From an uncultured Candidatus Micrarchaeota archaeon (GTDB lineage Archaea; Micrarchaeota; Micrarchaeia; Anstonellales; Bilamarchaeaceae), in NCBI GenBank assembly GCA_963714085.1, contig OY970229.1:832001-896000 (forward strand): 64,000 nucleotides of DNA, written 5' to 3'. The position numbers were made by a program, and so were the translations under genes. Numbering within the stretch: position 1 is the first letter of the stretch; every line of letters begins with the position of its first letter. Below the pieces are notes generated by a model. That model was not told where the DNA came from, searched no databases, and worked only from the letters and a program-made list of their open reading frames with translations. This document shows positions 1 through 64,000 of the stretch, one piece after another.

Positions 1-66
1 CGCGCCTGGATGAAGGGGCGTGGATACAAAAGGATCGAAGAGCTCGTCGGTGTTGCCCATGAGTGA
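1..66 (+). CDS. pyrD: C-terminal fragment of probable dihydroorotate dehydrogenase catalytic subunit (window edge)
   Basis: Frame 1 reads RAWMKGRGYKRIEELVGVAHE*, resembling family-1B PyrD C-termini; overlaps the pyrK start. Confidence 0.6.
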   Translation, partial: RAWMKGRGYKRIEELVGVAHE

Positions 67-868
67 GACGTTCCAGCAAAAGGTCCCGATGCAGACCGCC
101 AGGGTCGGCAGGGTGTCGGTGGAGAGCGGCAAAGTCAAGACCATAGAGCTGGACACGCGCCTCGTGTGCGAGCCGGGCCAGTTCCTCATGGTGTGGGCGC
201 CAGGCGTAGGCGAGAGGCCGATGTCCATAGCGAACAACGACCCGCTCACCATCTCGGTCGCCAACGTGGGGAAGGTCAGCTCGGAGTTGCACAGGCTGAA
301 GCCCGGTTCGCTCCTCTCCTTCAGGGGGCCGCTCGGCAACGGTTTCAAGGTCCAGGACAAATGGAAGCGCATACTCGTGGTGGGAGGCGGTTACGGCGTC
401 GCCCCGCTCTACTTCCTCGCGAAGATGGCCACCTCGAACGACGTCGAGACGCTGGCCGTCGTCGGGGCGCGCAGCGCCAAGGACATCATCTACGAGGACA
501 AGCTCTACCTGGTCACCGCGGAAACCTTCGTGACGACCGATGACGGCTCCAAGGGCGCGAAGGGGAGCGTGATGGTGGAGGTCGGGCGGCTGCTCGCTGA
601 CAGGAAACGCAGGCCCGCGGCGGTGTTCGCCTGCGGCCCGGAGCGCATGATGCTCGCTATCGCGAGGCTGTGTATGAAGCACGATATCCCGTGCCAGCTC
701 TCCCTAGAGCGCCACATGAAGTGCGGGCTCGGAGTGTGCGGCTCCTGCGACCTGGGCGGCAGGAGCGTGTGCAGGGACGGCCCGGTGTTCGACGCGCTCG
801 AGGCTCTCGCGATAAAGGAGTTCGGGGAAACTAAAAGAGACGCGAGCGGCGCGCGGAAGAGCATCTGA
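59..868 (+). CDS. pyrK: Dihydroorotate dehydrogenase electron transfer subunit
   Basis: PGQFLM, RPMSI, GPLGNGF, GGGYGVAP, CGP, and 2Fe-2S motif CGLGVCGSC...C; ATG 59 overlaps the upstream gene's end. Confidence 0.92.
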   Translation: MSETFQQKVPMQTARVGRVSVESGKVKTIELDTRLVCEPGQFLMVWAPGVGERPMSIANNDPLTISVANVGKVSSELHRLKPGSLLSFRGPLGNGFKVQDKWKRILVVGGGYGVAPLYFLAKMATSNDVETLAVVGARSAKDIIYEDKLYLVTAETFVTTDDGSKGAKGSVMVEVGRLLADRKRRPAAVFACGPERMMLAIARLCMKHDIPCQLSLERHMKCGLGVCGSCDLGGRSVCRDGPVFDALEALAIKEFGETKRDASGARKSI

Positions 869-926
869 TCGTTTAGACGCGTCGATCTCAAAACAGTTTA
901 TAAAATCTGGCAGGCCAATGGGCACC

Positions 927-1841
927 ATGGAGCTGGTCCATAGTAAAGGATACAGGATGTACAAAGTTTCTGAAGAAAGTATGCCCCGCAACTCATATAT
1001 CATCTGCTCAAGGCATGCCAGCGGCGTGCTCTACCAGCCCCAGATCGCGGGCAAGGAGCTCCAGGACAGGATGGAGAAGGTGGCCGAGGTTTTCTTGGAC
1101 GCTATCGGAAGTACCACGGTCGACGGCAAGAAGGCCAGCCAGGTGACTGAGCTGATTTTCCTTTCCGGCGGACTATATTACCAGCTTAACCACGGCTTCA
1201 AGGAGAGGTACGGCAAGGCGCTCCAGCAGTGCTTCCTCGGGATAAAAAGGCAGCGGCTGGAGGACGGCACGTTCACCGCGGCGGCCACGTATGACAATTT
1301 CGAATCCCTTCCGGACAACGCAACGGTCATAATCGGGGACACGACCGCGACCGGAGCCACGCTCCGGATAGGGATAGGCCGCCTGCTGGACGCCTTCGAA
1401 GAGAAGAAACGCAAGCCCGAGAACCTGGTCGTGTGCTCTCTCGCCTGCTCTGTGGACGGGGCGCGGCTCATGAAGGAGCTGGAGGGGATGATAGGGCGGC
1501 GCTTCCCAGGAGCCCGGGTCCACCTTTTCGTGGCAGAGGAGCTCTTCCACCTCATGCCGGACGGGACCGACCTGAGATTCCTCTACGACGACTGCGTGAT
1601 GCCGGATGAGACGCGGGCCAGGATACTCAAAACATACGGGGAATACCTAGGGAAGAATATGAAGTGCGCGGTCTTCGACTGGGGCACGCGGTGCAAGAAC
1701 CCCGTGGCGCACTACCATGATTTCCTGGGGTTCGCTGACGGGATGCTCGAGAAAAGGCTTGACACGAAGAGCAGGGCGGTCCTGGAAAAGATGAGGGCCG
1801 AAGCAAAGCGGGCGCTCGCTGATTTCGACAGCCCGCTATAG
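927..1841 (+). CDS. Type I phosphoribosyltransferase-like protein (possibly uracil PRTase-related)
   Basis: PRPP-loop-like VIIGDTTATGATL; follows pyrD-pyrK; TATA-like TTTATAAA near 897; start 918/927/957 uncertain. Confidence 0.55.
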   Translation: MELVHSKGYRMYKVSEESMPRNSYIICSRHASGVLYQPQIAGKELQDRMEKVAEVFLDAIGSTTVDGKKASQVTELIFLSGGLYYQLNHGFKERYGKALQQCFLGIKRQRLEDGTFTAAATYDNFESLPDNATVIIGDTTATGATLRIGIGRLLDAFEEKKRKPENLVVCSLACSVDGARLMKELEGMIGRRFPGARVHLFVAEELFHLMPDGTDLRFLYDDCVMPDETRARILKTYGEYLGKNMKCAVFDWGTRCKNPVAHYHDFLGFADGMLEKRLDTKSRAVLEKMRAEAKRALADFDSPL

Positions 1842-1864
1842 GGCGCATGGACATGGCCTTGCGG

Positions 1865-2521
1865 CTAGAAGCTGTCTTGGAGGTCTCTGAGCAGTTTCCT
1901 GTTTTCCGACATCACTATCGTGAAACCGTTCCTCTCGCTGACTTCGACATACAACTGCATGCCCGGTTTTCTGAATAGCTGCACCCTCACGCCCTCATCA
2001 CGGTATTCATCCTCTTTCTGGTATCCTATGTCGGCCAATTTCCTGGAAACGACTTCAAAAGGGGCGTTAAACCGAAGCTCTTTTTCGCTGATGGCTGTGA
2101 CGGACGCGCCTTTCGCTGGAGCGGCTTCTACGACGCGGGCCGGGACGGCAGAGATCTTTTTTGGCTCCGGCGCGGGGATTTTGTCCGGGGCTTTGGGTCT
2201 GTACTCCGCCAGTGTGAGATTTTCATCCACGCCCTTTTTTATCTCTGCAAGCAACCCGGGGTCGGACGAATGCACTATGATCTTGTCCTTCAATACAGTG
2301 ACTTCTATTTTTTTGCTGAGATCGAATGCGCCGTCTGGGTGCGGGAACCTGTTCATGGGCTCGCCGGGTTTCAGCCTCGCATAGATCTGAACCGTGCTAT
2401 TTCCACGGATCTCGGCGTTGAACTCGTCGTAACCGATGTTGTTCAGCCTCTTGAATAGTTCAGCCGGGCCGATGCTGAATTCTATTTTTTTGGGTTTGGT
2501 AGACGAAAAAGCTTCGGTCAT
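1865..2521 (-). CDS. Hypothetical protein
   Basis: 218-aa ORF filling the intergenic space with an upstream TATA-like sequence; no recognised motif. Confidence 0.6.
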   Translation of the reverse strand: MTEAFSSTKPKKIEFSIGPAELFKRLNNIGYDEFNAEIRGNSTVQIYARLKPGEPMNRFPHPDGAFDLSKKIEVTVLKDKIIVHSSDPGLLAEIKKGVDENLTLAEYRPKAPDKIPAPEPKKISAVPARVVEAAPAKGASVTAISEKELRFNAPFEVVSRKLADIGYQKEDEYRDEGVRVQLFRKPGMQLYVEVSERNGFTIVMSENRKLLRDLQDSF

Positions 2522-2596
2522 ATGCGGGATTATGCGGCTAGCTTTATAAAAACAGCACGACCACCAAAAGAAACACCGCGCGTCAATAAGTCATTT

Positions 2597-2630
2597 TACC
2601 AGTTTTTTAGTAAATACTAATTTATAGGTA
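2597..2630. promoter_or_regulatory. Tandem imperfect palindromes, candidate RbkR operator over the rib promoter
   Basis: TACCAGTTTTTTAGTA (2597-2612) and TACTAATTTATAGGTA (2615-2630) directly upstream of ribB, overlapping TATA-like TTTATA. Confidence 0.5.
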
Positions 2631-2648
2631 GACCTTCAATATGGAGCC

Positions 2649-3305
2649 ATGGACGAATCGGCAGCCGCAGCGGCGGGTTTGAGGAAGGGCGGTTTCGTGC
2701 TGATATACGACGGCGACGAGCGGGAGGGCGAGGCTGACCTCTGCTTCCACGCCTCTTTCGCTGCCCCGGAGCGCATCCAGAGGCTCAGGAAGGACGCGGG
2801 CGGCCTCATCTGCCTCGCCTTGGAAGGAAAAATCGCCAAAAAGCTCAGCCTGCCGTTCTACAGCGACATACTGACGGCATCCAAGCACCCGCTCGCGGCC
2901 ATGGACTGCAAAAAGGCTGCCTACGGGGACAAGCCAGCGTTCGCCATCCCTGTGAACCACAAGAAGGTCTACACCGGGATAACGGACAACGACCGCTCGC
3001 TCACCATAAAGAGTGTTGCCGAGCTGGTGGAAAGCGGGATGGACAAGACACACATGACGAAGAGATTCATAACGGACTTCTATTCGCCCGGGCACGTGTT
3101 CCTGCTCATCGGCCGCGGCATAGAGAACAGGCACGGCCACACCGAGCTCACCCTGGAGCTGGCGAGGCGCGCTGGCATGAGCGGCGCCATGGTGCTGTGC
3201 GAGATGCTCGGCTCGGGGAAGGCGCTGGCAAAGAGCAGCGCCAGGCAGTACGCAAAGAAGAACGGATTCGCGTTTTTGGAGGGAAGACAGCTATGGCCAA
3301 AATAG
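2649..3305 (+). CDS. ribB: 3,4-dihydroxy-2-butanone-4-phosphate synthase
   Basis: YDGDEREGEADL, GGLIC, TGITDNDRSLT, FYSPGHV, RHGHTE, LCEML. Confidence 0.95.
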   Translation: MDESAAAAAGLRKGGFVLIYDGDEREGEADLCFHASFAAPERIQRLRKDAGGLICLALEGKIAKKLSLPFYSDILTASKHPLAAMDCKKAAYGDKPAFAIPVNHKKVYTGITDNDRSLTIKSVAELVESGMDKTHMTKRFITDFYSPGHVFLLIGRGIENRHGHTELTLELARRAGMSGAMVLCEMLGSGKALAKSSARQYAKKNGFAFLEGRQLWPK

Positions 3306-4177
3306 GGATAGTCGACACGATGTTCAGCCGCGTGGACATGGGCTCCATGGCGATTGACGAGATAAGGAGGAATTACCATGACGTCGAGCTCCTGCGCAGG
3401 ACCGTGCCAGGGGTGAAGGACCTGCCTGTGGAATGCAAGCGGCTCCTTGATTCGGGATGCGACTCCTGCATGGCCATAGGCATGGTCGGGGGCGCCCCTG
3501 TGGACCAGGTGTGCGCCCACGAGGCCAGCCAAGGCATACAGCAGGTCAAGCTGCTCACAGGAAAGCACGTCATAGAGGTCTTTGTGCACGAGAACGAGGC
3601 ATGGAGCGGGAGGGAGTTCCGCGAAATCTGCGAGAACCGCGTGAGGAAGCACGCGCACAACGCCGTGCTGCTGGTCACGAAGCCCGAGGAGCTGACCAAG
3701 CTGGCGGGAAAGGGCGTGCGACAGGGGAAGGAGGACGAGGGGCCGGTGGAGAGCGGGGCCAGGCCTGTGCGCGTCGCCATCGTCGTCGCGGAGTTCAACC
3801 GCGAGATAACCGAGGTCATGGAGGACAAGGCCCTGGAGACCATAAAGGGGCTGGACGATGCCGAATTCGCGGGCAAGACGCTCGTGGCGGGGGCGTTCGA
3901 GATACCGCTCGCAGCGAAGAAGCTGCTCATGGACAAGGGGGTGGACGCGGTCGTCGCCCTGGGCGCGGTGGTCAAGGGCGACACCGGCCATGACGAGGTC
4001 ATAGTGAAGAACACCGCCAGGCAGCTCGGGGACCTGGCCCTGGAATACCGCAAGCCCGTGGGCCTGGGGATAATCGGGCATGACGCAGAGTATGACGCTG
4101 CCGAGGAGCGGGCCGAGGAATACGCCGAGCGCGCGGTGAAGGCCGCCGTGGACCTTGCGAAGGTGCTGCGCCAATGA
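3293..4177 (+). CDS. ribC-ribH: Fusion of archaeal-type riboflavin synthase (N-terminal) and lumazine synthase (C-terminal)
   Basis: N half: KIGIVDTMFSRVDMG, TVPGVKDLPV, IEVFVHENEA, AGKGVRQGKEDEGP. C half: VAIVVAEFN, GAFEIP, LGAVVKGDTGHDEV, KPVGLGIIG. No stop between halves. Confidence 0.88.
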   Translation: MAKIGIVDTMFSRVDMGSMAIDEIRRNYHDVELLRRTVPGVKDLPVECKRLLDSGCDSCMAIGMVGGAPVDQVCAHEASQGIQQVKLLTGKHVIEVFVHENEAWSGREFREICENRVRKHAHNAVLLVTKPEELTKLAGKGVRQGKEDEGPVESGARPVRVAIVVAEFNREITEVMEDKALETIKGLDDAEFAGKTLVAGAFEIPLAAKKLLMDKGVDAVVALGAVVKGDTGHDEVIVKNTARQLGDLALEYRKPVGLGIIGHDAEYDAAEERAEEYAERAVKAAVDLAKVLRQ

Positions 4178-4758
4178 CAGTGAAGCACGTCGCCGAGGCG
4201 TTCCTGCCCACCAGGCACGGAAGGTTCATGGTGCATGCCTTCGTGGACGACGAGGGTAGGGAGCACGTGGCGCTGGTGAGGTGCGACCACAAGGCCCATG
4301 GCTCCATGCCGGTGCGCGTGCACTCGCGCTGCCTGACCGGAGACACGCTCACATCAATGAGGTGCGACTGCAGGGACCAGCTGGAGGCGGCGATGTCGTA
4401 TCTGGAGAAGAGGGAGTGCGGCATCCTGATATACTTGGACCAGGAGGGCCGCGGCATAGGGCTTTCCAACAAGATAAAAGCCTACGCGCTGCAGGACAAG
4501 GGCATGGACACCGTGGAGGCGAACGCCCACCTGGGGTTCGGCGAGGACCTCAGGGATTATGACGTCGCCGCTGACATACTGAAGTATTTCGGCGTCAGGG
4601 AGATAGTGCTGCTCACGAACAACCCGCACAAGATCGCGGACCTGGAGATGCACGGCATAAGGGTGCTCGAGAGGATACCGCTGCTCACGAAGCCGAACAG
4701 GTACAACAGGGGCTACCTTGAGACGAAGAAGAGGAAGATGAATCATATGCTGGGGTGA
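4174..4758 (+). CDS. ribA: GTP cyclohydrolase II (bacterial type)
   Basis: VRVHSRCLTGD, RCDCRDQL, QEGRGIGL, LLTNNP; ATGA overlap with the upstream gene. Confidence 0.95.
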   Translation: MTVKHVAEAFLPTRHGRFMVHAFVDDEGREHVALVRCDHKAHGSMPVRVHSRCLTGDTLTSMRCDCRDQLEAAMSYLEKRECGILIYLDQEGRGIGLSNKIKAYALQDKGMDTVEANAHLGFGEDLRDYDVAADILKYFGVREIVLLTNNPHKIADLEMHGIRVLERIPLLTKPNRYNRGYLETKKRKMNHMLG

Positions 4759-5849
4759 TGGACATGGGAGACAGCGAAAGGTACATGCGCCTCGCGCTCG
4801 AACTCGCGAAGAAGGGGAGGACGAGCCCGAACCCCAAGGTCGGCTGCGTCATAGTGAAGGGGAATAGGGTAATCGGCGCCGGCTACCATAGGAAGGCCGG
4901 TCTCCCCCATGCGGAGATAGAGGCGCTTGCAGACGCGAAACGCAAAGGCGACGGCGTGTGCGGCGCCACCATGTATCTCACCCTTGAGCCGTGCTGCAGG
5001 GCCTACGAGGGGAAGCGCACGCCGCCGTGCACCCACGCGATAGCGGCTTCCGGAATCTCGAAACTGGTAGTTGCCATGAGGGACCCGAACCCGAAGGTGG
5101 CTGGCTCCGGAATCGCATTTCTGAGGAAGCGCGGGATCAAGGCCGAGGTCGGGCTCCTGGAAGCCGAGGCGCGCGAGCTGAACGGACCGTACATCAAATG
5201 GATGACGAAACACGTGCCTTACGTCCTGATGAAGATGGCCATGAGCGCGGACGGGAAGACGGCCACGAGGAGCGGGGATTCCAGGTGGGTGAGCGGCGGG
5301 AAGTCAAGGCTGCTCGTCCACCGCATGCGCTCTGAGTCCGATGCCGTGATGGTCGGGGCCGGGACGATCAAGGCCGACGACCCCAGGCTGACGGCGCGGA
5401 TAAGGGGCGCTCACCAGCCGATACGGATAGTAGTGGATTCGGACCTGTGCCTCGACACCAGGGCGGAATTCATGCGGCAGCCGGGCGAGGTCATCATCGC
5501 GGCCGCCGGGACCCCGAGGAAGGAATCAAGGATACTCGAATCGCTCGGAGCCAGGCTTTTGTTCTGCGGGAAGGATGACGTAGACCTCAGGATGCTCATG
5601 CGCAAGCTCGGGAGGATTGGCATCCAGTCCGTGCTCATGGAAGGGGGAAGCGAGCTGAACGGCTCCGCGATCGAAGCCGGGATAGTCGACAGGATATGCT
5701 TCTTCATCGCGCCGAAGATAGTCGGCGGGAAGGAGGCGAAGGGCCCGGTCGGCGGCAGGGGCGTAGGGAAGATGGGCCGGGCGCTGCGGCTCAGGAATAT
5801 GAAAATAGAAAAGATAGATGAGGACTTCCTGCTCACCGCCGATATCTGA
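4755..5849 (+). CDS. ribD: Bifunctional pyrimidine deaminase/reductase
   Basis: PNPKVGC, HAE, TLEPCC...PPC deaminase; K.AMSADGK, GAGTIKADDPRL, VLMEGG reductase; start 4755-4764. Confidence 0.95.
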   Translation: MMDMGDSERYMRLALELAKKGRTSPNPKVGCVIVKGNRVIGAGYHRKAGLPHAEIEALADAKRKGDGVCGATMYLTLEPCCRAYEGKRTPPCTHAIAASGISKLVVAMRDPNPKVAGSGIAFLRKRGIKAEVGLLEAEARELNGPYIKWMTKHVPYVLMKMAMSADGKTATRSGDSRWVSGGKSRLLVHRMRSESDAVMVGAGTIKADDPRLTARIRGAHQPIRIVVDSDLCLDTRAEFMRQPGEVIIAAAGTPRKESRILESLGARLLFCGKDDVDLRMLMRKLGRIGIQSVLMEGGSELNGSAIEAGIVDRICFFIAPKIVGGKEAKGPVGGRGVGKMGRALRLRNMKIEKIDEDFLLTADI

Positions 5850-5862
5850 TTTGATGGCCGGC

Positions 5863-7140
5863 TCAGCCGCCGGTTGCCGCGGCGGGCGGCGCTACGGCGG
5901 TCACGTTGCCGGTGGTGAGGTTCATATATGTCCCGAAGTTACCCACCGCGCGCATAACGAGCCAGCCGTTGCTCTCCACGCTGCCGACCTGGTCCCAGTA
6001 GCTTGCGAAGCCCGCATAGGACAGGGCCTCCGGGGACAGTATGATGGTCGGAACCGCGGTTATGTTGTACTCCTTGACAAGCTGCTTGCCCTGGGTGGAG
6101 TTCAGGTCATAGGTGCTCGTGTTCGTGAACACCATGCCGCCCTGCTGCCGCAGGCTTGCGGATTGCGTGCTCACGTTGTAGCAGCTCGTGCAGCTCAGGT
6201 CGGTGAGCTCGATGAGCGATACCTCGCCCACCACCGCGCCGTTCGTGAGGTTGACGTAGGGCGCGTAGACGTCCCTGTAGACATAGGAGCCGTCCGCTTC
6301 CACCGTACCTACGTTGGACCACGCCTTCGCGAGCGTCGAGTAGGCTCCGGCGTCCGGCGAGAGTATCATCGCCGGGACCTTGGAGATGTTGTACTCCGCC
6401 ACGAGCGCCCGGCCTTGCGACGAATTGTAGCCATAGCTGGTGACGCTTCCGACGCGCATGCCTATCTGCGCTCCGGAGAGCATGTCCACCATGTCGGAGA
6501 TGTTGAAGCAGTCGGCGCAGGATGGCGCGGTCACTTCCGTGACATTCACGATGCCCACCACCCTGTTGCTTGACAGGCTATAGTAGGGCGGATAGACGTT
6601 CGTGTATACCAGGGCACCATCCGGTTCTACCGAGCCGATGTTGGACCATCCTGACATGAGGTTCGCGGACGCGTTCGTGTCCCCGGTTATGACCATGGTG
6701 GGCACCGCATCCAGCGAGTATTTCGAGATCAGGGCCGCGCCTTCCGGTGAGGAGGCGTCGAACACGGTCACGTTGCTGATGACAACCCCGAGCTGCGAGG
6801 AATCCGCCTCCAGCGTCGAAAGGAGGAGGTCGGTGGAATTGCACGTGGTGCAGCGGCTGTCGTTTATGACCGTGATCTGGATTGTCGGGGTGACGTTCTG
6901 CTGCGGCACCTGTATCGGAGACACGTTGAAGTTCGGCTGGGACGGCGACGCCGGCTGCTGGGGCGCGAAGACCGCGTAGGCTATGTAGCCTATCACGATG
7001 CCGACAATGACGCATCCGAGAACCAGGAGCAGCATGTTGTTCTTCGGGGCATCGGCACTCCCAGGGGCCGCGGGAACCGGTTTTGCGGTCTCTGAAGGCT
7101 TCTTCACAGGTGGCTTATCGCTCTCTCCCATAGTAATCAT
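5863..7140 (-). CDS. Membrane-anchored extracellular protein with three tandem CxxC thioredoxin-like repeats
   Basis: N-terminal TM helix; repeats carry CTTC, CADC, CTSC, each followed by S..G..L...Y....VP and W..(I/V)G(S/T)VE..G; many N-x-S/T sequons. Confidence 0.7.
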   Translation of the reverse strand: MITMGESDKPPVKKPSETAKPVPAAPGSADAPKNNMLLLVLGCVIVGIVIGYIAYAVFAPQQPASPSQPNFNVSPIQVPQQNVTPTIQITVINDSRCTTCNSTDLLLSTLEADSSQLGVVISNVTVFDASSPEGAALISKYSLDAVPTMVITGDTNASANLMSGWSNIGSVEPDGALVYTNVYPPYYSLSSNRVVGIVNVTEVTAPSCADCFNISDMVDMLSGAQIGMRVGSVTSYGYNSSQGRALVAEYNISKVPAMILSPDAGAYSTLAKAWSNVGTVEADGSYVYRDVYAPYVNLTNGAVVGEVSLIELTDLSCTSCYNVSTQSASLRQQGGMVFTNTSTYDLNSTQGKQLVKEYNITAVPTIILSPEALSYAGFASYWDQVGSVESNGWLVMRAVGNFGTYMNLTTGNVTAVAPPAAATGG

Positions 7141-7240
7141 CTTGGATTAGATAACTTACGAAGCCTTTAAAAACATTTTACCACAGAAGTGCTCGTATAA
7201 ACGTCCACTTATCTTGATGAAAGATTAGTTCTGTGATCGC

Positions 7241-7777
7241 ATGACAGACGCTGCCGATGGGTTCGACACCCTGCAAACGAAGATAAAGGACCTCGAAACG
7301 AGGAAGATGGAGCTCATCGAGCGCATCAAATACCTCACCCGCAGGGTCAGGTACAAGAAGTTCGAACAGAAGGCCCTCGAGCCGTACCTCGAGCAGACCA
7401 AGGGCGTGCAGATCGCGCCGCTGCGCAAGCGCAGGAACATGGTCGAATTCAGGATAGCCACCGCGGCGTACACGCCGAGGATGGAGAAGGAGCTGCTCAA
7501 GGAGGTCAAGAAGCTCGACGAGCAGCTGGCCGGCGTCCGCGAGGTCGAGCGGGCGAGGCGCAAGAAGCAGTACGTGGACCAGGACATCGAGCAGGGCGAG
7601 AAGGAGATGGCCGACATCGAGAACGCGCTCAAGGACATCCGCGAGAAGCTCCGGGTGCTCTACGACGATGCCAAGGCTGCCAGGATGGTCGCCAAGAGAA
7701 GCGCGGTCGCCGCGGCTGCTGCAGAGGAAGACATGGTTGCGCTCGGGGACCTGGCTTTGATCGAGAAAAAGGACTGA
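7241..7777 (+). CDS. Coiled-coil protein
   Basis: E/K/R-rich heptad pattern, host-like codon usage. Confidence 0.7.
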   Translation: MTDAADGFDTLQTKIKDLETRKMELIERIKYLTRRVRYKKFEQKALEPYLEQTKGVQIAPLRKRRNMVEFRIATAAYTPRMEKELLKEVKKLDEQLAGVREVERARRKKQYVDQDIEQGEKEMADIENALKDIREKLRVLYDDAKAARMVAKRSAVAAAAAEEDMVALGDLALIEKKD

Positions 7778-7808
7778 ACCTACTGATTACAAAAAAAAGG
7801 TTTAGGAT

Positions 7809-8066
7809 CTACGGCAGCGCCTTGACTTCCCAGATGAACTTGTCCCTTGTGGTGACCGTCTTTATGCTGAGGTTGATCCGGTAGTCGTTCTCCTTTATAA
7901 CCGCAAGCAGCTTGCGGACTATGTCGTGGTTCACCGGGTCTGTGTTGACCCAGGAGCAGGACTTGCGCGTGACTATGCAGTCCGCGATGACCGGCGCGTC
8001 GTGGGTGGACACCCCGGTCCCCTTTATCTTGGAGAGAATCTCAGCCTCGTTGAATGGTTCGCCCAT
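7809..8066 (-). CDS. Small hypothetical protein
   Basis: 85-aa ORF with TATA-like TTTAAA about 25 nt upstream. Confidence 0.6.
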   Translation of the reverse strand: MGEPFNEAEILSKIKGTGVSTHDAPVIADCIVTRKSCSWVNTDPVNHDIVRKLLAVIKENDYRINLSIKTVTTRDKFIWEVKALP

Positions 8067-8126
8067 AGAAGGATGGATGTACAGAACGGTTTAAATATCA
8101 TGGGCATCGGAACCCCGTATTTTCCC

Positions 8127-8330
8127 AAAACGCCCGAACAGCAGTAGTGAACTACCCATGCCCAAAGGCATGGCTTTCCTGCTTCGTTGAAGATACTTGC
8201 CAGTTATGTTTATGACCAGTAGAGGTCTCTTCTCCGCAGGCTTTACTTCCCGGCGTCCCGCCGGTAGCTCGTTGGAGTATGTTCAGCGCCGCATTGAGGT
8301 CCCTGTGCATGGATGCACCGCAGGCGCAAT
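8127..8330 (-). ncRNA. Predicted omegaRNA/reRNA overlapping the tnpB 3' end; guide about TACTGCTGTTCGGGCG
   Basis: Established TnpB architecture; hairpin and TCAC end visible; 5' boundary is a guess. Confidence 0.5.
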
Positions 8331-9315
8331 CGTGCCACCTCTCCGCAAGCGTTTTCTTTTGTATAAGACCGCAGTTGCTGCACATCTGGGATGTGTAGGC
8401 GGGATTTACCAGCACGACTTCGCAACCAGCTCCTTCCGCCTTGTAGCTGATCATGCTGACGAACTCCGCCCAGCTGCAGTCCAATACCTCTTTTGCCAGG
8501 AAACCCCGTGCCAATCCTTCGTTGTTCAGCGCTTCCATGGCTATGAGCGAATGGTTCTTCACAAGGTTACTGCTGACCTTGTGCAGGAAATCCCTCCTCT
8601 TATTCGTTAGTTTCTCGTAGGCGATGGCAACCGCCTTTCTGTTTTTGGCCCTGTTCGAGCTGCCCTTCGTTTTATTCGACATCCTCCGCTGGGCGAGCTT
8701 AAGCCGTTCTTCTGCCAATCTGAGATTCCGCGGATTCTCTATCCTTGAGCCATCGCTCAGATACGCGAATGTTTCTATCCCCAAGTCGATTCCGACTGGA
8801 GGCGTCTTGTTTCTCTCCGGCATCTTTCTTTCGGATTCGGTCGTAAAAATCGCATGCCACTTCCCTGAAGGGGATCTCTTTATGACCAGGGTCTTGATTT
8901 CACCGTCCATTTCCCTGTGTTTCCTGATTGCCACGTTCCCTATTCCTGATAGCCCCAGCCTGTCGTTGAGTTTGAAGCCGAACTGTGGATAGGTGAAAGA
9001 CCTCACACGCTCTATTGACTTGAACCGTGGGAATCCCGCCTTCCTGCCGGCTTTCCTCTTTGCGACAAATCCTTTCAGGGATTTTGCAAGCCGGTCTGCA
9101 ACATTCTGGGCTACCTGGGAGAACATGTTGGTTTCTTTTGTCCGTAGGTAAAGCTGCTTTCTGGCAGGGAATTTCCTTGTTTCTTCGTAATTCTCCTTTG
9201 CGTATGCCAGCAGGGAATTCCAGATGGTTTTGCATTCGTAGAGGTGGCGGTCCAGGATTTTTTCCTGGCTTCTTGAAGGGTAAAGCCTGTACTTCCAGGC
9301 TCGCATTACTTTCAT
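8147..9315 (-). mobile_element. IS200/IS605-superfamily element with tnpB only (IS1341-like); right end defined, left end not seen
   Basis: Minus strand ends ...GAAAG CCATGCC-TTTG-GGCATGG GTAGTTCAC (subterminal hairpin plus TCAC end at 8147); no tnpA in window. Confidence 0.7.
8152..9315 (-). CDS. tnpB: RNA-guided endonuclease TnpB
   Basis: KYRLYP N-terminus, GFPRFKS, RuvC residues GIDLG / IAMEAL / HRDLNAA, Zn finger CSNCG...CACG; ATG 9315 lies about 21 nt below a TATA box. Confidence 0.93.
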   Translation of the reverse strand: MKVMRAWKYRLYPSRSQEKILDRHLYECKTIWNSLLAYAKENYEETRKFPARKQLYLRTKETNMFSQVAQNVADRLAKSLKGFVAKRKAGRKAGFPRFKSIERVRSFTYPQFGFKLNDRLGLSGIGNVAIRKHREMDGEIKTLVIKRSPSGKWHAIFTTESERKMPERNKTPPVGIDLGIETFAYLSDGSRIENPRNLRLAEERLKLAQRRMSNKTKGSSNRAKNRKAVAIAYEKLTNKRRDFLHKVSSNLVKNHSLIAMEALNNEGLARGFLAKEVLDCSWAEFVSMISYKAEGAGCEVVLVNPAYTSQMCSNCGLIQKKTLAERWHDCACGASMHRDLNAALNILQRATGGTPGSKACGEETSTGHKHNWQVSSTKQESHAFGHG

Positions 9316-9335
9316 AAAGAGTTGCCTGAAAGGTC

Positions 9336-9369
9336 GTATATAAGCATTTCCCGGGTGGATTTCCGCGGT
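9336..9369 (-). promoter_or_regulatory. tnpB promoter (upstream motif plus BRE/TATA), near copy of 54775-54808
   Basis: Minus strand ACCGCGGAAATCCACCCGGGAAATGCTTATATAC; 30/34 identical to the radA-operon upstream sequence. Confidence 0.7.
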
Positions 9370-9471
9370 GCTCACGACGAAGCTGGCACATTAGGCCCTT
9401 TCGCCCCATATTTGAAAATGTGGGATTTCCCGGACCTGATGCATTTAAAAGCAACAAAAGCGTAATCACTT

Positions 9472-9560
9472 TCACATGATGACGTGAACAACCTCTGAGA
9501 TGCCTTCCGCAATTTTCCAGGGAGGCATTGGTGAAGAAACCAACAGCGTCTGATTCCTTT
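9472..9560 (+). ncRNA. Box C/D methylation guide sRNA
   Basis: C box ATGATGA 9476-9482, 12-nt guide, D' CTGA 9495-9498, hairpin insert, C' GTGAAGA 9531-9537, 12-nt guide, D CTGA 9550-9553; TTTAAAA upstream and T-run downstream. Confidence 0.85.
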
Positions 9561-9561
9561 T

Positions 9562-10158
9562 TCAGGCCTTGACGGCCATCACGACCCATATGCTCTCGAA
9601 GAAGAAGTCCTGCCGCCCGATTAGCCTGACCTTGTAGCCGAGCTTTTCGAGCGCGCTGCGCGTCTTGCGCGGGCCGTTCAGGCTGCTCTGGAGCAGGAGG
9701 AGGGTCCCGCCCGGATTCATGTGCGAGTCGAATTCCTTCAGGAACCTGTCCAGCACCTTCCTGCCGTCCTTCCCGCCGTCGAAGGCGAGGTTCAGCGAGC
9801 CGGCGACCCTCTCGTTGTATTCCGTAGGCAGGTAGGGCGGATTGAACATCATGGCGTCGAACCGGCCCTGGACGCTGCTGAAAAAATCCGACACCAGGAA
9901 GCGTGCGTTCCTGATCCCGTTCTTTCTCGCGTTCTCCGAGGCGCAGGCGATTGCTTCCGGGCTGACGTCCGCCCCGACCACCTCGTTGCCCGGATTGGCC
10001 TTCGCGTTGGCGAGCGCGGCGATTCCGCTGCCCGTGCCCATGTCAAGGACCCTGCCCTTCAACTTCGTAGCGTGCTTCGCGAGAAGCAGGGAATCCTCAG
10101 CCGGCTCATAGACCGAATCCTGGATAGAAAGCTCGACGCCTTCGCAGACAAGCCCCAT
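9562..10158 (-). CDS. HemK2/PrmC-family SAM methyltransferase
   Basis: VYEPAEDSLLL, VLDMGTGSG, FNPPYLP, DGGKDG. Confidence 0.9.
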   Translation of the reverse strand: MGLVCEGVELSIQDSVYEPAEDSLLLAKHATKLKGRVLDMGTGSGIAALANAKANPGNEVVGADVSPEAIACASENARKNGIRNARFLVSDFFSSVQGRFDAMMFNPPYLPTEYNERVAGSLNLAFDGGKDGRKVLDRFLKEFDSHMNPGGTLLLLQSSLNGPRKTRSALEKLGYKVRLIGRQDFFFESIWVVMAVKA

Positions 10159-10211
10159 GTGAAGGAAGATGGCGAGTTCTTTTTTAAATACATTCGGACA
10201 CAGCTAATGCC

Positions 10212-10838
10212 ATGGACGAACTTCTGCTTCTGCTTCTAAGGAACGGCGCCCACCGCTCGGCGGTCAGGCTCACGACCACGGAGATAGCCGCGCTGCTGGG
10301 CATGTCCCAGCAGAACGTGTCCAGGAGGCTGCGCATGCTGGAGAAGGAGGGCATGATAAGGAGGGACCCTTCCGGCATAACGCTCACGGACAAAGGGGTC
10401 GCTGATATCAAGGATCTGCTCGCGGTGCTGCAGAACGCCTTCTCTGCCAGGCTCGAGATCAGGGGCAAGGTCGCGGACGGCCTCGGCGAGGGGAAGTTCT
10501 ACCTGTCCAAGCCGGGATACGCGCGCCAGATGGAGGACAAGCTCGGATTCGTCCCCTACCCAGGAACGCTCAACCTGAGATTGGAGGGCGGCGAAGCCGA
10601 GAAAAGGAGGCGCTTGCTCCACCTGGAGCCTGTTGTCATAGCCGGGTTCACGGAGGAAGGCAGGCGTTACGGCGACCTGTTCGCCTACCGGGCGAAGGCC
10701 GAGGGCGTGGAATGCGCGGTCGTTGTGCCGCTGAGGACCCACCACGGCCAGGATGTCATCGAGCTCACGGCCCCGCTGAATCTGCGCAAGAGGCTCAATA
10801 AGAAAAGCGGGGACGAAGTCGTGCTGAGGATAGGCTAG
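10212..10838 (+). CDS. ribK: CTP-dependent riboflavin kinase with N-terminal winged HTH (RbkR-type regulator)
   Basis: HTH TTTEIAALLGMSQQNVSRRL; kinase GLGEGKFY, KLGFVPYPGTLN, PLRTHH...IE. Confidence 0.92.
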   Translation: MDELLLLLLRNGAHRSAVRLTTTEIAALLGMSQQNVSRRLRMLEKEGMIRRDPSGITLTDKGVADIKDLLAVLQNAFSARLEIRGKVADGLGEGKFYLSKPGYARQMEDKLGFVPYPGTLNLRLEGGEAEKRRRLLHLEPVVIAGFTEEGRRYGDLFAYRAKAEGVECAVVVPLRTHHGQDVIELTAPLNLRKRLNKKSGDEVVLRIG

Positions 10839-10846
10839 GTGCACCC

Positions 10847-11959
10847 ATGGAAACGGCGACTTCCGGCCCGGCTCTCGGTCCACTGGTCCACGACGGGATA
10901 ATGGAGGAGCTCATGCCCAGGATAAAGAAGCTGGCCAAGCGGCTCATCGAGGCTAAACAGAACAATACATTCATCCTGCTGCGTTTCCACCACGATGCGG
11001 ACGGCATCGCGGGCGCTCTGGCTCTTTCCGAGGTGCTGAGGTTCCAGGCATACCAGCAGAATTCCGCGGTCTACTCGGTCAAAGATGCGGTCAAGGACCT
11101 GTCCTCGCTCTCGCACGAAGATAAGCCGTTGGCGGTGCTTCTGGACTTCGGGATGAACCGGGAGAGCGAAGAAGGGCTTAGGCTGCTAAAGGCCGCAGGC
11201 ATCGAACTCATGATCGTGGACCACCACCCGCCGTCCGGTGATGCCATGTCCATGGCGGATTACACGCTCACTCCCTGGGAGGTTTCCACAGCCGCGAACA
11301 CTTCCAGGTACGTGGCTGGTTATCTCGCCTCGGAGATTGCGAGGGCCATGGGCGCGCAGACGCAGAGGTACGCGCGGATCGCCTGCGCAGGGGACAGGAG
11401 CACGCTGCTGGAAGCAAGCGAGGAGGACGGGAAGACGGCGCTGGTGCTGGATTACCTGGCTGCCCATTCGGGGTTCGGGAACAACCTGAGATTCTACAAG
11501 AACGTGCTCACCAAGGAGGAGCTCTTCGCGTCCATCGCGGGCCAGGCGCAGGAGTCCATAGACGAAGCCGCTGACAAGGCGCTTGCCGGGGCCAAGAATA
11601 CGAAGGAGGGCGGGGTGAGGATATGCATCTTCAGCCTCGCGAACGTGGTGCGCAAGGGCGAGTGGCCCCCCTCTGGCAAGGTGACCACGCGGGTCTTCGA
11701 CAAGCTCAAGGAAGGCGGGCCGCTGCTATGCATGGGTTACACCGACCGCTCCATAATAATGAGGCTGAACGACGAGGCGCTCTCAGCCGGCCTGAGCGCC
11801 ACCCTCCTTGCTGAGAGGGTGAAGAGCAGCATGGCCGATTTCGTGGACGGAGGCGGCGGCCATGCGAAGGCTGGCGCCATCAGGGCGAAGCAGGGCTTCG
11901 TTAAGGAGGTCCTGAACGAGCTCGTGAGGGAAGCGGGCAGGGCGGTTGCGCCGTCTTAG
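10847..11959 (+). CDS. DHH/DHHA1 phosphoesterase (archaeal RecJ-like)
   Basis: HHDADG, LLDFG, IVDHH, GGGHAKAG. Confidence 0.85.
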   Translation: METATSGPALGPLVHDGIMEELMPRIKKLAKRLIEAKQNNTFILLRFHHDADGIAGALALSEVLRFQAYQQNSAVYSVKDAVKDLSSLSHEDKPLAVLLDFGMNRESEEGLRLLKAAGIELMIVDHHPPSGDAMSMADYTLTPWEVSTAANTSRYVAGYLASEIARAMGAQTQRYARIACAGDRSTLLEASEEDGKTALVLDYLAAHSGFGNNLRFYKNVLTKEELFASIAGQAQESIDEAADKALAGAKNTKEGGVRICIFSLANVVRKGEWPPSGKVTTRVFDKLKEGGPLLCMGYTDRSIIMRLNDEALSAGLSATLLAERVKSSMADFVDGGGGHAKAGAIRAKQGFVKEVLNELVREAGRAVAPS

Positions 11960-11963
11960 GGGT

Positions 11964-12500
11964 TCAGCGCCCGCGCCACAGCGGCTCCTCTACCCTCTTT
12001 TTCCTGTTCATCTCCCTGGCCATGACGAAAAACAGGTCGCCGAGGCGGTTCAGATAGGTGACGATCTGCGGGTCGGTCTTCTCCTTTTTCGAGAGCGCGA
12101 CCACGGAGCGCTCGGCCCGCCTGCAGATAGTTCTTGTGAGGTGGAGCAGCGACGCGGCCTTGGACCCGCCCGGAAGCACGAAATGGTGGAGTGGGGAGAG
12201 CTGCGCCTCGATCTTGTCTATCCCGAGCTCGAGCTCCGAGACCCTGTCCGGGTTTATCCTCCTGGAGAGCTTGCCTTTTGCCGCGCCGGCCAGCTCCGCG
12301 CCTATCACGAACAGGTCCTTCTGGAACTCCTTGAGCGTTTTGGTCTGATCGTCCTCCGAGAAGGCGATTACGACGCCGATCAGCGCGTTGAGCTCGTCCA
12401 GCTGGCCGAGGGCCTCTATCCTCAGGTCGTCCTTGGCGACCCTTTTGCCGCCGAGAGAATCCGTCTCGCCCTTGTCCCCGCGCCTTGTGTAAATCGGCAT
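11964..12500 (-). CDS. PduO-type ATP:cob(I)alamin adenosyltransferase
   Basis: IYTRRGDKGET, GQLDELNA, FVLPGG, RTICRRAER, YLNRLGDLFF. Confidence 0.93.
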   Translation of the reverse strand: MPIYTRRGDKGETDSLGGKRVAKDDLRIEALGQLDELNALIGVVIAFSEDDQTKTLKEFQKDLFVIGAELAGAAKGKLSRRINPDRVSELELGIDKIEAQLSPLHHFVLPGGSKAASLLHLTRTICRRAERSVVALSKKEKTDPQIVTYLNRLGDLFFVMAREMNRKKRVEEPLWRGR

Positions 12501-12685
12501 GGTAGTATGAATCAGGCAAGGATTTAATGATTTTGCGCGTATGTGTGATTACAAGCGGCCAGCGCGGGTGATGCAACGGAACGCGCGTCCCGGCTGGGTT
12601 GCTACTCCCTTGCTCCTGCCGGTTCGCAGGAGACGACGAGGCTGCGATAACCGAAGAGAAACAAGACGGCGCTCATAAAAAACCA

Positions 12686-12705
12686 TAAAACGATACATTT
12701 AAATA
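12686..12705 (+). promoter_or_regulatory. Promoter copy 1 (TAAAACGATACATTTAAATA)
   Basis: Identical 20-mer at 13175-13194; both followed by TACAGGTGA RBS and ATG. Confidence 0.65.
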
Positions 12706-12739
12706 ACATTTAAGGGATAATGGGTACAGGTGACACGAC

Positions 12740-13177
12740 ATGACTACGAAGGAGCTACAGCACCGGGCAAAAAGAACCAGGCATACGCCACATCTTAACC
12801 GAGGGACAGAGAGGAGGAGGGCAGTGAAAGAGTTCATGAGGTTGAAACACGGCTTTTTGCTGCCGTACGATGAGGTCAGACATGACGGGGATATAAGCGT
12901 GAGAATGACCGCTACACGAGGGCAGAATCTGGTCATAGTGGACGTCACGAATGTCGACAAGGAAACCGCGAGGATGATCGCGAGCCTGCATCATATAGCC
13001 AGGCACCCTGACGCGATAAGCATGAGCGCGACCGCTAAGTGCGGGCCGAATTTAGTCGTGGTGAATGTTACGAGCGTGAGCCGCAAAATCGCGGAGGTAA
13101 TCACGGGTCTCATTGGGTGCTTGTCGGGTCTCGAATCGTCCTGGCCGCATGCTCCGAAAACCGCGCAGCGTCCGTAA
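12740..13177 (+). CDS. Hypothetical protein with internal two-fold repeat
   Basis: AGGTGA RBS; ISVRMTATRGQNLVIVDVTNV vs ISMSATAKCGPNLVVVNVTSV. Confidence 0.6.
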   Translation: MTTKELQHRAKRTRHTPHLNRGTERRRAVKEFMRLKHGFLLPYDEVRHDGDISVRMTATRGQNLVIVDVTNVDKETARMIASLHHIARHPDAISMSATAKCGPNLVVVNVTSVSRKIAEVITGLIGCLSGLESSWPHAPKTAQRP

Positions 13178-13194
13178 AACGATACATTTAAATA
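13175..13194 (+). promoter_or_regulatory. Promoter copy 2 (TAAAACGATACATTTAAATA)
   Basis: Identical to 12686-12705. Confidence 0.65.
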
Positions 13195-13228
13195 TACTTC
13201 CTAACACTATATATACAGGTGATTCGGT

Positions 13229-13357
13229 ATGGTCAAAAAGAAGATTAAAGCGACCAGTAAGAAGTGTACCTGCAAAAAGCCAACCGGCGTCATCGGCTCT
13301 GTTGTGAGCTGGGTGAGGGAAAAGGCTGGCGTGGGTAACGGATGTTACTGCAGCTGA
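13229..13357 (+). CDS. 42-aa basic CxC...CxC microprotein (not in ORF track)
   Basis: MVKKKIKATSKKCTCKKPTGVIGSVVSWVREKAGVGNGCYCS*; AGGTGA RBS at 13217 and own TATA. Confidence 0.65.
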   Translation: MVKKKIKATSKKCTCKKPTGVIGSVVSWVREKAGVGNGCYCS

Positions 13358-13507
13358 AAAAAATCAATGCTCATTCTATAACGGTTTCCCGATTTTGGGA
13401 AGGATCATCCCATCCAAAAGGATGGGAGTTTCTCTATTTCTGCTTGATGGGGGCGCAAGGCCTCGTTTTCCGTTTAGCGCAAGCCAGGGTCATTCAAGCA
13501 AACGCGA

Positions 13508-13744
13508 TCAGATCAGCTTCTTCCCGTTGTCTTCTAGATGTATGCAATTGACAGGGCAGCTCTGGGCAGCATCGCTGTTGCATCCCGCCTTCGGGACTTC
13601 CAGCACGAATTTGTCTCCTGCGGGCTTCGAGCCTTTGAGATGCGATTTCCCGTCGTCTCCCATTTCCCATGACTCCGGGCACACTGCGGTGCATGCGCCG
13701 CAGCCTATGCAAACCGGGCGGTCGTGTACGATCTTCACTGCCAT
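13508..13744 (-). CDS. Ferredoxin (single-cluster type)
   Basis: CIGCGACTAVCP ... AAQSCPVNCI. Confidence 0.9.
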   Translation of the reverse strand: MAVKIVHDRPVCIGCGACTAVCPESWEMGDDGKSHLKGSKPAGDKFVLEVPKAGCNSDAAQSCPVNCIHLEDNGKKLI

Positions 13745-13894
13745 AGACACCACTGGATGGACTAAGCAAGCGTTGGTTTTTTATTGTTGCGGGCTGTCCG
13801 GCCAGCAAGTGCCTGTCTCTGACACAGGTTTTACCATTATATATATTAGTGCAGATTAGAATACAGAGGTCAGGGGCCGTGGAGAAGTGTTCGG

Positions 13895-16800
13895 ATGGCT
13901 AAAGGATACCGGGGCATGCTACCAATATTGCTATTTCCCCTATTCCTAAGCATACTTTCGCTCACGCAACTAGTTAACATAAGCCATATGGCCGGGCTCA
14001 ATGATGACTTCTCGAACCTCGTGCTCCAGGTCGTGAACGAGAATGGGACCACCACGGTCCCTTACACCATAGTCGGCATGCAGGATGGCCAGTGGGCCAT
14101 GGTCAATGCCACGCTGCCAGGCGCCAATGGAACGCTTGTCGCGTCCGCGTATCCTGATTACTCCTATAACGGCACTGGAGCAGGAAACCAGACCGCAAAT
14201 GCAGGGAGCGCCGCGATTGGGCAGGCCGCTTATTCTTCGGGGTACGCGTATAACGAAACGCTCTCCAATGCTAGCGCCCCGGAAAACGGCAGCGGCGTGC
14301 CGTCCGGTTATGAGAATATAAACGATTTCATGAACCAGTCGAATATCAGCGTCAATCAGACAATCAATGGCTCTTCGGGTTATGTGAATGCCGGTCCGTC
14401 CCTCAATACCACGAACGCCAGCGTGAATGGCAGCGGCGTGCCGTCCGGCTACGAGGATATCGGCGTTTTCATGAACCAGTCGAATATCACCGTCAATCAG
14501 ACGCGCAATATTTCTTCGGGATATATCGATGTCGGCGCGTTCCTCAATGCCACCAACCAAGCCGGTTCATTCGAAGCCATCAGCGCCGGAACCCACGAAC
14601 GCGGGTCGACGAAGCTCATCCAGCTCTCCTACAACGGCTCCCAAGCCGAGATGAGCGCGGACGCCTATGACATGCTAGCGGACAACGCCAGCGTAAGGCT
14701 TATCGTGGAGGGAGGAAGCGGTTTTTCGCGGTACGGGCGGAATATCAGCACCGTAGAAAACATCCCCTCGCGGGGGCTGCATGTGGTCACGGTAGACAAG
14801 CGGTCCCTTGCATTGCTGCTTCAGGCAGGGGCCAGCAAGATATATCTGGACACCCCGGTGCAGGCGCTGCTCAACGACAGCATACCGCTGATACGCGCGG
14901 ACGAGGCTGCGGAGGATTTCAACCTCTCGGGGCAGGGAATCGCCGTCTGCCTCCTGGACACCGGCGTGGACTACAACGAGTCCCAGTTCGGGGGCCAGGT
15001 CCTCCAGGGCTACGATTTGTTGGATAACGTTTCCGGCGCCATGGACGACAACGGCCACGGCACGCTCATGGCGTCCATCATCCATTCCATCGCCCCTGGA
15101 GCGACCATCGTACCAGTCAAGGTGCTGGATTCCACCGGACACGGCTATTCGTCGGACATAATACAGGGCATCGACTACTGCAGGCAGGTTGGGCAGAACG
15201 TCAGGATAATATCCATGAGCTTCGGGGGCGGGAACTTCACGGATTACTGCGACTCCGACCCGCTGGCCATGGCGGTGGAGGACGCATACGACGCGGGGAT
15301 ACTTCCGGTCGCGTCGTCGGGCAACGACGGAGGCGCGGCGATCACCCTGCCGGCCTGCGCCATGAACGCGACCGCCGTGGCCTCCACATCTGGTTCGGAT
15401 TTGATATCCTCCTTCTCCAGCATGAACGGCATGGTGGACCTCCTGGCGCCGGGCGAGGGCATAACCGCGGAAGGATTGGGCGGCCCTCAGACCCGGTCCG
15501 GCACCTCCATCAGCGCGGCGGACGTCTCCGGCGCGGCAGCCCTGCTCGTGGAAAGCAATTCGACACTGGAACCGGTCGACATAACCCGGATATTCAGGAC
15601 GACCGGCATCCCCATCTCGTATGAGGGCGTGACATACCCGCGCATCGACGTGCTCAACGCGGTGATGGACAACGCCACCGGCAATCCCGTGATTCCTCCG
15701 GTAAACGAATCCAACGGGACCGGAGTCGACAACTTCAGCATCGCAATCTGGACCAGCGCCTCTTTCGACAGGTGCATGAACATAACCATAATCAACGTCA
15801 GTAGCTCCAGCCTGGCGAATTTCCCGGCATTGATCAACGTGGCGTATAACACCGACATGCAGTCGAATTACTCCGACCTCAGGTTCTACAGCGCGGGATG
15901 CAACAATGGCGGAACACTCCTGCCCTACGAGATAGAAAACTACACTGCGGCTAACGCCATCGTTTGGGTGGGCATTCCGACCATGAACGCGGCGAACACC
16001 ACGATTTCAGTCTATTACAAGAACAACACCGCGGTGAGCTCGGGGCAGAACGCCACGGGCGTATGGGACGCCAACTTCAGAGGCGTATGGCACCTGAACC
16101 AAAATCCGGCAGGGGCCGCGCCGCAGATGAAGGACAGCACTTCCAATGGCAATAACGGAACCGCCGCAGGGCTCACTGCCGCGAATCAGGTGAGCGGGCA
16201 GATTGACGGAAGCCTGAATTTCACCGGGAGCAGCACCACGACAGTAGTGGTGCCGAACAGCACGTCTACCGATATCACCGGGAACATTCTGACCATCTCC
16301 GCGTGGATAAAGCCGGTCAACCAGACAGGAGGCAACAGCTATGTCTTCCAGAGAGGTAACAACACCGGAGTCGAGCAGTACGCCCTTGTATTCAGCCGCA
16401 CGAACACCAGTAGCGGTGCCGGCAGCATGGGCGCTGTCGTCAACAATACCATCGTCGCAAGAAGCGCCAACAACAGCATAACCATAAACAACTGGGCTTA
16501 TGTCGCATTCGTGTGCAATGGCACCGCGGTCACTGATTACCTGAACGGAGTGGTCGTGAACACGACGAATTACAATACGACCCTGACCTCGGTTTTCGAA
16601 TCCAACATCAGTTTCGGCATAAAGTGGCCGAACAGCAACGCCTACCTAGGCGGGATAGACGAGGTGGAGCTTTCCAACGCGGCCAGGAGCGCGCAGTGGA
16701 TAAACCAGAGCTACCAGATGCAGTACAACAACAGCAAGTGGATCGTCTTCGGAGCCGCGCAGACCAGGCCCACCACAGGCGTTGCTCTCAACAGCCCTGC

Positions 16801-19800
16801 GAACGGCTCCCTCCTCAACTCCACCAGCGTAAATTTCAACTGGACGTGCACCGGCAGCTCGAGTTTGTTCACGGCCAACCTCACCATTGACGGCGTGCTC
16901 AACGTGAGCGCCATCAACTCCACGAACAACACCGCGACCAACTACAGCGTCAGCGGATTGGCCCTGAGCAACCACACCTGGAGCATAACGTGCATAGACC
17001 CGAACAACAACAGCATAGCGTCCGCGACATGGAACTTCACGCTGCAGAACACCTGCCCGGTGATAAACGCGAGCGGCACCACGACCATGACCGGCAATTA
17101 CGTCGGTGCTCCCAACAACGCTTCACCCCTAGCCAACTTCACCTGTGTGAAGATAGCGGCCTCCAACGTCACCCTCAACTGCAACGGGTTCAGCATCACG
17201 AACAACGGCACCAACGGGACTACCTATGGCATCCTGCTCAACGGCTCTATCAGCAACGTCACCATAGAGAACTGTCCCGGAGTATCCAATTACACCTACG
17301 GCATCTACGTCTATAATTCCAACCACAGCAACATCTTCAACAGCACGGCATTCAACAACTCCTTTGTCGGTATGGACTTCAATTCGAGCTCCAATGACAC
17401 GATTACCAACTCCACCGGATCGGCCACCTCAGGCTTCGGATTATACCTCAATGCGACCACCAACAGCCAATTCGTCAACGTCACAGGCTCGGCCATCTCA
17501 GGCTACGGCATCTACATCCAATCAAGCGCCAACTTCACAATCACCAACTCAACCGGATCGTCCAGCTCCCAGGCCGGCATCGTCCTGGCCAACAGCTCCA
17601 ATGAGACTATCACCAACTGCATCGGAACTTCCAACTCCAGCTACGGCATCTATCTGACAATCAACTCCAACGGCACAATCACCAATTCCTCGGGGAATTC
17701 CAATACGAGCTATGGCTTCTTCCTCAACCAGAGCAACAGCAACAACCTCACGGGCGACAATGCATCTGGCAGTTTCTTCGGTTTCTACCTGGTCAACAGC
17801 AGCTCAAATCAGTTCACCAACAGCTTCGCATACAACGACACAAACGGTTTCGTCATCAATTCCAGCTCCAACAGCAATAACTTCACGAATAACAGCGCGT
17901 ATGGCAATTCCAATATCGGCTTGCTCATATACGACTCCAACCTTACAACTGTGCAGGGCATGCACTTCTACAACAACAGCCCTGACCTGGAGGTGCAGGA
18001 TGATTTCGGCTCCCAGATCGTATTGAACCTCACTAGTATGGTCTTCGACAACCGCTTGGGGAACTACCAGAATTACACCAACCTGAGCATCAACGATACC
18101 GTGAATAATAGCGAGACGTACTCGATCAAATGGACGACAAATTCATCGGCTCTGCCGTCCGGTTATTCCAGCTTTGCGCAGGAATTCGTGAATATAAGTG
18201 TGATCAGCGGCGCTCCGTCTATAAGCTCCGTCACCTGGAGCTGGCTCGCGAGCCAGCTCAGCGGCTACAACCAGAGCTGGTTCGGGTTATTCGACTATAA
18301 TGGCACCTGGCAGCTCCTGAACAACTCTCCGAATACGACGACCCAGACGCTGTCGATCACGAACCTCACAGCGAGCGGCATATACGGCATCCTGGAGCTC
18401 AACAGCACTCCCAACGTGACCTTGAAGGCCCCGGGCAACAACTCGATCTTGAATATCTCTTCCGCAAACTTCAATTTCACCGCGGTGGACAGCTTCTCTT
18501 CCGCAATGAACTGCTCTCTTTATGTCGATGGGACGCTGAAGGGGACGAACACGTCCGTCAGCAACAATACCGCCACCAACATCACCGTTGGCAGCATCGC
18601 TGACGGAAAACACACCTGGTACGTCCAATGCGAGAATGCCGTCAACAACACCGGGACTTCCGCCACCTGGAACTTCACGGTGCAGAACAACTGCCCTGTG
18701 ATAAATGCGAGCGGCACAGAGACCATGGTAACAAATTTCGTAGGCGCTCCCAACAATGCTTCGCCCCTCACCAACTTCACCTGTGTGAAGATAGCGGCCT
18801 CCAACGTCACCCTCAACTGCAACGGGTTCAGCATCACGAACAACGGCACCAACGGGACTACCTATGGCATCCTGCTCAACGGCTCTATCAGCAACGTCAC
18901 CATAGAGAACTGTCCCGGAGTATCCAATTACACCTACGGCATCTACGTCTATAATTCCAACCACAGCAACATCTTCAACAGCACGGCATTCAACAACTCC
19001 TTTGTCGGTATGGACTTCAATTCGAGCTCCAATGACACGATTACCAACTCCACCGGATCGGCCACCTCAGGCTTCGGATTATACCTCAATGCGACCACCA
19101 ACAGCCAATTCGTCAACGTCACAGGCTCGGCCATCTCAGGCTACGGCATCTACATCCAATCAAGCGCCAACTTCACAATCACCAACTCAACCGGATCGTC
19201 CAGCTCCCAGGCCGGCATCGTCCTGGCCAACAGCTCCAATGAGACTATCACCAACTGCATCGGAACTTCCAACTCCAGCTACGGCATCTATCTGACAATC
19301 AACTCCAACGGCACAATCACCAATTCCTCGGGGAATTCCAATACGAGCTATGGCTTCTTCCTCAACCAGAGCAACAGCAACAACCTCACGGGCGACAATG
19401 CATCTGGCAGTTTCTTCGGTTTCTACCTGGTCAACAGCAGCTCAAATCAGTTCACCAACAGCTTCGCATACAACGACACAAACGGTTTCGTCATCAATTC
19501 CAGCTCCAACAGCAATAACTTCACGAATAACAGCGCGTATGGCAATTCCAATATCGGCTTGCTCATATACGACTCCAACCTTACAACTGTGCAGGGCATG
19601 CACTTCTACAACAACAGCCCTGATCTGGAGGCACAAGATGACCAGGGCTCCTCGTTCATATTGAACCTCTCGAGCATGATCTTCGACAGCCCGCTGGACA
19701 ACTACCAGAATTACACCAACCTGAGCATCAATGACACCGTGAACAGTGGCGAGACATATTCTATCAAATGGACGACCACCCAGACCGCGCCTCCATACAC

Positions 19801-22800
19801 CTCGTTCGCCCAGACTTACGTGAACATAAGCACCATAGCCGGTGCGGTGTCCATAAACAGCATCGTCTGGAGCTGGATCAGCGGACAGCTCACTGGATAC
19901 AACAGCAGCCTGTTCCAGCTCTGGAACTACAACGCCACCGGCTGGACAATGCTGAACAGCACTCCTAACACCGTAGGGAACACCCTCGGCCTCTTCAACC
20001 TTGCTCCTCAGAACATATATGCCATACTCCAAGTCGCCAAATGCCCAATCATCAACTCTAGCGGTGTCTACAAACAGGGCGGGAACTACATCGGCGCTCC
20101 TAACAACGCTTCGCCGCTAACGAATTTCACCTGCGTAGAGATAGCCGCATCCAATGTCACTTTCGACTGCAACGGATTCACCATAACCAACAATGCTACT
20201 GCGGGGACGACCTACGGCATACTGGTCAATGGTTCGCTGAAAAACGTGACAGTCCAGAACTGCCCGGGGATATCGAATTACACCTACGGCATCTACGTCT
20301 ATCAGTCCAACAACAGCATTATAACCAACAGCACCGCCTACAATAACACTAATTGTGGCTTGTCCATCTACTCCGGCTCCAACAATAGCATCACCAACAG
20401 CATCGCCTACAACAATGCCCAGTACGGTTTCTGTCTCATCACCAGTTCCGGCAACAACATAACCAACAGTACCGCCTACAATAACACTAATTATGGCTTC
20501 GACGTCTCCTCCAGCTCCAACGATACCATCGCCAACAGCATCGCCTACAATAACCCTAGCAGTGGCTTCTCCATCTACTCCGGCTCCAACAATAGCATCA
20601 CTAACAACTCCGTCTACAATAACGCCTATGGTTTCCTCCTCTCCTCCACCTCCAACGATACCTTCACCAACAACACCGCCTACAGCAACCCCACTGGTTT
20701 CTACATCTACTCCAGCTCCAACAACACCTTCACCAACAACTCCGCCTACAGCAGTACGTATGGTTTCTTCCTCTCCACCAGCTCCAACAATAACATCTTA
20801 ACCAACAACTCCGCCTACAGCAGTACGTATGGTTTCTTCCTCTCCAACAGCTCCAACAGTACCATCACCAACAGCATCGCCTACAACAATACCCAGTATG
20901 GCTTCGACGTCTACTCCAGCTCCAACAACAATACCCTGATCAACAACAGCGCATACAACAACCCCAGTATCGGCTTGATGGTATACGACTCCAACCTTAC
21001 AGCGGTGCGGGGCATGCACTTCTACAACAACAGCCCTGACCTGGAGGTGCAGGATGACCAGGGCTCCTCGTTCATATTGAACCTCTCGAGCATAGTCTTC
21101 GACAACCCCTTGGGGAACTACCAGAACTACACCAACCTGAGCATCAATGACACCGTGAACAACAGCGAGACATATTCCATCAACTGGACGACCAACCAGA
21201 CCGCGCCTCCATACACCTCTTTCGCCCAGACTTACGTGAACATAAGCACCATAGCCGGTGCGGTGTCAATAGACAGCATCGTCTGGAGCTGGACCAGCGG
21301 CCAGCTCACTGGATACAACAGCAGCCTGTTCGAGCTCTGGGGTTACAACTCAAGTGGATGGACCATGCTGAACAGCACGCCGAACACCGCCGCTAATATA
21401 CTGGGCATGACCAATTTCAACCCAGGAGCTATCTACGGCATCCTCCAGTATGATGGTAACTGCCCGCTCATAAACAAAAGCCAGGTTTATACCGAAAACA
21501 CAAGTTACACAGGAGCTCCGAATGTCGTCTCCCAGCTGGGCGGCACTGCTTGCGTGGAGATAACCGCATCCAATGTCACTTTCAACTGCAATGGCTATAA
21601 CATCACGAACAAAGGCGTAGGAGGGACGACTTATGGCATCGTGCTCAATGGCTCCCTCACTAATGTCACGGTGGAGAACTGCCCCGGGGTATCCAATTAC
21701 AGCTACGGCATCTATGTCTATAAGTCCAACAACAGCGTTATAATCAACAGCACCGCTTACAACAATACCCAGTCTGGCTTCGACATATCCTCCAGCTCCA
21801 ACAACAATACCATAACCAACAGCAGCGCCTACAATAACACCTATTATGGCTTTTACCTCGAATCCAGCTTCAACAATACCATAACCAACAGCACTGCCCA
21901 CAATAACCCTAGTAGCGGCTTCGCCATGTACTCGGGCTCCAACAATACCCTTACCAACGACTCCGCCTACAATAACGCCTATGGTTTCCTCCTCGCTTAT
22001 ACCTCCAACAATACCATAGCCAACAGCAGCACCTACAATAACACCAATTATGGCTTCTACCTCGGCTTCAGCTCCAACAATACCATAGCCAACAGCACTG
22101 CCCACAATAACCCTAGCAGCTTCACCATCATCTCGAGCTCCAACAACATCTTAACCAGCAACACCGCTTACAACAATTCCCTTTATGGTTTCGACATCTA
22201 CTCCAGCTCCAACAATACCATAGCCAACAGCACTGCCTACAGCAATTCCTATTATGGCTTCTACCTCGAGTCCGGCTCCAACAACAATACCATAACCAAC
22301 AGCACTGCCTACAACGATACATTTTCTGGCTTCTACCTCGGCTCCAGCTCCAACAACAGCATCCTCATCAACAATACCGCATACAGCAACCCCAGTACCG
22401 GCTTGATGGTATACGACTCCAACCAGACCACGGTGCGGGGCATGCACTTCTACAACAACAGCCCTGACCTGGAGGTGCAGGATGATTTCGGCTCCCAGAT
22501 CGTATTGAACCTCACTAGTATGGTCTTCGACAACCGCTTGGGGAACTACCAGAATTACACCAACCTGAGCATCAACGATACCGTGAATAATAGCGAGACG
22601 TACTCGATCAAATGGACGACAAATTCATCGGCTCTGCCGTCCGGTTATTCCAGCTTTGCGCAGGAATTCGTGAATATAAGTGTGATCAGCGGCGCTCCTG
22701 TCATTGATTATACCGCATGGAGCTGGCTCGCGAGCCAGCTCGGCGGCTACAACCAGAGCTGGTTCGGGTTATTCGACTATAATGGCACCTGGCAGCTTCT

Positions 22801-25800
22801 GAACAACTCTCCGAACACGGCGGCCCAGACGCTGTCGATCACGAACCTCACATCGAGCGCCATATACGGCATCCTGGAGCTCAACAGCACCCCGAAAGTG
22901 ACCTTGAACGCCCCGGGCAACAACTCGACATTGAATTCATCTTCCGTGACCTTCAACTTCACCGCAGTGGACAATATCTCAACGACAATGAACTGCTCTA
23001 TCTACCTTGACGGAGTGTTCAATCAGACCAACACTTCAACGAGCAATAACACTGCGACGACCTTCATGATCAACAATGTAACCGATGGCAATCACACTTG
23101 GTACGTCGCATGCGAGAACGGCGCGAACAACACGGGAACGTCTGCGACCTGGAACTTCACGATGCATAATAACTGCCCGGTCGTCAGCGCGAGCGGCACT
23201 TATACCCAGAATTCGAACTACGTCGGGGCGCCCAACACCGTCGGAGGAGGCACGGCTTGCGTGGAAATCACGGCGTCCAACGTGGTCTTCAACTGCAACG
23301 GGTACAACATCACCAATAACGGGACCGGGGGCACGACCTACGGTGTCATTGTGTCCACCGGCGGGTCGCTCACCAACGTCACGGTGAAGAACTGCCCCAG
23401 CATATCGAGCTACAGCCACGGAGTCTATCTGTCCGCTGACAACAGCAGCACGATAAGCAATGTGACGGCCCATAACAATTCCCAAGACGATTTCGCCCTT
23501 CCATCTTCGACCTTGGTGACCTTCGTCTTTGACACCTCCTACGGCTCGCCATACGGCTTCCACCTGATTACCAGCACGAACAATAACTTCACGGACAACA
23601 CCGCCCACGATGCCTCGACAGCCGCCTTCTTCCTGGATGGCGACGGTTCCAACTACAACAATTTCACCAGCAACAGCGTTTATAATTCAGCGGACGGCTT
23701 CTACTTATTAGGCGGTTATGCAGGCAGCTCCGATAACAACTTCATCAACGACAGCGCCTACAACAACTCGCGGGCGGGCTTCGATTTTTATACCGCCGCC
23801 TTCAACAATCTGACGGGCAATAACGCCTCGGGCAACGCGTACGGCTTCAGGCTGGCCTACAGCCCCGGAAACCAGCTCGCGAACAACACCGCGTCTTACG
23901 ACGCATATGGTTTCGTCATCAATACCAGCTCCGAGGAGAACATCCTCACCAACGACAGCGCATACGGCAATTCCATCGCCGGCTTGCTGGTGAACAACTC
24001 CGGCCCGACACTGACGGCGGTGGGCATGCACTTCTTCAACAACAGCCTTGACCTGATGGCGCAGGCTGCTAGCGTATTGAATTTCACCGGCATCGTATTC
24101 GACAATCCACTGGGGAACTACCAGAATTACACCAACCTGAGCATCAACGACAGCGTGGACAGCGGCGAAGCATATTCCATCAACTGGTCCATGAACACCT
24201 CGACCCTGCCAACCGGTTACATCAGCTTCGCGCAGGAGTTCGTGAACATAACCATGACCAGCGGCAGTCCATCCATAGACTCCGTCACCTGGAGCTGGAT
24301 CGCGAGCCAGCTCAGCGGCTACAACCAGAGTTGGTTCGGGCTATTCGACTATAACGGGACCTGGCAGCTCCTGAACAACTCTCCGAATACGACGACCCAG
24401 ACGCTGTCGATCACGAACCTCACAGCGAGCGGCATATACGGCATCCTGGAGCTCAACAGCACTCCCAACGTGACCTTGAACGCCCCGGGCAACAACTCGA
24501 TTTCAAGCACCTCTTCTGTAACGTTCAACTTCACCGCGGTGGACAATATCTCGACTACGATGAACTGCTCCATCTACCTCGATGGGGTGTTCAACCAGAC
24601 CAATACCTCGACGGGCAATAACACTGCCACGACTTTCACAATCAATGGCATAAGCGATGGTAAGCACACCTGGTACGTCCAATGCGAGAATGCCGCCAAC
24701 AATACCGGGACTTCCGCCATCTGGAACTTCACTGTGCAGAGCAACTGCCCGGTGGTAACCACGTCCGGGACATACACCCAATCTACCAATTACATAGGAG
24801 CGCCGAACAATGCCACTCCACTCAACAATTTCACCTGCGTGAAGATAGCCGCATCCAACGTCATTTTCAACTGCAACAGATTCAATATCACGAACAATGG
24901 CACCAACGGAACGACCTACGGCATGCTCGTCAACGGCTCCCTGAAGAACGTGACGATAGTGAACTGCCCGGGCGTATCAGGCTATACCACCGGCATCTAC
25001 GTCTACCAGTCGAACAGCACCAACATCACGAACGACGGCGCCTACAACAACACCTACGGCATCCAGCTCACAGGCTCGTCGGGCGTGAACATCTCCCTGA
25101 GCAATTTCACGAACAACTCCAACACCGGGCTGGCCATAGATAGCCTGAGCGGCTCCAACACCTTCGCTTCCGACAGGTTCTGCTTCAACAATGTGAGCGA
25201 CATCAACAACAGCGGCTCCTCCAACAGCGGCTCGTTGGATGCTTGCGGTTACTGGAGCAACTGGAACGAAAACAGTCATGCTGGCTGCGCCTACAGCTGC
25301 TCGCTGGTGTGGCAGGAATTCTTCGGCAACATCACCGGGAAGCAGTTCCTGGCCCCGAACCACAGCCAGATTTTCTATTCATGGATATGGAATGGTACGA
25401 GCGGTATGATCTTCGCCTTCAACAGCGGCGTCAGCATCAACTGGGCGAACATCACCGCCCTAGGCAAGAACACCACCGGGGGAAGCTCGACCACCGACTT
25501 CACGACTCTTGATACGCTGCTCAGCATGAACGGAAGCCCTGACAACATCACGGGTCTCTACAGCAACGGAAGCGCTCCGAAGGCGACCGCCAACATGACG
25601 ATATATGGCAGGCCCGTGACGTACGTGCCGCTCGCGAACTCATCCTCGGCGTCCTCGAATTCCAGCTCGACGACGGGTATCCTGTGGGACGATTCCACCA
25701 ATACCGGAGGCCATTTCGCCAGCGGGAGCAACGTCGTCTTCGTGACCCAGGTGAACCAGACCAGCTCCAGCCAGTATGACATCAGGGTCCCGAGCGGCCT

Positions 25801-25855
25801 GAGCACCTATGGCAGCGGGTCGGGCACGGTCCAGTTCTGGGTGGAGATGGACTAA
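13895..25855 (+). CDS. Giant 3986-aa secreted surface protein: S8 subtilase, DUF2341-like, LamG-like, repeated Ig-like and parallel beta-helix (NosD/CASH-like) modules, C-terminal shared domain
   Basis: Hydrophobic N-terminus; LLDTG, DNGHGT, SSGN, SGTS; YSDLRFY...LPYEIE...VWV; TISAWIK...GGIDEV; many G(F/I)x(L/I)xxSxNNTITN repeats; very dense N-x-S/T. Confidence 0.9.
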   Translation: MAKGYRGMLPILLFPLFLSILSLTQLVNISHMAGLNDDFSNLVLQVVNENGTTTVPYTIVGMQDGQWAMVNATLPGANGTLVASAYPDYSYNGTGAGNQTANAGSAAIGQAAYSSGYAYNETLSNASAPENGSGVPSGYENINDFMNQSNISVNQTINGSSGYVNAGPSLNTTNASVNGSGVPSGYEDIGVFMNQSNITVNQTRNISSGYIDVGAFLNATNQAGSFEAISAGTHERGSTKLIQLSYNGSQAEMSADAYDMLADNASVRLIVEGGSGFSRYGRNISTVENIPSRGLHVVTVDKRSLALLLQAGASKIYLDTPVQALLNDSIPLIRADEAAEDFNLSGQGIAVCLLDTGVDYNESQFGGQVLQGYDLLDNVSGAMDDNGHGTLMASIIHSIAPGATIVPVKVLDSTGHGYSSDIIQGIDYCRQVGQNVRIISMSFGGGNFTDYCDSDPLAMAVEDAYDAGILPVASSGNDGGAAITLPACAMNATAVASTSGSDLISSFSSMNGMVDLLAPGEGITAEGLGGPQTRSGTSISAADVSGAAALLVESNSTLEPVDITRIFRTTGIPISYEGVTYPRIDVLNAVMDNATGNPVIPPVNESNGTGVDNFSIAIWTSASFDRCMNITIINVSSSSLANFPALINVAYNTDMQSNYSDLRFYSAGCNNGGTLLPYEIENYTAANAIVWVGIPTMNAANTTISVYYKNNTAVSSGQNATGVWDANFRGVWHLNQNPAGAAPQMKDSTSNGNNGTAAGLTAANQVSGQIDGSLNFTGSSTTTVVVPNSTSTDITGNILTISAWIKPVNQTGGNSYVFQRGNNTGVEQYALVFSRTNTSSGAGSMGAVVNNTIVARSANNSITINNWAYVAFVCNGTAVTDYLNGVVVNTTNYNTTLTSVFESNISFGIKWPNSNAYLGGIDEVELSNAARSAQWINQSYQMQYNNSKWIVFGAAQTRPTTGVALNSPANGSLLNSTSVNFNWTCTGSSSLFTANLTIDGVLNVSAINSTNNTATNYSVSGLALSNHTWSITCIDPNNNSIASATWNFTLQNTCPVINASGTTTMTGNYVGAPNNASPLANFTCVKIAASNVTLNCNGFSITNNGTNGTTYGILLNGSISNVTIENCPGVSNYTYGIYVYNSNHSNIFNSTAFNNSFVGMDFNSSSNDTITNSTGSATSGFGLYLNATTNSQFVNVTGSAISGYGIYIQSSANFTITNSTGSSSSQAGIVLANSSNETITNCIGTSNSSYGIYLTINSNGTITNSSGNSNTSYGFFLNQSNSNNLTGDNASGSFFGFYLVNSSSNQFTNSFAYNDTNGFVINSSSNSNNFTNNSAYGNSNIGLLIYDSNLTTVQGMHFYNNSPDLEVQDDFGSQIVLNLTSMVFDNRLGNYQNYTNLSINDTVNNSETYSIKWTTNSSALPSGYSSFAQEFVNISVISGAPSISSVTWSWLASQLSGYNQSWFGLFDYNGTWQLLNNSPNTTTQTLSITNLTASGIYGILELNSTPNVTLKAPGNNSILNISSANFNFTAVDSFSSAMNCSLYVDGTLKGTNTSVSNNTATNITVGSIADGKHTWYVQCENAVNNTGTSATWNFTVQNNCPVINASGTETMVTNFVGAPNNASPLTNFTCVKIAASNVTLNCNGFSITNNGTNGTTYGILLNGSISNVTIENCPGVSNYTYGIYVYNSNHSNIFNSTAFNNSFVGMDFNSSSNDTITNSTGSATSGFGLYLNATTNSQFVNVTGSAISGYGIYIQSSANFTITNSTGSSSSQAGIVLANSSNETITNCIGTSNSSYGIYLTINSNGTITNSSGNSNTSYGFFLNQSNSNNLTGDNASGSFFGFYLVNSSSNQFTNSFAYNDTNGFVINSSSNSNNFTNNSAYGNSNIGLLIYDSNLTTVQGMHFYNNSPDLEAQDDQGSSFILNLSSMIFDSPLDNYQNYTNLSINDTVNSGETYSIKWTTTQTAPPYTSFAQTYVNISTIAGAVSINSIVWSWISGQLTGYNSSLFQLWNYNATGWTMLNSTPNTVGNTLGLFNLAPQNIYAILQVAKCPIINSSGVYKQGGNYIGAPNNASPLTNFTCVEIAASNVTFDCNGFTITNNATAGTTYGILVNGSLKNVTVQNCPGISNYTYGIYVYQSNNSIITNSTAYNNTNCGLSIYSGSNNSITNSIAYNNAQYGFCLITSSGNNITNSTAYNNTNYGFDVSSSSNDTIANSIAYNNPSSGFSIYSGSNNSITNNSVYNNAYGFLLSSTSNDTFTNNTAYSNPTGFYIYSSSNNTFTNNSAYSSTYGFFLSTSSNNNILTNNSAYSSTYGFFLSNSSNSTITNSIAYNNTQYGFDVYSSSNNNTLINNSAYNNPSIGLMVYDSNLTAVRGMHFYNNSPDLEVQDDQGSSFILNLSSIVFDNPLGNYQNYTNLSINDTVNNSETYSINWTTNQTAPPYTSFAQTYVNISTIAGAVSIDSIVWSWTSGQLTGYNSSLFELWGYNSSGWTMLNSTPNTAANILGMTNFNPGAIYGILQYDGNCPLINKSQVYTENTSYTGAPNVVSQLGGTACVEITASNVTFNCNGYNITNKGVGGTTYGIVLNGSLTNVTVENCPGVSNYSYGIYVYKSNNSVIINSTAYNNTQSGFDISSSSNNNTITNSSAYNNTYYGFYLESSFNNTITNSTAHNNPSSGFAMYSGSNNTLTNDSAYNNAYGFLLAYTSNNTIANSSTYNNTNYGFYLGFSSNNTIANSTAHNNPSSFTIISSSNNILTSNTAYNNSLYGFDIYSSSNNTIANSTAYSNSYYGFYLESGSNNNTITNSTAYNDTFSGFYLGSSSNNSILINNTAYSNPSTGLMVYDSNQTTVRGMHFYNNSPDLEVQDDFGSQIVLNLTSMVFDNRLGNYQNYTNLSINDTVNNSETYSIKWTTNSSALPSGYSSFAQEFVNISVISGAPVIDYTAWSWLASQLGGYNQSWFGLFDYNGTWQLLNNSPNTAAQTLSITNLTSSAIYGILELNSTPKVTLNAPGNNSTLNSSSVTFNFTAVDNISTTMNCSIYLDGVFNQTNTSTSNNTATTFMINNVTDGNHTWYVACENGANNTGTSATWNFTMHNNCPVVSASGTYTQNSNYVGAPNTVGGGTACVEITASNVVFNCNGYNITNNGTGGTTYGVIVSTGGSLTNVTVKNCPSISSYSHGVYLSADNSSTISNVTAHNNSQDDFALPSSTLVTFVFDTSYGSPYGFHLITSTNNNFTDNTAHDASTAAFFLDGDGSNYNNFTSNSVYNSADGFYLLGGYAGSSDNNFINDSAYNNSRAGFDFYTAAFNNLTGNNASGNAYGFRLAYSPGNQLANNTASYDAYGFVINTSSEENILTNDSAYGNSIAGLLVNNSGPTLTAVGMHFFNNSLDLMAQAASVLNFTGIVFDNPLGNYQNYTNLSINDSVDSGEAYSINWSMNTSTLPTGYISFAQEFVNITMTSGSPSIDSVTWSWIASQLSGYNQSWFGLFDYNGTWQLLNNSPNTTTQTLSITNLTASGIYGILELNSTPNVTLNAPGNNSISSTSSVTFNFTAVDNISTTMNCSIYLDGVFNQTNTSTGNNTATTFTINGISDGKHTWYVQCENAANNTGTSAIWNFTVQSNCPVVTTSGTYTQSTNYIGAPNNATPLNNFTCVKIAASNVIFNCNRFNITNNGTNGTTYGMLVNGSLKNVTIVNCPGVSGYTTGIYVYQSNSTNITNDGAYNNTYGIQLTGSSGVNISLSNFTNNSNTGLAIDSLSGSNTFASDRFCFNNVSDINNSGSSNSGSLDACGYWSNWNENSHAGCAYSCSLVWQEFFGNITGKQFLAPNHSQIFYSWIWNGTSGMIFAFNSGVSINWANITALGKNTTGGSSTTDFTTLDTLLSMNGSPDNITGLYSNGSAPKATANMTIYGRPVTYVPLANSSSASSNSSSTTGILWDDSTNTGGHFASGSNVVFVTQVNQTSSSQYDIRVPSGLSTYGSGSGTVQFWVEMD
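14285..14536 (+). repeat. Two imperfect copies with a 47-codon period
   Basis: NGSGVPSGYE.I..FMNQSNI.VNQT.N.SSGY occurs twice. Confidence 0.8.
17133..19623 (+). repeat. Apparently exact 853-bp direct repeat (17133-17985 = 18771-19623, offset 1638)
   Basis: Ends aligned by eye; identical shadow ORFs at offset 1638 in the ORF track. Confidence 0.9.
17956..22698 (+). repeat. About 261-bp direct repeat (17956-18216 and 22438-22698)
   Basis: Same DNA encoding GMHFYNNSPDLEVQDDFGSQ...ISVISGAP at offset 4482. Confidence 0.85.
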
Positions 25856-26002
25856 GAGCGGGCCGGTGAAACTTTTTCGTCTTGTGGGCGGCGCCCCGGA
25901 ATCTCGCATAGGGTATTATATTAACAAGGATGAAAAAAAAGATTGCAGAACTCCGCGATTCCTACGACGATTGGAATTGCTGGTTCCCTTGCAGGTGCTG
26001 AT

Positions 26003-28111
26003 ATGGGGCGTGAACTCGTCTTACTGCTGCTGGTGCTCTCCGCCAGCCACGCCCAAGTCATCAGCAGCGGCGGCAACGTAACACAGCTCGATTTCCTGCA
26101 AGCCAACTTCTCCGACCATTGGGACGGGCTTTACGGGCAGGTGGTCATCGGCGCGGAAACGAACTTCTCCTACGTCGTGATCGGAGGCGCGATAACCCAG
26201 ATGGACCTCATCGTCCAGGAGCCACCGTGCACCGTCGCATCGCAATCCCTGAACGTCATCGCGGTCAACGCCACCGACCTGGCGCTTCCCCTGGAGCCCG
26301 GGAACGTGTCCGTCCTGGACAGCATCATAACCGGTGAGGACAATGGGAGCGCCACCTTCACCCAGAGCAGCTCGTTCTGGCTCTCCTACGGCAATTTTTC
26401 CAACGTGCCCACACTCTACACGCTCCCGGGCAACCTGACCTCCGGCGATTTCCGGGAGGGCTACCTGAACGACGCGGGCGGGGACCTCGTGTTCGTGGCG
26501 GACGTGGTTAACGACAGACCTGATTGGAACGGCACGAGCGCCGATTACCAGATGATACTGCCGCAGATCGGGACCAATTACACGCTGTTCGTGGATGACG
26601 TCTATTCCTGCGTGGCGCCCCCGGGCCCCATTCCGAACCCCATTCCGGGCCCTGCCCCAATCATCATCGTGCACAGGCTGTACATACTCCCGCCCCAGAT
26701 GTTCACGGCGCCGAGCGGCGGCACGTTCGATGCGGACTTCACGGTCGAGAACACCGGCTCCTTCGCCGAGAACGGCATAGGCGTCTCCGTGAGCTGCCCG
26801 GCGGCGTTCTCATGCGGATCTGGTTCCATCCCTCACCTGGGTGTCGGACGCGAGGGCAGCGTCTCTCTCCCCATAACAGTCGACGGGGCGGGCGAATACG
26901 TGCTCACCGTGTGCGCGAACGATACCGATACTTCCACGTGCAGGGAGTTCATCGTGAACGTGGGGCCGCAATGCAACGACAGCGGCGACTGCGGGGCCGG
27001 AAGCTTCTGCCAGAGCGGCGTATGCGAACCCAAGAAGAAGCCCGGGGAGCGATGCAACGACAGCGGCCAGTGCCTGAGCGGGGTCTGCAACGGAACCGTG
27101 TGCGGGTACTGCGCCGCGGACTCCGACTGCCCCTCTGAGCAGGCCTGCTCTGGCGGCTCCTGCGTCAATGTCCAGTGCCCCTGCGGCAGGGTGAGCGACC
27201 ATGTCTGCGTCAGCTACGCCTGCTGCGCGGACACGGATTGCGGCAGCTGCCAGATATGCTCCGGGAACTCGTGCATGGACAAGAAATTCAGCATCCTGAT
27301 AGCGACCGGCGAGCAGACGGGGATGGAAGAAGGCCAGCCCGTGCGCGTGCAGATACTGGGCAACGATGGCAAGGGAGTCCCAGGGGCCAGGGTTTTCACG
27401 AGCGTTTCAGAGGTGTATACTGATGCGAACGGCTACGCCACGATACCTGTCCCCTATGACGGGATAGTGTACGCGTCCGCCGACTGCTACCCGAACAAGG
27501 GCCTGATGCTCAGCGTCGTGAAAAAAGGCCTCTTCGTCGTTCCGCAGGAGATCCTGGTGGGCGTGGACGCTTCTATCCAGCTCGTGGACAGCCGCGGGCT
27601 GCCCATAGCCGGGGCCACCGTGGAGGTGGACGGCACGATGCTGACCACGGATTCCAAGGGCGTGTTCCACTACACCTTCGATTCCCCTGGCAAGAAAAGC
27701 GTGACTGCCCAGGCCGCGGGGTATGACATACCCGGCATCACCCTGAACGTGGTCCAAGCGACTTCCTGCGGCTACCCCATCGTCTTCGGCCTCCTGTCGT
27801 TCAGCATCATCGGCATCTGGCAGCTTTGGCTCCTCAGCATATTGCTCGCGGTAGCCAATTTCTTGCTGCTGAGGCATCTGATGGGCCGGAAAGCCAGGGG
27901 ATTGCCGCTCACCAGCACGCTGCTACAGCTCGCCTATGCCGGCGTACCGCTCCTCATCGCGGTCATCCCTGGCACTGGTTTCGGCATATGCCTGATGTCG
28001 AACGTCGTGACGCTGCAGCTAATCGCAGAGCTGGCGCTGATAGCATGGAAGAAGCTGGTTAAAGGTAAACCAGACGTAGTAGGGAAAACGGAACAGAAGA
28101 AGAAAAGATGA
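26003..28111 (+). CDS. Membrane-anchored surface protein: N-terminal shared domain, Pro linker, Ig-like, Cys-rich region, C-terminal TM helices
   Basis: AGGTG RBS; signal peptide MGRELVLLLLVLSASHA; GGNVTQL...HWDGLYGQV; about 30 Cys in small modules; hydrophobic C-terminus with basic tail. Confidence 0.85.
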   Translation: MGRELVLLLLVLSASHAQVISSGGNVTQLDFLQANFSDHWDGLYGQVVIGAETNFSYVVIGGAITQMDLIVQEPPCTVASQSLNVIAVNATDLALPLEPGNVSVLDSIITGEDNGSATFTQSSSFWLSYGNFSNVPTLYTLPGNLTSGDFREGYLNDAGGDLVFVADVVNDRPDWNGTSADYQMILPQIGTNYTLFVDDVYSCVAPPGPIPNPIPGPAPIIIVHRLYILPPQMFTAPSGGTFDADFTVENTGSFAENGIGVSVSCPAAFSCGSGSIPHLGVGREGSVSLPITVDGAGEYVLTVCANDTDTSTCREFIVNVGPQCNDSGDCGAGSFCQSGVCEPKKKPGERCNDSGQCLSGVCNGTVCGYCAADSDCPSEQACSGGSCVNVQCPCGRVSDHVCVSYACCADTDCGSCQICSGNSCMDKKFSILIATGEQTGMEEGQPVRVQILGNDGKGVPGARVFTSVSEVYTDANGYATIPVPYDGIVYASADCYPNKGLMLSVVKKGLFVVPQEILVGVDASIQLVDSRGLPIAGATVEVDGTMLTTDSKGVFHYTFDSPGKKSVTAQAAGYDIPGITLNVVQATSCGYPIVFGLLSFSIIGIWQLWLLSILLAVANFLLLRHLMGRKARGLPLTSTLLQLAYAGVPLLIAVIPGTGFGICLMSNVVTLQLIAELALIAWKKLVKGKPDVVGKTEQKKKR

Positions 28112-28113
28112 GG

Positions 28114-29799
28114 TTACTTCTTCTTTTCCTTGGTCTCCTTGCTCTTATTGAAGAAGAGATAAAGCGCCACCAGGATTACCAGGATGATGAATACCGAGCC
28201 CACCAGTACCGGGTCTATGCCCGCGGCCGCGGCAGCAGCCGCTTCTGGAACGTATTCCTTCTGCACTGTCTTGTCAAGGAACGCCTGCCTGGCGCCGTAG
28301 TCGGCGCTGGCGGTTATGTTCACGCCGTCAGTCGCGATCCCTGGGAATTTCACCATCTTGCCCTGCGCAGGCGCGAGGGTGTAGGTGTTGCCGTCGTTTA
28401 TGGTCGTAGACGTCCCGTTGGCCACTATCGTCGCGCTGGCTGTGAAGTAATCAGTCACGTCCCCGGTGTTGGTGAAGGTCACGTAAAGGTCGTCTGTGAC
28501 CTGGTCCTTGTTGAACCCGCTGATGCCCAATTGCGAGGTGTCGTTGAACTGCACGTTCCCCGCGTCGCGCATGGTCTGGATCCCGTTCTCGAACGAGAGC
28601 TTGGACGAGCCGAAGTAGGTGGTTATGTTGGCGGTGACTTTGCCGCTTTGTATCGTGACAGGGTAGGCCACCCCGAATACCTGCCCGGCTTCGACCGGGA
28701 ATGGCTGCTGGTCGCCCACCGTCGCGGTGTAAGCGCCGTCAGCATAGACCATGATGCTTGATTTCACGTACTCCAGCGCGTTACCGGTGTTATTGTAGGT
28801 CACTTCGAGCTCCTGGCTCTGGGTGTCGTATTGGACGGCGTCTATGTCAAGGCCGAGTGTGGGACCGGGAAGCGGGAATAGCTCCACCTGGCCCATGCCT
28901 CCGGACCCGGTGGTCTGCCCGAATTTCACGAAAACGCTGAGCTTGTCGGATCCGAGATCCTTGTTGATCGAGGTCTTGAGGTTATATGCGGTCTGTGCGT
29001 ATGATTGGTCCACGAGCATGGCGGCGCTGATCTGCCCTCCAGAGACCTTCTTCTCCAGGTATTGGTATACGGAGGTCGGAACGACCGGGCTTATGAGGAG
29101 CACCGGGTCGTCGCCCGCGGCTATGGTGGAATCGAACGCGTTCCCGTCCGAGAGTATTATCTGGTTCTTCGAGGGGTTCATGGCGAAATACATGTCGTCC
29201 AGCTGCATGTTGTCTGCGAACTTGTCGCCGTTGTTTATCTGCGTGTAGGTGAGCCCTTGTGAATTCAGCGAGTTTATGACCGCCTGGTCCACGTAACCGT
29301 AGATGAGTACGCCGTTCGCGCTTTGGTTCTTCATGAAACTGGCTGCGGAATCAGAGTCGCTCTGGTCCACGAAGAGCAGGTACATCCCGTTCAGCTTCGC
29401 ATAGGCGAGGGCCGAGACGGTGTTGTAGCCGTAGACCGGGTCCACGATGACGAATTTCCTGGCGCCGCTGAGAGCGGCCAGGTTCATGTTGGTCTGCATC
29501 GGGTCGCCTGACTGGATGGTCTGGACCGTGTCGCCCTGGCTGGTCAGGCCGTTGGCCAAGCCCGCTACTATGGGCGTGGTCGTGGACTGGACCAGGAGGA
29601 CGTTCTGGTTGCCGCCCACCTGGGCGTAGATGGACTGGGCTGTGGATGCCGGGGTGGCGAAGATTATGGTGTCGTTCTTGATTGCGGCGTAATAGATGCC
29701 CGAGACCAAGTCCCTGCCATCGAATGAGTTCACCACTGTGATGCTGAAGCACTGAGCGCAGAGTAACACTAGCAGACAAGCCAAGAAGAGTTTTTTCAT
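28114..29799 (-). CDS. Secreted protein with alpha/beta repeats (cell-wall-binding-2-like), Ig-like domains and C-terminal TM anchor
   Basis: Signal peptide; VVNSFDGRDLVSG / IVDPVYGYNTVSA / ILSDGNAFDSTI...PVLLI repeats; TM plus KSKETKEKKK. Confidence 0.7.
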   Translation of the reverse strand: MKKLFLACLLVLLCAQCFSITVVNSFDGRDLVSGIYYAAIKNDTIIFATPASTAQSIYAQVGGNQNVLLVQSTTTPIVAGLANGLTSQGDTVQTIQSGDPMQTNMNLAALSGARKFVIVDPVYGYNTVSALAYAKLNGMYLLFVDQSDSDSAASFMKNQSANGVLIYGYVDQAVINSLNSQGLTYTQINNGDKFADNMQLDDMYFAMNPSKNQIILSDGNAFDSTIAAGDDPVLLISPVVPTSVYQYLEKKVSGGQISAAMLVDQSYAQTAYNLKTSINKDLGSDKLSVFVKFGQTTGSGGMGQVELFPLPGPTLGLDIDAVQYDTQSQELEVTYNNTGNALEYVKSSIMVYADGAYTATVGDQQPFPVEAGQVFGVAYPVTIQSGKVTANITTYFGSSKLSFENGIQTMRDAGNVQFNDTSQLGISGFNKDQVTDDLYVTFTNTGDVTDYFTASATIVANGTSTTINDGNTYTLAPAQGKMVKFPGIATDGVNITASADYGARQAFLDKTVQKEYVPEAAAAAAAGIDPVLVGSVFIILVILVALYLFFNKSKETKEKKK

Positions 29800-29869
29800 G
29801 CGCTAATTTGCCACGGAAGGGTTTATAAATAAAAGGTTTGCTAATATATTTAACAGAGAAGGTGCGACC

Positions 29870-30544
29870 ATGAAACTAAGTATTGGATTGATTGCGATCC
29901 TGCTCGGGATTGGCCTGGCGTTCGCCGTGACCCCCGTAGGGAACTGGACGGTGATTAGTACTAGCGCCTACACCTCGACGACCAATGCGAGCGTGCTGAC
30001 CCAGGGCGGCAATGTCACGAACCTGGAACTGAGCTCGAATGTCTCCACCATTAAGTGGGCTGGTTACTGGGGCAACGTCAGTAGTGCGTTGGTGCTTTCT
30101 CCGGGTGCGGGGCAGGGTAACCTCTATAGCTGGGTCTGGAACGCATCAAGTGGCGGCGAAGTATGCGCAGTGGCAGCTGCGACCGGATTCAGCTGGGCGA
30201 GTATCGCGGCTACCACTACGAGCGCCGTGGACACGATGTGGGGATTCAACGCGTCCGACCCGGATAGCGCGGCTAATACATTGATGGACAGCAGCTGCGC
30301 CATGACCATAGGTGGCGTACCAATCACCACAGTAGGGAACTTCACCGGCTTGGACACCAGCTTCGAGACCTGCGCAGTGGATGACGGTGCGACCGCGGCG
30401 AAGAGCGATTACGCGTTCTGCGTGAACATCACGGACAACGGCACGCTGTTCAACAACCAGACCGGGAACTACGAGCTCATCGTGCCAACTCCGAACAGCA
30501 TGGTCACGACCGAGACGGACTATTTCTGGTTTGACCTCCGTTAG
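29870..30544 (+). CDS. Secreted 224-aa protein, paralog 1 (candidate major fibre subunit)
   Basis: AGGTG RBS, signal peptide, QGGNVTNL...KWAGYWGNV...YSW...NYELIVP...YFWFDL; own TATA and terminator. Confidence 0.85.
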   Translation: MKLSIGLIAILLGIGLAFAVTPVGNWTVISTSAYTSTTNASVLTQGGNVTNLELSSNVSTIKWAGYWGNVSSALVLSPGAGQGNLYSWVWNASSGGEVCAVAAATGFSWASIAATTTSAVDTMWGFNASDPDSAANTLMDSSCAMTIGGVPITTVGNFTGLDTSFETCAVDDGATAAKSDYAFCVNITDNGTLFNNQTGNYELIVPTPNSMVTTETDYFWFDLR

Positions 30545-30546
30545 AG

Positions 30547-30582
30547 CTGGCACCAAGGTGCCGGTTTATTTTTTCTTTTATC
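30547..30582 (+). terminator. Hairpin plus T-tract terminator
   Basis: CTGGCAC-CAAG-GTGCCGG followed by TTTATTTTTTCTTTT. Confidence 0.75.
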
Positions 30583-30701
30583 AAACTTTTCCTTTCAGAA
30601 GAGGACGATGCCCTCCGTGCGCTGATTTCCAGTGAAGCCACAGAAAGATTTATAAATAAAATGTAGGTAAAAGCTAATAAGGAGTAAAAAAAGGTGCGAC
30701 C

Positions 30702-31373
30702 ATGAAACTAAGTATTGGATTGATTGCGATCCTGCTCGGGATTGGCCTGGCGTTCGCCATAACCCCTGCAGGGAACTGGACTGTGCTCAGCACGAGTTAT
30801 TACACCTCGACGACCAACGCGAGCGTGTTGACTCAGGGCGGCAATGTCACGAACCTGGCGTTGAGCTCGAACACCACCACCACCAAGTGGGCTGGTTATT
30901 GGGGCAATGTCACTGGCGGACTGCTGCTTGCTCCGAGTACCGGGACGTATACATTTTACACTTGGGCCTGGAACGCGTCTAAAGGCGGCGAAGTGTGCTC
31001 TGTTGCCGCTGCAACCGGGTTCAACTGGGTGAATGTCGCGGCCACGACGGTGGGCGCCGTGGACACGATGTGGGGATTCACCACGACCGACCCTGACAGC
31101 GCGACCAACACGCTGGGGCAGAGCAACTGCGCCATGACAATTGGTGGCGTGACGGTCAGCACAGTGGGCAACTACAGCGGATTGGGCACATTCGAGACCT
31201 GCGCAATTGATGATGGCGCGACAGCGGCGAAGAGCGACTTCGCGTTCTGCGTGAACATCTCAACCAATGGCACGCTGTTCAACAACCAGACCGGGAACTA
31301 CCAGCTCCTCATGCCGACCAACAACACGGTGGGCGCGACAGAGACTGACTATTTCTGGCTTGACTTGAAGTAG
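30702..31373 (+). CDS. Secreted 223-aa protein, paralog 2 (candidate major fibre subunit)
   Basis: First 19 codons identical to paralog 1; collinear throughout; four conserved Cys. Confidence 0.85.
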   Translation: MKLSIGLIAILLGIGLAFAITPAGNWTVLSTSYYTSTTNASVLTQGGNVTNLALSSNTTTTKWAGYWGNVTGGLLLAPSTGTYTFYTWAWNASKGGEVCSVAAATGFNWVNVAATTVGAVDTMWGFTTTDPDSATNTLGQSNCAMTIGGVTVSTVGNYSGLGTFETCAIDDGATAAKSDFAFCVNISTNGTLFNNQTGNYQLLMPTNNTVGATETDYFWLDLK

Positions 31374-31375
31374 AG

Positions 31376-31410
31376 CTGGCACCAAGGTGCCGGTTTATTT
31401 TTTCTTTTAT
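31376..31410 (+). terminator. Hairpin plus T-tract terminator (copy of 30547-30582)
   Basis: Same CTGGCACCAAGGTGCCGGTTTATTTTTTCTTTT sequence. Confidence 0.75.
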
Positions 31411-31470
31411 CTGACTTTTTCTTTCGGCAGCTTCAGAAAGCAATAAAAATAAACAGCACTGATTAACCCC

Positions 31471-32094
31471 ATGGCAATGCTCGAGGATTTCAGGCTTCTG
31501 GAGAAGAACGGGTTCAGGCTGCTCCCTTACAAGCTCGCGACTGACGAGGATGGGACTGTGGCTGCGGCGCTCAAGATCGGCTATCCGATAGCGCTCAAGG
31601 TGGTCTCTGAGGAGATAAGCCACAAGACCGACGTGGGCGGCGTGAAGATAAGGATAAGGGACGAGGCCGGCCTCAGGCTCGCTTATAAGGAGATAATGGA
31701 CAGCACCAAGAATTACAAGGTCGACGGGATCCTAGTGCAGAAGATGGCGCGCAAAGGCATAGAGCTCATCATAGGGGGCAGAAAGGACCCGCAGTTCGGG
31801 CACATGGTGGTGCTCGGGCTGGGCGGGGTCTATGTGGAGATATTCAGGGACATAACCGCCAGGATATGCCCCATAGCCGAGCAGGACGTGGAGGAGATGA
31901 TAATGGAGCTCAAGGCCCACCCCCTGCTCGAAGGCGCGCGTGGCGCGAAGCCAATAGACCGGGCGGCGCTGAAGAAGATGGTACTGGGCGTCTGCAGGTT
32001 CATGGAGAAGGAGGATATAAAGGAGCTGGACCTGAACCCTGTGGTGTTCGACGAGGACGGCGGCGACATAGTTGACGTGAGGTTCACGAGGTAA
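31471..32094 (+). CDS. acdB: ADP-forming acetyl-CoA synthetase beta subunit (ATP-grasp)
   Basis: IGYPIALKV, HKTDVGGV, ELIIG...DPQFG...GLGG..VE..RD, ELDLNP. Confidence 0.9.
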   Translation: MAMLEDFRLLEKNGFRLLPYKLATDEDGTVAAALKIGYPIALKVVSEEISHKTDVGGVKIRIRDEAGLRLAYKEIMDSTKNYKVDGILVQKMARKGIELIIGGRKDPQFGHMVVLGLGGVYVEIFRDITARICPIAEQDVEEMIMELKAHPLLEGARGAKPIDRAALKKMVLGVCRFMEKEDIKELDLNPVVFDEDGGDIVDVRFTR

Positions 32095-32104
32095 GGTGAC
32101 TGCG

Positions 32105-33499
32105 ATGGACGAACGCCTCAGGAAACTGGCATATGTGTTCAGGCCCAGGAGCGTGGCTGTGGTGGGAGGCTCCAGCGTGCCCAACAAGATAGGCACCGTG
32201 CTCATGAAGAATCTCATAGAAGGCAGGTTCATGGGCGAGATCTTCGCCGTGAACCCGAAGTACACGGACGTGCTCGGCAAGCCCTGCTACCCCAAGGTGA
32301 GCGCCATACCAAAACCCGTGGACTGCGTAATAATCGCGACCCCGGCCGAGACCGTGCCGGACATCGTAGAAGATTGCGGCATGAAGGGTGTGAAGGGAGT
32401 CATCGTGCTTAGTGGCGGTTTCGAGGAGGTTTCGAGGAACGATTTGGCGGACAAGGTTATAGCGAGCTCGAAGAAGTACAAGCTCCCTGTGATCGGTCCG
32501 AACTGCCTCGGCGTCTTCGATCCGTATACCCGGATCGATAGCATATTCCTCCCAGCGTACAAGCTGGAGCGGCCGGGCCCTGGCAACATCGCGTTCGTGA
32601 CCCAGTCCGGGGCTGTCGGCTCCACGGTCTTGGACCTGGCCGCGCACTACGGCATGGGGATATCCAAGTTCATCTCATACGGCAATGGCACGGTGCTCAA
32701 CGAATGCGACATGCTCGAGTTCCTGGAGAAGGACAAGGAGACTGAGATGATAATACTGTATCTGGAGGGTGTGAAGGACGGCAGGCGGCTCCTGGAATGG
32801 ATGAAGAGGGTGAATCCGAAGAAGCCCATCATCGCGATGAAAGCCGGCAAGTACGGGAAGGCGATGGCCGCAGCGCGCTCGCACACCGGTAACCTGGCCG
32901 GCAATTATATGGCTTACAAGGCCGCATTCCGACAGGCCAAGGTGACCGAGGCAGACGACCTGCAGGAGCTTTTCGATTTCGTCAAGATATTCAATCAGCC
33001 CCTGCCCAAAGGGAACCGCGTCGGTGTGATAACCAACGGCGGCGGCATGGGCGTGCTGACCGCGGACGCGATAAACTCGGAAAATATGGAGATCGCGGAT
33101 TTCAGCGACGATTCCAAGGTTGCGCTGAAGAAGATACTGCCGTCCTACGGCAATGTGGGCAACCCACTCGACCTGGTGGCCGACGCGGGGGTCGAGGCCT
33201 ATGACAAGGCCATCGAGGTATTGATGGCGGACCCGAATGTGGATTCTTTAGCTATCGTCCTGCTCACACAGACCCCACCAATAGATGAGCGCATAATAGG
33301 GGTGCTCACCCGCGCATCCGACGACAAGAGGAAGGCTGTGGTTACCATTTCTGTCGGCGGAACTTACACCGAGGCGTACCAGAGGGCGCTCGAGAGCAAA
33401 GGTGTGCCGTCGTACAATTCGCCGGTTTCCGCGGTGAAGGCCCTGCACATGCTCACCAACTACTCGGCATGGAAGGGGAAGACGGCCAAAAAGGCCTGA
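32105..33499 (+). CDS. acdA: ADP-forming acetyl-CoA synthetase alpha subunit
   Basis: PRSVAVVGGS, IGPNCLG, QSGA, ARSHTG, TNGGG.GVL, NPLDL; AGGTGA RBS before ATG 32105. Confidence 0.92.
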   Translation: MDERLRKLAYVFRPRSVAVVGGSSVPNKIGTVLMKNLIEGRFMGEIFAVNPKYTDVLGKPCYPKVSAIPKPVDCVIIATPAETVPDIVEDCGMKGVKGVIVLSGGFEEVSRNDLADKVIASSKKYKLPVIGPNCLGVFDPYTRIDSIFLPAYKLERPGPGNIAFVTQSGAVGSTVLDLAAHYGMGISKFISYGNGTVLNECDMLEFLEKDKETEMIILYLEGVKDGRRLLEWMKRVNPKKPIIAMKAGKYGKAMAAARSHTGNLAGNYMAYKAAFRQAKVTEADDLQELFDFVKIFNQPLPKGNRVGVITNGGGMGVLTADAINSENMEIADFSDDSKVALKKILPSYGNVGNPLDLVADAGVEAYDKAIEVLMADPNVDSLAIVLLTQTPPIDERIIGVLTRASDDKRKAVVTISVGGTYTEAYQRALESKGVPSYNSPVSAVKALHMLTNYSAWKGKTAKKA

Positions 33500-33672
33500 T
33501 TTTTAAAAAAAACAGAGGGGGAGGGGACCCTATAGTTCCACTAATAAGTCAACCTATCAAAATAAAAATATTTTGTATCTATAGATACAATAACTGCGTC
33601 GAACAAAAGTAAAACTCCTATGTTTTAGGGCGGAACGTTTCGGCGCCGTAGAAGGTTTAAGAGCTGAGGAAT

Positions 33673-33903
33673 ATGGCAAAAGAAAACAAAACAGGGAAAG
33701 GACAGTGGATATGGGGAAATGGTATGGACAAATGGCTCTCAACATACACCCAGATCACAATACTCGAGCTCGTTCTGAGCGTGGTCTTTCTTTCGCTCTC
33801 ATATGTTTTCGGGAGCCTCTATTTCCGTGGTGTGGGTGTCGGGCTCGTGATCTCTTGGGTGACTGGGGCGATAGCATATTTCGTCGTCAGGAGGAGGACT
33901 TGA
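33673..33903 (+). CDS. Small membrane protein (2 TM)
   Basis: Two hydrophobic stretches and a basic tail; start uncertain. Confidence 0.55.
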   Translation: MAKENKTGKGQWIWGNGMDKWLSTYTQITILELVLSVVFLSLSYVFGSLYFRGVGVGLVISWVTGAIAYFVVRRRT

Positions 33904-34002
33904 ATCGTGGAAAGCAAACACTTGAAAGAGAAAAAGGGATAATCACGGAAGAACAAAGAGTGTCGGTTTCACTCCGACCAAATCAATAAAAAAGGTGATC
34001 TT

Positions 34003-34242
34003 TTGCCGTTCCTCTACATCTACGATGTCCATGCGAAAGACAAGAAGAGATTCAACCGCGTCAAAAGGAGGTTCTACTACAGGCTGAACCAACTATTCCC
34101 TGATCGCAGCGTATGGAAAACCAAATCCGCGATTCTCGTGACTGGAAGGCACACCCGCGTACTGGACGACTTCTTCCGTTCCTTCAAGGGCTCGGTCATC
34201 ACTTACAAGGTCGACCTGAATTCGATCGAGGAGCTTGAATAA
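34003..34242 (+). CDS. Cas2/VapD-like small protein, stand-alone
   Basis: AGGTGA RBS and TTG start; FLYIYDV...R.KR...KSAILV pattern; 79 aa. Confidence 0.5.
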   Translation: MPFLYIYDVHAKDKKRFNRVKRRFYYRLNQLFPDRSVWKTKSAILVTGRHTRVLDDFFRSFKGSVITYKVDLNSIEELE

Positions 34243-34292
34243 AAGGATCACAAGAACACAAAGCCCAATAGTGGAAGTATGGGGGGCCCCTC

Positions 34293-35894
34293 CTACTGAG
34301 AGATCAGCGCTTCAGCGTCGAGCTCGCAGGCGTAGACCTCGAACTCCAGCCGTTGCTGCTTCAATATCTCGTCCTTGATCTTGCCGAATACTCCTATCTT
34401 TTTGTTCCCGATGAAAACCGCGCCGGCACGCGCCGGGTCGAAAGCAGGGTGGGTGGTCTTCCCGAGCGAGAGCTCTTTCCCACATTCCCCTATCAGGGAC
34501 TGCAAATGCCCCTTCGCGGCCGAGTACTCCACCTTCCTGTCCATGATGCCGAAAACGAGCCTCTTCTTGGTCTCTTCCGCCTCGTAGACGACCCCGAGCT
34601 CGTAGAGCCTCTGGGGCAGGCCCTTGTTCTTATTGGTCTCGAACACGGCCAGCAGGTCGGCTAGCAAGGTTGGCCGTAAGCAGGTGTACTCCTCCCCAGA
34701 CGGGTTGACTATTTCCTTCACCTCGCCCACATAGCCAATCCGCGCCAGCCTTTCCTTGTTCGTCAGTATGAACGTTGTAATCTCCAGGAACCCCATGCCG
34801 CGCATGGCCGCGTCCACCGCGTTGTATTCCATGTTCCGCCTGCCTGGCGTGAAGAAGTCCGGCAGCTTCGGCACGAACTTGTTGTAGCCGTAGGCTATGG
34901 CGATGTCCTCTATCACGTCCACCTCGTGGATGACGTCCGCGCGGTAGGGCGGGGCCAGCGCGCAGCTGCCTTCCATCACGTAGCCCATCCGGCCGGCCAG
35001 CAGGATGAGGTCCTTGGCAGAGAGCTTCAGGCCGAGCAGCCTGTTCACGTGCTTCAGGTCGACCTTCATCCTCTTCGGCTTCAGGTCCGGCGTCGCTATC
35101 TTCCTGTGCGGGTACCTGACCTCCACGGAATAGACTATTCCCCCCATGTCCGCGAACATCGTGACGAGTATGTTGAGCGCGGCCGTGATGGAATTGCCGT
35201 CTATGCCGCTGACCTCTATGAAGATGTCGTTCGTCCCCAACCCGACCTGCCCGGTCTCCGCCGAGTTGACGACAGGGAGCAGCGCCATCACCTTCCCTTT
35301 CGCGTCCACGAACACGGGCCACCTGGCGAAATCCTTGATTATGTGCCCGTGCTCCAGCCCCTTGGGGTGCTTCTCCAATATCTCCGGTCCGGACGCCTCT
35401 TTCTCCCAGCCCAGCGGCCGGTAAACTATGCTTTCGGGCTTCATGGTGGTGTAACCCACGGGGAACGCGATCTTGTCCAGCGGGTAGATGCCGATGCCGA
35501 ACTTCTTCGCCCGCCTCCCGAGCGTGGCGACGAGCTTCTCCTGGACCTGCACCATGTCGATTATGCGCTCGTCCGTGAACCGCAGGCCCTTCACCACTGC
35601 GCACACGGTGTACGGCCTCACCTTCTCCACGGACGCGTCCACGTCGACGGCGTAGTCGCCCTTCTTCGCCGCGTAATGCGTTATCTCGTTCCTGTAATAC
35701 GATTTCAGCGAGCGCGAGAGGCCCTCCAGCGCGAACCAGTCCGGGCGGTTCGGCGTGAGCTCCACGAGCAGTTTCTTCGTCTCCTTCTCCTCTTCGCAGG
35801 GCGCGCCGATCTCTGTCAGCCCCTCGATTATCCTCTCCTTGGGGAACCCGCAGAGCTTTTCGAAATCCGCTATCGAGAACTCAACGACCGCCAT
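34293..35894 (-). CDS. pheT: Phenylalanyl-tRNA synthetase beta subunit
   Basis: ELTPNRPDW, VRPY, PPYRADVIHEVDVIEDIAIAYGY, LRPTLL. Confidence 0.95.
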   Translation of the reverse strand: MAVVEFSIADFEKLCGFPKERIIEGLTEIGAPCEEEKETKKLLVELTPNRPDWFALEGLSRSLKSYYRNEITHYAAKKGDYAVDVDASVEKVRPYTVCAVVKGLRFTDERIIDMVQVQEKLVATLGRRAKKFGIGIYPLDKIAFPVGYTTMKPESIVYRPLGWEKEASGPEILEKHPKGLEHGHIIKDFARWPVFVDAKGKVMALLPVVNSAETGQVGLGTNDIFIEVSGIDGNSITAALNILVTMFADMGGIVYSVEVRYPHRKIATPDLKPKRMKVDLKHVNRLLGLKLSAKDLILLAGRMGYVMEGSCALAPPYRADVIHEVDVIEDIAIAYGYNKFVPKLPDFFTPGRRNMEYNAVDAAMRGMGFLEITTFILTNKERLARIGYVGEVKEIVNPSGEEYTCLRPTLLADLLAVFETNKNKGLPQRLYELGVVYEAEETKKRLVFGIMDRKVEYSAAKGHLQSLIGECGKELSLGKTTHPAFDPARAGAVFIGNKKIGVFGKIKDEILKQQRLEFEVYACELDAEALISQ

Positions 35895-36704
35895 CTAAAC
35901 ACCCGTGCAGGCCGCGTCGGTGAAATAGTCATCGTACACGCTGCAGACGTATGCCTGTTGCTGCGGACTGTTTTTATAGTCTTTCGAAAGGTCCAGGAAG
36001 CAGGTCCGCGCCGCATCGATGCTCGCCGCGTTCGTGCAACCGAGGATCTTCGCGTTGAGCTGGTCCGAAAGGTAGTAAGCCCCGAACCCGATGGCGACCA
36101 CCAGGGACAGCGCTATCGGTATCGCCAGCGCCTTCCAGAACTCCATCTGAGGCTTCGGCGGCCAGCTCGCCTTTCCCTCCATGGCTGCTATCGCGAGCCC
36201 TCCGAAGAACCCGACGATGTGCGCGGAATGCGCTATGGAATCCGCGCTGCCAAGGTAGAAGAGCTCTATGAGCACGTATATCACCCCGACCACGTACATG
36301 GGCATGGGTATGAAGTAGAAATACACCGTGACGTTCGGCTCCAGGAGCACCAGCGCGCCTATCACGCCGTATATCGCCCCGGATGCGCCGAGCGCTCCGC
36401 TGAAAGGCGAGCTGAAGAGCATGAAACCAACGGAGCCGAGCACCCCGGACACGAAATAGATGAACAGGAACTTGGTCGTGCCCACCCGGTTCTCGAGCAT
36501 GGTCCCGAAAAAGAACAGCGCGATCATGTTGAACAGTATGTGCAGGAAATCCTCATGGCCGAACATCGAGGTGATCACGGTCCATGGGGCGTAGAGCAGG
36601 TTTATCGGGCTGAGCGTCACCAGAGGGTACACGGTGTCGGGCGCCGCCTGCTGCAGGATGAAGACAAGGACGCAGAGTATGATGAGGACGTAAGTCGCTT
36701 TCAT
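35895..36704 (-). CDS. Rhomboid intramembrane serine protease
   Basis: HILFNM, GASGA, AHIVG; C-terminal extracellular Cys domain. Confidence 0.92.
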   Translation of the reverse strand: MKATYVLIILCVLVFILQQAAPDTVYPLVTLSPINLLYAPWTVITSMFGHEDFLHILFNMIALFFFGTMLENRVGTTKFLFIYFVSGVLGSVGFMLFSSPFSGALGASGAIYGVIGALVLLEPNVTVYFYFIPMPMYVVGVIYVLIELFYLGSADSIAHSAHIVGFFGGLAIAAMEGKASWPPKPQMEFWKALAIPIALSLVVAIGFGAYYLSDQLNAKILGCTNAASIDAARTCFLDLSKDYKNSPQQQAYVCSVYDDYFTDAACTGV

Positions 36705-36717
36705 CGATCCGCACCGC

Positions 36718-38100
36718 TCATCCGCACTGGCTCGGCCATTTCCTCTCCTTGGCCAGCTGCTTGGCCATTTCGGTCGGGTAGTCCTCGTTCAGGCAGCCGG
36801 TGCACAGCGGGATCCCGAGCGTCTTCTTCAGCCCCTCGATGGAGAGGTAGCCGAGGCTGTTGGCGCCGAGATAGGTCTTTATCTCGCTTACGCTCTTCTC
36901 GTTGGCTATGAGCTCCGAGTACGTGGACATGTCCACGCCGTAGAAGCAGGGCGCCTTTATGGGCGGGCAGGTTATCCGCAGATGGACCTCCTTCGCGCCT
37001 GCGGCCCGCACCAGGCTCACTATGCCGCGCAGCGTGGTGCCCCTCACTATGCTGTCGTCGATAAGCACGACTCTTTTTCCTTCCAGCACCTCCCTGACCG
37101 GGTTGAGCTTCAGCCTGACCGCCGCGCTCCTGGCCTGCTGGTTGGGCATTATGAACGTCCTTCCGATGTACCGGTTCTTTATGAGCCCCTCCTCCACCGG
37201 AAGCCCGAACGCCTCCGCGAACGACGCGGCCGCCTGACGCGACGTGTCCGGCACCGGGACCACCACGTCCGCCTTCACCGGGTGCTCCTTCGCGAGCTCG
37301 GCGCCGAGCCTCTTGCGCGCGTCGTACACCGAGAGGCCGTTTATGATGGAATCCGGCCTGGAGAAATAGACGTACTCGAACATGCAGTGGTGCGGCTCCT
37401 TCGGCATGATCTTCTTCCTGATGAATCTCTCGCCGTCGAGCAGCGCCATCTCGCCGCCGTCGAGCACGCCCTTGTACGGGATGTCGTTTATGTCCAGGGC
37501 CACGGTCTCGGACGCGAACATGACGAAATCCTCGCTTTCGCCCCACACCAGCGGCCTGATGGCGTGCGGGTCCCTGAAGACCAGCAGCTTGGACTCGAAT
37601 ATCGCGGTGTTGGAATAAGCGCCATCCAACATCTTCATAACATGGCGCACCGCGCTCTCCGCGCCTTCGTTCCTCTTCTCGTCGAGTAGCATGGCAATGG
37701 GCTCGGTGTCCACGGTGCTCATGTAGTTCCTGCCCATCTTGGCGAACCTCTTCTTGAGCGCCACGTAATTGGCGAGGTGGCCGTTGTGCGCCACCGCGAT
37801 GCCCGCATAGAGCGTGGGCTGGACGTCGCACAGCTCGCACTTCCCGCTGGTCGGATACCGCGTGTGCCCGATGCCGACCCTGCCCTCTATCTCGAGGTCC
37901 TCCTCCTTGAACACCTCGCGCACCAATCCCAGGCCCTTGCGCACCTCTATCTTCCCGTCCGGGGCGACCACCGCGAAGCCTGCCGCGTCCTGGCCCCTGT
38001 GCTGGAGCGCCATCAGCGCGTTGTAGAGCAGAGGGGCGACGCTCAGCCCTTTTTTGGATACTACGCCTACCATCCCGCATTCTTCCTTGGTATCTTCCAC
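36718..38100 (-). CDS. purF: Amidophosphoribosyltransferase
   Basis: EECG, LQHRGQ, GHTRY, CMFEYVYF, DDSIVRGTT; GTG 38100 with GGTGA RBS. Confidence 0.96.
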   Translation of the reverse strand: MEDTKEECGMVGVVSKKGLSVAPLLYNALMALQHRGQDAAGFAVVAPDGKIEVRKGLGLVREVFKEEDLEIEGRVGIGHTRYPTSGKCELCDVQPTLYAGIAVAHNGHLANYVALKKRFAKMGRNYMSTVDTEPIAMLLDEKRNEGAESAVRHVMKMLDGAYSNTAIFESKLLVFRDPHAIRPLVWGESEDFVMFASETVALDINDIPYKGVLDGGEMALLDGERFIRKKIMPKEPHHCMFEYVYFSRPDSIINGLSVYDARKRLGAELAKEHPVKADVVVPVPDTSRQAAASFAEAFGLPVEEGLIKNRYIGRTFIMPNQQARSAAVRLKLNPVREVLEGKRVVLIDDSIVRGTTLRGIVSLVRAAGAKEVHLRITCPPIKAPCFYGVDMSTYSELIANEKSVSEIKTYLGANSLGYLSIEGLKKTLGIPLCTGCLNEDYPTEMAKQLAKERKWPSQCG

Positions 38101-38258
38101 AGATTCACCGCCGATAAGGCTAATTAGCCGCAACCCTTTTTTAAAATGCCACGGGAACCGGAAAACGCGAAGCAGCGCGATAAGCCGCAGCGTCGTTGGA
38201 ATCCCCTCCAATGCCAGCTTATTTAAACATTCGTTACCATAGTATATATGGTGAAAAG

Positions 38259-38924
38259 ATGATTGGTGTGTTTAAAGAGATGTCGCCCCAGGAATCCGCG
38301 CTTGGATTCTATTCCAAGATGTCTACGGAACAGATAAACCAGATCCAAGCCAAGGTGACCCAGGTCTTGAACACGTACGGCTTCAATATGACGATGCCGA
38401 TGAAGCCCGGCGTGGCGGACCCGAACATGGTCGCGAACGTGCAGTCGGCCCAGGTCGCCCTCGGCGTGCAGAAGCTGGACGGCAAATGGGGTAAAAGCAC
38501 CGATGCCCGGAACGACAAGTTCGTCCAGGGGCAGACGATTGCGCAGAAAAGCCTCGAAAGCGTGAAAGCCATCGGCGTTGGCAGCCGCGAGTACGCGACT
38601 GGGCGCATCGCCGGCGTGGTGCCTGAACCTACGGCCATAGCGGCCCGCGAAGCCAGCCAAAAGCCGAAAACCACGGAGCAGGTGGCGTACAAGATCACCC
38701 TGAGCGTGAGCGAGACTGGCATGAGCCCGACAGAGATTACCCTTAGGAGCGCCAAGCCATACGACGCCCTGAAACCTGCGGAACAGCGGGAACTCGCTAC
38801 CCGTGCCTTGAAAATGGCGCACGAGAAGCAATTCGGTGTCGCGGCGGCAGCCCACGATTTCATGAACCCCGACGCAACAGCCGCCGAGATACGCCACATC
38901 AAGACCGAAAAAATAAGCGGTTGA
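38259..38924 (+). CDS. Hypothetical protein with a peptidoglycan-binding-like motif
   Basis: GGTGA RBS; VQSAQVALGVQKLDGKWGKST. Confidence 0.55.
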   Translation: MIGVFKEMSPQESALGFYSKMSTEQINQIQAKVTQVLNTYGFNMTMPMKPGVADPNMVANVQSAQVALGVQKLDGKWGKSTDARNDKFVQGQTIAQKSLESVKAIGVGSREYATGRIAGVVPEPTAIAAREASQKPKTTEQVAYKITLSVSETGMSPTEITLRSAKPYDALKPAEQRELATRALKMAHEKQFGVAAAAHDFMNPDATAAEIRHIKTEKISG

Positions 38925-38971
38925 GCGTGCTTGTTTCCTGGACTGTCTTTTTCCTTTCTTCCTGAACAAAC

Positions 38972-39799
38972 CTATCTGATTTTTTTCGTCACCGGAGTCT
39001 CCTGCTCCGGCAGGCAGCGGATTAGCAGCGCATCGACGGATTCCCCGTCCTTGTCGAGTCCCGCGCATACGTCTTCCTGCCTCTTCGTGTTTTTAGTCCG
39101 CCCGCATTCGATCGAGACGGCGCCGCCGTTCAGCTTATCCTCCATCACAGTGGGCTTACCGCGGCAGTCGTTGAATGAAAGCGTAACGCGGCCGGTCTGG
39201 GGGAAAAGCACGTACGTATACGGTCCGCTCCTTCCGATGGCGGCCTGGGTCATGGGGGTTGCTTCCGGAGGCCTTTGAGAGGTCCATTTCCTCACGGTGC
39301 CGTCGTCATCGAAATCAAAGGACGCCGTGCGCCCGTCCGTGAAAGCCGCTTCCGCTTCCCTGCCTCCATCGAAAAACGCGACCCCTATCGCCAGCCTGTC
39401 AAAATCCACGGTGCTCGGGATGGCACCGTCCTTGAACGAGGCCGGAGGGCCATAAACATCTATGCCGCCCGGGTAGGCGATCCGCACCCAGCCCTGGGAA
39501 CAGGACAACTCTATCGGGGCAACCCCCGAAGCCCCGGCCCCTGTTTTCGGCAGCTGGCTTGCCCTGGCCTCCGCGTTTGTTTTTACGACCAGCTTGCCTT
39601 TATCGATCTCGCACGTGCCGCCCTCCCATTTGGAAGATAGCTTGCGGCCGCCCGTTTTTCCGATCTTGCCATCCACCATCGGGGTTCCGGATATCGCCGC
39701 GCTCGCTGAAATCTTCATCCCGCCGGACGGCACGGCCGCTGAGGGCTTTGAGGATAAGAGAAGCAATCCTAATGTAGCAATAGCCAGTTTCCTCTGCAT
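38972..39799 (-). CDS. Hypothetical secreted protein
   Basis: Signal-peptide-like MQRKLAIATLGLLLLSS; beta-rich with several Cys. Confidence 0.6.
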   Translation of the reverse strand: MQRKLAIATLGLLLLSSKPSAAVPSGGMKISASAAISGTPMVDGKIGKTGGRKLSSKWEGGTCEIDKGKLVVKTNAEARASQLPKTGAGASGVAPIELSCSQGWVRIAYPGGIDVYGPPASFKDGAIPSTVDFDRLAIGVAFFDGGREAEAAFTDGRTASFDFDDDGTVRKWTSQRPPEATPMTQAAIGRSGPYTYVLFPQTGRVTLSFNDCRGKPTVMEDKLNGGAVSIECGRTKNTKRQEDVCAGLDKDGESVDALLIRCLPEQETPVTKKIR

Positions 39800-39903
39800 C
39801 GAACCATCCGAACCCTGCGATTAGTATACTTAGTGTGGTTATATTTAAAAAGATATGTTCCAACGACCGCGCATTCCGCCGTCCGTCCAAAATCCGCGCC
39901 TTG

Positions 39904-40209
39904 TCAGCCAGTCTCCGGCTCCTTTTTCGGAACCGTGTTCGTGAGCAGGTATATGACGACTGCAACCAGGACCGTTATCACGAGCGCAACCACGATCTCG
40001 TAGCTCCAGGCGCCGCTGATCGGTATGAGCGTCTTTATCGTGTCTGTTATCGCCGTCTGCCAGAAAAGCGCCGCCACCAGCGCCAGCGCGGTCGTTATCA
40101 CGGTTATCATCCGGGTCTTCACCTCGTCCCGGACTTCGCGTGCCATCTCATGCCTCTCGACTTTCTTCTCTATCTTCTCTTCCGGTTCCTTTGTTGTCTT
40201 GCCTGCCAT
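39904..40209 (-). CDS. Small 2-TM membrane protein (DUF5654-like)
   Basis: ITTALALVAALFWQTAI motif. Confidence 0.7.
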   Translation of the reverse strand: MAGKTTKEPEEKIEKKVERHEMAREVRDEVKTRMITVITTALALVAALFWQTAITDTIKTLIPISGAWSYEIVVALVITVLVAVVIYLLTNTVPKKEPETG

Positions 40210-40293
40210 GCAAACGATTGCCTAGCCATGGTTTTAAATTACATCGGACGATAATCTTCCACATAGACGAATCTACCACTCAAAGGTATCCAC

Positions 40294-41457
40294 ATGAGAA
40301 AAGTCGCGATAATAGGCTGCGGGATGACGAAGTTCGGGGAGCACTGGGACGTCGGCCTGAGGGACATGGTCGTCGAGGCCGGCCTCAGGGCGCTTCAGGA
40401 CGCAAGCCTCCCGGGCGAGAAGATAGACGCCGGCTACATCGGCACAATGGCATCAGGCTCGTTCATAGGCCAGGAGCATATAGGCGCGCTAATCGCGGAC
40501 TACATGGGGCTCAACCCCATCCCGATCACCCGCGTGGAGGGCGCCTGCGCTTCCGGCTCCCTCGCCCTGCGCCAGGGCTTCATGGCAGTGGCCTCCGGGC
40601 TCCATGACATCGTGGTCGTGGGCGGCGTCGAGAAGATGACCGACCTGGACGCAAGCATGGTCACCGACGTGCTCGGCGGCGCCGGGGACCAGGAGTGGGA
40701 GCTTTTCATGGGCGCCACCTTCCCGGGCATATACGCGCTCATGGCCAGGAGGCACATGTACGAGTTCGGCACCACCGAGGAGATGATGGCCTCAGTCGCG
40801 GTGAAGAACCACAAAAATGGCTCGAAGAACAAATACGCCCAGTACCAGAACGAGATCACGATGGAGACAGTGCTGAAATCCAAGACCGTCGCCTCGCCTC
40901 TCAAGGTTTTCGACTGCTCCCCTGTGACCGACGGCGCCGCGGCGCTCGTGCTCGCACCGCTGGAGATTGCCTCGAGCTTCACGAAGAAGCCGGTGGAGAT
41001 CCTCGCATCCGCCCAGGCTTCGGACACCATCGCGCTGCATTCCCGCCAGACCCTGACCGGCATAAACGCCACGAAAATCGCGGCGGACAAGGCGTACAAG
41101 ATGGCGAACGTTTCCACGAAGGACATAGACGTGGTCGAGGTCCACGACTGCTTCACCATCGCTGAGATAATGGCCATAGAGGACCTTGGGTTCTTCAAGA
41201 AGGGCGAGGGCGGCAGGGCGTCGCTCGAAGGCAGGACCGCGATCGGCGCCGAGATCCCTGTAAACACCTCCGGCGGCCTCAAGGCGTGCGGCCATCCGGT
41301 CGGAGCGACCGGAGTGAAGCAGGCGATAGAAGTGACCTGGCAGCTGCGCAACGAGGCCGAGGGAAGGCAGGTCAAGGACGCGGAGATCGGCATGACGCAC
41401 AACGTCGGCGGCTCGGGTGCCACGGCGGTCGTGCACATATTCGGGAAGGGGAACTGA
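40294..41457 (+). CDS. Acetyl-CoA acetyltransferase (archaeal thiolase)
   Basis: [42 protein letters not shown]. Confidence 0.95.
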
Positions 41458-41487
41458 TCCGGTCAAATCGAATATCCTGGTGATTCC

Positions 41488-41697
41488 ATGGCAACGGTCT
41501 TACAAAAAACATTAGACGTGAAAAAACCGCCGGCTCCGGAAGGTTCTTCGACACCCCGGCGGCGCAGCAGCTTTCACAGCGATGACATCCGAGAGCACAT
41601 CGCAGATGAAACAAGCCGGGGTTGCTTCGGCAGGACGACCTGGGGCATGCACATCTGCCTCGAAACCATAGAACGAGGGCAATTCAGGCGCCCCTAG
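41488..41697 (+). CDS. Small hypothetical protein
   Basis: GGTGA RBS upstream; no motif. Confidence 0.35.
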   Translation: MATVLQKTLDVKKPPAPEGSSTPRRRSSFHSDDIREHIADETSRGCFGRTTWGMHICLETIERGQFRRP

Positions 41698-41916
41698 CAA
41701 CCGAGAGATCGTGGCAGCGGGCCGATGATGGAACCAAACGAGCCCAGCTTTTCCCAGGGCCCCGAAGCAGCGCCCCGCATATCCCTTTATAACCTCTTTT
41801 CTATACAATCAAATCACACGTGAGGAGGAGCAATAAGTTTCCAGCTCCCAGCAAGGCCCTGGTTTTCACAAGACGTAACAAAGACGCAGGGCTTCTGGGT
41901 TTGGGGGACTGAGCGT

Positions 41917-42552
41917 ATGCCTTTAGAGGTAATTCCAGCCATCCTTGTGAAAGACCGCAGCGAAATGCTGCGCAGGATAGCTGCCGTCTCGCCTCACGTG
42001 AAAACCGTCCACATCGACGTCATGGACAACGTGTTCGTGCCGAACAAGACCGTGGGCCTCGAATCCTTCTTCGATTTGCCCTCTGGCGTCCATTACGAGT
42101 TCCACTGGATGGTCGAGCACCCCGAATCCTACATCGTGAAACTCCCGGGCCCTTACCTCCACATCGTCCACTACGAGGCGGTGAAGGACTGGAAGGCCGT
42201 CGAGGAGGCGGTGCGCAGGTCAGGGGGCACGCTCGGCATCGCGTTCAGCCCCGCGACCCCTACGGAGGGTATAATCAAGCTCGCGCCAAAGGCCAAGCGG
42301 CTTCTCGTGATGGCAGTGATACCCGGGTTCGACGGCCAGAAGTACATGACCGAGGTAGAAAGCAAGATAAGCGAGCTGCGCTCCAGGTTCCCGGACATGG
42401 AGATCGAGGTCGACGGCGGCATAACCCCGGAGACCGCGCCGAGAGCGGTCAGGGCCGGGGCGGACAAGCTCGCTGCGTCCTCGGCGATATTCAAGAACGA
42501 GGACAAGAAGCTCGCGATCGCGATGATATTGAAGGGCTGCAAGGGTGGTTGA
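41917..42552 (+). CDS. rpe: Ribulose-phosphate 3-epimerase
   Basis: HIDVMDNVFVPN, HWMV, MAVIPGFDGQ, EVDGGI. Confidence 0.93.
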   Translation: MPLEVIPAILVKDRSEMLRRIAAVSPHVKTVHIDVMDNVFVPNKTVGLESFFDLPSGVHYEFHWMVEHPESYIVKLPGPYLHIVHYEAVKDWKAVEEAVRRSGGTLGIAFSPATPTEGIIKLAPKAKRLLVMAVIPGFDGQKYMTEVESKISELRSRFPDMEIEVDGGITPETAPRAVRAGADKLAASSAIFKNEDKKLAIAMILKGCKGG

Positions 42553-43416
42553 ATGCCGGACCGGTTCAGGATAACGAGCATGAAGAAGCTGAAGCTCATC
42601 GCGAACACCATAAGGCAGGACGTGGTGCGCATGCTTTTCGAGGCCAAATCAGGCCATTCAGCCGGCTCCATCGGCCTGGCCGACATATTCACGGCGCTCT
42701 ACTTCAACGTGCTCTACCATGACCCGAAGAATCCGAACTGGCCTGAGCGGGATAGGATGATCCTCAGCAACGGACACGTCTGCCCGGTCCTGTACGCCGC
42801 GCTCGCGAACGCGGGCTATTTCCCGAAGGAGGAGCTGCTCACCCTGAGGAAGCTCGGCTCCAGGCTGCAGGGCCACCCGCACAGGGGCATGCTCCCTGGC
42901 ATAGAGAACACATCTGGCCCGCTCGGCCAGGGCCTCTCCCAGGCAGTCGGCATGGCGCTCGTCTCCAGGTCCGAGCGCAGGAAGTGGCGCGTCTACTGCG
43001 TGTGCTCGGACGGCGAGCACCAGGAGGGCCAGATTTGGGAGGCGGCCATGCTCGCGGGCAAGTACCGGCTGGGCAACCTCACGGCCATCCTCGACCGGAA
43101 CAACATCCAGATAGACGGCTACACCGAGGAGGTGTGCCCGCTCGAGCCGCTCGCGGAGAAATACCGCTCGTTCGGCTGGCACGTGATAGACGTGGACGGC
43201 CATAACATCAAGAAGATCATAGACGCCTGCGAGGAGTCGCGCGCGGTGTACGAGAAGCCAACCATGATAATCGCGCACACCATCCCGGGCAAGGCGATAT
43301 CGTTCATGGAATTCCTGGCAGAGTGGCACGGCAAGTCCCCCAAGAAGGAGGAGCTCGACACCGCTTTGGCAGAGCTGCAGAAGCAGAGGGACGCGGTGGA
43401 GACCGAGGATTACTGA
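42553..43416 (+). CDS. Transketolase, N-terminal (TPP-binding) subunit
   Basis: SGH, RDRMILSNGH, LQGHP, GPLGQG, DGEHQEG..WEA. Confidence 0.95.
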   Translation: MPDRFRITSMKKLKLIANTIRQDVVRMLFEAKSGHSAGSIGLADIFTALYFNVLYHDPKNPNWPERDRMILSNGHVCPVLYAALANAGYFPKEELLTLRKLGSRLQGHPHRGMLPGIENTSGPLGQGLSQAVGMALVSRSERRKWRVYCVCSDGEHQEGQIWEAAMLAGKYRLGNLTAILDRNNIQIDGYTEEVCPLEPLAEKYRSFGWHVIDVDGHNIKKIIDACEESRAVYEKPTMIIAHTIPGKAISFMEFLAEWHGKSPKKEELDTALAELQKQRDAVETEDY

Positions 43417-43420
43417 GCTG

Positions 43421-44419
43421 ATGAGCATGGCAATACGCGCTGACATGAACCTGGTCGACCCGCTTTTCGAGCCTGCGCCCAAGGCAGCCCCGAGCCGCGA
43501 CGGTTTCGGCAAGGCGCTCGTGGAGCTCGGAGAGAAGGACCCGAACGTCTGGGTGGCAACCGCGGACGTCTCGGAATCCACGCGCACCCACTGGTTCGCG
43601 GAGAAATTCCCGAAAAGGTTCGTCCAGACCGGAGTCGCGGAGCAGAACCTCGCAGGTGTGGCAGCAGGCATCGCGGCCTGCGGCAAGACCGTCTTCATGT
43701 CCGCCTACGCCGTCTTCTCGCCAGGGCGCAACTGGGACCAGGTGCGCGTCTCGATATGCTACAACGACGTGCCAGTGAAGATCCACGGCTCGCACAGCGG
43801 CCTCACCGTGGGCCCGGACGGCGCGTCCCACCAGGCGCTGGAGGACATAGCCATCACCCGCGTGCTGCCGAACATGGTCGTGCTCGCCCCGGCAGACGCT
43901 GAGGAGGCGCGCAAGGCGGCGCTCGCGGCCGCGAAGCTGCCAGGCCCTGTGTACGTCCGCACATGCAGGGAGAAGATGCCGGTCTTCACGACGGATAAGA
44001 CGCCTTTCGAGGTCGGGAAGGCGAACGTCTACCGCGACGGCGCCGACGTCGCGATATTCGCCTGCGGCGCAGAGGTCTACGAGGCGCTCAAGGCTGCGGA
44101 GGAGCTCTCCAAAGAAGGCATAGACGCCGCCGTGATAGACCTTCACACCATAAAGCCCATAGATTCGGCCGCGATAGAGGAATGGGCGAGGAAGACGGGC
44201 CTGCTCGTCAGCGTGGAGGACCACCAGGTGAACGGGGGCATGGGGAGCGCGGTGGCCGAGGTCGTGTCATCGACGTATCCCGTCCCGGTCGTACGCCACG
44301 GAATCTACGACCGGTTCTGCGAGTCCGGCGAGCCTCTCGAGCTGCTCAAGAAATACAAGCTCGATAGCGCCGGGATAGCCGAAGTCGTCAGGAAGGCGAT
44401 GGAGAGAAAAAAACAGTAG
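43421..44419 (+). CDS. Transketolase, C-terminal subunit
   Basis: GVAEQNL, GPDGASHQ, GPVYVR, TIKPID, VEDH. Confidence 0.95.
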   Translation: MSMAIRADMNLVDPLFEPAPKAAPSRDGFGKALVELGEKDPNVWVATADVSESTRTHWFAEKFPKRFVQTGVAEQNLAGVAAGIAACGKTVFMSAYAVFSPGRNWDQVRVSICYNDVPVKIHGSHSGLTVGPDGASHQALEDIAITRVLPNMVVLAPADAEEARKAALAAAKLPGPVYVRTCREKMPVFTTDKTPFEVGKANVYRDGADVAIFACGAEVYEALKAAEELSKEGIDAAVIDLHTIKPIDSAAIEEWARKTGLLVSVEDHQVNGGMGSAVAEVVSSTYPVPVVRHGIYDRFCESGEPLELLKKYKLDSAGIAEVVRKAMERKKQ

Positions 44420-44429
44420 GGGTGATTTT

Positions 44430-44735
44430 TTGGGTGTGATGCAGGAGTTCAAGGAGTTCCTCGAGGAGTACAAGGTCATGGGGCTCGCGATCGCGTTCAT
44501 AATCGGAGCGGCCACGACCACGCTGGTGCAGTCTCTGGTGAACAGCATAATCATGCCTTTCGTTGGCGTCCTCATACCCAACGGAAACTGGCAGACCGCG
44601 GTCTATTCGCTGGGCCCGGTGAAACTGCTCCTCGGCGCGTTCCTGTCCGCGGTGCTCAACTTCGTGATAATCGCGTTAGTGGTCTTCATGATGGCCAAGA
44701 TTGTGATGAAGGAGGACAAGGTCACGAAGAAATAG
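44430..44735 (+). CDS. mscL: Large-conductance mechanosensitive channel
   Basis: EFKEFL...GLAIAFIIGAA...LVNSIIMP...GAFLSAVLNFVIIA. Confidence 0.9.
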   Translation: MGVMQEFKEFLEEYKVMGLAIAFIIGAATTTLVQSLVNSIIMPFVGVLIPNGNWQTAVYSLGPVKLLLGAFLSAVLNFVIIALVVFMMAKIVMKEDKVTKK

Positions 44736-44822
44736 GGGCTCATCCGCTTCATCCGCAGTTCGCGACGCGGTAGGAGCGGTTTTTAGCTTTATTCCTTCAT
44801 TAATGAATACGCGGGTGTTTGC

Positions 44823-45473
44823 ATGAAATTCTTCCTTGATACAGCCAATGTCGAAGAGATAAAGAAGGCGGTGGAGCTCGGCGTGTGCGACGGGGTCACG
44901 ACCAACCCCACGCTCATCATGAAGTCCGGCAGGGACCAGAAGACCGTGATAAAAGAGATAGCAAAGGTCGTCCACGGCCCCATAAGCGTGGAGGGCATCG
45001 CCGATGACGCAGAGGGCATGGCCAGGGAGGGCGAGGAGTTCGCGAAATGGGCCCCGAACATAGTGGTGAAGGTGCCCATGACCAAAGAGGGGCTCAAGGC
45101 CGTCCGCCTCCTCGAGGCAAAGGGCATAAAGACCAACGTCACGCTCGTGTTCTCCGCGGCCCAGGCGCTCCTGGCGGCCAAGGCCGGCGCGTCCTACGTG
45201 TCACCGTTCGTCGGCAGGCTGGATGACGTTTCCGAGGACGGGATGCGGCTGGTGGAGGAGATAATCTCCATGTACCTGAACTTCAACTTCAAGACCGAGA
45301 TAATAGTCGCATCGATTAGGCACCCGTTGCACGTGACCACCGCGGCAGCCGCCGGCGCGCACATCGCGACCATACCAGCCGAGGTGCTGGAGAAGATGTG
45401 GAAGCACCCGCTCACGGACAAGGGGATCATGCAGTTCAAGGAGGACTACAAGAAGACCGCTGCAAACAAGTGA
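44823..45473 (+). CDS. tal: Transaldolase / fructose-6-phosphate aldolase family
   Basis: [37 protein letters not shown]. Confidence 0.93.
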
Positions 45474-45478
45474 TTGCC

Positions 45479-45877
45479 ATGAAGGAATCCATACCGCTGA
45501 CCTGGCGCAAGATACCCGCACGCTACAGGCTGCTCGGGGTGAAATGCACCACCTGCAACACGTATTATTTCCCGAAGCGCTCGATCTGCCCCAAATGCAG
45601 GCGCAGGGGCAAGATAGAAGAGGTGCGCTATTCGGGCAAGGGCAAGGTGTGCTCGTTCACCGAGATCGCCTCGCCGCCGATCGCCTTCGAGGACCAGGCC
45701 CCCTACGTGCTAGCCATAATAGAGCTGGACGAAGGAGCGAAGATCACGGGCCAGATAGTGGACGCCCGCGCCTCGGACGTCAAGATAGGCTCGCGCGTGG
45801 ACCAGGTGTTCCGCATAATCCAGCGCGACGACCCGGAAGGGCTGATACACTACGGGTTCAAGTTCAAGCTAGTCTGA
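45479..45877 (+). CDS. DUF35 Zn-ribbon/OB-fold protein (thiolase partner)
   Basis: CTTC...FPKR..CPKC, GKGKV.SFT, PYVLAIIEL, IHYGFKF. Confidence 0.9.
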   Translation: MKESIPLTWRKIPARYRLLGVKCTTCNTYYFPKRSICPKCRRRGKIEEVRYSGKGKVCSFTEIASPPIAFEDQAPYVLAIIELDEGAKITGQIVDARASDVKIGSRVDQVFRIIQRDDPEGLIHYGFKFKLV

Positions 45878-46333
45878 TTTCTTCTGTTTCCCGTAGAAGA
45901 ACATGGTCGCGGCCAGGAGCACGAAGCTGGCCGGCGCGTTTATGCAGGGCACCTTGTCCCCGCAGTCCGCCGCCGCCTTAGCCACGCACAAGTCGGCGTC
46001 TTTGAAGCATTGGGTCATGACGCCTCCCTGGCAGTCCTCGGAGTCATTGCCGGAAGCTATTGCCGCCTTGCACGTCTGGAGCGTGTCCGCGCACGTCTGT
46101 ATGCCCGGGCATTTTCCCGCAGCGAACGCAGCCGAGGCGACGGGATACTGCGCGCTGACGCACGCGGTCCCTGACTCCTGGTATTGCTGGGAACACGTCT
46201 GGTTGATCTTCCCCTGCGCGTCGAAGTTGCATAAAGTGCACGCCTGCTGATAAGCAGTAGTCGCGCAGCCTGCGGATGATAGCGAAGCCATCACAATAAG
46301 AGCCAAAACCGCGAATATTATCGTGCGTGCCAT
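45869..46333 (-). CDS. Cys-rich secreted protein with C-terminal hydrophobic/basic tail
   Basis: Signal peptide, about 13 Cys, ends CINAPASFVLLAATMFFYGKQKKSD. Confidence 0.75.
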   Translation of the reverse strand: MARTIIFAVLALIVMASLSSAGCATTAYQQACTLCNFDAQGKINQTCSQQYQESGTACVSAQYPVASAAFAAGKCPGIQTCADTLQTCKAAIASGNDSEDCQGGVMTQCFKDADLCVAKAAADCGDKVPCINAPASFVLLAATMFFYGKQKKSD

Positions 46334-46367
46334 GGCATGGCATTCGAAGACAAGTAATAAAATGGTT

Positions 46368-47666
46368 TCACTGCCGCTTCTGGGCCGGTTTTCTCTGAGC
46401 AGGCGGCGGCATCGCCATAAGCAGGGCGTCCAGCCTTTTCGGGCTATTTGTTACGAATGGGTTCCGGCCAAGTTCATCCAGTGCTGCGCTCGCGGCGTCC
46501 GTCCCCTGCCTCTCGAATTCAGCCAGTTTGCCGATCGCCGTGACGGCTTTCCTGTCATCAGGTCCGGATGCGATGTTTTTCAACGCCGTTATGCGGCACG
46601 GTTCCTGGCACGTGGCGCCGGCATCGCGGGGGACCGCAGTCCTTCCAGCGTCCGGGCTCGCGACAGGTCCAAGAAGCCCGAACAACGAATCCACATCCTC
46701 CTGATTGGATGCGCCTATGATCGCAGCCGCGATCCTCTCAGCTTCCTGGTCTACAACACCTTCGTCAGCCCTGGCTGTTGAAACCGGTGCCGGCGGGTTC
46801 GTTGTATTCAAGGCATTGAAGGGAGTCGCAGCCGCCGGCTTCCTCGGGCTTTTAGCGGCCTTCTGCCTCGGTTTTACATGAAGAACAGTCTCGCGGGCAG
46901 CTGCGCCATCCTGCGGTGCAAGCCCCGCATCACGCTCTTGCGGCGAAGCATCCGGCGCGGCAACAGCTGCGGCCGGTTCCGCGGCTTCGGGTTTCGTGTC
47001 CTTATATTTCGGTCTTGAAAGACCATACACCGTCAACCCTAGCGCCAAAACGACCCCAGCGGCGATCGCAAACCCCTTCCACGCCTTTCTCCCCGCGGTT
47101 TTCTCGGTTGCCGGATCACGCGTTAGGGGCGCTGGTTCCACAATCAGTCCATCAGGCGGCAGGCTCCTCGTGCTCGCCATCGCCTGCACGGCCTGCAGCC
47201 TCTTCATTACCGGTTCCGGCAGCGTGACCGGCGGTTCCAATAATTTTTTTAACGCAGACTTCGCGGTGTCGACATACCAAGGGTTCGTAACGGCCTTCTC
47301 GAGGCCTGTGGTGACATCGTCCGCGAGCTTCCTCCTGAGCGAAGGGATGGACAAAGCCGCTGCTTCCAATAATTCGGCTGCCTGGGGGCTATACTGCATC
47401 TTGCCGTATGTCTGGAAAATGATCCGCACGCCTGCCTCTTCCTTCGAATAATCCATGCCCGGGGTCTTCCTGTCGTTCACCTGCCTGAGTATGGCAAGAA
47501 CTTCAGCAACCGGCTTTTGGCCAATCTCCATACTTCTGAATGCGACGGAGAACTCCGAACTCGCGGCCCGCCTTGCGAATTCCGCTCTTTTGCGCGGGTC
47601 TCTCCTCTGCTCGCGCCCGTCGGGTATGGTGGCGTTGCCAGGACCGCTTCCCTGTGTCTGTGCCAT
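46368..47666 (-). CDS. Hypothetical single-pass membrane protein
   Basis: Central TM AWKGFAIAAGVVLALGLTVYGL; Ala/Pro-rich linker. Confidence 0.7.
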   Translation of the reverse strand: MAQTQGSGPGNATIPDGREQRRDPRKRAEFARRAASSEFSVAFRSMEIGQKPVAEVLAILRQVNDRKTPGMDYSKEEAGVRIIFQTYGKMQYSPQAAELLEAAALSIPSLRRKLADDVTTGLEKAVTNPWYVDTAKSALKKLLEPPVTLPEPVMKRLQAVQAMASTRSLPPDGLIVEPAPLTRDPATEKTAGRKAWKGFAIAAGVVLALGLTVYGLSRPKYKDTKPEAAEPAAAVAAPDASPQERDAGLAPQDGAAARETVLHVKPRQKAAKSPRKPAAATPFNALNTTNPPAPVSTARADEGVVDQEAERIAAAIIGASNQEDVDSLFGLLGPVASPDAGRTAVPRDAGATCQEPCRITALKNIASGPDDRKAVTAIGKLAEFERQGTDAASAALDELGRNPFVTNSPKRLDALLMAMPPPAQRKPAQKRQ

Positions 47667-47671
47667 GGTCG

Positions 47672-49333
47672 CTACTCCCTTGGTCCGGTGCTGGGCGGTT
47701 CGTGGTATGCACGACCTGCTGCGGCCTTAACCTCTGCGTCTGCGTGGTCCTGGGAAATCCCATACAGGACGTCTCCTGCCATCTGCGTAATGGGTTCCGC
47801 GTAGGGGCCATTTTTGACCGCTGCGAGAGTGCCTACGACATCGAGTCCCTCTTTTTGCCCCTTCGAGCCGTAGGTGGCCAGCTGTGCAAACACAGACCCC
47901 TCCCTTAGGTCCCCATACTCCCTGAAATGATCCAGGGCAGCGTCCGTGGTTCCCTTGCTTATCGCCTCAAGGCAGCGCCCCAAGCTCAAAGCCTCGTCGA
48001 TTTCCAATGGCTTGATGCTTCCGGCTTCGGCCGCAGCGAAGTCCGGGAATGCTTGGCTCACCTTGGCGACGACCACCTCGACTCCGCAGTTCTGGTAAAT
48101 CCTGCGCGAAAACTCCAGCGCGGCAACGCAGACTGATGTTGGGCATTCGCTGTCCGCCGCAAGCCTCGCAAGCGTTCCAACCAGTTCCTGCGCCTCTATT
48201 TCGCTTTTCAAGCCGTAGTTCTCCAGGCAACCAAACACCGCCTTCGCGTTCTGGTCCCCGTGCACCTTGAAATATTCCACAGCCGCATCAGGGTTCCGAT
48301 TCTCTATCCCAGCTAAGCAGCTCTCCAAGGGGGTCTTCTGCGCAGTTCCCGGAGCTTGGGTGCTCGTCGCTCCACCGGCGCTTGCGCCACCAGATGCAGG
48401 CCCGGTGCCTCCTCCTGCCGGATCGGGCCCCTTGGTCTCTTCTGGTTCTTCCATGGAAAACACTCCTGCGCCTTTCGGGTCTAGCGCCCTGGCGTACGCC
48501 TCTCCCATGCAATCCCTCATGGTCCGGAGCACGTCGGTTATGGCTTCATCAATCTTGCTGCCGAGCCCGGCAAGCAATCCCTTTTCTGCTTCCATGTCAT
48601 TCACAATCGCGCTGATGCCGGCCTTCGCGCTTGTCAACCGGGGCATTTTATCGCCGCCCTCTATGGAATCGCGGATACCAGCATAGTTCAATCTCGCTTT
48701 CTCCAGCATCGTCGAGGCAAACCCAAGGCGTTGCCTGGCGTGAGCCGCGTACTCGCCGCTTTCTTCGAGCAGGCTGACCGCAACCTTCAACGGCTCCATG
48801 TCCGTATCCAATCCAGATCCCATCGGCGCGTCTGAGGCTTCGTGCACGACAATCGGCTTCAGCGTGAGTTCCGGAACAACGACTTCCGCTTCCGGCTCAT
48901 CGAATCTCAGATCGATGCGGTATGAACCGGCCGGCGCCTTGCGCTTCTGCAATGCATCTCCAAAAACGGTTTCGACCATGCTTATGGAATGCGCCCTCAG
49001 GTCACCCAGCACAGCGTCGCTGCGGTTTTTATATCCTGAAACACGTTCCCTGGCCAGCCGCAGCTCTTTGACATCCCTCTTGATACCCTCTATGCACTCC
49101 TGCAACATGTCTTTAGCTTGTTTGAACCCTCCCAGGCCAGCGATCCTGGTGTTAAGAGTTGCCAGCGTCAGATACGCATTGTCGAAGTTCTGTTCGGCCT
49201 CGTACATGAACGCATGCGAGCTACTGCAATGAATAAGGCCTTCTTTCAGCGTCTTCTTAGTCTGTGCCAGTCTCTGCCCGGCACTTGCGACCGCGTTTTC
49301 TATCGGTGATTCCTTTTTCATCGTTTCAGCCAT
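47672..49333 (-). CDS. Hypothetical coiled-coil protein with duplicated C-terminal helical unit
   Basis: GGAGAGGTG RBS; CL..I....DAA...F...GD.....VF..L..YG.K......VGTLA twice. Confidence 0.7.
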   Translation of the reverse strand: MAETMKKESPIENAVASAGQRLAQTKKTLKEGLIHCSSSHAFMYEAEQNFDNAYLTLATLNTRIAGLGGFKQAKDMLQECIEGIKRDVKELRLARERVSGYKNRSDAVLGDLRAHSISMVETVFGDALQKRKAPAGSYRIDLRFDEPEAEVVVPELTLKPIVVHEASDAPMGSGLDTDMEPLKVAVSLLEESGEYAAHARQRLGFASTMLEKARLNYAGIRDSIEGGDKMPRLTSAKAGISAIVNDMEAEKGLLAGLGSKIDEAITDVLRTMRDCMGEAYARALDPKGAGVFSMEEPEETKGPDPAGGGTGPASGGASAGGATSTQAPGTAQKTPLESCLAGIENRNPDAAVEYFKVHGDQNAKAVFGCLENYGLKSEIEAQELVGTLARLAADSECPTSVCVAALEFSRRIYQNCGVEVVVAKVSQAFPDFAAAEAGSIKPLEIDEALSLGRCLEAISKGTTDAALDHFREYGDLREGSVFAQLATYGSKGQKEGLDVVGTLAAVKNGPYAEPITQMAGDVLYGISQDHADAEVKAAAGRAYHEPPSTGPRE

Positions 49334-49432
49334 ATCTACACCTCTCCATTTTTCATTAAGATAATTTGTCCCGTGCTGTCATATTATGTAAGAAGGGTTT
49401 AAATACCATACGGACGGCAATTCCCACACTCA

Positions 49433-49858
49433 TCAGACGGGCTTCCCGCTGCGCAGCCATGCCGCGGTCCTGGATAGCCGCTGCCCCTTCGCGTCCTCCA
49501 GGGACAGCCACCTGAAGCCCGAGAACTCCGGGGACGGCTTCGCCCTCATGCTTTTGGCCGTCACCTTGAACACCAGGCACGGCACCATGACCCTGCGCTT
49601 CCTTGATCCGGCGTTGTACCTCCCTTCCAGGACTATCTCGTGCACTTCGCCGTCTATGCCCGTCAGCCTGGGGAACGCCTCCTTTATGTCAGCGAACGGG
49701 CTCCTGCCTGATAGGACCAGCACGCAGGGCATCTCCAGCCACTCGGCCCCGTTGTCATCCCTGCGGAACAGGAAAAGCACCCTGCCGTTGTCCTCGAGCA
49801 TCCCGCAGGCGAGCGCCTTCGGAAGCCTCGTCCCGGTCTGGACCCTCCTCCTGCTCAT
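49433..49858 (-). CDS. NUDIX-fold-like protein with degenerate Nudix box
   Basis: GRVLFL.R...WLEMPC...LTGI...EFSGFRWLS; overlaps the neighbouring gene. Confidence 0.6.
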   Translation of the reverse strand: MSRRRVQTGTRLPKALACGMLEDNGRVLFLFRRDDNGAEWLEMPCVLVLSGRSPFADIKEAFPRLTGIDGEVHEIVLEGRYNAGSRKRRVMVPCLVFKVTAKSMRAKPSPEFSGFRWLSLEDAKGQRLSRTAAWLRSGKPV

Positions 49859-50313
49859 CGTCCGAACTCCCCGTCAAGCTCGGCCTGCGCGACGACGTGC
49901 CCGGTCATCGCCTTGTCGAGCTGTTCCGAATCCGCCCCTGGCTCGAGCTTGAGCAGAGTGCCGAGCGCGTAGAGCTTGAACCTGTACGTGTGCGTGTTCC
50001 CCCTCGGCGGGCATGGGGGCGTGTAGCCTATCTCGCCCGCGCTCGTCACGCCCTCGACACCGATTCCCATCGCCCCTTCCTTCATCTCCTTGGTTTTCGG
50101 CGCGATATTCCAGACGAGCCAGTGGATGAACGTGCCCGAGGGCGCATCCGGGTCGTCTACGACAAGCGCAAGGCTCTTCGCACTGGCAGGGACGCCTTTG
50201 ATCTCCAGAGGCGGATTGATTCCGTCGCCGCCGCACGCGTATCTCTCCGGTATCATCTCCCCGTTCCTGAACGCCCGGCTCGAAATCTCCATCCTTACCG
50301 GTTTTTCATTCAT
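49855..50313 (-). CDS. YbhB/YbcL (PEBP) family protein
   Basis: NPPL, DDPDAP, FIHWLVWNI, YTPPCPP, HTYRFKLYAL. Confidence 0.93.
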   Translation of the reverse strand: MNEKPVRMEISSRAFRNGEMIPERYACGGDGINPPLEIKGVPASAKSLALVVDDPDAPSGTFIHWLVWNIAPKTKEMKEGAMGIGVEGVTSAGEIGYTPPCPPRGNTHTYRFKLYALGTLLKLEPGADSEQLDKAMTGHVVAQAELDGEFGR

Positions 50314-51451
50314 AGGTCCTCGCCCACATCTCCTTCGCGAGCTTCCCCTTGTACATGAACGTGTCGACGTCCTTCTCCGCCTTCTTCTTTTTCTCGCGGA
50401 AATCCGATAGGAACGCGTTTATCCTCTCTATGAGGAGCATCTTCATCTCTCCGGTCAGCAGCTTCCCGGAGCGGTAATCGTCGTGGATCCGTTTCAGCTT
50501 CGCGTCGTCCGGCTCGAACATGATGGAGAGCCACTGGTAGGGCACGTCTATGTCCGGGTTTCCGCCCAGCTTCCTGTGCTCCTCCACGGTGGGCTGCCCG
50601 CCAGAGAACGCGTACTTGTTTATCTTGTTCTTCACGGTTTTCTCGTCGTCCGTGAGCAGTACCGCGGTCTCCTGCCCCGCGCTGGAGCTCATCTTGCCGC
50701 TCACGCCCTGGAGCGGCGGCAGGAACTTGGTGTGGATTGCCGCGGTCTTGTAGTAGCCCAGCCCCTCCGCCACGTCCCGCTGCACCCTCCAGTACGGGTC
50801 TTGGTCTATGGCGCAGGGGATCAGGCACCTCTTCTTCTCGAAGAAGGATGGCACGACCTGGTATGCCGGATAGAACGACATGCCGATGTTCGTGGAGTCG
50901 TCGAAGCCGAAGACCGCCTTCACCGTGGAGCCGGTTATCTTTCGTGCGGTCTTCATGAGCAGCGGGTATACGTTCCGCACGTACTCACTGTCCTTGAATA
51001 TGAACGTGCGCTCCGGGTCGAAGCCCACGGCGATGATGTCGGATATGTTGTCCCTGGCGTTCTTCTGCACCTCGCTCCACTCATATTCGCGGCGGTAGAG
51101 GAATTTCTCGTCATCGGTTATCTCGATGTAGAGGTTGCACTTGAACCGCTCCTGGAGCCATTTCGTGAACACCAGCGGGACCAGGTGCCCGATGTGCATG
51201 CTCTTGCTCGGCCCGCGACCCGTATAAAGGAAGAAGCCCTTGCCCTGCTCGTGGTCCTTCAGCACGAGGTCCAGGTCGCGGTGCGAGAACACGAAATCGC
51301 GGCGTAGCATGTGGTGGATCCCGCCATCGTGCTGCAGCCGCTCCTTGAGCTCCGGCGTTATCCTGCTGGTCCCGAACTGCCTGATGAGCTTCTCGTAGTC
51401 TATCGCCCCGGAGACCTCCCACGGGGTCACCCTGAACTTTTCCTCTGCCAT
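50306..51451 (-). CDS. trpS: Tryptophanyl-tRNA synthetase (archaeal type)
   Basis: VTPWEV, YTGRGPS..MHIGH, IDQDPYW, KMSSS. Confidence 0.96.
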   Translation of the reverse strand: MAEEKFRVTPWEVSGAIDYEKLIRQFGTSRITPELKERLQHDGGIHHMLRRDFVFSHRDLDLVLKDHEQGKGFFLYTGRGPSKSMHIGHLVPLVFTKWLQERFKCNLYIEITDDEKFLYRREYEWSEVQKNARDNISDIIAVGFDPERTFIFKDSEYVRNVYPLLMKTARKITGSTVKAVFGFDDSTNIGMSFYPAYQVVPSFFEKKRCLIPCAIDQDPYWRVQRDVAEGLGYYKTAAIHTKFLPPLQGVSGKMSSSAGQETAVLLTDDEKTVKNKINKYAFSGGQPTVEEHRKLGGNPDIDVPYQWLSIMFEPDDAKLKRIHDDYRSGKLLTGEMKMLLIERINAFLSDFREKKKKAEKDVDTFMYKGKLAKEMWARTYE

Positions 51452-51484
51452 GGCAGGAATAACACTGAATGAGATTAAAAAGGT

Positions 51485-51811
51485 TCAGAAAAGCAGGACG
51501 CCGGCCAGGAATGACGCCGCGTTGCACAGGAAGCTGACCCTGAGCGCATCGGACCATCCTATCCCGGGGAACAGCATGCGATAAACCCCTGCCTCGGCAA
51601 GAAAAGCGAAAATCTCCGCGAGCGCGGTCTGCAATGCCCAGGACCCGAGACCCAGGGCTGGAAACAGGAACCAAACGAACGGAAGCGTGAGCGTGTTCGC
51701 TATCAGCGAGTTGCGGACAATGAGCGAGATTCCGTATCTTCTCCTCAGCAGGATGAAAAGCAAGGCTGTCTCTATGGATATGGTAAGGCACCATGCGGGC
51801 AGGAAATCCAT
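51485..51811 (-). CDS. Small multi-pass membrane protein
   Basis: LTISIE, ANTLTLP, AE.FAFLAE, NAASF in hydrophobic helices; ATG 51811 abuts the upstream stop. Confidence 0.75.
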   Translation of the reverse strand: MDFLPAWCLTISIETALLFILLRRRYGISLIVRNSLIANTLTLPFVWFLFPALGLGSWALQTALAEIFAFLAEAGVYRMLFPGIGWSDALRVSFLCNAASFLAGVLLF

Positions 51812-51812
51812 C

Positions 51813-52286
51813 CTACTTCCTCGTTGCGATGACGGAAAATGCGAGCACTGGCAGGAGGAAAGCCGGCAGGCATCCCGGTCCAGGCGGATTGTGCTGGTCC
51901 TGCATGTTCCCGGTCTCCACATCCACCGTTATGGAATGGGTTCCGGTGTCGGTCAAATCCACAGTACCCGTCTCCATCATCCTGCCTTCGTATTCATATG
52001 AGAAAAAGCCGCTGGACAGGTAGCACGGATTGAACTTGTAGAACCAGTTGCTGTTATCGCACACTCCGGCTGTGCATGAGAGGTTAATCAGTTTCTGGGT
52101 CACGGAGCCATTGTCCGTGCTGTTGCTTCCGTCGCAATGGTAGGTTATCGAATCCATGGATGTGTACGGGGCTCCGTTCTTCTGCATGTAAACGAGCACC
52201 GTCGCATGGCTTGGCGGCGGGCCGACGTCAGCGAACGCGAGTGAAACGAACAGGATGCAAACCAGCAAAAAACATGCCTGCCTCAT
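51813..52286 (-). CDS. Secreted protein with C-terminal Cys-x-PAF/hydrophobic/basic tail
   Basis: Signal peptide ...SLAFA-DVGPPP; ends GCLPAFLLPVLAFSVIATRK. Confidence 0.75.
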   Translation of the reverse strand: MRQACFLLVCILFVSLAFADVGPPPSHATVLVYMQKNGAPYTSMDSITYHCDGSNSTDNGSVTQKLINLSCTAGVCDNSNWFYKFNPCYLSSGFFSYEYEGRMMETGTVDLTDTGTHSITVDVETGNMQDQHNPPGPGCLPAFLLPVLAFSVIATRK

Positions 52287-52295
52287 AGTCGCGCC

Positions 52296-52418
52296 TCATG
52301 AATCCGTGCAGTCCCTCTTATGGCCGCATCTCGGGCAGCTGACGCTGCAGACGTTCTTCGGCAGCTCTTCGCCGCAATTCTCGCAAAGCGCCTTGTCAGC
52401 GCAACAGCCCGATGCCAT
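52296..52418 (-). CDS. 40-aa zinc-finger microprotein (CPxCG-like; not in ORF track)
   Basis: MASGCCADKALCENCGEELPKNVCSVSCPRCGHKRDCTDS*; fills the gap in a co-directional run. Confidence 0.7.
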   Translation of the reverse strand: MASGCCADKALCENCGEELPKNVCSVSCPRCGHKRDCTDS

Positions 52419-52435
52419 AATCATCAACTAGTATA

Positions 52436-53323
52436 TTAGCGCTTGAAAATATATAAAGCCAGCCGCTTGCTCACCGTGATCGATAGGGCTATGCCCGCGG
52501 CGAGTATCGCGCACGAGACGACGAGGCCCTGCCCGAGTATCTTCCATTCGCCCAGGACCGTCTTCATCACGGACTCGTGGAACAGGAATATCTCGAACGT
52601 GTTCGCGGCGATGACGACTAGGACGTTCGGCAGCGAAACGATGTCGGCGCCCAGTTTCTCGATAAGAATGAATGCCACGAACGGGAGCACCATCACCGGG
52701 TTGATGAGCGCCGGCAACAGCGTGGCGCAGAGCACCAGCGGCCTTTTTTCGCCCTGGGCGAGCGCGATGCCGAAGCAGAATTCCCCGAGGAAGAATACCG
52801 GCGAGAAGTCGACCCACCCCGGATAGAGCACGTACCTGTTCGCGATCGTCAGGATGAACGCGAGGAGCAGGAACCAGGGGCTCTTCCTGATGAACCGGTT
52901 CAGGATGGGGAACAGGATGTATAGCCCCATCAAGGGCACGAGGAACCAGGCCGGGCTTATTATGGAATACGAGAGACTAGGCACCATCCAGTTCAGGAAA
53001 AGGAAATGCAGGACCAGGTCCTTCACCCTGCTGTAGATGTCCTCGCTCACGAATAATAGCGATACGCAGATAAGCGCCGGATAGTAAAGCGTCGCAATCC
53101 GCAGCCATCTCTTCTTCAGCCAGTTGAGGTCGAAGCTGATCAGCTCCTTGTACTTCATGGCGAGCATGTAGCCGCTCGCTATGAAGAAAAGCGAGACCCC
53201 AAAGAACCCGATAACACGTAGGTCGTTGTTCAGGGTGAACTCATAGGCCACGTGGAAGCCGACGATAAGGATTATAGCAATTATCCTCGCGATATCCACC
53301 CATGCGATGCGCCCTTCCGCCAT
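52436..53323 (-). CDS. Acyltransferase-3 (OafA/YrhL-like) membrane O-acyltransferase
   Basis: RIAWVDIARIIAI...H, GVSLFFIASGY, KRWLRI, WFL, FEIFLFH. Confidence 0.88.
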   Translation of the reverse strand: MAEGRIAWVDIARIIAIILIVGFHVAYEFTLNNDLRVIGFFGVSLFFIASGYMLAMKYKELISFDLNWLKKRWLRIATLYYPALICVSLLFVSEDIYSRVKDLVLHFLFLNWMVPSLSYSIISPAWFLVPLMGLYILFPILNRFIRKSPWFLLLAFILTIANRYVLYPGWVDFSPVFFLGEFCFGIALAQGEKRPLVLCATLLPALINPVMVLPFVAFILIEKLGADIVSLPNVLVVIAANTFEIFLFHESVMKTVLGEWKILGQGLVVSCAILAAGIALSITVSKRLALYIFKR

Positions 53324-53416
53324 GCGGTGGAAATGGCAGCAAGGCAATAAAAAGACAGGCACAGACCCAAAATCAGATCCATACGCTAATAAAAAATATG
53401 AAAAAAAGAGACACGC

Positions 53417-54385
53417 TCAGTCGCATATCCCTTCCTTCCTGACCCTGAACACGCATTCGCCCTCGGGCAGGTTCGGCGAGTCCACGAGCCGTGCGATGCG
53501 CTTGTCATCCTTCGACTTGCGCAGATAGACTCTGTACGTCGAGGAATGGGCCACTACGTTCCCACCGATTGGTTTGGTCGGGTCCCCGAACAGCATGCCA
53601 GGATCATCCATCACCTGGTTCGTCAGGTAGACCGCGATGTTGTAGCTGTCCGCCAGCCTCTGCAGGGTGTGCACATGCTTGTTCAGCTTCTGCTGCCTCT
53701 CGCCTAGCGCGCCTCTCCCCAAATAATCCGAGCGGAAGTGCGATGTGAGCGAGTCCACCACAATGAGCCCGATGTTCTTCTCCTTTATCAGGTCCTCGCA
53801 TTTCTCTATCAGAATTATCTGGTGGTCGGAGTTCTCCGCCCTTGCGACGTGGATGTTCTTCAGCACCTCCAACGCATCCATGCCCTGGGCCTCGGCCAGC
53901 TGCGCGATGCGGTCCGGCCTGAAGGTGTGCTCAGTGTCCACGAAGATGACTCCCTTCCCGAGCCCGCCCTGTTCCACAGGCTTCTGGACGTTCACGCAGA
54001 GCTGGAACCCCAGTTGGCTTTTTCCGGAACTGAACCTCGCGTATGCTTCGGTGATGGCCTGCGTCTCCACTCCACCGCCCAGTAGCTCGTCTAAAGCTTT
54101 GGAGCTCGTTGCGATTCTGCCAATCACTTTCCTGCGCTCTAAGACCATGTCGCCGCTCTCGAACCCGATTTCCACCATGGATTTGGCGGCCTCGATTGCT
54201 TTTTTCGAGGCTTCCACGCCTATCCCGCTTATCTCGGAGAGGTCCTGCGGAGACATCGTCGCCAGCTTCGGGAACTCGCTGTAACCCGCGGCCCTTATCT
54301 TCTCCGCTGACACCTCGCCTATCCCGGGAAGGTCCTCGAGGTCCTTGTAGAATTTCTTCTTTTTGTCGTTTTTATCTTCCGTCAT
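53417..54385 (-). CDS. radA: DNA repair and recombination protein RadA
   Basis: [54 protein letters not shown]. Confidence 0.96.
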
Positions 54386-54390
54386 ATCAA

Positions 54391-54708
54391 TCACTGTTCG
54401 GTCTGCTTGGTCTCGAACTTGCTCGCGTTCGGGAACACAAGGAGCTTGAGCTGCCCTATCTTGAGCGTGTAGAATTCGTTGCCCTGCTTGGAGACATTCT
54501 TCCACATGCCGCCCACATTCACATATACTGATTTTCCGTCCTTGTCGCGGTCGGTCTGCACCACGCGGAAATCCGGCCTGTTGCCGCTTGAAGCCGGGCC
54601 GCCCACGTTCGGCTTGGAGCCCGTGCTCACGGGCGCGGTCTCGGTTTTCTCATCCCCCGTAATCTCCTCGAATCCCTCATCGCCTAAATTCACTTCAGTT
54701 TCTTTCAT
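54391..54708 (-). CDS. DUF736-like small protein, co-oriented with radA
   Basis: RPDFRV...[20 protein letters not shown]; acidic N-terminus; 5 nt from the radA start. Confidence 0.65.
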
Positions 54709-54774
54709 ACCAATCGCCTGAGTATATACTTATACACTATAAGTATACATACTAAGGGGTTAGGGGAAAACCTG

Positions 54775-54808
54775 GTATAAAAGCGTTTCGGGGGTGGATT
54801 TCCGCGGT
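54775..54808 (-). promoter_or_regulatory. Promoter of the DUF736-like/radA operon
   Basis: Minus strand ACCGCGGAAATCCACCCCCGAAACGCTTTTATAC (BRE/TATA-like at its 3' end); matches 9336-9369. Confidence 0.7.
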
Positions 54809-54866
54809 TCCGCGGTGAACAAAATCCCCCAATCCATCCCTGTGAAACAATCCCTTTCAATGGTTA

Positions 54867-56246
54867 TCAGCTTTTGAAATACGCCTCGTACAGCGCCCTC
54901 GCGGCCTTCTGGCCGTCGCCGTTCCTCAGCCAGAGAATGAAGCTCACTCCCTGGTGCGAATGGAACGGCACATCGATTCCCGCATCATAGAGCGCATCGA
55001 ATATGCCCTTTGCCAGGCTCGGGGCCCCGCTGGCCTCTTCCCCTACAATCGCGACCTCGCTGAGCTCGCGCACCCTTATCTCCCGCGGGGAGGTCGCGTT
55101 CCTTATCTTAGCCACCACCTCGCCGATGCCCATGCCAGCGTTTTCCATGCTTTGTCTCCTTACTATCACCGAGATGTCGTTTACCGATGACGGAGCGTGC
55201 TCCACCGAGATACCCGCATCGCGGAACGGTCTTAGCAGGCTGTCGAAGAATCCTACAGCATTAGCAATCCCGTATTTCACGACATCGAAAGCCAGGATCT
55301 CGCCCCTGTGGACTATGCCGGTTATACCGTGCTCGCTCCTGTCCACCTCCGGCAGTATGTGGGTCCCCTCCGACGATTCTTCAAAAGTGCTGAGCACCTG
55401 AGTCGGTATGCCATATATGGAAATCGGCTCAGCCGCCTCATACTGGAAAACCCCGAACTTCCCGCCCTGCGTCAGTTCTATGAGATTGCGGTGCGTCATC
55501 CTCCTTATCACCGGCGCGTCTGGATCTATGGAAGGCTCCACCACGCGTATGCCGTTCGTGTCAGTGAAATTCTGGTATAACCGAGCGTGCAATGCCGATG
55601 CGAGCACCGCTCCGGTATAGTCGCTCCCGCCCCTCGCGAACGTCCTTATCGCTCCTCCGGAATCATAGCCGTAGAAACCGGGGAACACGATGCGTCCGCC
55701 GTTACCAAGCACGTCTTGGACCCTGCTCCTGATTGCGGGGTAATCTTCGTCCCGCACGTAATTCTGGTTGCCGGTGCGGCTGACGATGAATGCCGCATCC
55801 GCGGGGTCCAGATAGCACGCTTTCACCCCTATCATGTTCAGGTAATCCGCCATTAGGCGCGCATTGAGCTCTTCGCCTAAGGCCGCGACTGGGGCGTCGT
55901 CATCTGCAAGCATCTTCACCCTTCCAAGCACAGTCTCCTTTATCCTGCCGCTGATTTTGGCGCCCATGCCAAGCCCGCCCTCGATGTCCCGGTAAACCCT
56001 CTCAACACCAGCTATATCGTCTTCAAGGGGTTGTTTTTTACGCGCTTTTTCGACGATGTGGAGAAGCCTGTCCGTCACCTTTATGTCATTCGCCTGCCCG
56101 CTGTTCGATCCCTTTGTTTTGCCCGGGGCTGAGACCACGACGATCCTCATATCCGTATTCTTTGTAACCCTCATCCCCACAGTTTTGAAGCAATCCGCAT
56201 TAGCCAGAGAGCTACCGCCGAATTTCGCGACAATCAAACTTGACAT
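54867..56246 (-). CDS. lysC: Aspartate kinase
   Basis: VAKFGGSSLA, VVSAPGK, FPGFYG, RGGSDYTG, C-terminal ACT domains. Confidence 0.92.
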   Translation of the reverse strand: MSSLIVAKFGGSSLANADCFKTVGMRVTKNTDMRIVVVSAPGKTKGSNSGQANDIKVTDRLLHIVEKARKKQPLEDDIAGVERVYRDIEGGLGMGAKISGRIKETVLGRVKMLADDDAPVAALGEELNARLMADYLNMIGVKACYLDPADAAFIVSRTGNQNYVRDEDYPAIRSRVQDVLGNGGRIVFPGFYGYDSGGAIRTFARGGSDYTGAVLASALHARLYQNFTDTNGIRVVEPSIDPDAPVIRRMTHRNLIELTQGGKFGVFQYEAAEPISIYGIPTQVLSTFEESSEGTHILPEVDRSEHGITGIVHRGEILAFDVVKYGIANAVGFFDSLLRPFRDAGISVEHAPSSVNDISVIVRRQSMENAGMGIGEVVAKIRNATSPREIRVRELSEVAIVGEEASGAPSLAKGIFDALYDAGIDVPFHSHQGVSFILWLRNGDGQKAARALYEAYFKS

Positions 56247-56369
56247 ATCATGGCACCTCGAAGTTTTTGTATGTGGCTATTGGTAAATGTTCATATATAT
56301 TAATCGAATGTCTGAAAAAGAACAAAAAATGAAGATAATGTTTTAAAATGAACCAAACACAGGTTCCAC

Positions 56370-57020
56370 ATGGTCACCATAGCCAAAGTCGTCGAGAAAC
56401 TCGTGAAGCAGAACCCTTCGCTCGAGATCTCCCTTTCCAAGGACATCGTCAGCTACTCGAAGCTCGCGCGCTACGTGCACAACGAGGTGGAGAGGGAGTT
56501 CGGCAAGAAGGTCAACGATGCGGCGATAACCGTGGCGCTCAAGCGGCTGAAAGAACGCTCCGGACGCCTATACGAGGCGAAGAAGGGCGAGTACTACGCG
56601 CTCGAGCTAAACACCAGCTCCAATCTCATGGAGCTCACAATCGGCAGGAGCGGCCGCCTGCCGCAGATAATGAAGTCCATATACGAGTTCCCGGAGCTCG
56701 AGGAAGGCTGCATCATGCACGCCGTGCACGGGAACAACCAGACTACGTTCGTTTTCAGCAGCCGTCTCGAGAAGCGGATGAAGGCATTGGTCTCGAGCGA
56801 GAAGGCGATCTTCGACATGAAGGGCCTGGCCCAGCTCTCCATAAAGTTCGACGAGAAGATGTTCCAGACCCCGGGTTTTATCGTCTACGTGCTCAAGGAG
56901 CTGGCCTGGAACAATATCGGAATAGTCGAGATCATCTCCACCTATACGGAGCTTATCGTGATAGTGAAGGAGGAGGACCTGCTGAATACGCACAGGATCG
57001 TGCAGGAGCTGCTTTTCTGA
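56370..57020 (+). CDS. ACT-domain protein with N-terminal HTH-like region
   Basis: IVSYSKLARY...VALKR; TPG...LAWNNIGIVEIISTYTEL; divergent from lysC. Confidence 0.8.
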   Translation: MVTIAKVVEKLVKQNPSLEISLSKDIVSYSKLARYVHNEVEREFGKKVNDAAITVALKRLKERSGRLYEAKKGEYYALELNTSSNLMELTIGRSGRLPQIMKSIYEFPELEEGCIMHAVHGNNQTTFVFSSRLEKRMKALVSSEKAIFDMKGLAQLSIKFDEKMFQTPGFIVYVLKELAWNNIGIVEIISTYTELIVIVKEEDLLNTHRIVQELLF

Positions 57021-57091
57021 GTAAGAACCACATTCTCCCATATTGCAAAACCTTTTAAACTGCGACTGGCATATCATACCAAGTGAAATGC

Positions 57092-57718
57092 ATGGCATCA
57101 GAAGACGGACTCATGGTTGAACGGAAAAGCCGATACAGAATCCTCGTGGTGGAAGACAACCCCGAATTCATGGAAAACGCCCTCAGAGCAATCGCCGGAA
57201 AAGGGCACGACGCGCTCCCTGCCACCAACCTCGAAGAGGTTCTTCATCTCGAGAGGCTCAAGCTGGATTTCATACTCAGCGACGTGCATTTCCCAAATGA
57301 GCTCGGCGGGGAACCGGTCGAGAACATAGTCCCGCTCATGCACGCAGCCCTTGAAGCCAACGTGCCAATCTGCTTCGTGACGCAGGCCGACCATCACGGC
57401 CTGACTGAAAGCGATCAAGGGTATATCTCCATCAAGCCGCTTACCATAAGCGACCTCCTGCAGACGCTCATGACGCTCAGACAGCCGAACGCGGACAAGA
57501 CGAAGAAAGCGTTCTCCAGCGTTCAGTCGACAGATTCCATGGTCATCGAGGCCGGTGCCAAGACGCGTGAGATATGGGAGACGGCCTTTGAAAGGCTTCA
57601 GAACGTATGCGCGCAGAAACCGCGCCCCATTGAGCTCGTGATACGGACGGTCAGAGAGACCGCAGGAGTGAAAGTCGGGGTCGAAAATGGGCTGCTGGTT
57701 CTGAGACCGCGTTCCTGA
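57092..57718 (+). CDS. Response-regulator receiver domain protein
   Basis: RILVVEDN, DFILSDVHFP, ICFVT; start uncertain (57083-57113). Confidence 0.7.
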   Translation: MASEDGLMVERKSRYRILVVEDNPEFMENALRAIAGKGHDALPATNLEEVLHLERLKLDFILSDVHFPNELGGEPVENIVPLMHAALEANVPICFVTQADHHGLTESDQGYISIKPLTISDLLQTLMTLRQPNADKTKKAFSSVQSTDSMVIEAGAKTREIWETAFERLQNVCAQKPRPIELVIRTVRETAGVKVGVENGLLVLRPRS

Positions 57719-57720
57719 TC

Positions 57721-57990
57721 CTATCTCAGCAAGCCGCCATTCGTCTGCTGAACAAAGCTCGCCGCGCCGCTGACCGCAGCGGCTGCGAGGACGATCACTA
57801 CGAACGCAAATCCTATCGCGCCCGCCGGGGCCATCAAAAATGCAATTCTTTCCAATCTAGTTTTTTCGTCTGAGAGCCGTTTTCCTGCTAATAGGTAAGT
57901 TATCGCAGCGAACGCGAGAAGGGCGAGCGCCAGTAAAAACACTATGGGCGTGAACATCGAGAGAACCGCGACTATGGCCTCGATCATCAT
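57721..57990 (-). CDS. Small 2-TM pilin-like protein
   Basis: Hydrophobic helix, charged loop, hydrophobic helix; ATGA overlap with the upstream pilin-like gene; similar GLL(R/K) end. Confidence 0.55.
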   Translation of the reverse strand: MMIEAIVAVLSMFTPIVFLLALALLAFAAITYLLAGKRLSDEKTRLERIAFLMAPAGAIGFAFVVIVLAAAAVSGAASFVQQTNGGLLR

Positions 57991-58235
57991 TTCAGCAGCC
58001 CTGCGCTCCATTGCTGTATCAGCGTCGCGGCGCCGGCTATCGCGCCTACGATGATGGCGCCGATTATCATGGATATCGCGGTCGTCTGCCATTTGCCCCT
58101 TATCTCAGGGGGCTGAGTCTGAGCAAGTCCGTAGACGATGCCTCCGAGCAGGAACAGTATGAGCGATATCACCGGAGCGATGTTCGTGAGAAAAGCCGCT
58201 ATGTTGATCGCAGTCGTTTCAAGCCCTATTGCCAT
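57987..58235 (-). CDS. TrbC/VirB2-like pilin
   Basis: ILFLLGGIVYGLAQ..PPEIRGKWQTTAISMIIGAII helical hairpin, 82 aa. Confidence 0.65.
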   Translation of the reverse strand: MAIGLETTAINIAAFLTNIAPVISLILFLLGGIVYGLAQTQPPEIRGKWQTTAISMIIGAIIVGAIAGAATLIQQWSAGLLK

Positions 58236-58303
58236 GGATTGGTAAGGCGAAAAAGAGTTTTTAAACCGCTTGTTGCGCTTTCATGCCTCCGGAAACAGAT
58301 GGT

Positions 58304-59314
58304 TCACGGGTTGGTTTTCGCCACTTTCCTGCAAAAATCCACCAATCTGCAGGAATAGCCGTATTCGTTGTCATACCAGGCCGATATCTTCACGAGGTTG
58401 CCCACTGCCTTGGTGAGCTTGGAATCGACTATCGCCGACTCGCTGGTCCCTATTATGTCGCAGGACACCAGCGGCTCCTCGGTGTACCCGAGTACGCCCT
58501 TGAGCTCCTCACGCGAAGCGCGCTCCAGCTCCTTGTTCAGCTCCTTGGCGTCTGCTTCCTTATCCAGCAGGAGCGTCATGTCGTTCATGGAGCCGTCCGG
58601 CACCGGCACGCGGAACGCGAGGCCGTCCAGCTTCCCCTTGAGCTCGGGCATCACGAGGCCGATCGCCTTCGCTGCGCCGGTCTTGGTCGGTATTATGGAC
58701 ACCGCGCCCGCCCTCGCCCGCCTCCAGTCCTTGTGCGAGCCGTCCAGCATGCGCTGGTCGTTGGTGTAGGCGTGTATCGTGCTCAGGAAGCCCCTCTGCA
58801 CCCCGTATTTGGCATGGATGACCTTGAGCACCGGCGCGAGGCAATTCGTGGTGCAGGAGGCCATGGACACTATCCTCATGTCCTTGTTGTAGGTGTGGTC
58901 GTTCACCCCCATGACTATGGTCGCGTCGCATTCGTCCCCCGGGGCCGATATGAGCACCTTCTTCGCCCCGGCGCTTATATGCTTCTCCGCTTCGGCGCGC
59001 GAGGTGAATTCGCCCGAGCTCTCCAGCACGAGGTCGATCTCCATCTCCTTCCACGGAAGTTTTAGCGGGTCGGCCTCCTGTATCCATTTTATCTCGTGGC
59101 CGTTCACGCAGAAGTTCCCGTTCTTGGCCGCCACCTCTCCCTTGAACCTGCCGAAGGCTGAATCATATTTGAAAAGATGGAGGTGCATGTCCATGTTGCT
59201 TCTCGTGTTTATGGCGACGACATCGAAATCCTTGCCCAGCGCCCCGCTCGCCACGGCTGCGCGGAGGAAGTTCTTCCCTATCCTGCCGAACCCTGATATG
59301 GCTACCCTCAGCAT
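58304..59314 (-). CDS. gap: Glyceraldehyde-3-phosphate dehydrogenase, class I (bacterial type)
   Basis: GFGRIG, KYDS, ASCTTNCLAP, HAYTNDQ, TGAAKA, RVP, WYDNEYGY. Confidence 0.96.
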   Translation of the reverse strand: MLRVAISGFGRIGKNFLRAAVASGALGKDFDVVAINTRSNMDMHLHLFKYDSAFGRFKGEVAAKNGNFCVNGHEIKWIQEADPLKLPWKEMEIDLVLESSGEFTSRAEAEKHISAGAKKVLISAPGDECDATIVMGVNDHTYNKDMRIVSMASCTTNCLAPVLKVIHAKYGVQRGFLSTIHAYTNDQRMLDGSHKDWRRARAGAVSIIPTKTGAAKAIGLVMPELKGKLDGLAFRVPVPDGSMNDMTLLLDKEADAKELNKELERASREELKGVLGYTEEPLVSCDIIGTSESAIVDSKLTKAVGNLVKISAWYDNEYGYSCRLVDFCRKVAKTNP

Positions 59315-59416
59315 AACTCCCACCTGATTAGTTGATGCCATATGGACAAGAAAAAGTTATAACCCTTCTTCCCTTGGGGTCGGGAGCTGATTCGCATCTC
59401 CCTGGTCGATCAGGTC

Positions 59417-59815
59417 TCATATCAGTTCCGAATATTGTCTCCTGAGGTCGGCAAGCTCCGGGTTTTGCGTTGCAGCCTTTGCAATGTCTTTTTTGAATCC
59501 GACTATCTGTTCCGGAGTCGCTTCTCTCACACTCATATTCCTGGGCGGGCCCATGTTCAGAACCACGATACCCCCGATCTTTTCGACATTAACGCACCGG
59601 AGGAACAGAAAACCCCTTCTCGGCAACCAAGCGAGGTTCTCGCTGCCGCTTTCTGTTCTAGTGTCAAAAGTTCTATACGTTTTCGTGATCAGCGGCTGCC
59701 CAGTCCGTGTGTGAGACAATATTACCGGGCGCTCCCCTGCACGTTCGAATTCTTTTCTCCTTTGTCCTTCGGTTTGCCCGCTCTTCTGTTCCTTGGGATG
59801 TGTTAAGAGGCTCAT
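59417..59815 (-). CDS. Hypothetical protein
   Basis: GTGA RBS-like sequence and TATA-like upstream; no motif. Confidence 0.5.
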   Translation of the reverse strand: MSLLTHPKEQKSGQTEGQRRKEFERAGERPVILSHTRTGQPLITKTYRTFDTRTESGSENLAWLPRRGFLFLRCVNVEKIGGIVVLNMGPPRNMSVREATPEQIVGFKKDIAKAATQNPELADLRRQYSELI

Positions 59816-59938
59816 GATATCACTTGAGTTAACGTATGCGTCATAGTATTTTAAATGTTTTCTATCACTTATAACAACATAAACTTTTTGGTTGGCGCAG
59901 AACCGATTAATCCCGCCGTGGCATCCATGCAGATGCTA

Positions 59939-60727
59939 TCAATCGAAGGCGGATGCCCTATATGACAGGTCCCAAGGCGTGAAATCCTCTCCCCTCGCCA
60001 CTGCGCTAATGATTTTCGCCACCATTTTTTCTGCGATGGATTCGAATCTCGGGGCAGCCATCGACTTTCCGTTAACTTTGCCGTTAATCAGGACCTGGTT
60101 GATTCTCGCCTGACCGTCCGCATCGATAACGAGCCATTCCGTTCTTCCGGCGCCCGCGACCACGCATTGCATCTCGAGCAATACGACATCCCCTGTTCCA
60201 TAATGCACAATGCTATATTCAAAGGTCATCTCCCTGCCGCTCTCGGTTGCGTACTCTTTCCTGATTCGGTTGTATACGCTCAGCCGACCCGTGTCCGCGT
60301 CCAGGTGTTTAAGCATGAATCCGTTCCCCAGGATCGCGTTCTGGGTGATCTTCGCCATCCTCGTGACCGGGTTATAGATCACCCTGGCACCGTCAACAAG
60401 CCGCGGGACTATGCCGGAGTATTCATGCGCATCGTAAATCAGACCACCGTCGGGATCATGTATCGTGGCGGTCACAAGCCCGTTCGTGAGGTTATGCGCT
60501 TCCAAGTGCACTGTCATGCCGTTAATGCGCGCCTTTATCCCGTCCGGGTCGGCGTACGTTTTGCGAATCATGCACTCCTTTTCATATCTGGCGACCCTTG
60601 CCAGGTCCCTTTCATGCACCGACATCCAGGAAACGTGCGGAAGCCTGACCGTTGATTCGACCGCCATGCCTTTGAGAAGTCCGATTCTCTTCAGAGTGCC
60701 CGCTTTCATAATGTTGATATGCAACAA
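59939..60727 (-). CDS. Hypothetical protein
   Basis: 262-aa ORF; start uncertain. Confidence 0.5.
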   Translation of the reverse strand: MLHINIMKAGTLKRIGLLKGMAVESTVRLPHVSWMSVHERDLARVARYEKECMIRKTYADPDGIKARINGMTVHLEAHNLTNGLVTATIHDPDGGLIYDAHEYSGIVPRLVDGARVIYNPVTRMAKITQNAILGNGFMLKHLDADTGRLSVYNRIRKEYATESGREMTFEYSIVHYGTGDVVLLEMQCVVAGAGRTEWLVIDADGQARINQVLINGKVNGKSMAAPRFESIAEKMVAKIISAVARGEDFTPWDLSYRASAFD

Positions 60728-60806
60728 TACGTTTTAAAACATGCCCATGCACCAAAACCCACCGCCGCCGGCGCGCCCGGCCCGCATTAAAAACCTGCGA
60801 GTCCAT

Positions 60807-61424
60807 ATGAGGGCTATGCGCGGTTTTATTCTGACGGTCCTGCTGCTCGCATGCGTCCTCATCGCCGGGTGCGCCACCCAAAACCCCCAAGCGCAGGCGG
60901 AGAACAGCACGATGCCGACCGCCCCAATTGCCAACGTTTCGCCAAACATTGCCCCGAACGCAAGCACCCCGGCAGCCAGCCCGGCGCCCGGCATCGCCCA
61001 GAACGCGAGCGCGCCGCCCGCGAACCCGGCGCCGAACATCACCCGGAACCTGAGCGTCCAGACAACGCCTGCGGATTCCTCAGGGCAGAACCTTTCCACG
61101 GACTTCGACAAGGTCTATTCCGGTGACGGCAAGCTCATGGTGTACTTCTTCTATTCCAGCACCTGCGAGAAATGCAAAATCATAGCCCCGTTCGTGGCCG
61201 GGATCGCGGAGCAGTACGGGAACGTAACCGAATGGCAGGACTACGACATAAACGGAGCGCAAGGCAGGTCCGCCTATTTCAGTTTTTTCAAACAGATGAA
61301 CCTGGACCAGGACCGCTCCGGGGTGCCGACCATCCTGGTGAACGACACCGTGCTTGTCGGAATATACGAGATAAACGATTCTCTGGAGCAGATAATCAAC
61401 GGATCGATCATCACGCCGCAATGA
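60807..61424 (+). CDS. Thioredoxin-fold lipoprotein
   Basis: Lipobox-like LIAGC, Pro/Ala/Asn linker, FFYSSTCEKC, GVPTIL; start 60807 or 60816. Confidence 0.8.
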   Translation: MRAMRGFILTVLLLACVLIAGCATQNPQAQAENSTMPTAPIANVSPNIAPNASTPAASPAPGIAQNASAPPANPAPNITRNLSVQTTPADSSGQNLSTDFDKVYSGDGKLMVYFFYSSTCEKCKIIAPFVAGIAEQYGNVTEWQDYDINGAQGRSAYFSFFKQMNLDQDRSGVPTILVNDTVLVGIYEINDSLEQIINGSIITPQ

Positions 61425-61477
61425 GCGGTGGGCGCGCGTTCACTTGTTTTAAATCATTTGCCTCCGATTAGCCATCC

Positions 61478-62509
61478 ATGAAGGTCATCCACTTCGATCC
61501 CAAGACCGGCGAGCTCAAGGTGGCAGCCGATACAGTGGACGACCTCTGGCACCTGGACAAGGTCCTTGGCGCCGGCTCCCGCGTGGAGGCTCACACCACC
61601 AGGACGTACAAGGTCGGGAACAAGGAGGAGAAGAAGCACGTCTTCATCACCATAGAGGTCGAGCGGGTGGAGTTCAGCAAGTCCCTGAACCGGCTCAGGC
61701 TATTAGGGAAGATAGTGGCCGGGGACCCCGAGGAGTTCGTGCAGATGGGCAAGCACCATACCATAGAGGTTTCCCCGGGCGACAAGATAAAGATCATCCA
61801 GCAGTGGAAGTCCCACCAGCTCAACCGGCTCAAGGAGGCGGAGAAGGAGTCCAAGAAGCCCAAGATACGCATAATCGTGCTGGACGACGAGAAGGCGCTC
61901 ACGGCCATGGTGCGCGCCTACGGCATCGAGTACGGGCCGGAGCTGTACTCCTCCGCCAGCAAGAGGGACGAGAAGCACGACGAGAGCGTGCGCTCCTATT
62001 TCGGCGCCGTCGCGGCCGAGATAGAGCGACACCCTGAGAAATACGTGGTCGCGGGCCCGGGCTTCACCAAGGACAACCTGAAGAAATTCATATCGCAGAA
62101 ATACCCGGACCTCCTCAAGCGCATCTCCTGGGAGTCCTGCTCCTATGCCGAGCGCGCGGGCGTCAACGAGCTGATGAAGCAGGGCGTGCTGGAGAAGATC
62201 ATGGGCGAGGAGCGCATCGAGCGCGAGACCAAACTTGTCGAAGAGCTCATCACTGAAATCCACAAGGACAGCGGGCTGGCCGCTTATGGAATCAAAGAGG
62301 TCGCGAAGTCGGTCGACGCCTCAGCGGTGAAGCAGGTCCTCGTCCTCGACGAATACCTCCGGACGGACAAGGAAGCCGAGGATCTGGTGGAGAGGGCGGA
62401 CAAATCCAAGGCCGCAATAATCATAATCTCTTCGGAAGAGGAGCCGGGCATGAAGCTCAAAGGCTTCGGCAAGATTGCAGCACTGCTCAAGTTCAAGATG
62501 CGTGAGTGA
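61478..62509 (+). CDS. pelA: Pelota/Dom34 ribosome rescue factor
   Basis: DDLWHL, RLRLLGKI, GKHHTIEV, VAGPGFTK, AAYG, FGKIAALLKF. Confidence 0.95.
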   Translation: MKVIHFDPKTGELKVAADTVDDLWHLDKVLGAGSRVEAHTTRTYKVGNKEEKKHVFITIEVERVEFSKSLNRLRLLGKIVAGDPEEFVQMGKHHTIEVSPGDKIKIIQQWKSHQLNRLKEAEKESKKPKIRIIVLDDEKALTAMVRAYGIEYGPELYSSASKRDEKHDESVRSYFGAVAAEIERHPEKYVVAGPGFTKDNLKKFISQKYPDLLKRISWESCSYAERAGVNELMKQGVLEKIMGEERIERETKLVEELITEIHKDSGLAAYGIKEVAKSVDASAVKQVLVLDEYLRTDKEAEDLVERADKSKAAIIIISSEEEPGMKLKGFGKIAALLKFKMRE

Positions 62510-62608
62510 ACGTTGCGCCTCTCGCAGACAAGGCCTGAAAAGCGCAACTTATTGTTTTTGGTGTCAAAAAATGAAGTTATTTAAAATACGTCTTTCTATA
62601 ATGTCCTT

Positions 62609-63676
62609 ATGGGCGGGACCACCTTCAGCTCTATCAAGCCAGCACTCACATCCATACTGAGCGGCAAGGATGTTAACCCGATGCGGGATTTCAGGCTCCT
62701 GGAGCATAGTCATTTCGACAACGTCAGCATGGGCACAAAGCCGAGCGGCACGCTGCACATGGGCAATCTTTTCGTCCTGGCATCGTGCATGCACTATCTG
62801 CGCGTCAACAGCAGCGCCACGGTCCATGTCGACATCATGGACCTTGATTTCAACAGCCATGGCGGCGCGCTGTTCATCCCGTTCATAAATCTGCCAGGCA
62901 CCAAAGAATTCATAACGCAGTTGGATGCTGCGGTGGGCATCCTCTCCCGCGAGCTGGTTGTTGGGCCGGAACGCGTCAAAATACGGTATTTCTCCGATAA
63001 GCTCAAAGAAAGCGATTCCAAGCTCAGGAGGATGTTTCTCGGGCTGGCCAAGGATAAGGAAACGGCAGACGCACTCAAATACTGCATCTCAGACGGGCCG
63101 GGCCGCCGCCACGCCTACCCGCCAGGCTGTCATGCCGCAGTGCCGATATCCATGATATGCCCTGGCTGCGGCCAGTCCAACAGTAATTTCGCACATTACA
63201 ATCCAACCCGCGCCCGGTTCACCGCGCAATGCTACAATCCGGGCTGCGCCGTAGGTGAATACGCCTCAGATCTTTCATCCGAACTCTTCAATGTGTACTA
63301 CCTGTCTCAGACCGTAAGAGACCTGCTCTTGCCGTCCCGCACTATCCATATCTACGGAGGCGACTATGACATGTCCCATGGCAAAAGTAATGCATCGAGG
63401 TTCATGCGTGCAGCAGCGATTGTGGAAGCAACGAAGCTGAATCTCGGGTTGGCAACCGGGATGCCATCTTTCTTCATAACCCCCATGATAACTAACCGCG
63501 ATGGCACGAAGATATCAAAGAGCGCGTGCAACAGGGGGCCGGCGTGCGGGAACCTGGTCTCCCACCTGCGGGACGAGATAGCGCACGTTGTCAAGCTGAT
63601 GCAATCATGCGTAGATGGCACGTTTGCGGGTCCCATTCTTACGGCTTCTGGAGATAACGCATCTTGTGCTGAATGA
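62609..63676 (+). CDS. Class I lysyl-tRNA synthetase-like protein, catalytic domain only
   Basis: KPSGTLHMGN (HIGH), PISMICPGCG, YGGDY, KISKS (KMSKS); ends about 50 aa after KISKS. Confidence 0.65.
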   Translation: MGGTTFSSIKPALTSILSGKDVNPMRDFRLLEHSHFDNVSMGTKPSGTLHMGNLFVLASCMHYLRVNSSATVHVDIMDLDFNSHGGALFIPFINLPGTKEFITQLDAAVGILSRELVVGPERVKIRYFSDKLKESDSKLRRMFLGLAKDKETADALKYCISDGPGRRHAYPPGCHAAVPISMICPGCGQSNSNFAHYNPTRARFTAQCYNPGCAVGEYASDLSSELFNVYYLSQTVRDLLLPSRTIHIYGGDYDMSHGKSNASRFMRAAAIVEATKLNLGLATGMPSFFITPMITNRDGTKISKSACNRGPACGNLVSHLRDEIAHVVKLMQSCVDGTFAGPILTASGDNASCAE

Positions 63677-63718
63677 AACCGTGTAGCACCTGACAACTTT
63701 GATAGAAATCGCCCATCC

Positions 63719-64000
63719 TCAGGCCTTGGCGTTTTTTCTCCGTCCCGGCCAATAAACGAAAGCGGTTATGACGCCGCTGAGCAGGACGTCATAGACCGGG
63801 TAGAGCGCGATCGTGAAGTTCCACTGGGTTATTGCGAGGAGGTTGAGCGTGTTGGCCACTACGAATATCGGCCATGCGAGATTGGCCTCCTCCTCCGGCT
63901 TGTCCCATGCCTTCTTTATCGTCGGCATGAAACCCATGGCATCCACAGCCGTGGTGAGGTAGTAGGCCAGGACAGGGTCTTTCGTGATCGCCCAGAGGGC
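63719..64000 (-). CDS. Multi-pass membrane protein, C-terminal part (window edge)
   Basis: ALWAITKDP...DAMGFMPTIKKAWDKPEEE...LYP; hydrophobic; frame open to the edge. Confidence 0.7.
   Translation of the reverse strand, partial: ALWAITKDPVLAYYLTTAVDAMGFMPTIKKAWDKPEEEANLAWPIFVVANTLNLLAITQWNFTIALYPVYDVLLSGVITAFVYWPGRRKNAKA

Follow-up and report, generated by a model that had tools for sequence, protein, structure and literature searches.

All eight tnpB genes in the genome of an uncultured Candidatus Micrarchaeota archaeon have in their promoters a short box that is also present in six host promoters, including those of radA and nreA, and that is likely to be the site of a single regulator, probably a paralog of Orc1/Cdc6, by which both groups of genes would be co-activated (we assign this reading a probability of about 0.6). 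The more limited proposal, that the box is a regulatory site coupling tnpB to the radA/nreA set, appears highly probable from comparisons of promoters, and an activating role for the regulator is slightly favored. TnpB genes are the ancestors of Cas12, and their control in natural hosts is largely unknown, as is the way in which tnpB-only elements persist without a transposase. The observations described below connect the promoter of one such element to the putative control box of radA and nreA in the host, a connection that extends over many genera and that offers a specific and testable tie between an RNA-guided nuclease and the machinery of recombination on which that nuclease would depend. 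They also define a first candidate for a DNA-repair transcriptional regulon in these small archaea, with a box, a list of targets and a named candidate regulator.

The box in the window and in the whole genome

The genome (labeled G000; its genus is g1) consists of one contig of 1,571,539 bp with 57% G+C, of which a stretch of 64,000 nucleotides is referred to here as the window. The relevant features of the window are all on the minus strand:

8147..9450, minus: whole IS of ~1.3 kb, tnpB-only IS200/IS605 type (IS1341-like), from a six-copy alignment
8147..8185, minus: right end of the IS, with hairpin CCATGCCTTTGGGCATGG and terminal GTTCAC (copy alignment, sharp end)
8152..9315, minus: tnpB, 387 aa, RNA-guided endonuclease family (Pfam/NCBIfam matches)
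9336..9343, minus: TATA-like octamer TTATATAC of tnpB (sequence and spacing table)
9353..9369, minus: 17-nt box ACCGCGGAAATCCACCC, with core CCGCGGAAAT, in the tnpB promoter (genome counts, promoter alignment)
9394..9436, minus: left-end hairpin region, GGTCC..GGAAATCC-stem-loop-..GAAAGGGCC (copy alignment)
53417..54385, minus: radA, with its ATG 5 nt past the stop of the small ORF (family profile matches)
54391..54708, minus: small conserved ORF (105 aa) with which the radA operon begins, matching DUF736 weakly
54719..54756, minus: inverted repeat of TAAGTATATACTTA-type palindromes in the radA-operon leader, between TATA and ATG
54775..54782, minus: TATA-like octamer TTTTATAC of the radA operon (sequence and spacing table)
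54792..54808, minus: 17-nt box of the small ORF-radA operon promoter, identical to that of tnpB
54809..54816, minus: extra direct half-copy ACCGCGGA, adjoining the box (radA-operon promoter sequence)

The promoters of tnpB (minus strand 9369-9336, ACCGCGGAAATCCACCC-gggaaatgc-TTATATAC) and of the radA operon (minus strand 54808-54775, ACCGCGGAAATCCACCC-ccgaaacgc-TTTTATAC) are identical at 30 of 34 positions and share an exact 17-mer that lies, in both, 9 nt from the TATA-like octamer and in the same orientation relative to the downstream genes. These likenesses had been pointed out in a sequence-only reading of the window and were reproduced here, as was a distance of ~21 nt between TATA and start codon at tnpB. 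Because the octamer ends 21 nt ahead of the ATG (at 9315-9313), the tnpB mRNA is predicted to be leaderless. With up to three mismatches allowed, the window has three copies of the 17-mer, against 0.24 expected, and none of 100 shuffles yielded three; the third copy (at 50730, with two mismatches) is internal to a 381-aa ORF, and the earlier claim that no further promoter in the window has the box also stands. The inverted repeat in the radA leader is kept throughout the family and is unique within this genome, and it is probably a second, radA-specific operator or a leader hairpin.

Across the genome the 17-mer occurs in 7 exact copies, against 0.0003 expected by an order-3 Markov model, and in 10, 12 and 15 copies with up to one, two and three mismatches, respectively; the counts for the reversed pattern at the same four levels are 0, 0, 0 and 2. 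The core CCGCGGAAAT has 20 copies; its reversed pattern has 2, and 5.1 copies of the core are expected (order-3 Markov). Thirteen promoters hold 15 of these 20 exact copies, and a fourteenth box promoter, that of a tnpB copy, has CCGTGGAAAT in place of the exact core. At all 14 promoters the box has one orientation, with the end of the core 14-18 nt from the TATA-like octamer, and at tnpB and nreA that octamer lies 21-22 nt before the ATG. Five core copies are not in promoters: one falls, by its coordinates, within a tnpB gene but on the other strand, and the flanks of the remaining four lack a TATA context.

Eight of the box promoters belong to tnpB genes from two IS families, which is every tnpB gene of the genome, and six belong to the host. 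The genome-wide motif search that the sequence-only reading had proposed as a check thus placed the box at the promoters of radA, nreA and several nucleases. The host promoters lead, respectively, into the small ORF-radA operon; nreA (Nre_N/Nre_C) with a DUF498 gene, where the match of nreA to the NCBIfam family "DNA repair protein NreA" scores under the family cut-off; genes for a YhcG PDDEXK nuclease, a DUF763 protein and a 418-aa Mrr-like protein; a DUF2797 gene; a gene for a 229-aa LAGLIDADG_3 endonuclease; and a gene for a 120-aa protein without a family (no Pfam match at E up to 10). The Mrr-like protein contains four repeats of ~45 aa each, which by eye we take to resemble homing-endonuclease-associated repeats. 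Sequence searches against solved structures gave nothing useful for the small ORF, the 120-aa protein or DUF763. The DUF2797, DUF763 and 120-aa genes, which have no known tie to repair, count against the interpretation of the set as a coupled regulon.

An alignment of the six promoter types has CCGCGGAAATCCACCC as its sole invariant block, accompanied by scattered positions of the TATA element. The resemblance between IS and host promoters is therefore due to the box and not to a longer fragment that they have in common. Nor is the box the generic dispersed repeat that the sequence-only reading had named as the counter-case, because IS and host promoters are alike in nothing beyond the box and the TATA element.

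The tnpB element and the box in related genomes

The tnpB gene of the window sits in an old, multi-copy, tnpB-only element of the IS200/IS605 type, a type of which tnpB-only forms are known. Its product has matches to PF01385 (6.6e-23), PF07282 (1.7e-24) and PF12323 (1.6e-09), which comprise OrfB_IS605 and the C-terminal zinc-ribbon/TNB domains, and to NF040570 (2.7e-88, above the family cut-off). Six copies of this family (family A), with pairwise identities of 78-83%, align from TTTTAAATGC (window ~9450) to ...GGGTAGTTCAC (window 8147) and not further, and the stop codon of tnpB (TAG, 8154-8152) falls inside the right end. The sequence-only reading had seen no left end; comparison with the five other copies reveals a conserved one near 9450, with its hairpin at 9394-9436, in addition to the right end at 8147. 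The stems of the left-end hairpin vary among the copies by paired changes, and the left end of the window copy, folded by itself, does no better than shuffled sequences (z 0.8). The scaffold of an omega-RNA would presumably end at the right end (8147..8185); a search of Rfam for omega-RNA returned no relevant family, the lone match being a chance one to a lncRNA at E 0.07. The two tnpB copies of family B differ from these at the left end and contain the core in duplicate, and all eight tnpB genes of the genome are free of stops. The reported lack of tnpA extends to the entire 1.57-Mb genome, in which there are 0 matches to PF01797 (the Y1 transposase TnpA), a search that gave matches in control genomes. 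Because tnpB lies inside a complete IS with left and right ends, represented by six diverged copies, the suggestion that it had been domesticated was abandoned.

The comparison of relatives drew on 99 genomes of the same family, representing 23 genera. The 17-mer itself, with up to one mismatch, is confined to the genus (3 of 99 genomes), where it precedes the radA operon in G049, two tnpB genes in G050 and also the ortholog of the 120-aa gene; the radA copy in G050 has two mismatches, so that all three genomes of the genus have the box at radA. A radA gene was found in 59 of the 61 genomes searched, and the same small ORF precedes it in loci where it could be located. The conservation upstream of radA that had been put forward as a further check is thus present, in the form of variants that are specific to genera (23 related genera compared; presence or absence at radA outside the genus was judged by eye). 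Besides that of g2 and g6, variants were recognized in g3, g4, g7, g8, g14, g16, g17 and g23. Upstream of the TATA element of the radA operon the following were read:

g2, g6: (C)CGCGGAAATGA..
g16: ACTGGAAAGCACCCC
g3: TACTGGAAGCAGTGGAAACC
g4: ATTACTGGCATCACTGGC..GGAGGTCTCC
g14: ATACCGGAAACACCGGAAATGAGG
g8: CACTGGAGCCACCGGAAACG
g23: two TTTATCGGCCA repeats plus CCCCCTCCCCCCTGCT

In g2 and g6 the sequence CCGCGGAAATGA.. is found at both radA and nreA. The variant of the respective genus is present at nreA in G000, G050, three g2 genomes and two g16 genomes, and no box was seen at the nreA promoters of G049 (a member of the same genus) or of most other genera. No box was recognizable by eye at the radA promoters of g19 (0 of 5), g5, g11 and g18; g19 has a conserved TTTTCC..GAAAA block of its own ahead of the radA TATA, and its lack of a box may be equivalent to another variant. 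Because radA retains the box in seven genomes with 0 matches to tnpB (G006, G027, G053, G057, G063, G079 and G084), the box is, judging from this distribution, an element of the host that is carried by the transposons.

A tnpB gene is present in 49 of the 99 genomes, and 29 tnpB upstream regions were read. They follow the host variant in many lineages: (C)CGCGGAAATGA/G.. stands before the TATA element in 13 of 13 tnpB promoters of g2 and in the one promoter of g6 (1/1), CACTGGAAAC.. is present in the copies from g3 and g16, ATTAC(T/C)GGC..GGAG(A)GG(T/C)CTCC, which radA of g4 also has, is present in three of the four g4 copies, and one g23 copy has a 58-nt block in common with the radA promoter of its own genome. 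In an all-versus-all local alignment of 30 radA-operon with 30 tnpB promoters, the mean score was 12.9 for pairs from the same genus (n=95) and 8.2 for pairs from different genera (n=805), an excess that was reached by 0 of 2000 label shuffles, although this count overstates the significance because related genomes are not independent. Seven of nine radA/tnpB pairs from the same genome align exactly on the box, and two (in G088 and G098) have nothing in common. It is plain from these sequences that seven genera each have their own variant common to host and IS. Since the box changes in both together among genera, it is likely that the tnpB elements would be switched on jointly with the DNA-repair machinery of their hosts.

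The left-end hairpin of the IS is the same one in g1, g2, g4, g6, g19 and g23, and the element is thus modular, composed in order of left-end hairpin, host-matched box, TATA and tnpB. In both tnpB promoters of g19 (2/2), the left-end hairpin adjoins the TATA element and there is no box. The sequence-only reading had envisioned a cis-element of a recombination regulon with tnpB wired into it, and this much holds at the level of sequence (a conserved box at radA, nreA and nucleases); the origins offered for it do not, in that tnpB is not domesticated and that a single capture of a promoter in this genome is too narrow a description of a link between tnpB and radA promoters that spans at least seven genera with different variants.

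The set of targets was also surveyed in genus g2, where five well-assembled genomes have 31 copies of CGCGGAAATG, compared with 10 for the reversed pattern. A TATA-like element is located downstream of 12 of the 30 sites that were read, a tally that includes two ambiguous cases. The TATA-linked sites precede two small ORF-radA operons, a DUF763 gene, two LAGLIDADG_3 genes, a gene for an XhoI-type restriction nuclease and four copies of one conserved leader; a micro-ORF akin to the 120-aa gene is seen with three of these copies. Another two sites lie between the Orc1 paralog described below and a divergent ATP-cone/Mrr_cat gene. The g2 set overlaps that of G000 and comprises recombination/repair genes together with selfish-type DNA cutters.

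Candidate regulators and alternative explanations

Three Orc1/Cdc6-like genes are present in G000: the main one, a chromosomal paralog at genome positions 1436716-1437798 that encodes 360 aa with a winged-helix-like tail (by eye), and a third at 292 kb that was left out of the regulator analysis. Among solved structures the paralog matches 2qby_A (6e-40) and 2v1u (4e-38), which are of the Orc1-1 type, and ORC2 of Aeropyrum (1w5s, 2e-13), which we take to be an Orc1-2-type structure. Sixteen genera include genomes with relatives of the paralog (E ~1e-45 or better, nearly full length); none turned up in g19 (0 of 7), g5, g9, g11, g18, g21 or g22, where there is just a weaker match of the kind expected from the main Orc1. 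The box was seen at radA in the 11 genera that have the paralog and a radA-operon promoter that was read, with an ambiguous case in a twelfth, g15 (G074), and the paralog-lacking genera with radA promoters available are the four mentioned above as having no recognizable box (g19, with five genomes, g5, g11 and g18).

The promoter of the paralog itself has, in 14 of 14 genomes of g2 and g6, TTTCCGCGGAAAT and TTCCGCG directly before the TATA element, and because its own promoter carries boxes in these genera the paralog is, on this evidence, at least a member of the box set. In g1 its promoter has just CCGGAACCGG, placed after the TATA, and no box was evident in g3, g4, g16 and g23 (one genome each, with uncertain start sites). 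The g2/g6 box consists of the palindrome ATTTCCGCGGAAAT, then GA, then a G/C-rich stretch, and it resembles the origin recognition boxes (ORB), for which the consensus sequences CTTCCAGTGGAAACGAAAGGGGT and GTTCCAGTGGAAAC-AAA----GGGGG and natural variants such as GTTCCAGTGGAAATGA-AGGGGT have been described (PMC4153887 Table 2, PMC1868953). Both have a TTCC..GGAAA dyad, then (A/T)GA and a G/C-rich run, a pattern that the g2/g6 sequence ATTTCCGCGGAAATGA.. fits with a dyad one base shorter than the ORB dyad TTCCAGTGGAAA. The box of g1 keeps the right half of the dyad and CCACCC, and the left half is missing. Unlike ORB sites, which are clustered around an AT-rich unwinding element, the boxes are single or double at promoters. 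We regard the paralog as the leading candidate for the regulator, a tentative assignment.

It might well be, if short of probable, that the regulon is real and that its regulator is the main Orc1 or an unrelated factor, with the paralog merely another target. The boxes in the promoter of the paralog demonstrate its status as a target only, its phyletic match to the box rests on few clades, and the box of this genome is just half ORB-like. The paralog is favored, however, by the ORB-like dyad in g2 and g6, by the correspondence between its presence and that of the box across genera, by the precedent of Orc1-2 (in the available part of PMC6061795) and by the finding that family searches of the target genes detected no other DNA-binding protein among them. 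The two ORB-like sites beside an orc1-type gene could instead mark a replication origin; no ORB repeats were seen beside the main orc1 gene or in the 1-kb gap before TFB.

A related idea, which seems to us rather unlikely, is that the set is tied to replication and the cell cycle or to DNA uptake, and not to damage, with an Orc1-type protein coupling recombination genes and mobile nucleases alike to the state of replication. The ORB-like sites, the Orc1-type candidate and the inclusion of an orc1 paralog among the targets all suit this idea, but radA and nreA belong to families of repair genes, and the sole Orc1-type regulator of such kind that has been studied is damage-responsive (PMC6061795, in the part available). 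A link to replication would in any case be nested within the regulon reading and compatible with it.

That host promoters were built from left-end fragments of the IS, so that the 34-bp match is an IS scar, is very improbable: the box does lie inside a multi-copy IS, between left-end hairpin and tnpB, but the host sites have neither that hairpin nor other IS sequence and resemble the IS in box and TATA only, orthologous radA promoters have the box across genera, including the seven genomes without a tnpB match, and within this genome the box occurs in two IS families with different left ends. It is scarcely credible that a second, truncated TFB, in place of a separate regulator, reads the box as an extension of the core promoter. 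The genome does have two TFB genes and the box a fixed place beside BRE/TATA, but the second TFB (266 aa, without a zinc ribbon) was rejected because it has an ortholog in just 1 of 98 other genomes, and none in its own genus, and cannot read a box that is widespread in the family; the box moreover ends at least 8-9 nt before the TATA, past the BRE, and its extra copies are at variable distances. A chance likeness between two good archaeal promoters, whose BRE/TATA parts would be alike anyway, has a negligible probability in view of the genome counts against controls, the alignment of radA with tnpB promoters and that of the six promoter types. An E2F-like reading of TTTCCGCG was dropped, as the genome has no match to E2F_TDP, and a scan for sigma-70 promoters gave 0 sites, with a model of bacterial type that is not relevant to this archaeon.

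Archaeal activators usually act immediately upstream of BRE/TATA, and because the box has this position, activation is somewhat likelier than repression; the apparent strength of the core promoters would be as compatible with repression as with activation. In the reading that we prefer, of one regulator for tnpB and the repair genes, a protein would bind the box just upstream of BRE/TATA and would most likely aid the recruitment of TBP/TFB. TnpB, and probably its guide RNA too if the two are co-transcribed, would be made when RadA and NreA are. TnpB would then cut in a cell already prepared for homologous recombination, by which repair would copy the element back, and the coupling to radA would time cutting to the capacity for repair. 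The trigger might be DNA damage, the state of replication or the uptake of DNA. The same logic of timing might apply to the LAGLIDADG and other nucleases of the set. A bolder scenario, which we consider doubtful, is that a lineage-specific duplicate of Orc1/Cdc6 became a transcription factor for ORB-like boxes, independently of Orc1-2 in Sulfolobales, and runs a programme of recombination and repair, and that several unrelated classes of selfish cutters each adopted the box and keep it in step with the changing version of the host. With a host-matched box in their own promoters, TnpB, LAGLIDADG and restriction-type nucleases would cut only in a repair-ready cell.

Comparison with known systems

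Searches of the literature (open-access papers and preprints) brought to light no earlier description of a tnpB promoter with a host regulon site and none of such a regulon in these archaea; with the box string as a query, just unrelated primers and virus sequences were retrieved. In bacteria, mobile-element genes under the control of LexA include the Tn5 transposase, integron integrases and prophages. As in these cases, where the site belongs to the damage regulon of the host and the element is active at times of repair, a selfish element would have a host-regulon site in its own promoter, but here the setting is archaeal and without LexA, the gene encodes the RNA-guided nuclease of a tnpB-only IS, and the site co-varies with the host across genera.

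A precedent within the Archaea is Orc1-2 of the Sulfolobales, which binds an ANTTTC element within a 20-bp consensus (the DDRE) and activates damage-response promoters, with ups, ced and tfb3 among the targets described in the available part of PMC6061795. Both systems have a short motif at promoters of DNA-transaction genes, for which a protein of the Orc1/Cdc6 family is the reader in one, as a non-initiator, and the candidate reader in the other, and the g2/g6 paralog belongs to the box set much as Orc1-2 belongs to its own regulon (PMC6061795, same portion). They differ in several respects: the archaeal lineage is not the same, the other strand of the box, GGATTTCC, does not fit A-N-T-T-T-C, the targets are radA, nreA and transposons in place of those recorded in that portion of the paper, and the candidate paralog is nearest to Orc1-1-type structures (by matches to solved structures). 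The finding suggests that Orc1/Cdc6 proteins may have been recruited as transcription factors on more than one occasion.

Other studies concern the TnpB elements themselves. ISDra2 of Deinococcus radiodurans is, like the element described here, a member of the IS200/IS605 family linked to DNA damage and repair, but its activity is tied to damage through the single-stranded DNA substrate, with no radiation-induced expression according to the accessible part of PMC2806898, whereas the link in the present case would be written in a promoter box and no tnpA was found. Bacterial TnpB has been characterized as a homing nuclease, and repair of its cuts through homologous recombination brings the transposon back (bioRxiv 10.1101/2023.03.14.532601); the rationale is the same as the one proposed above, and in the portion of that preprint available, which deals with bacteria, host control of tnpB transcription is not in view. 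Transcription of TnpB elements is also the subject of work on Arc, a repressor of IS605 genes that is encoded by the element (bioRxiv 10.64898/2026.09.24.754181, as far as the available text goes), in contrast to the use of a host box here. Finally, TldR is a nuclease-dead, domesticated TnpB that acts as a regulator (PMC10705468, excerpted text), and although both cases touch on transcriptional control of TnpB elements, the TnpB of the present genome is intact, multi-copy and would itself be the regulated party.

The radA operon in the window and in relatives

The box-bearing promoter of the radA operon is followed by two further features:

window 54719-54756, TAAGTATATACTTA-type palindromes forming an inverted repeat that lies 3' of the TATA element and 5' of the operon's ATG
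window 54391-54708, minus strand, small ORF with a weak match to DUF736

The sequence of the inverted repeat is kept in most genera of the family, and the AGTATATACT of this leader occurs at a single place in the whole genome. The repeat could be the operator of a putative repressor or, alternatively, a leader hairpin. The small ORF, which is separated from radA by 5 nt here, lies 5' of radA in most of the readable family loci (relatives, L024-L053 and L146-L159), where its product ranges from 77 to 126 aa and has an acidic N-terminus followed by a 27-residue stretch; it may be an undescribed partner of RadA. The match to radA itself is split into two or three pieces, inside open frames of 590-845 aa, in several relatives (genome and contig):

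G092:C40, G069:C132, G082:C5, G078:C16, G056:C25, G021, G096:C67, split radA matches

Such split matches suggest that inteins have been inserted into radA of these relatives.

Other genes associated with the box

Two further genes of this genome are located downstream of the box, the first as gene 3 of the yhcG-DUF763 operon:

L004:2575-3828 (genome about 1113274-1114527), gene for a 418-aa protein that matches Mrr_cat weakly
L009:558-917, small gene of no family; counterparts in g2, a related genus, at loci L117, L119, L120 and L121

The 418-aa protein contains four repeats of a ~45-aa module (..Y..I....G....Y.EI......L..YF.....AY...GV). The small no-family gene, ahead of which a leader hairpin, GTCGGGGA..TCCCCGG, is kept in g2, specifies about 41-55 aa in that genus versus 120 aa in this genome, the common part being L..YR..L...E..VFD.L..YA.E.

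In two g2 genomes, G038 (L134:1512-2393) and G031 (L136:1547-2386), an ATP-cone domain is fused to an Mrr-type nuclease domain; this gene and that of the Orc1/Cdc6 paralog are divergently transcribed, and the boxes occur in the intergenic region common to both.

A second TFB and a repeat block

genome 1286278-1287075 (L186:279-1076), minus strand, second TFB, 266 aa

Both cyclin folds are present and the N-terminal zinc ribbon is absent from this protein, which has an ortholog in one other genome only (G032).

The window also contains a large block of diverged direct repeats (about 16400-25100), with a periodicity of 66-72 nt and higher-order units of 1.4-1.6 kb, that is apparently coding and probably represents several paralogous giant repeat proteins.
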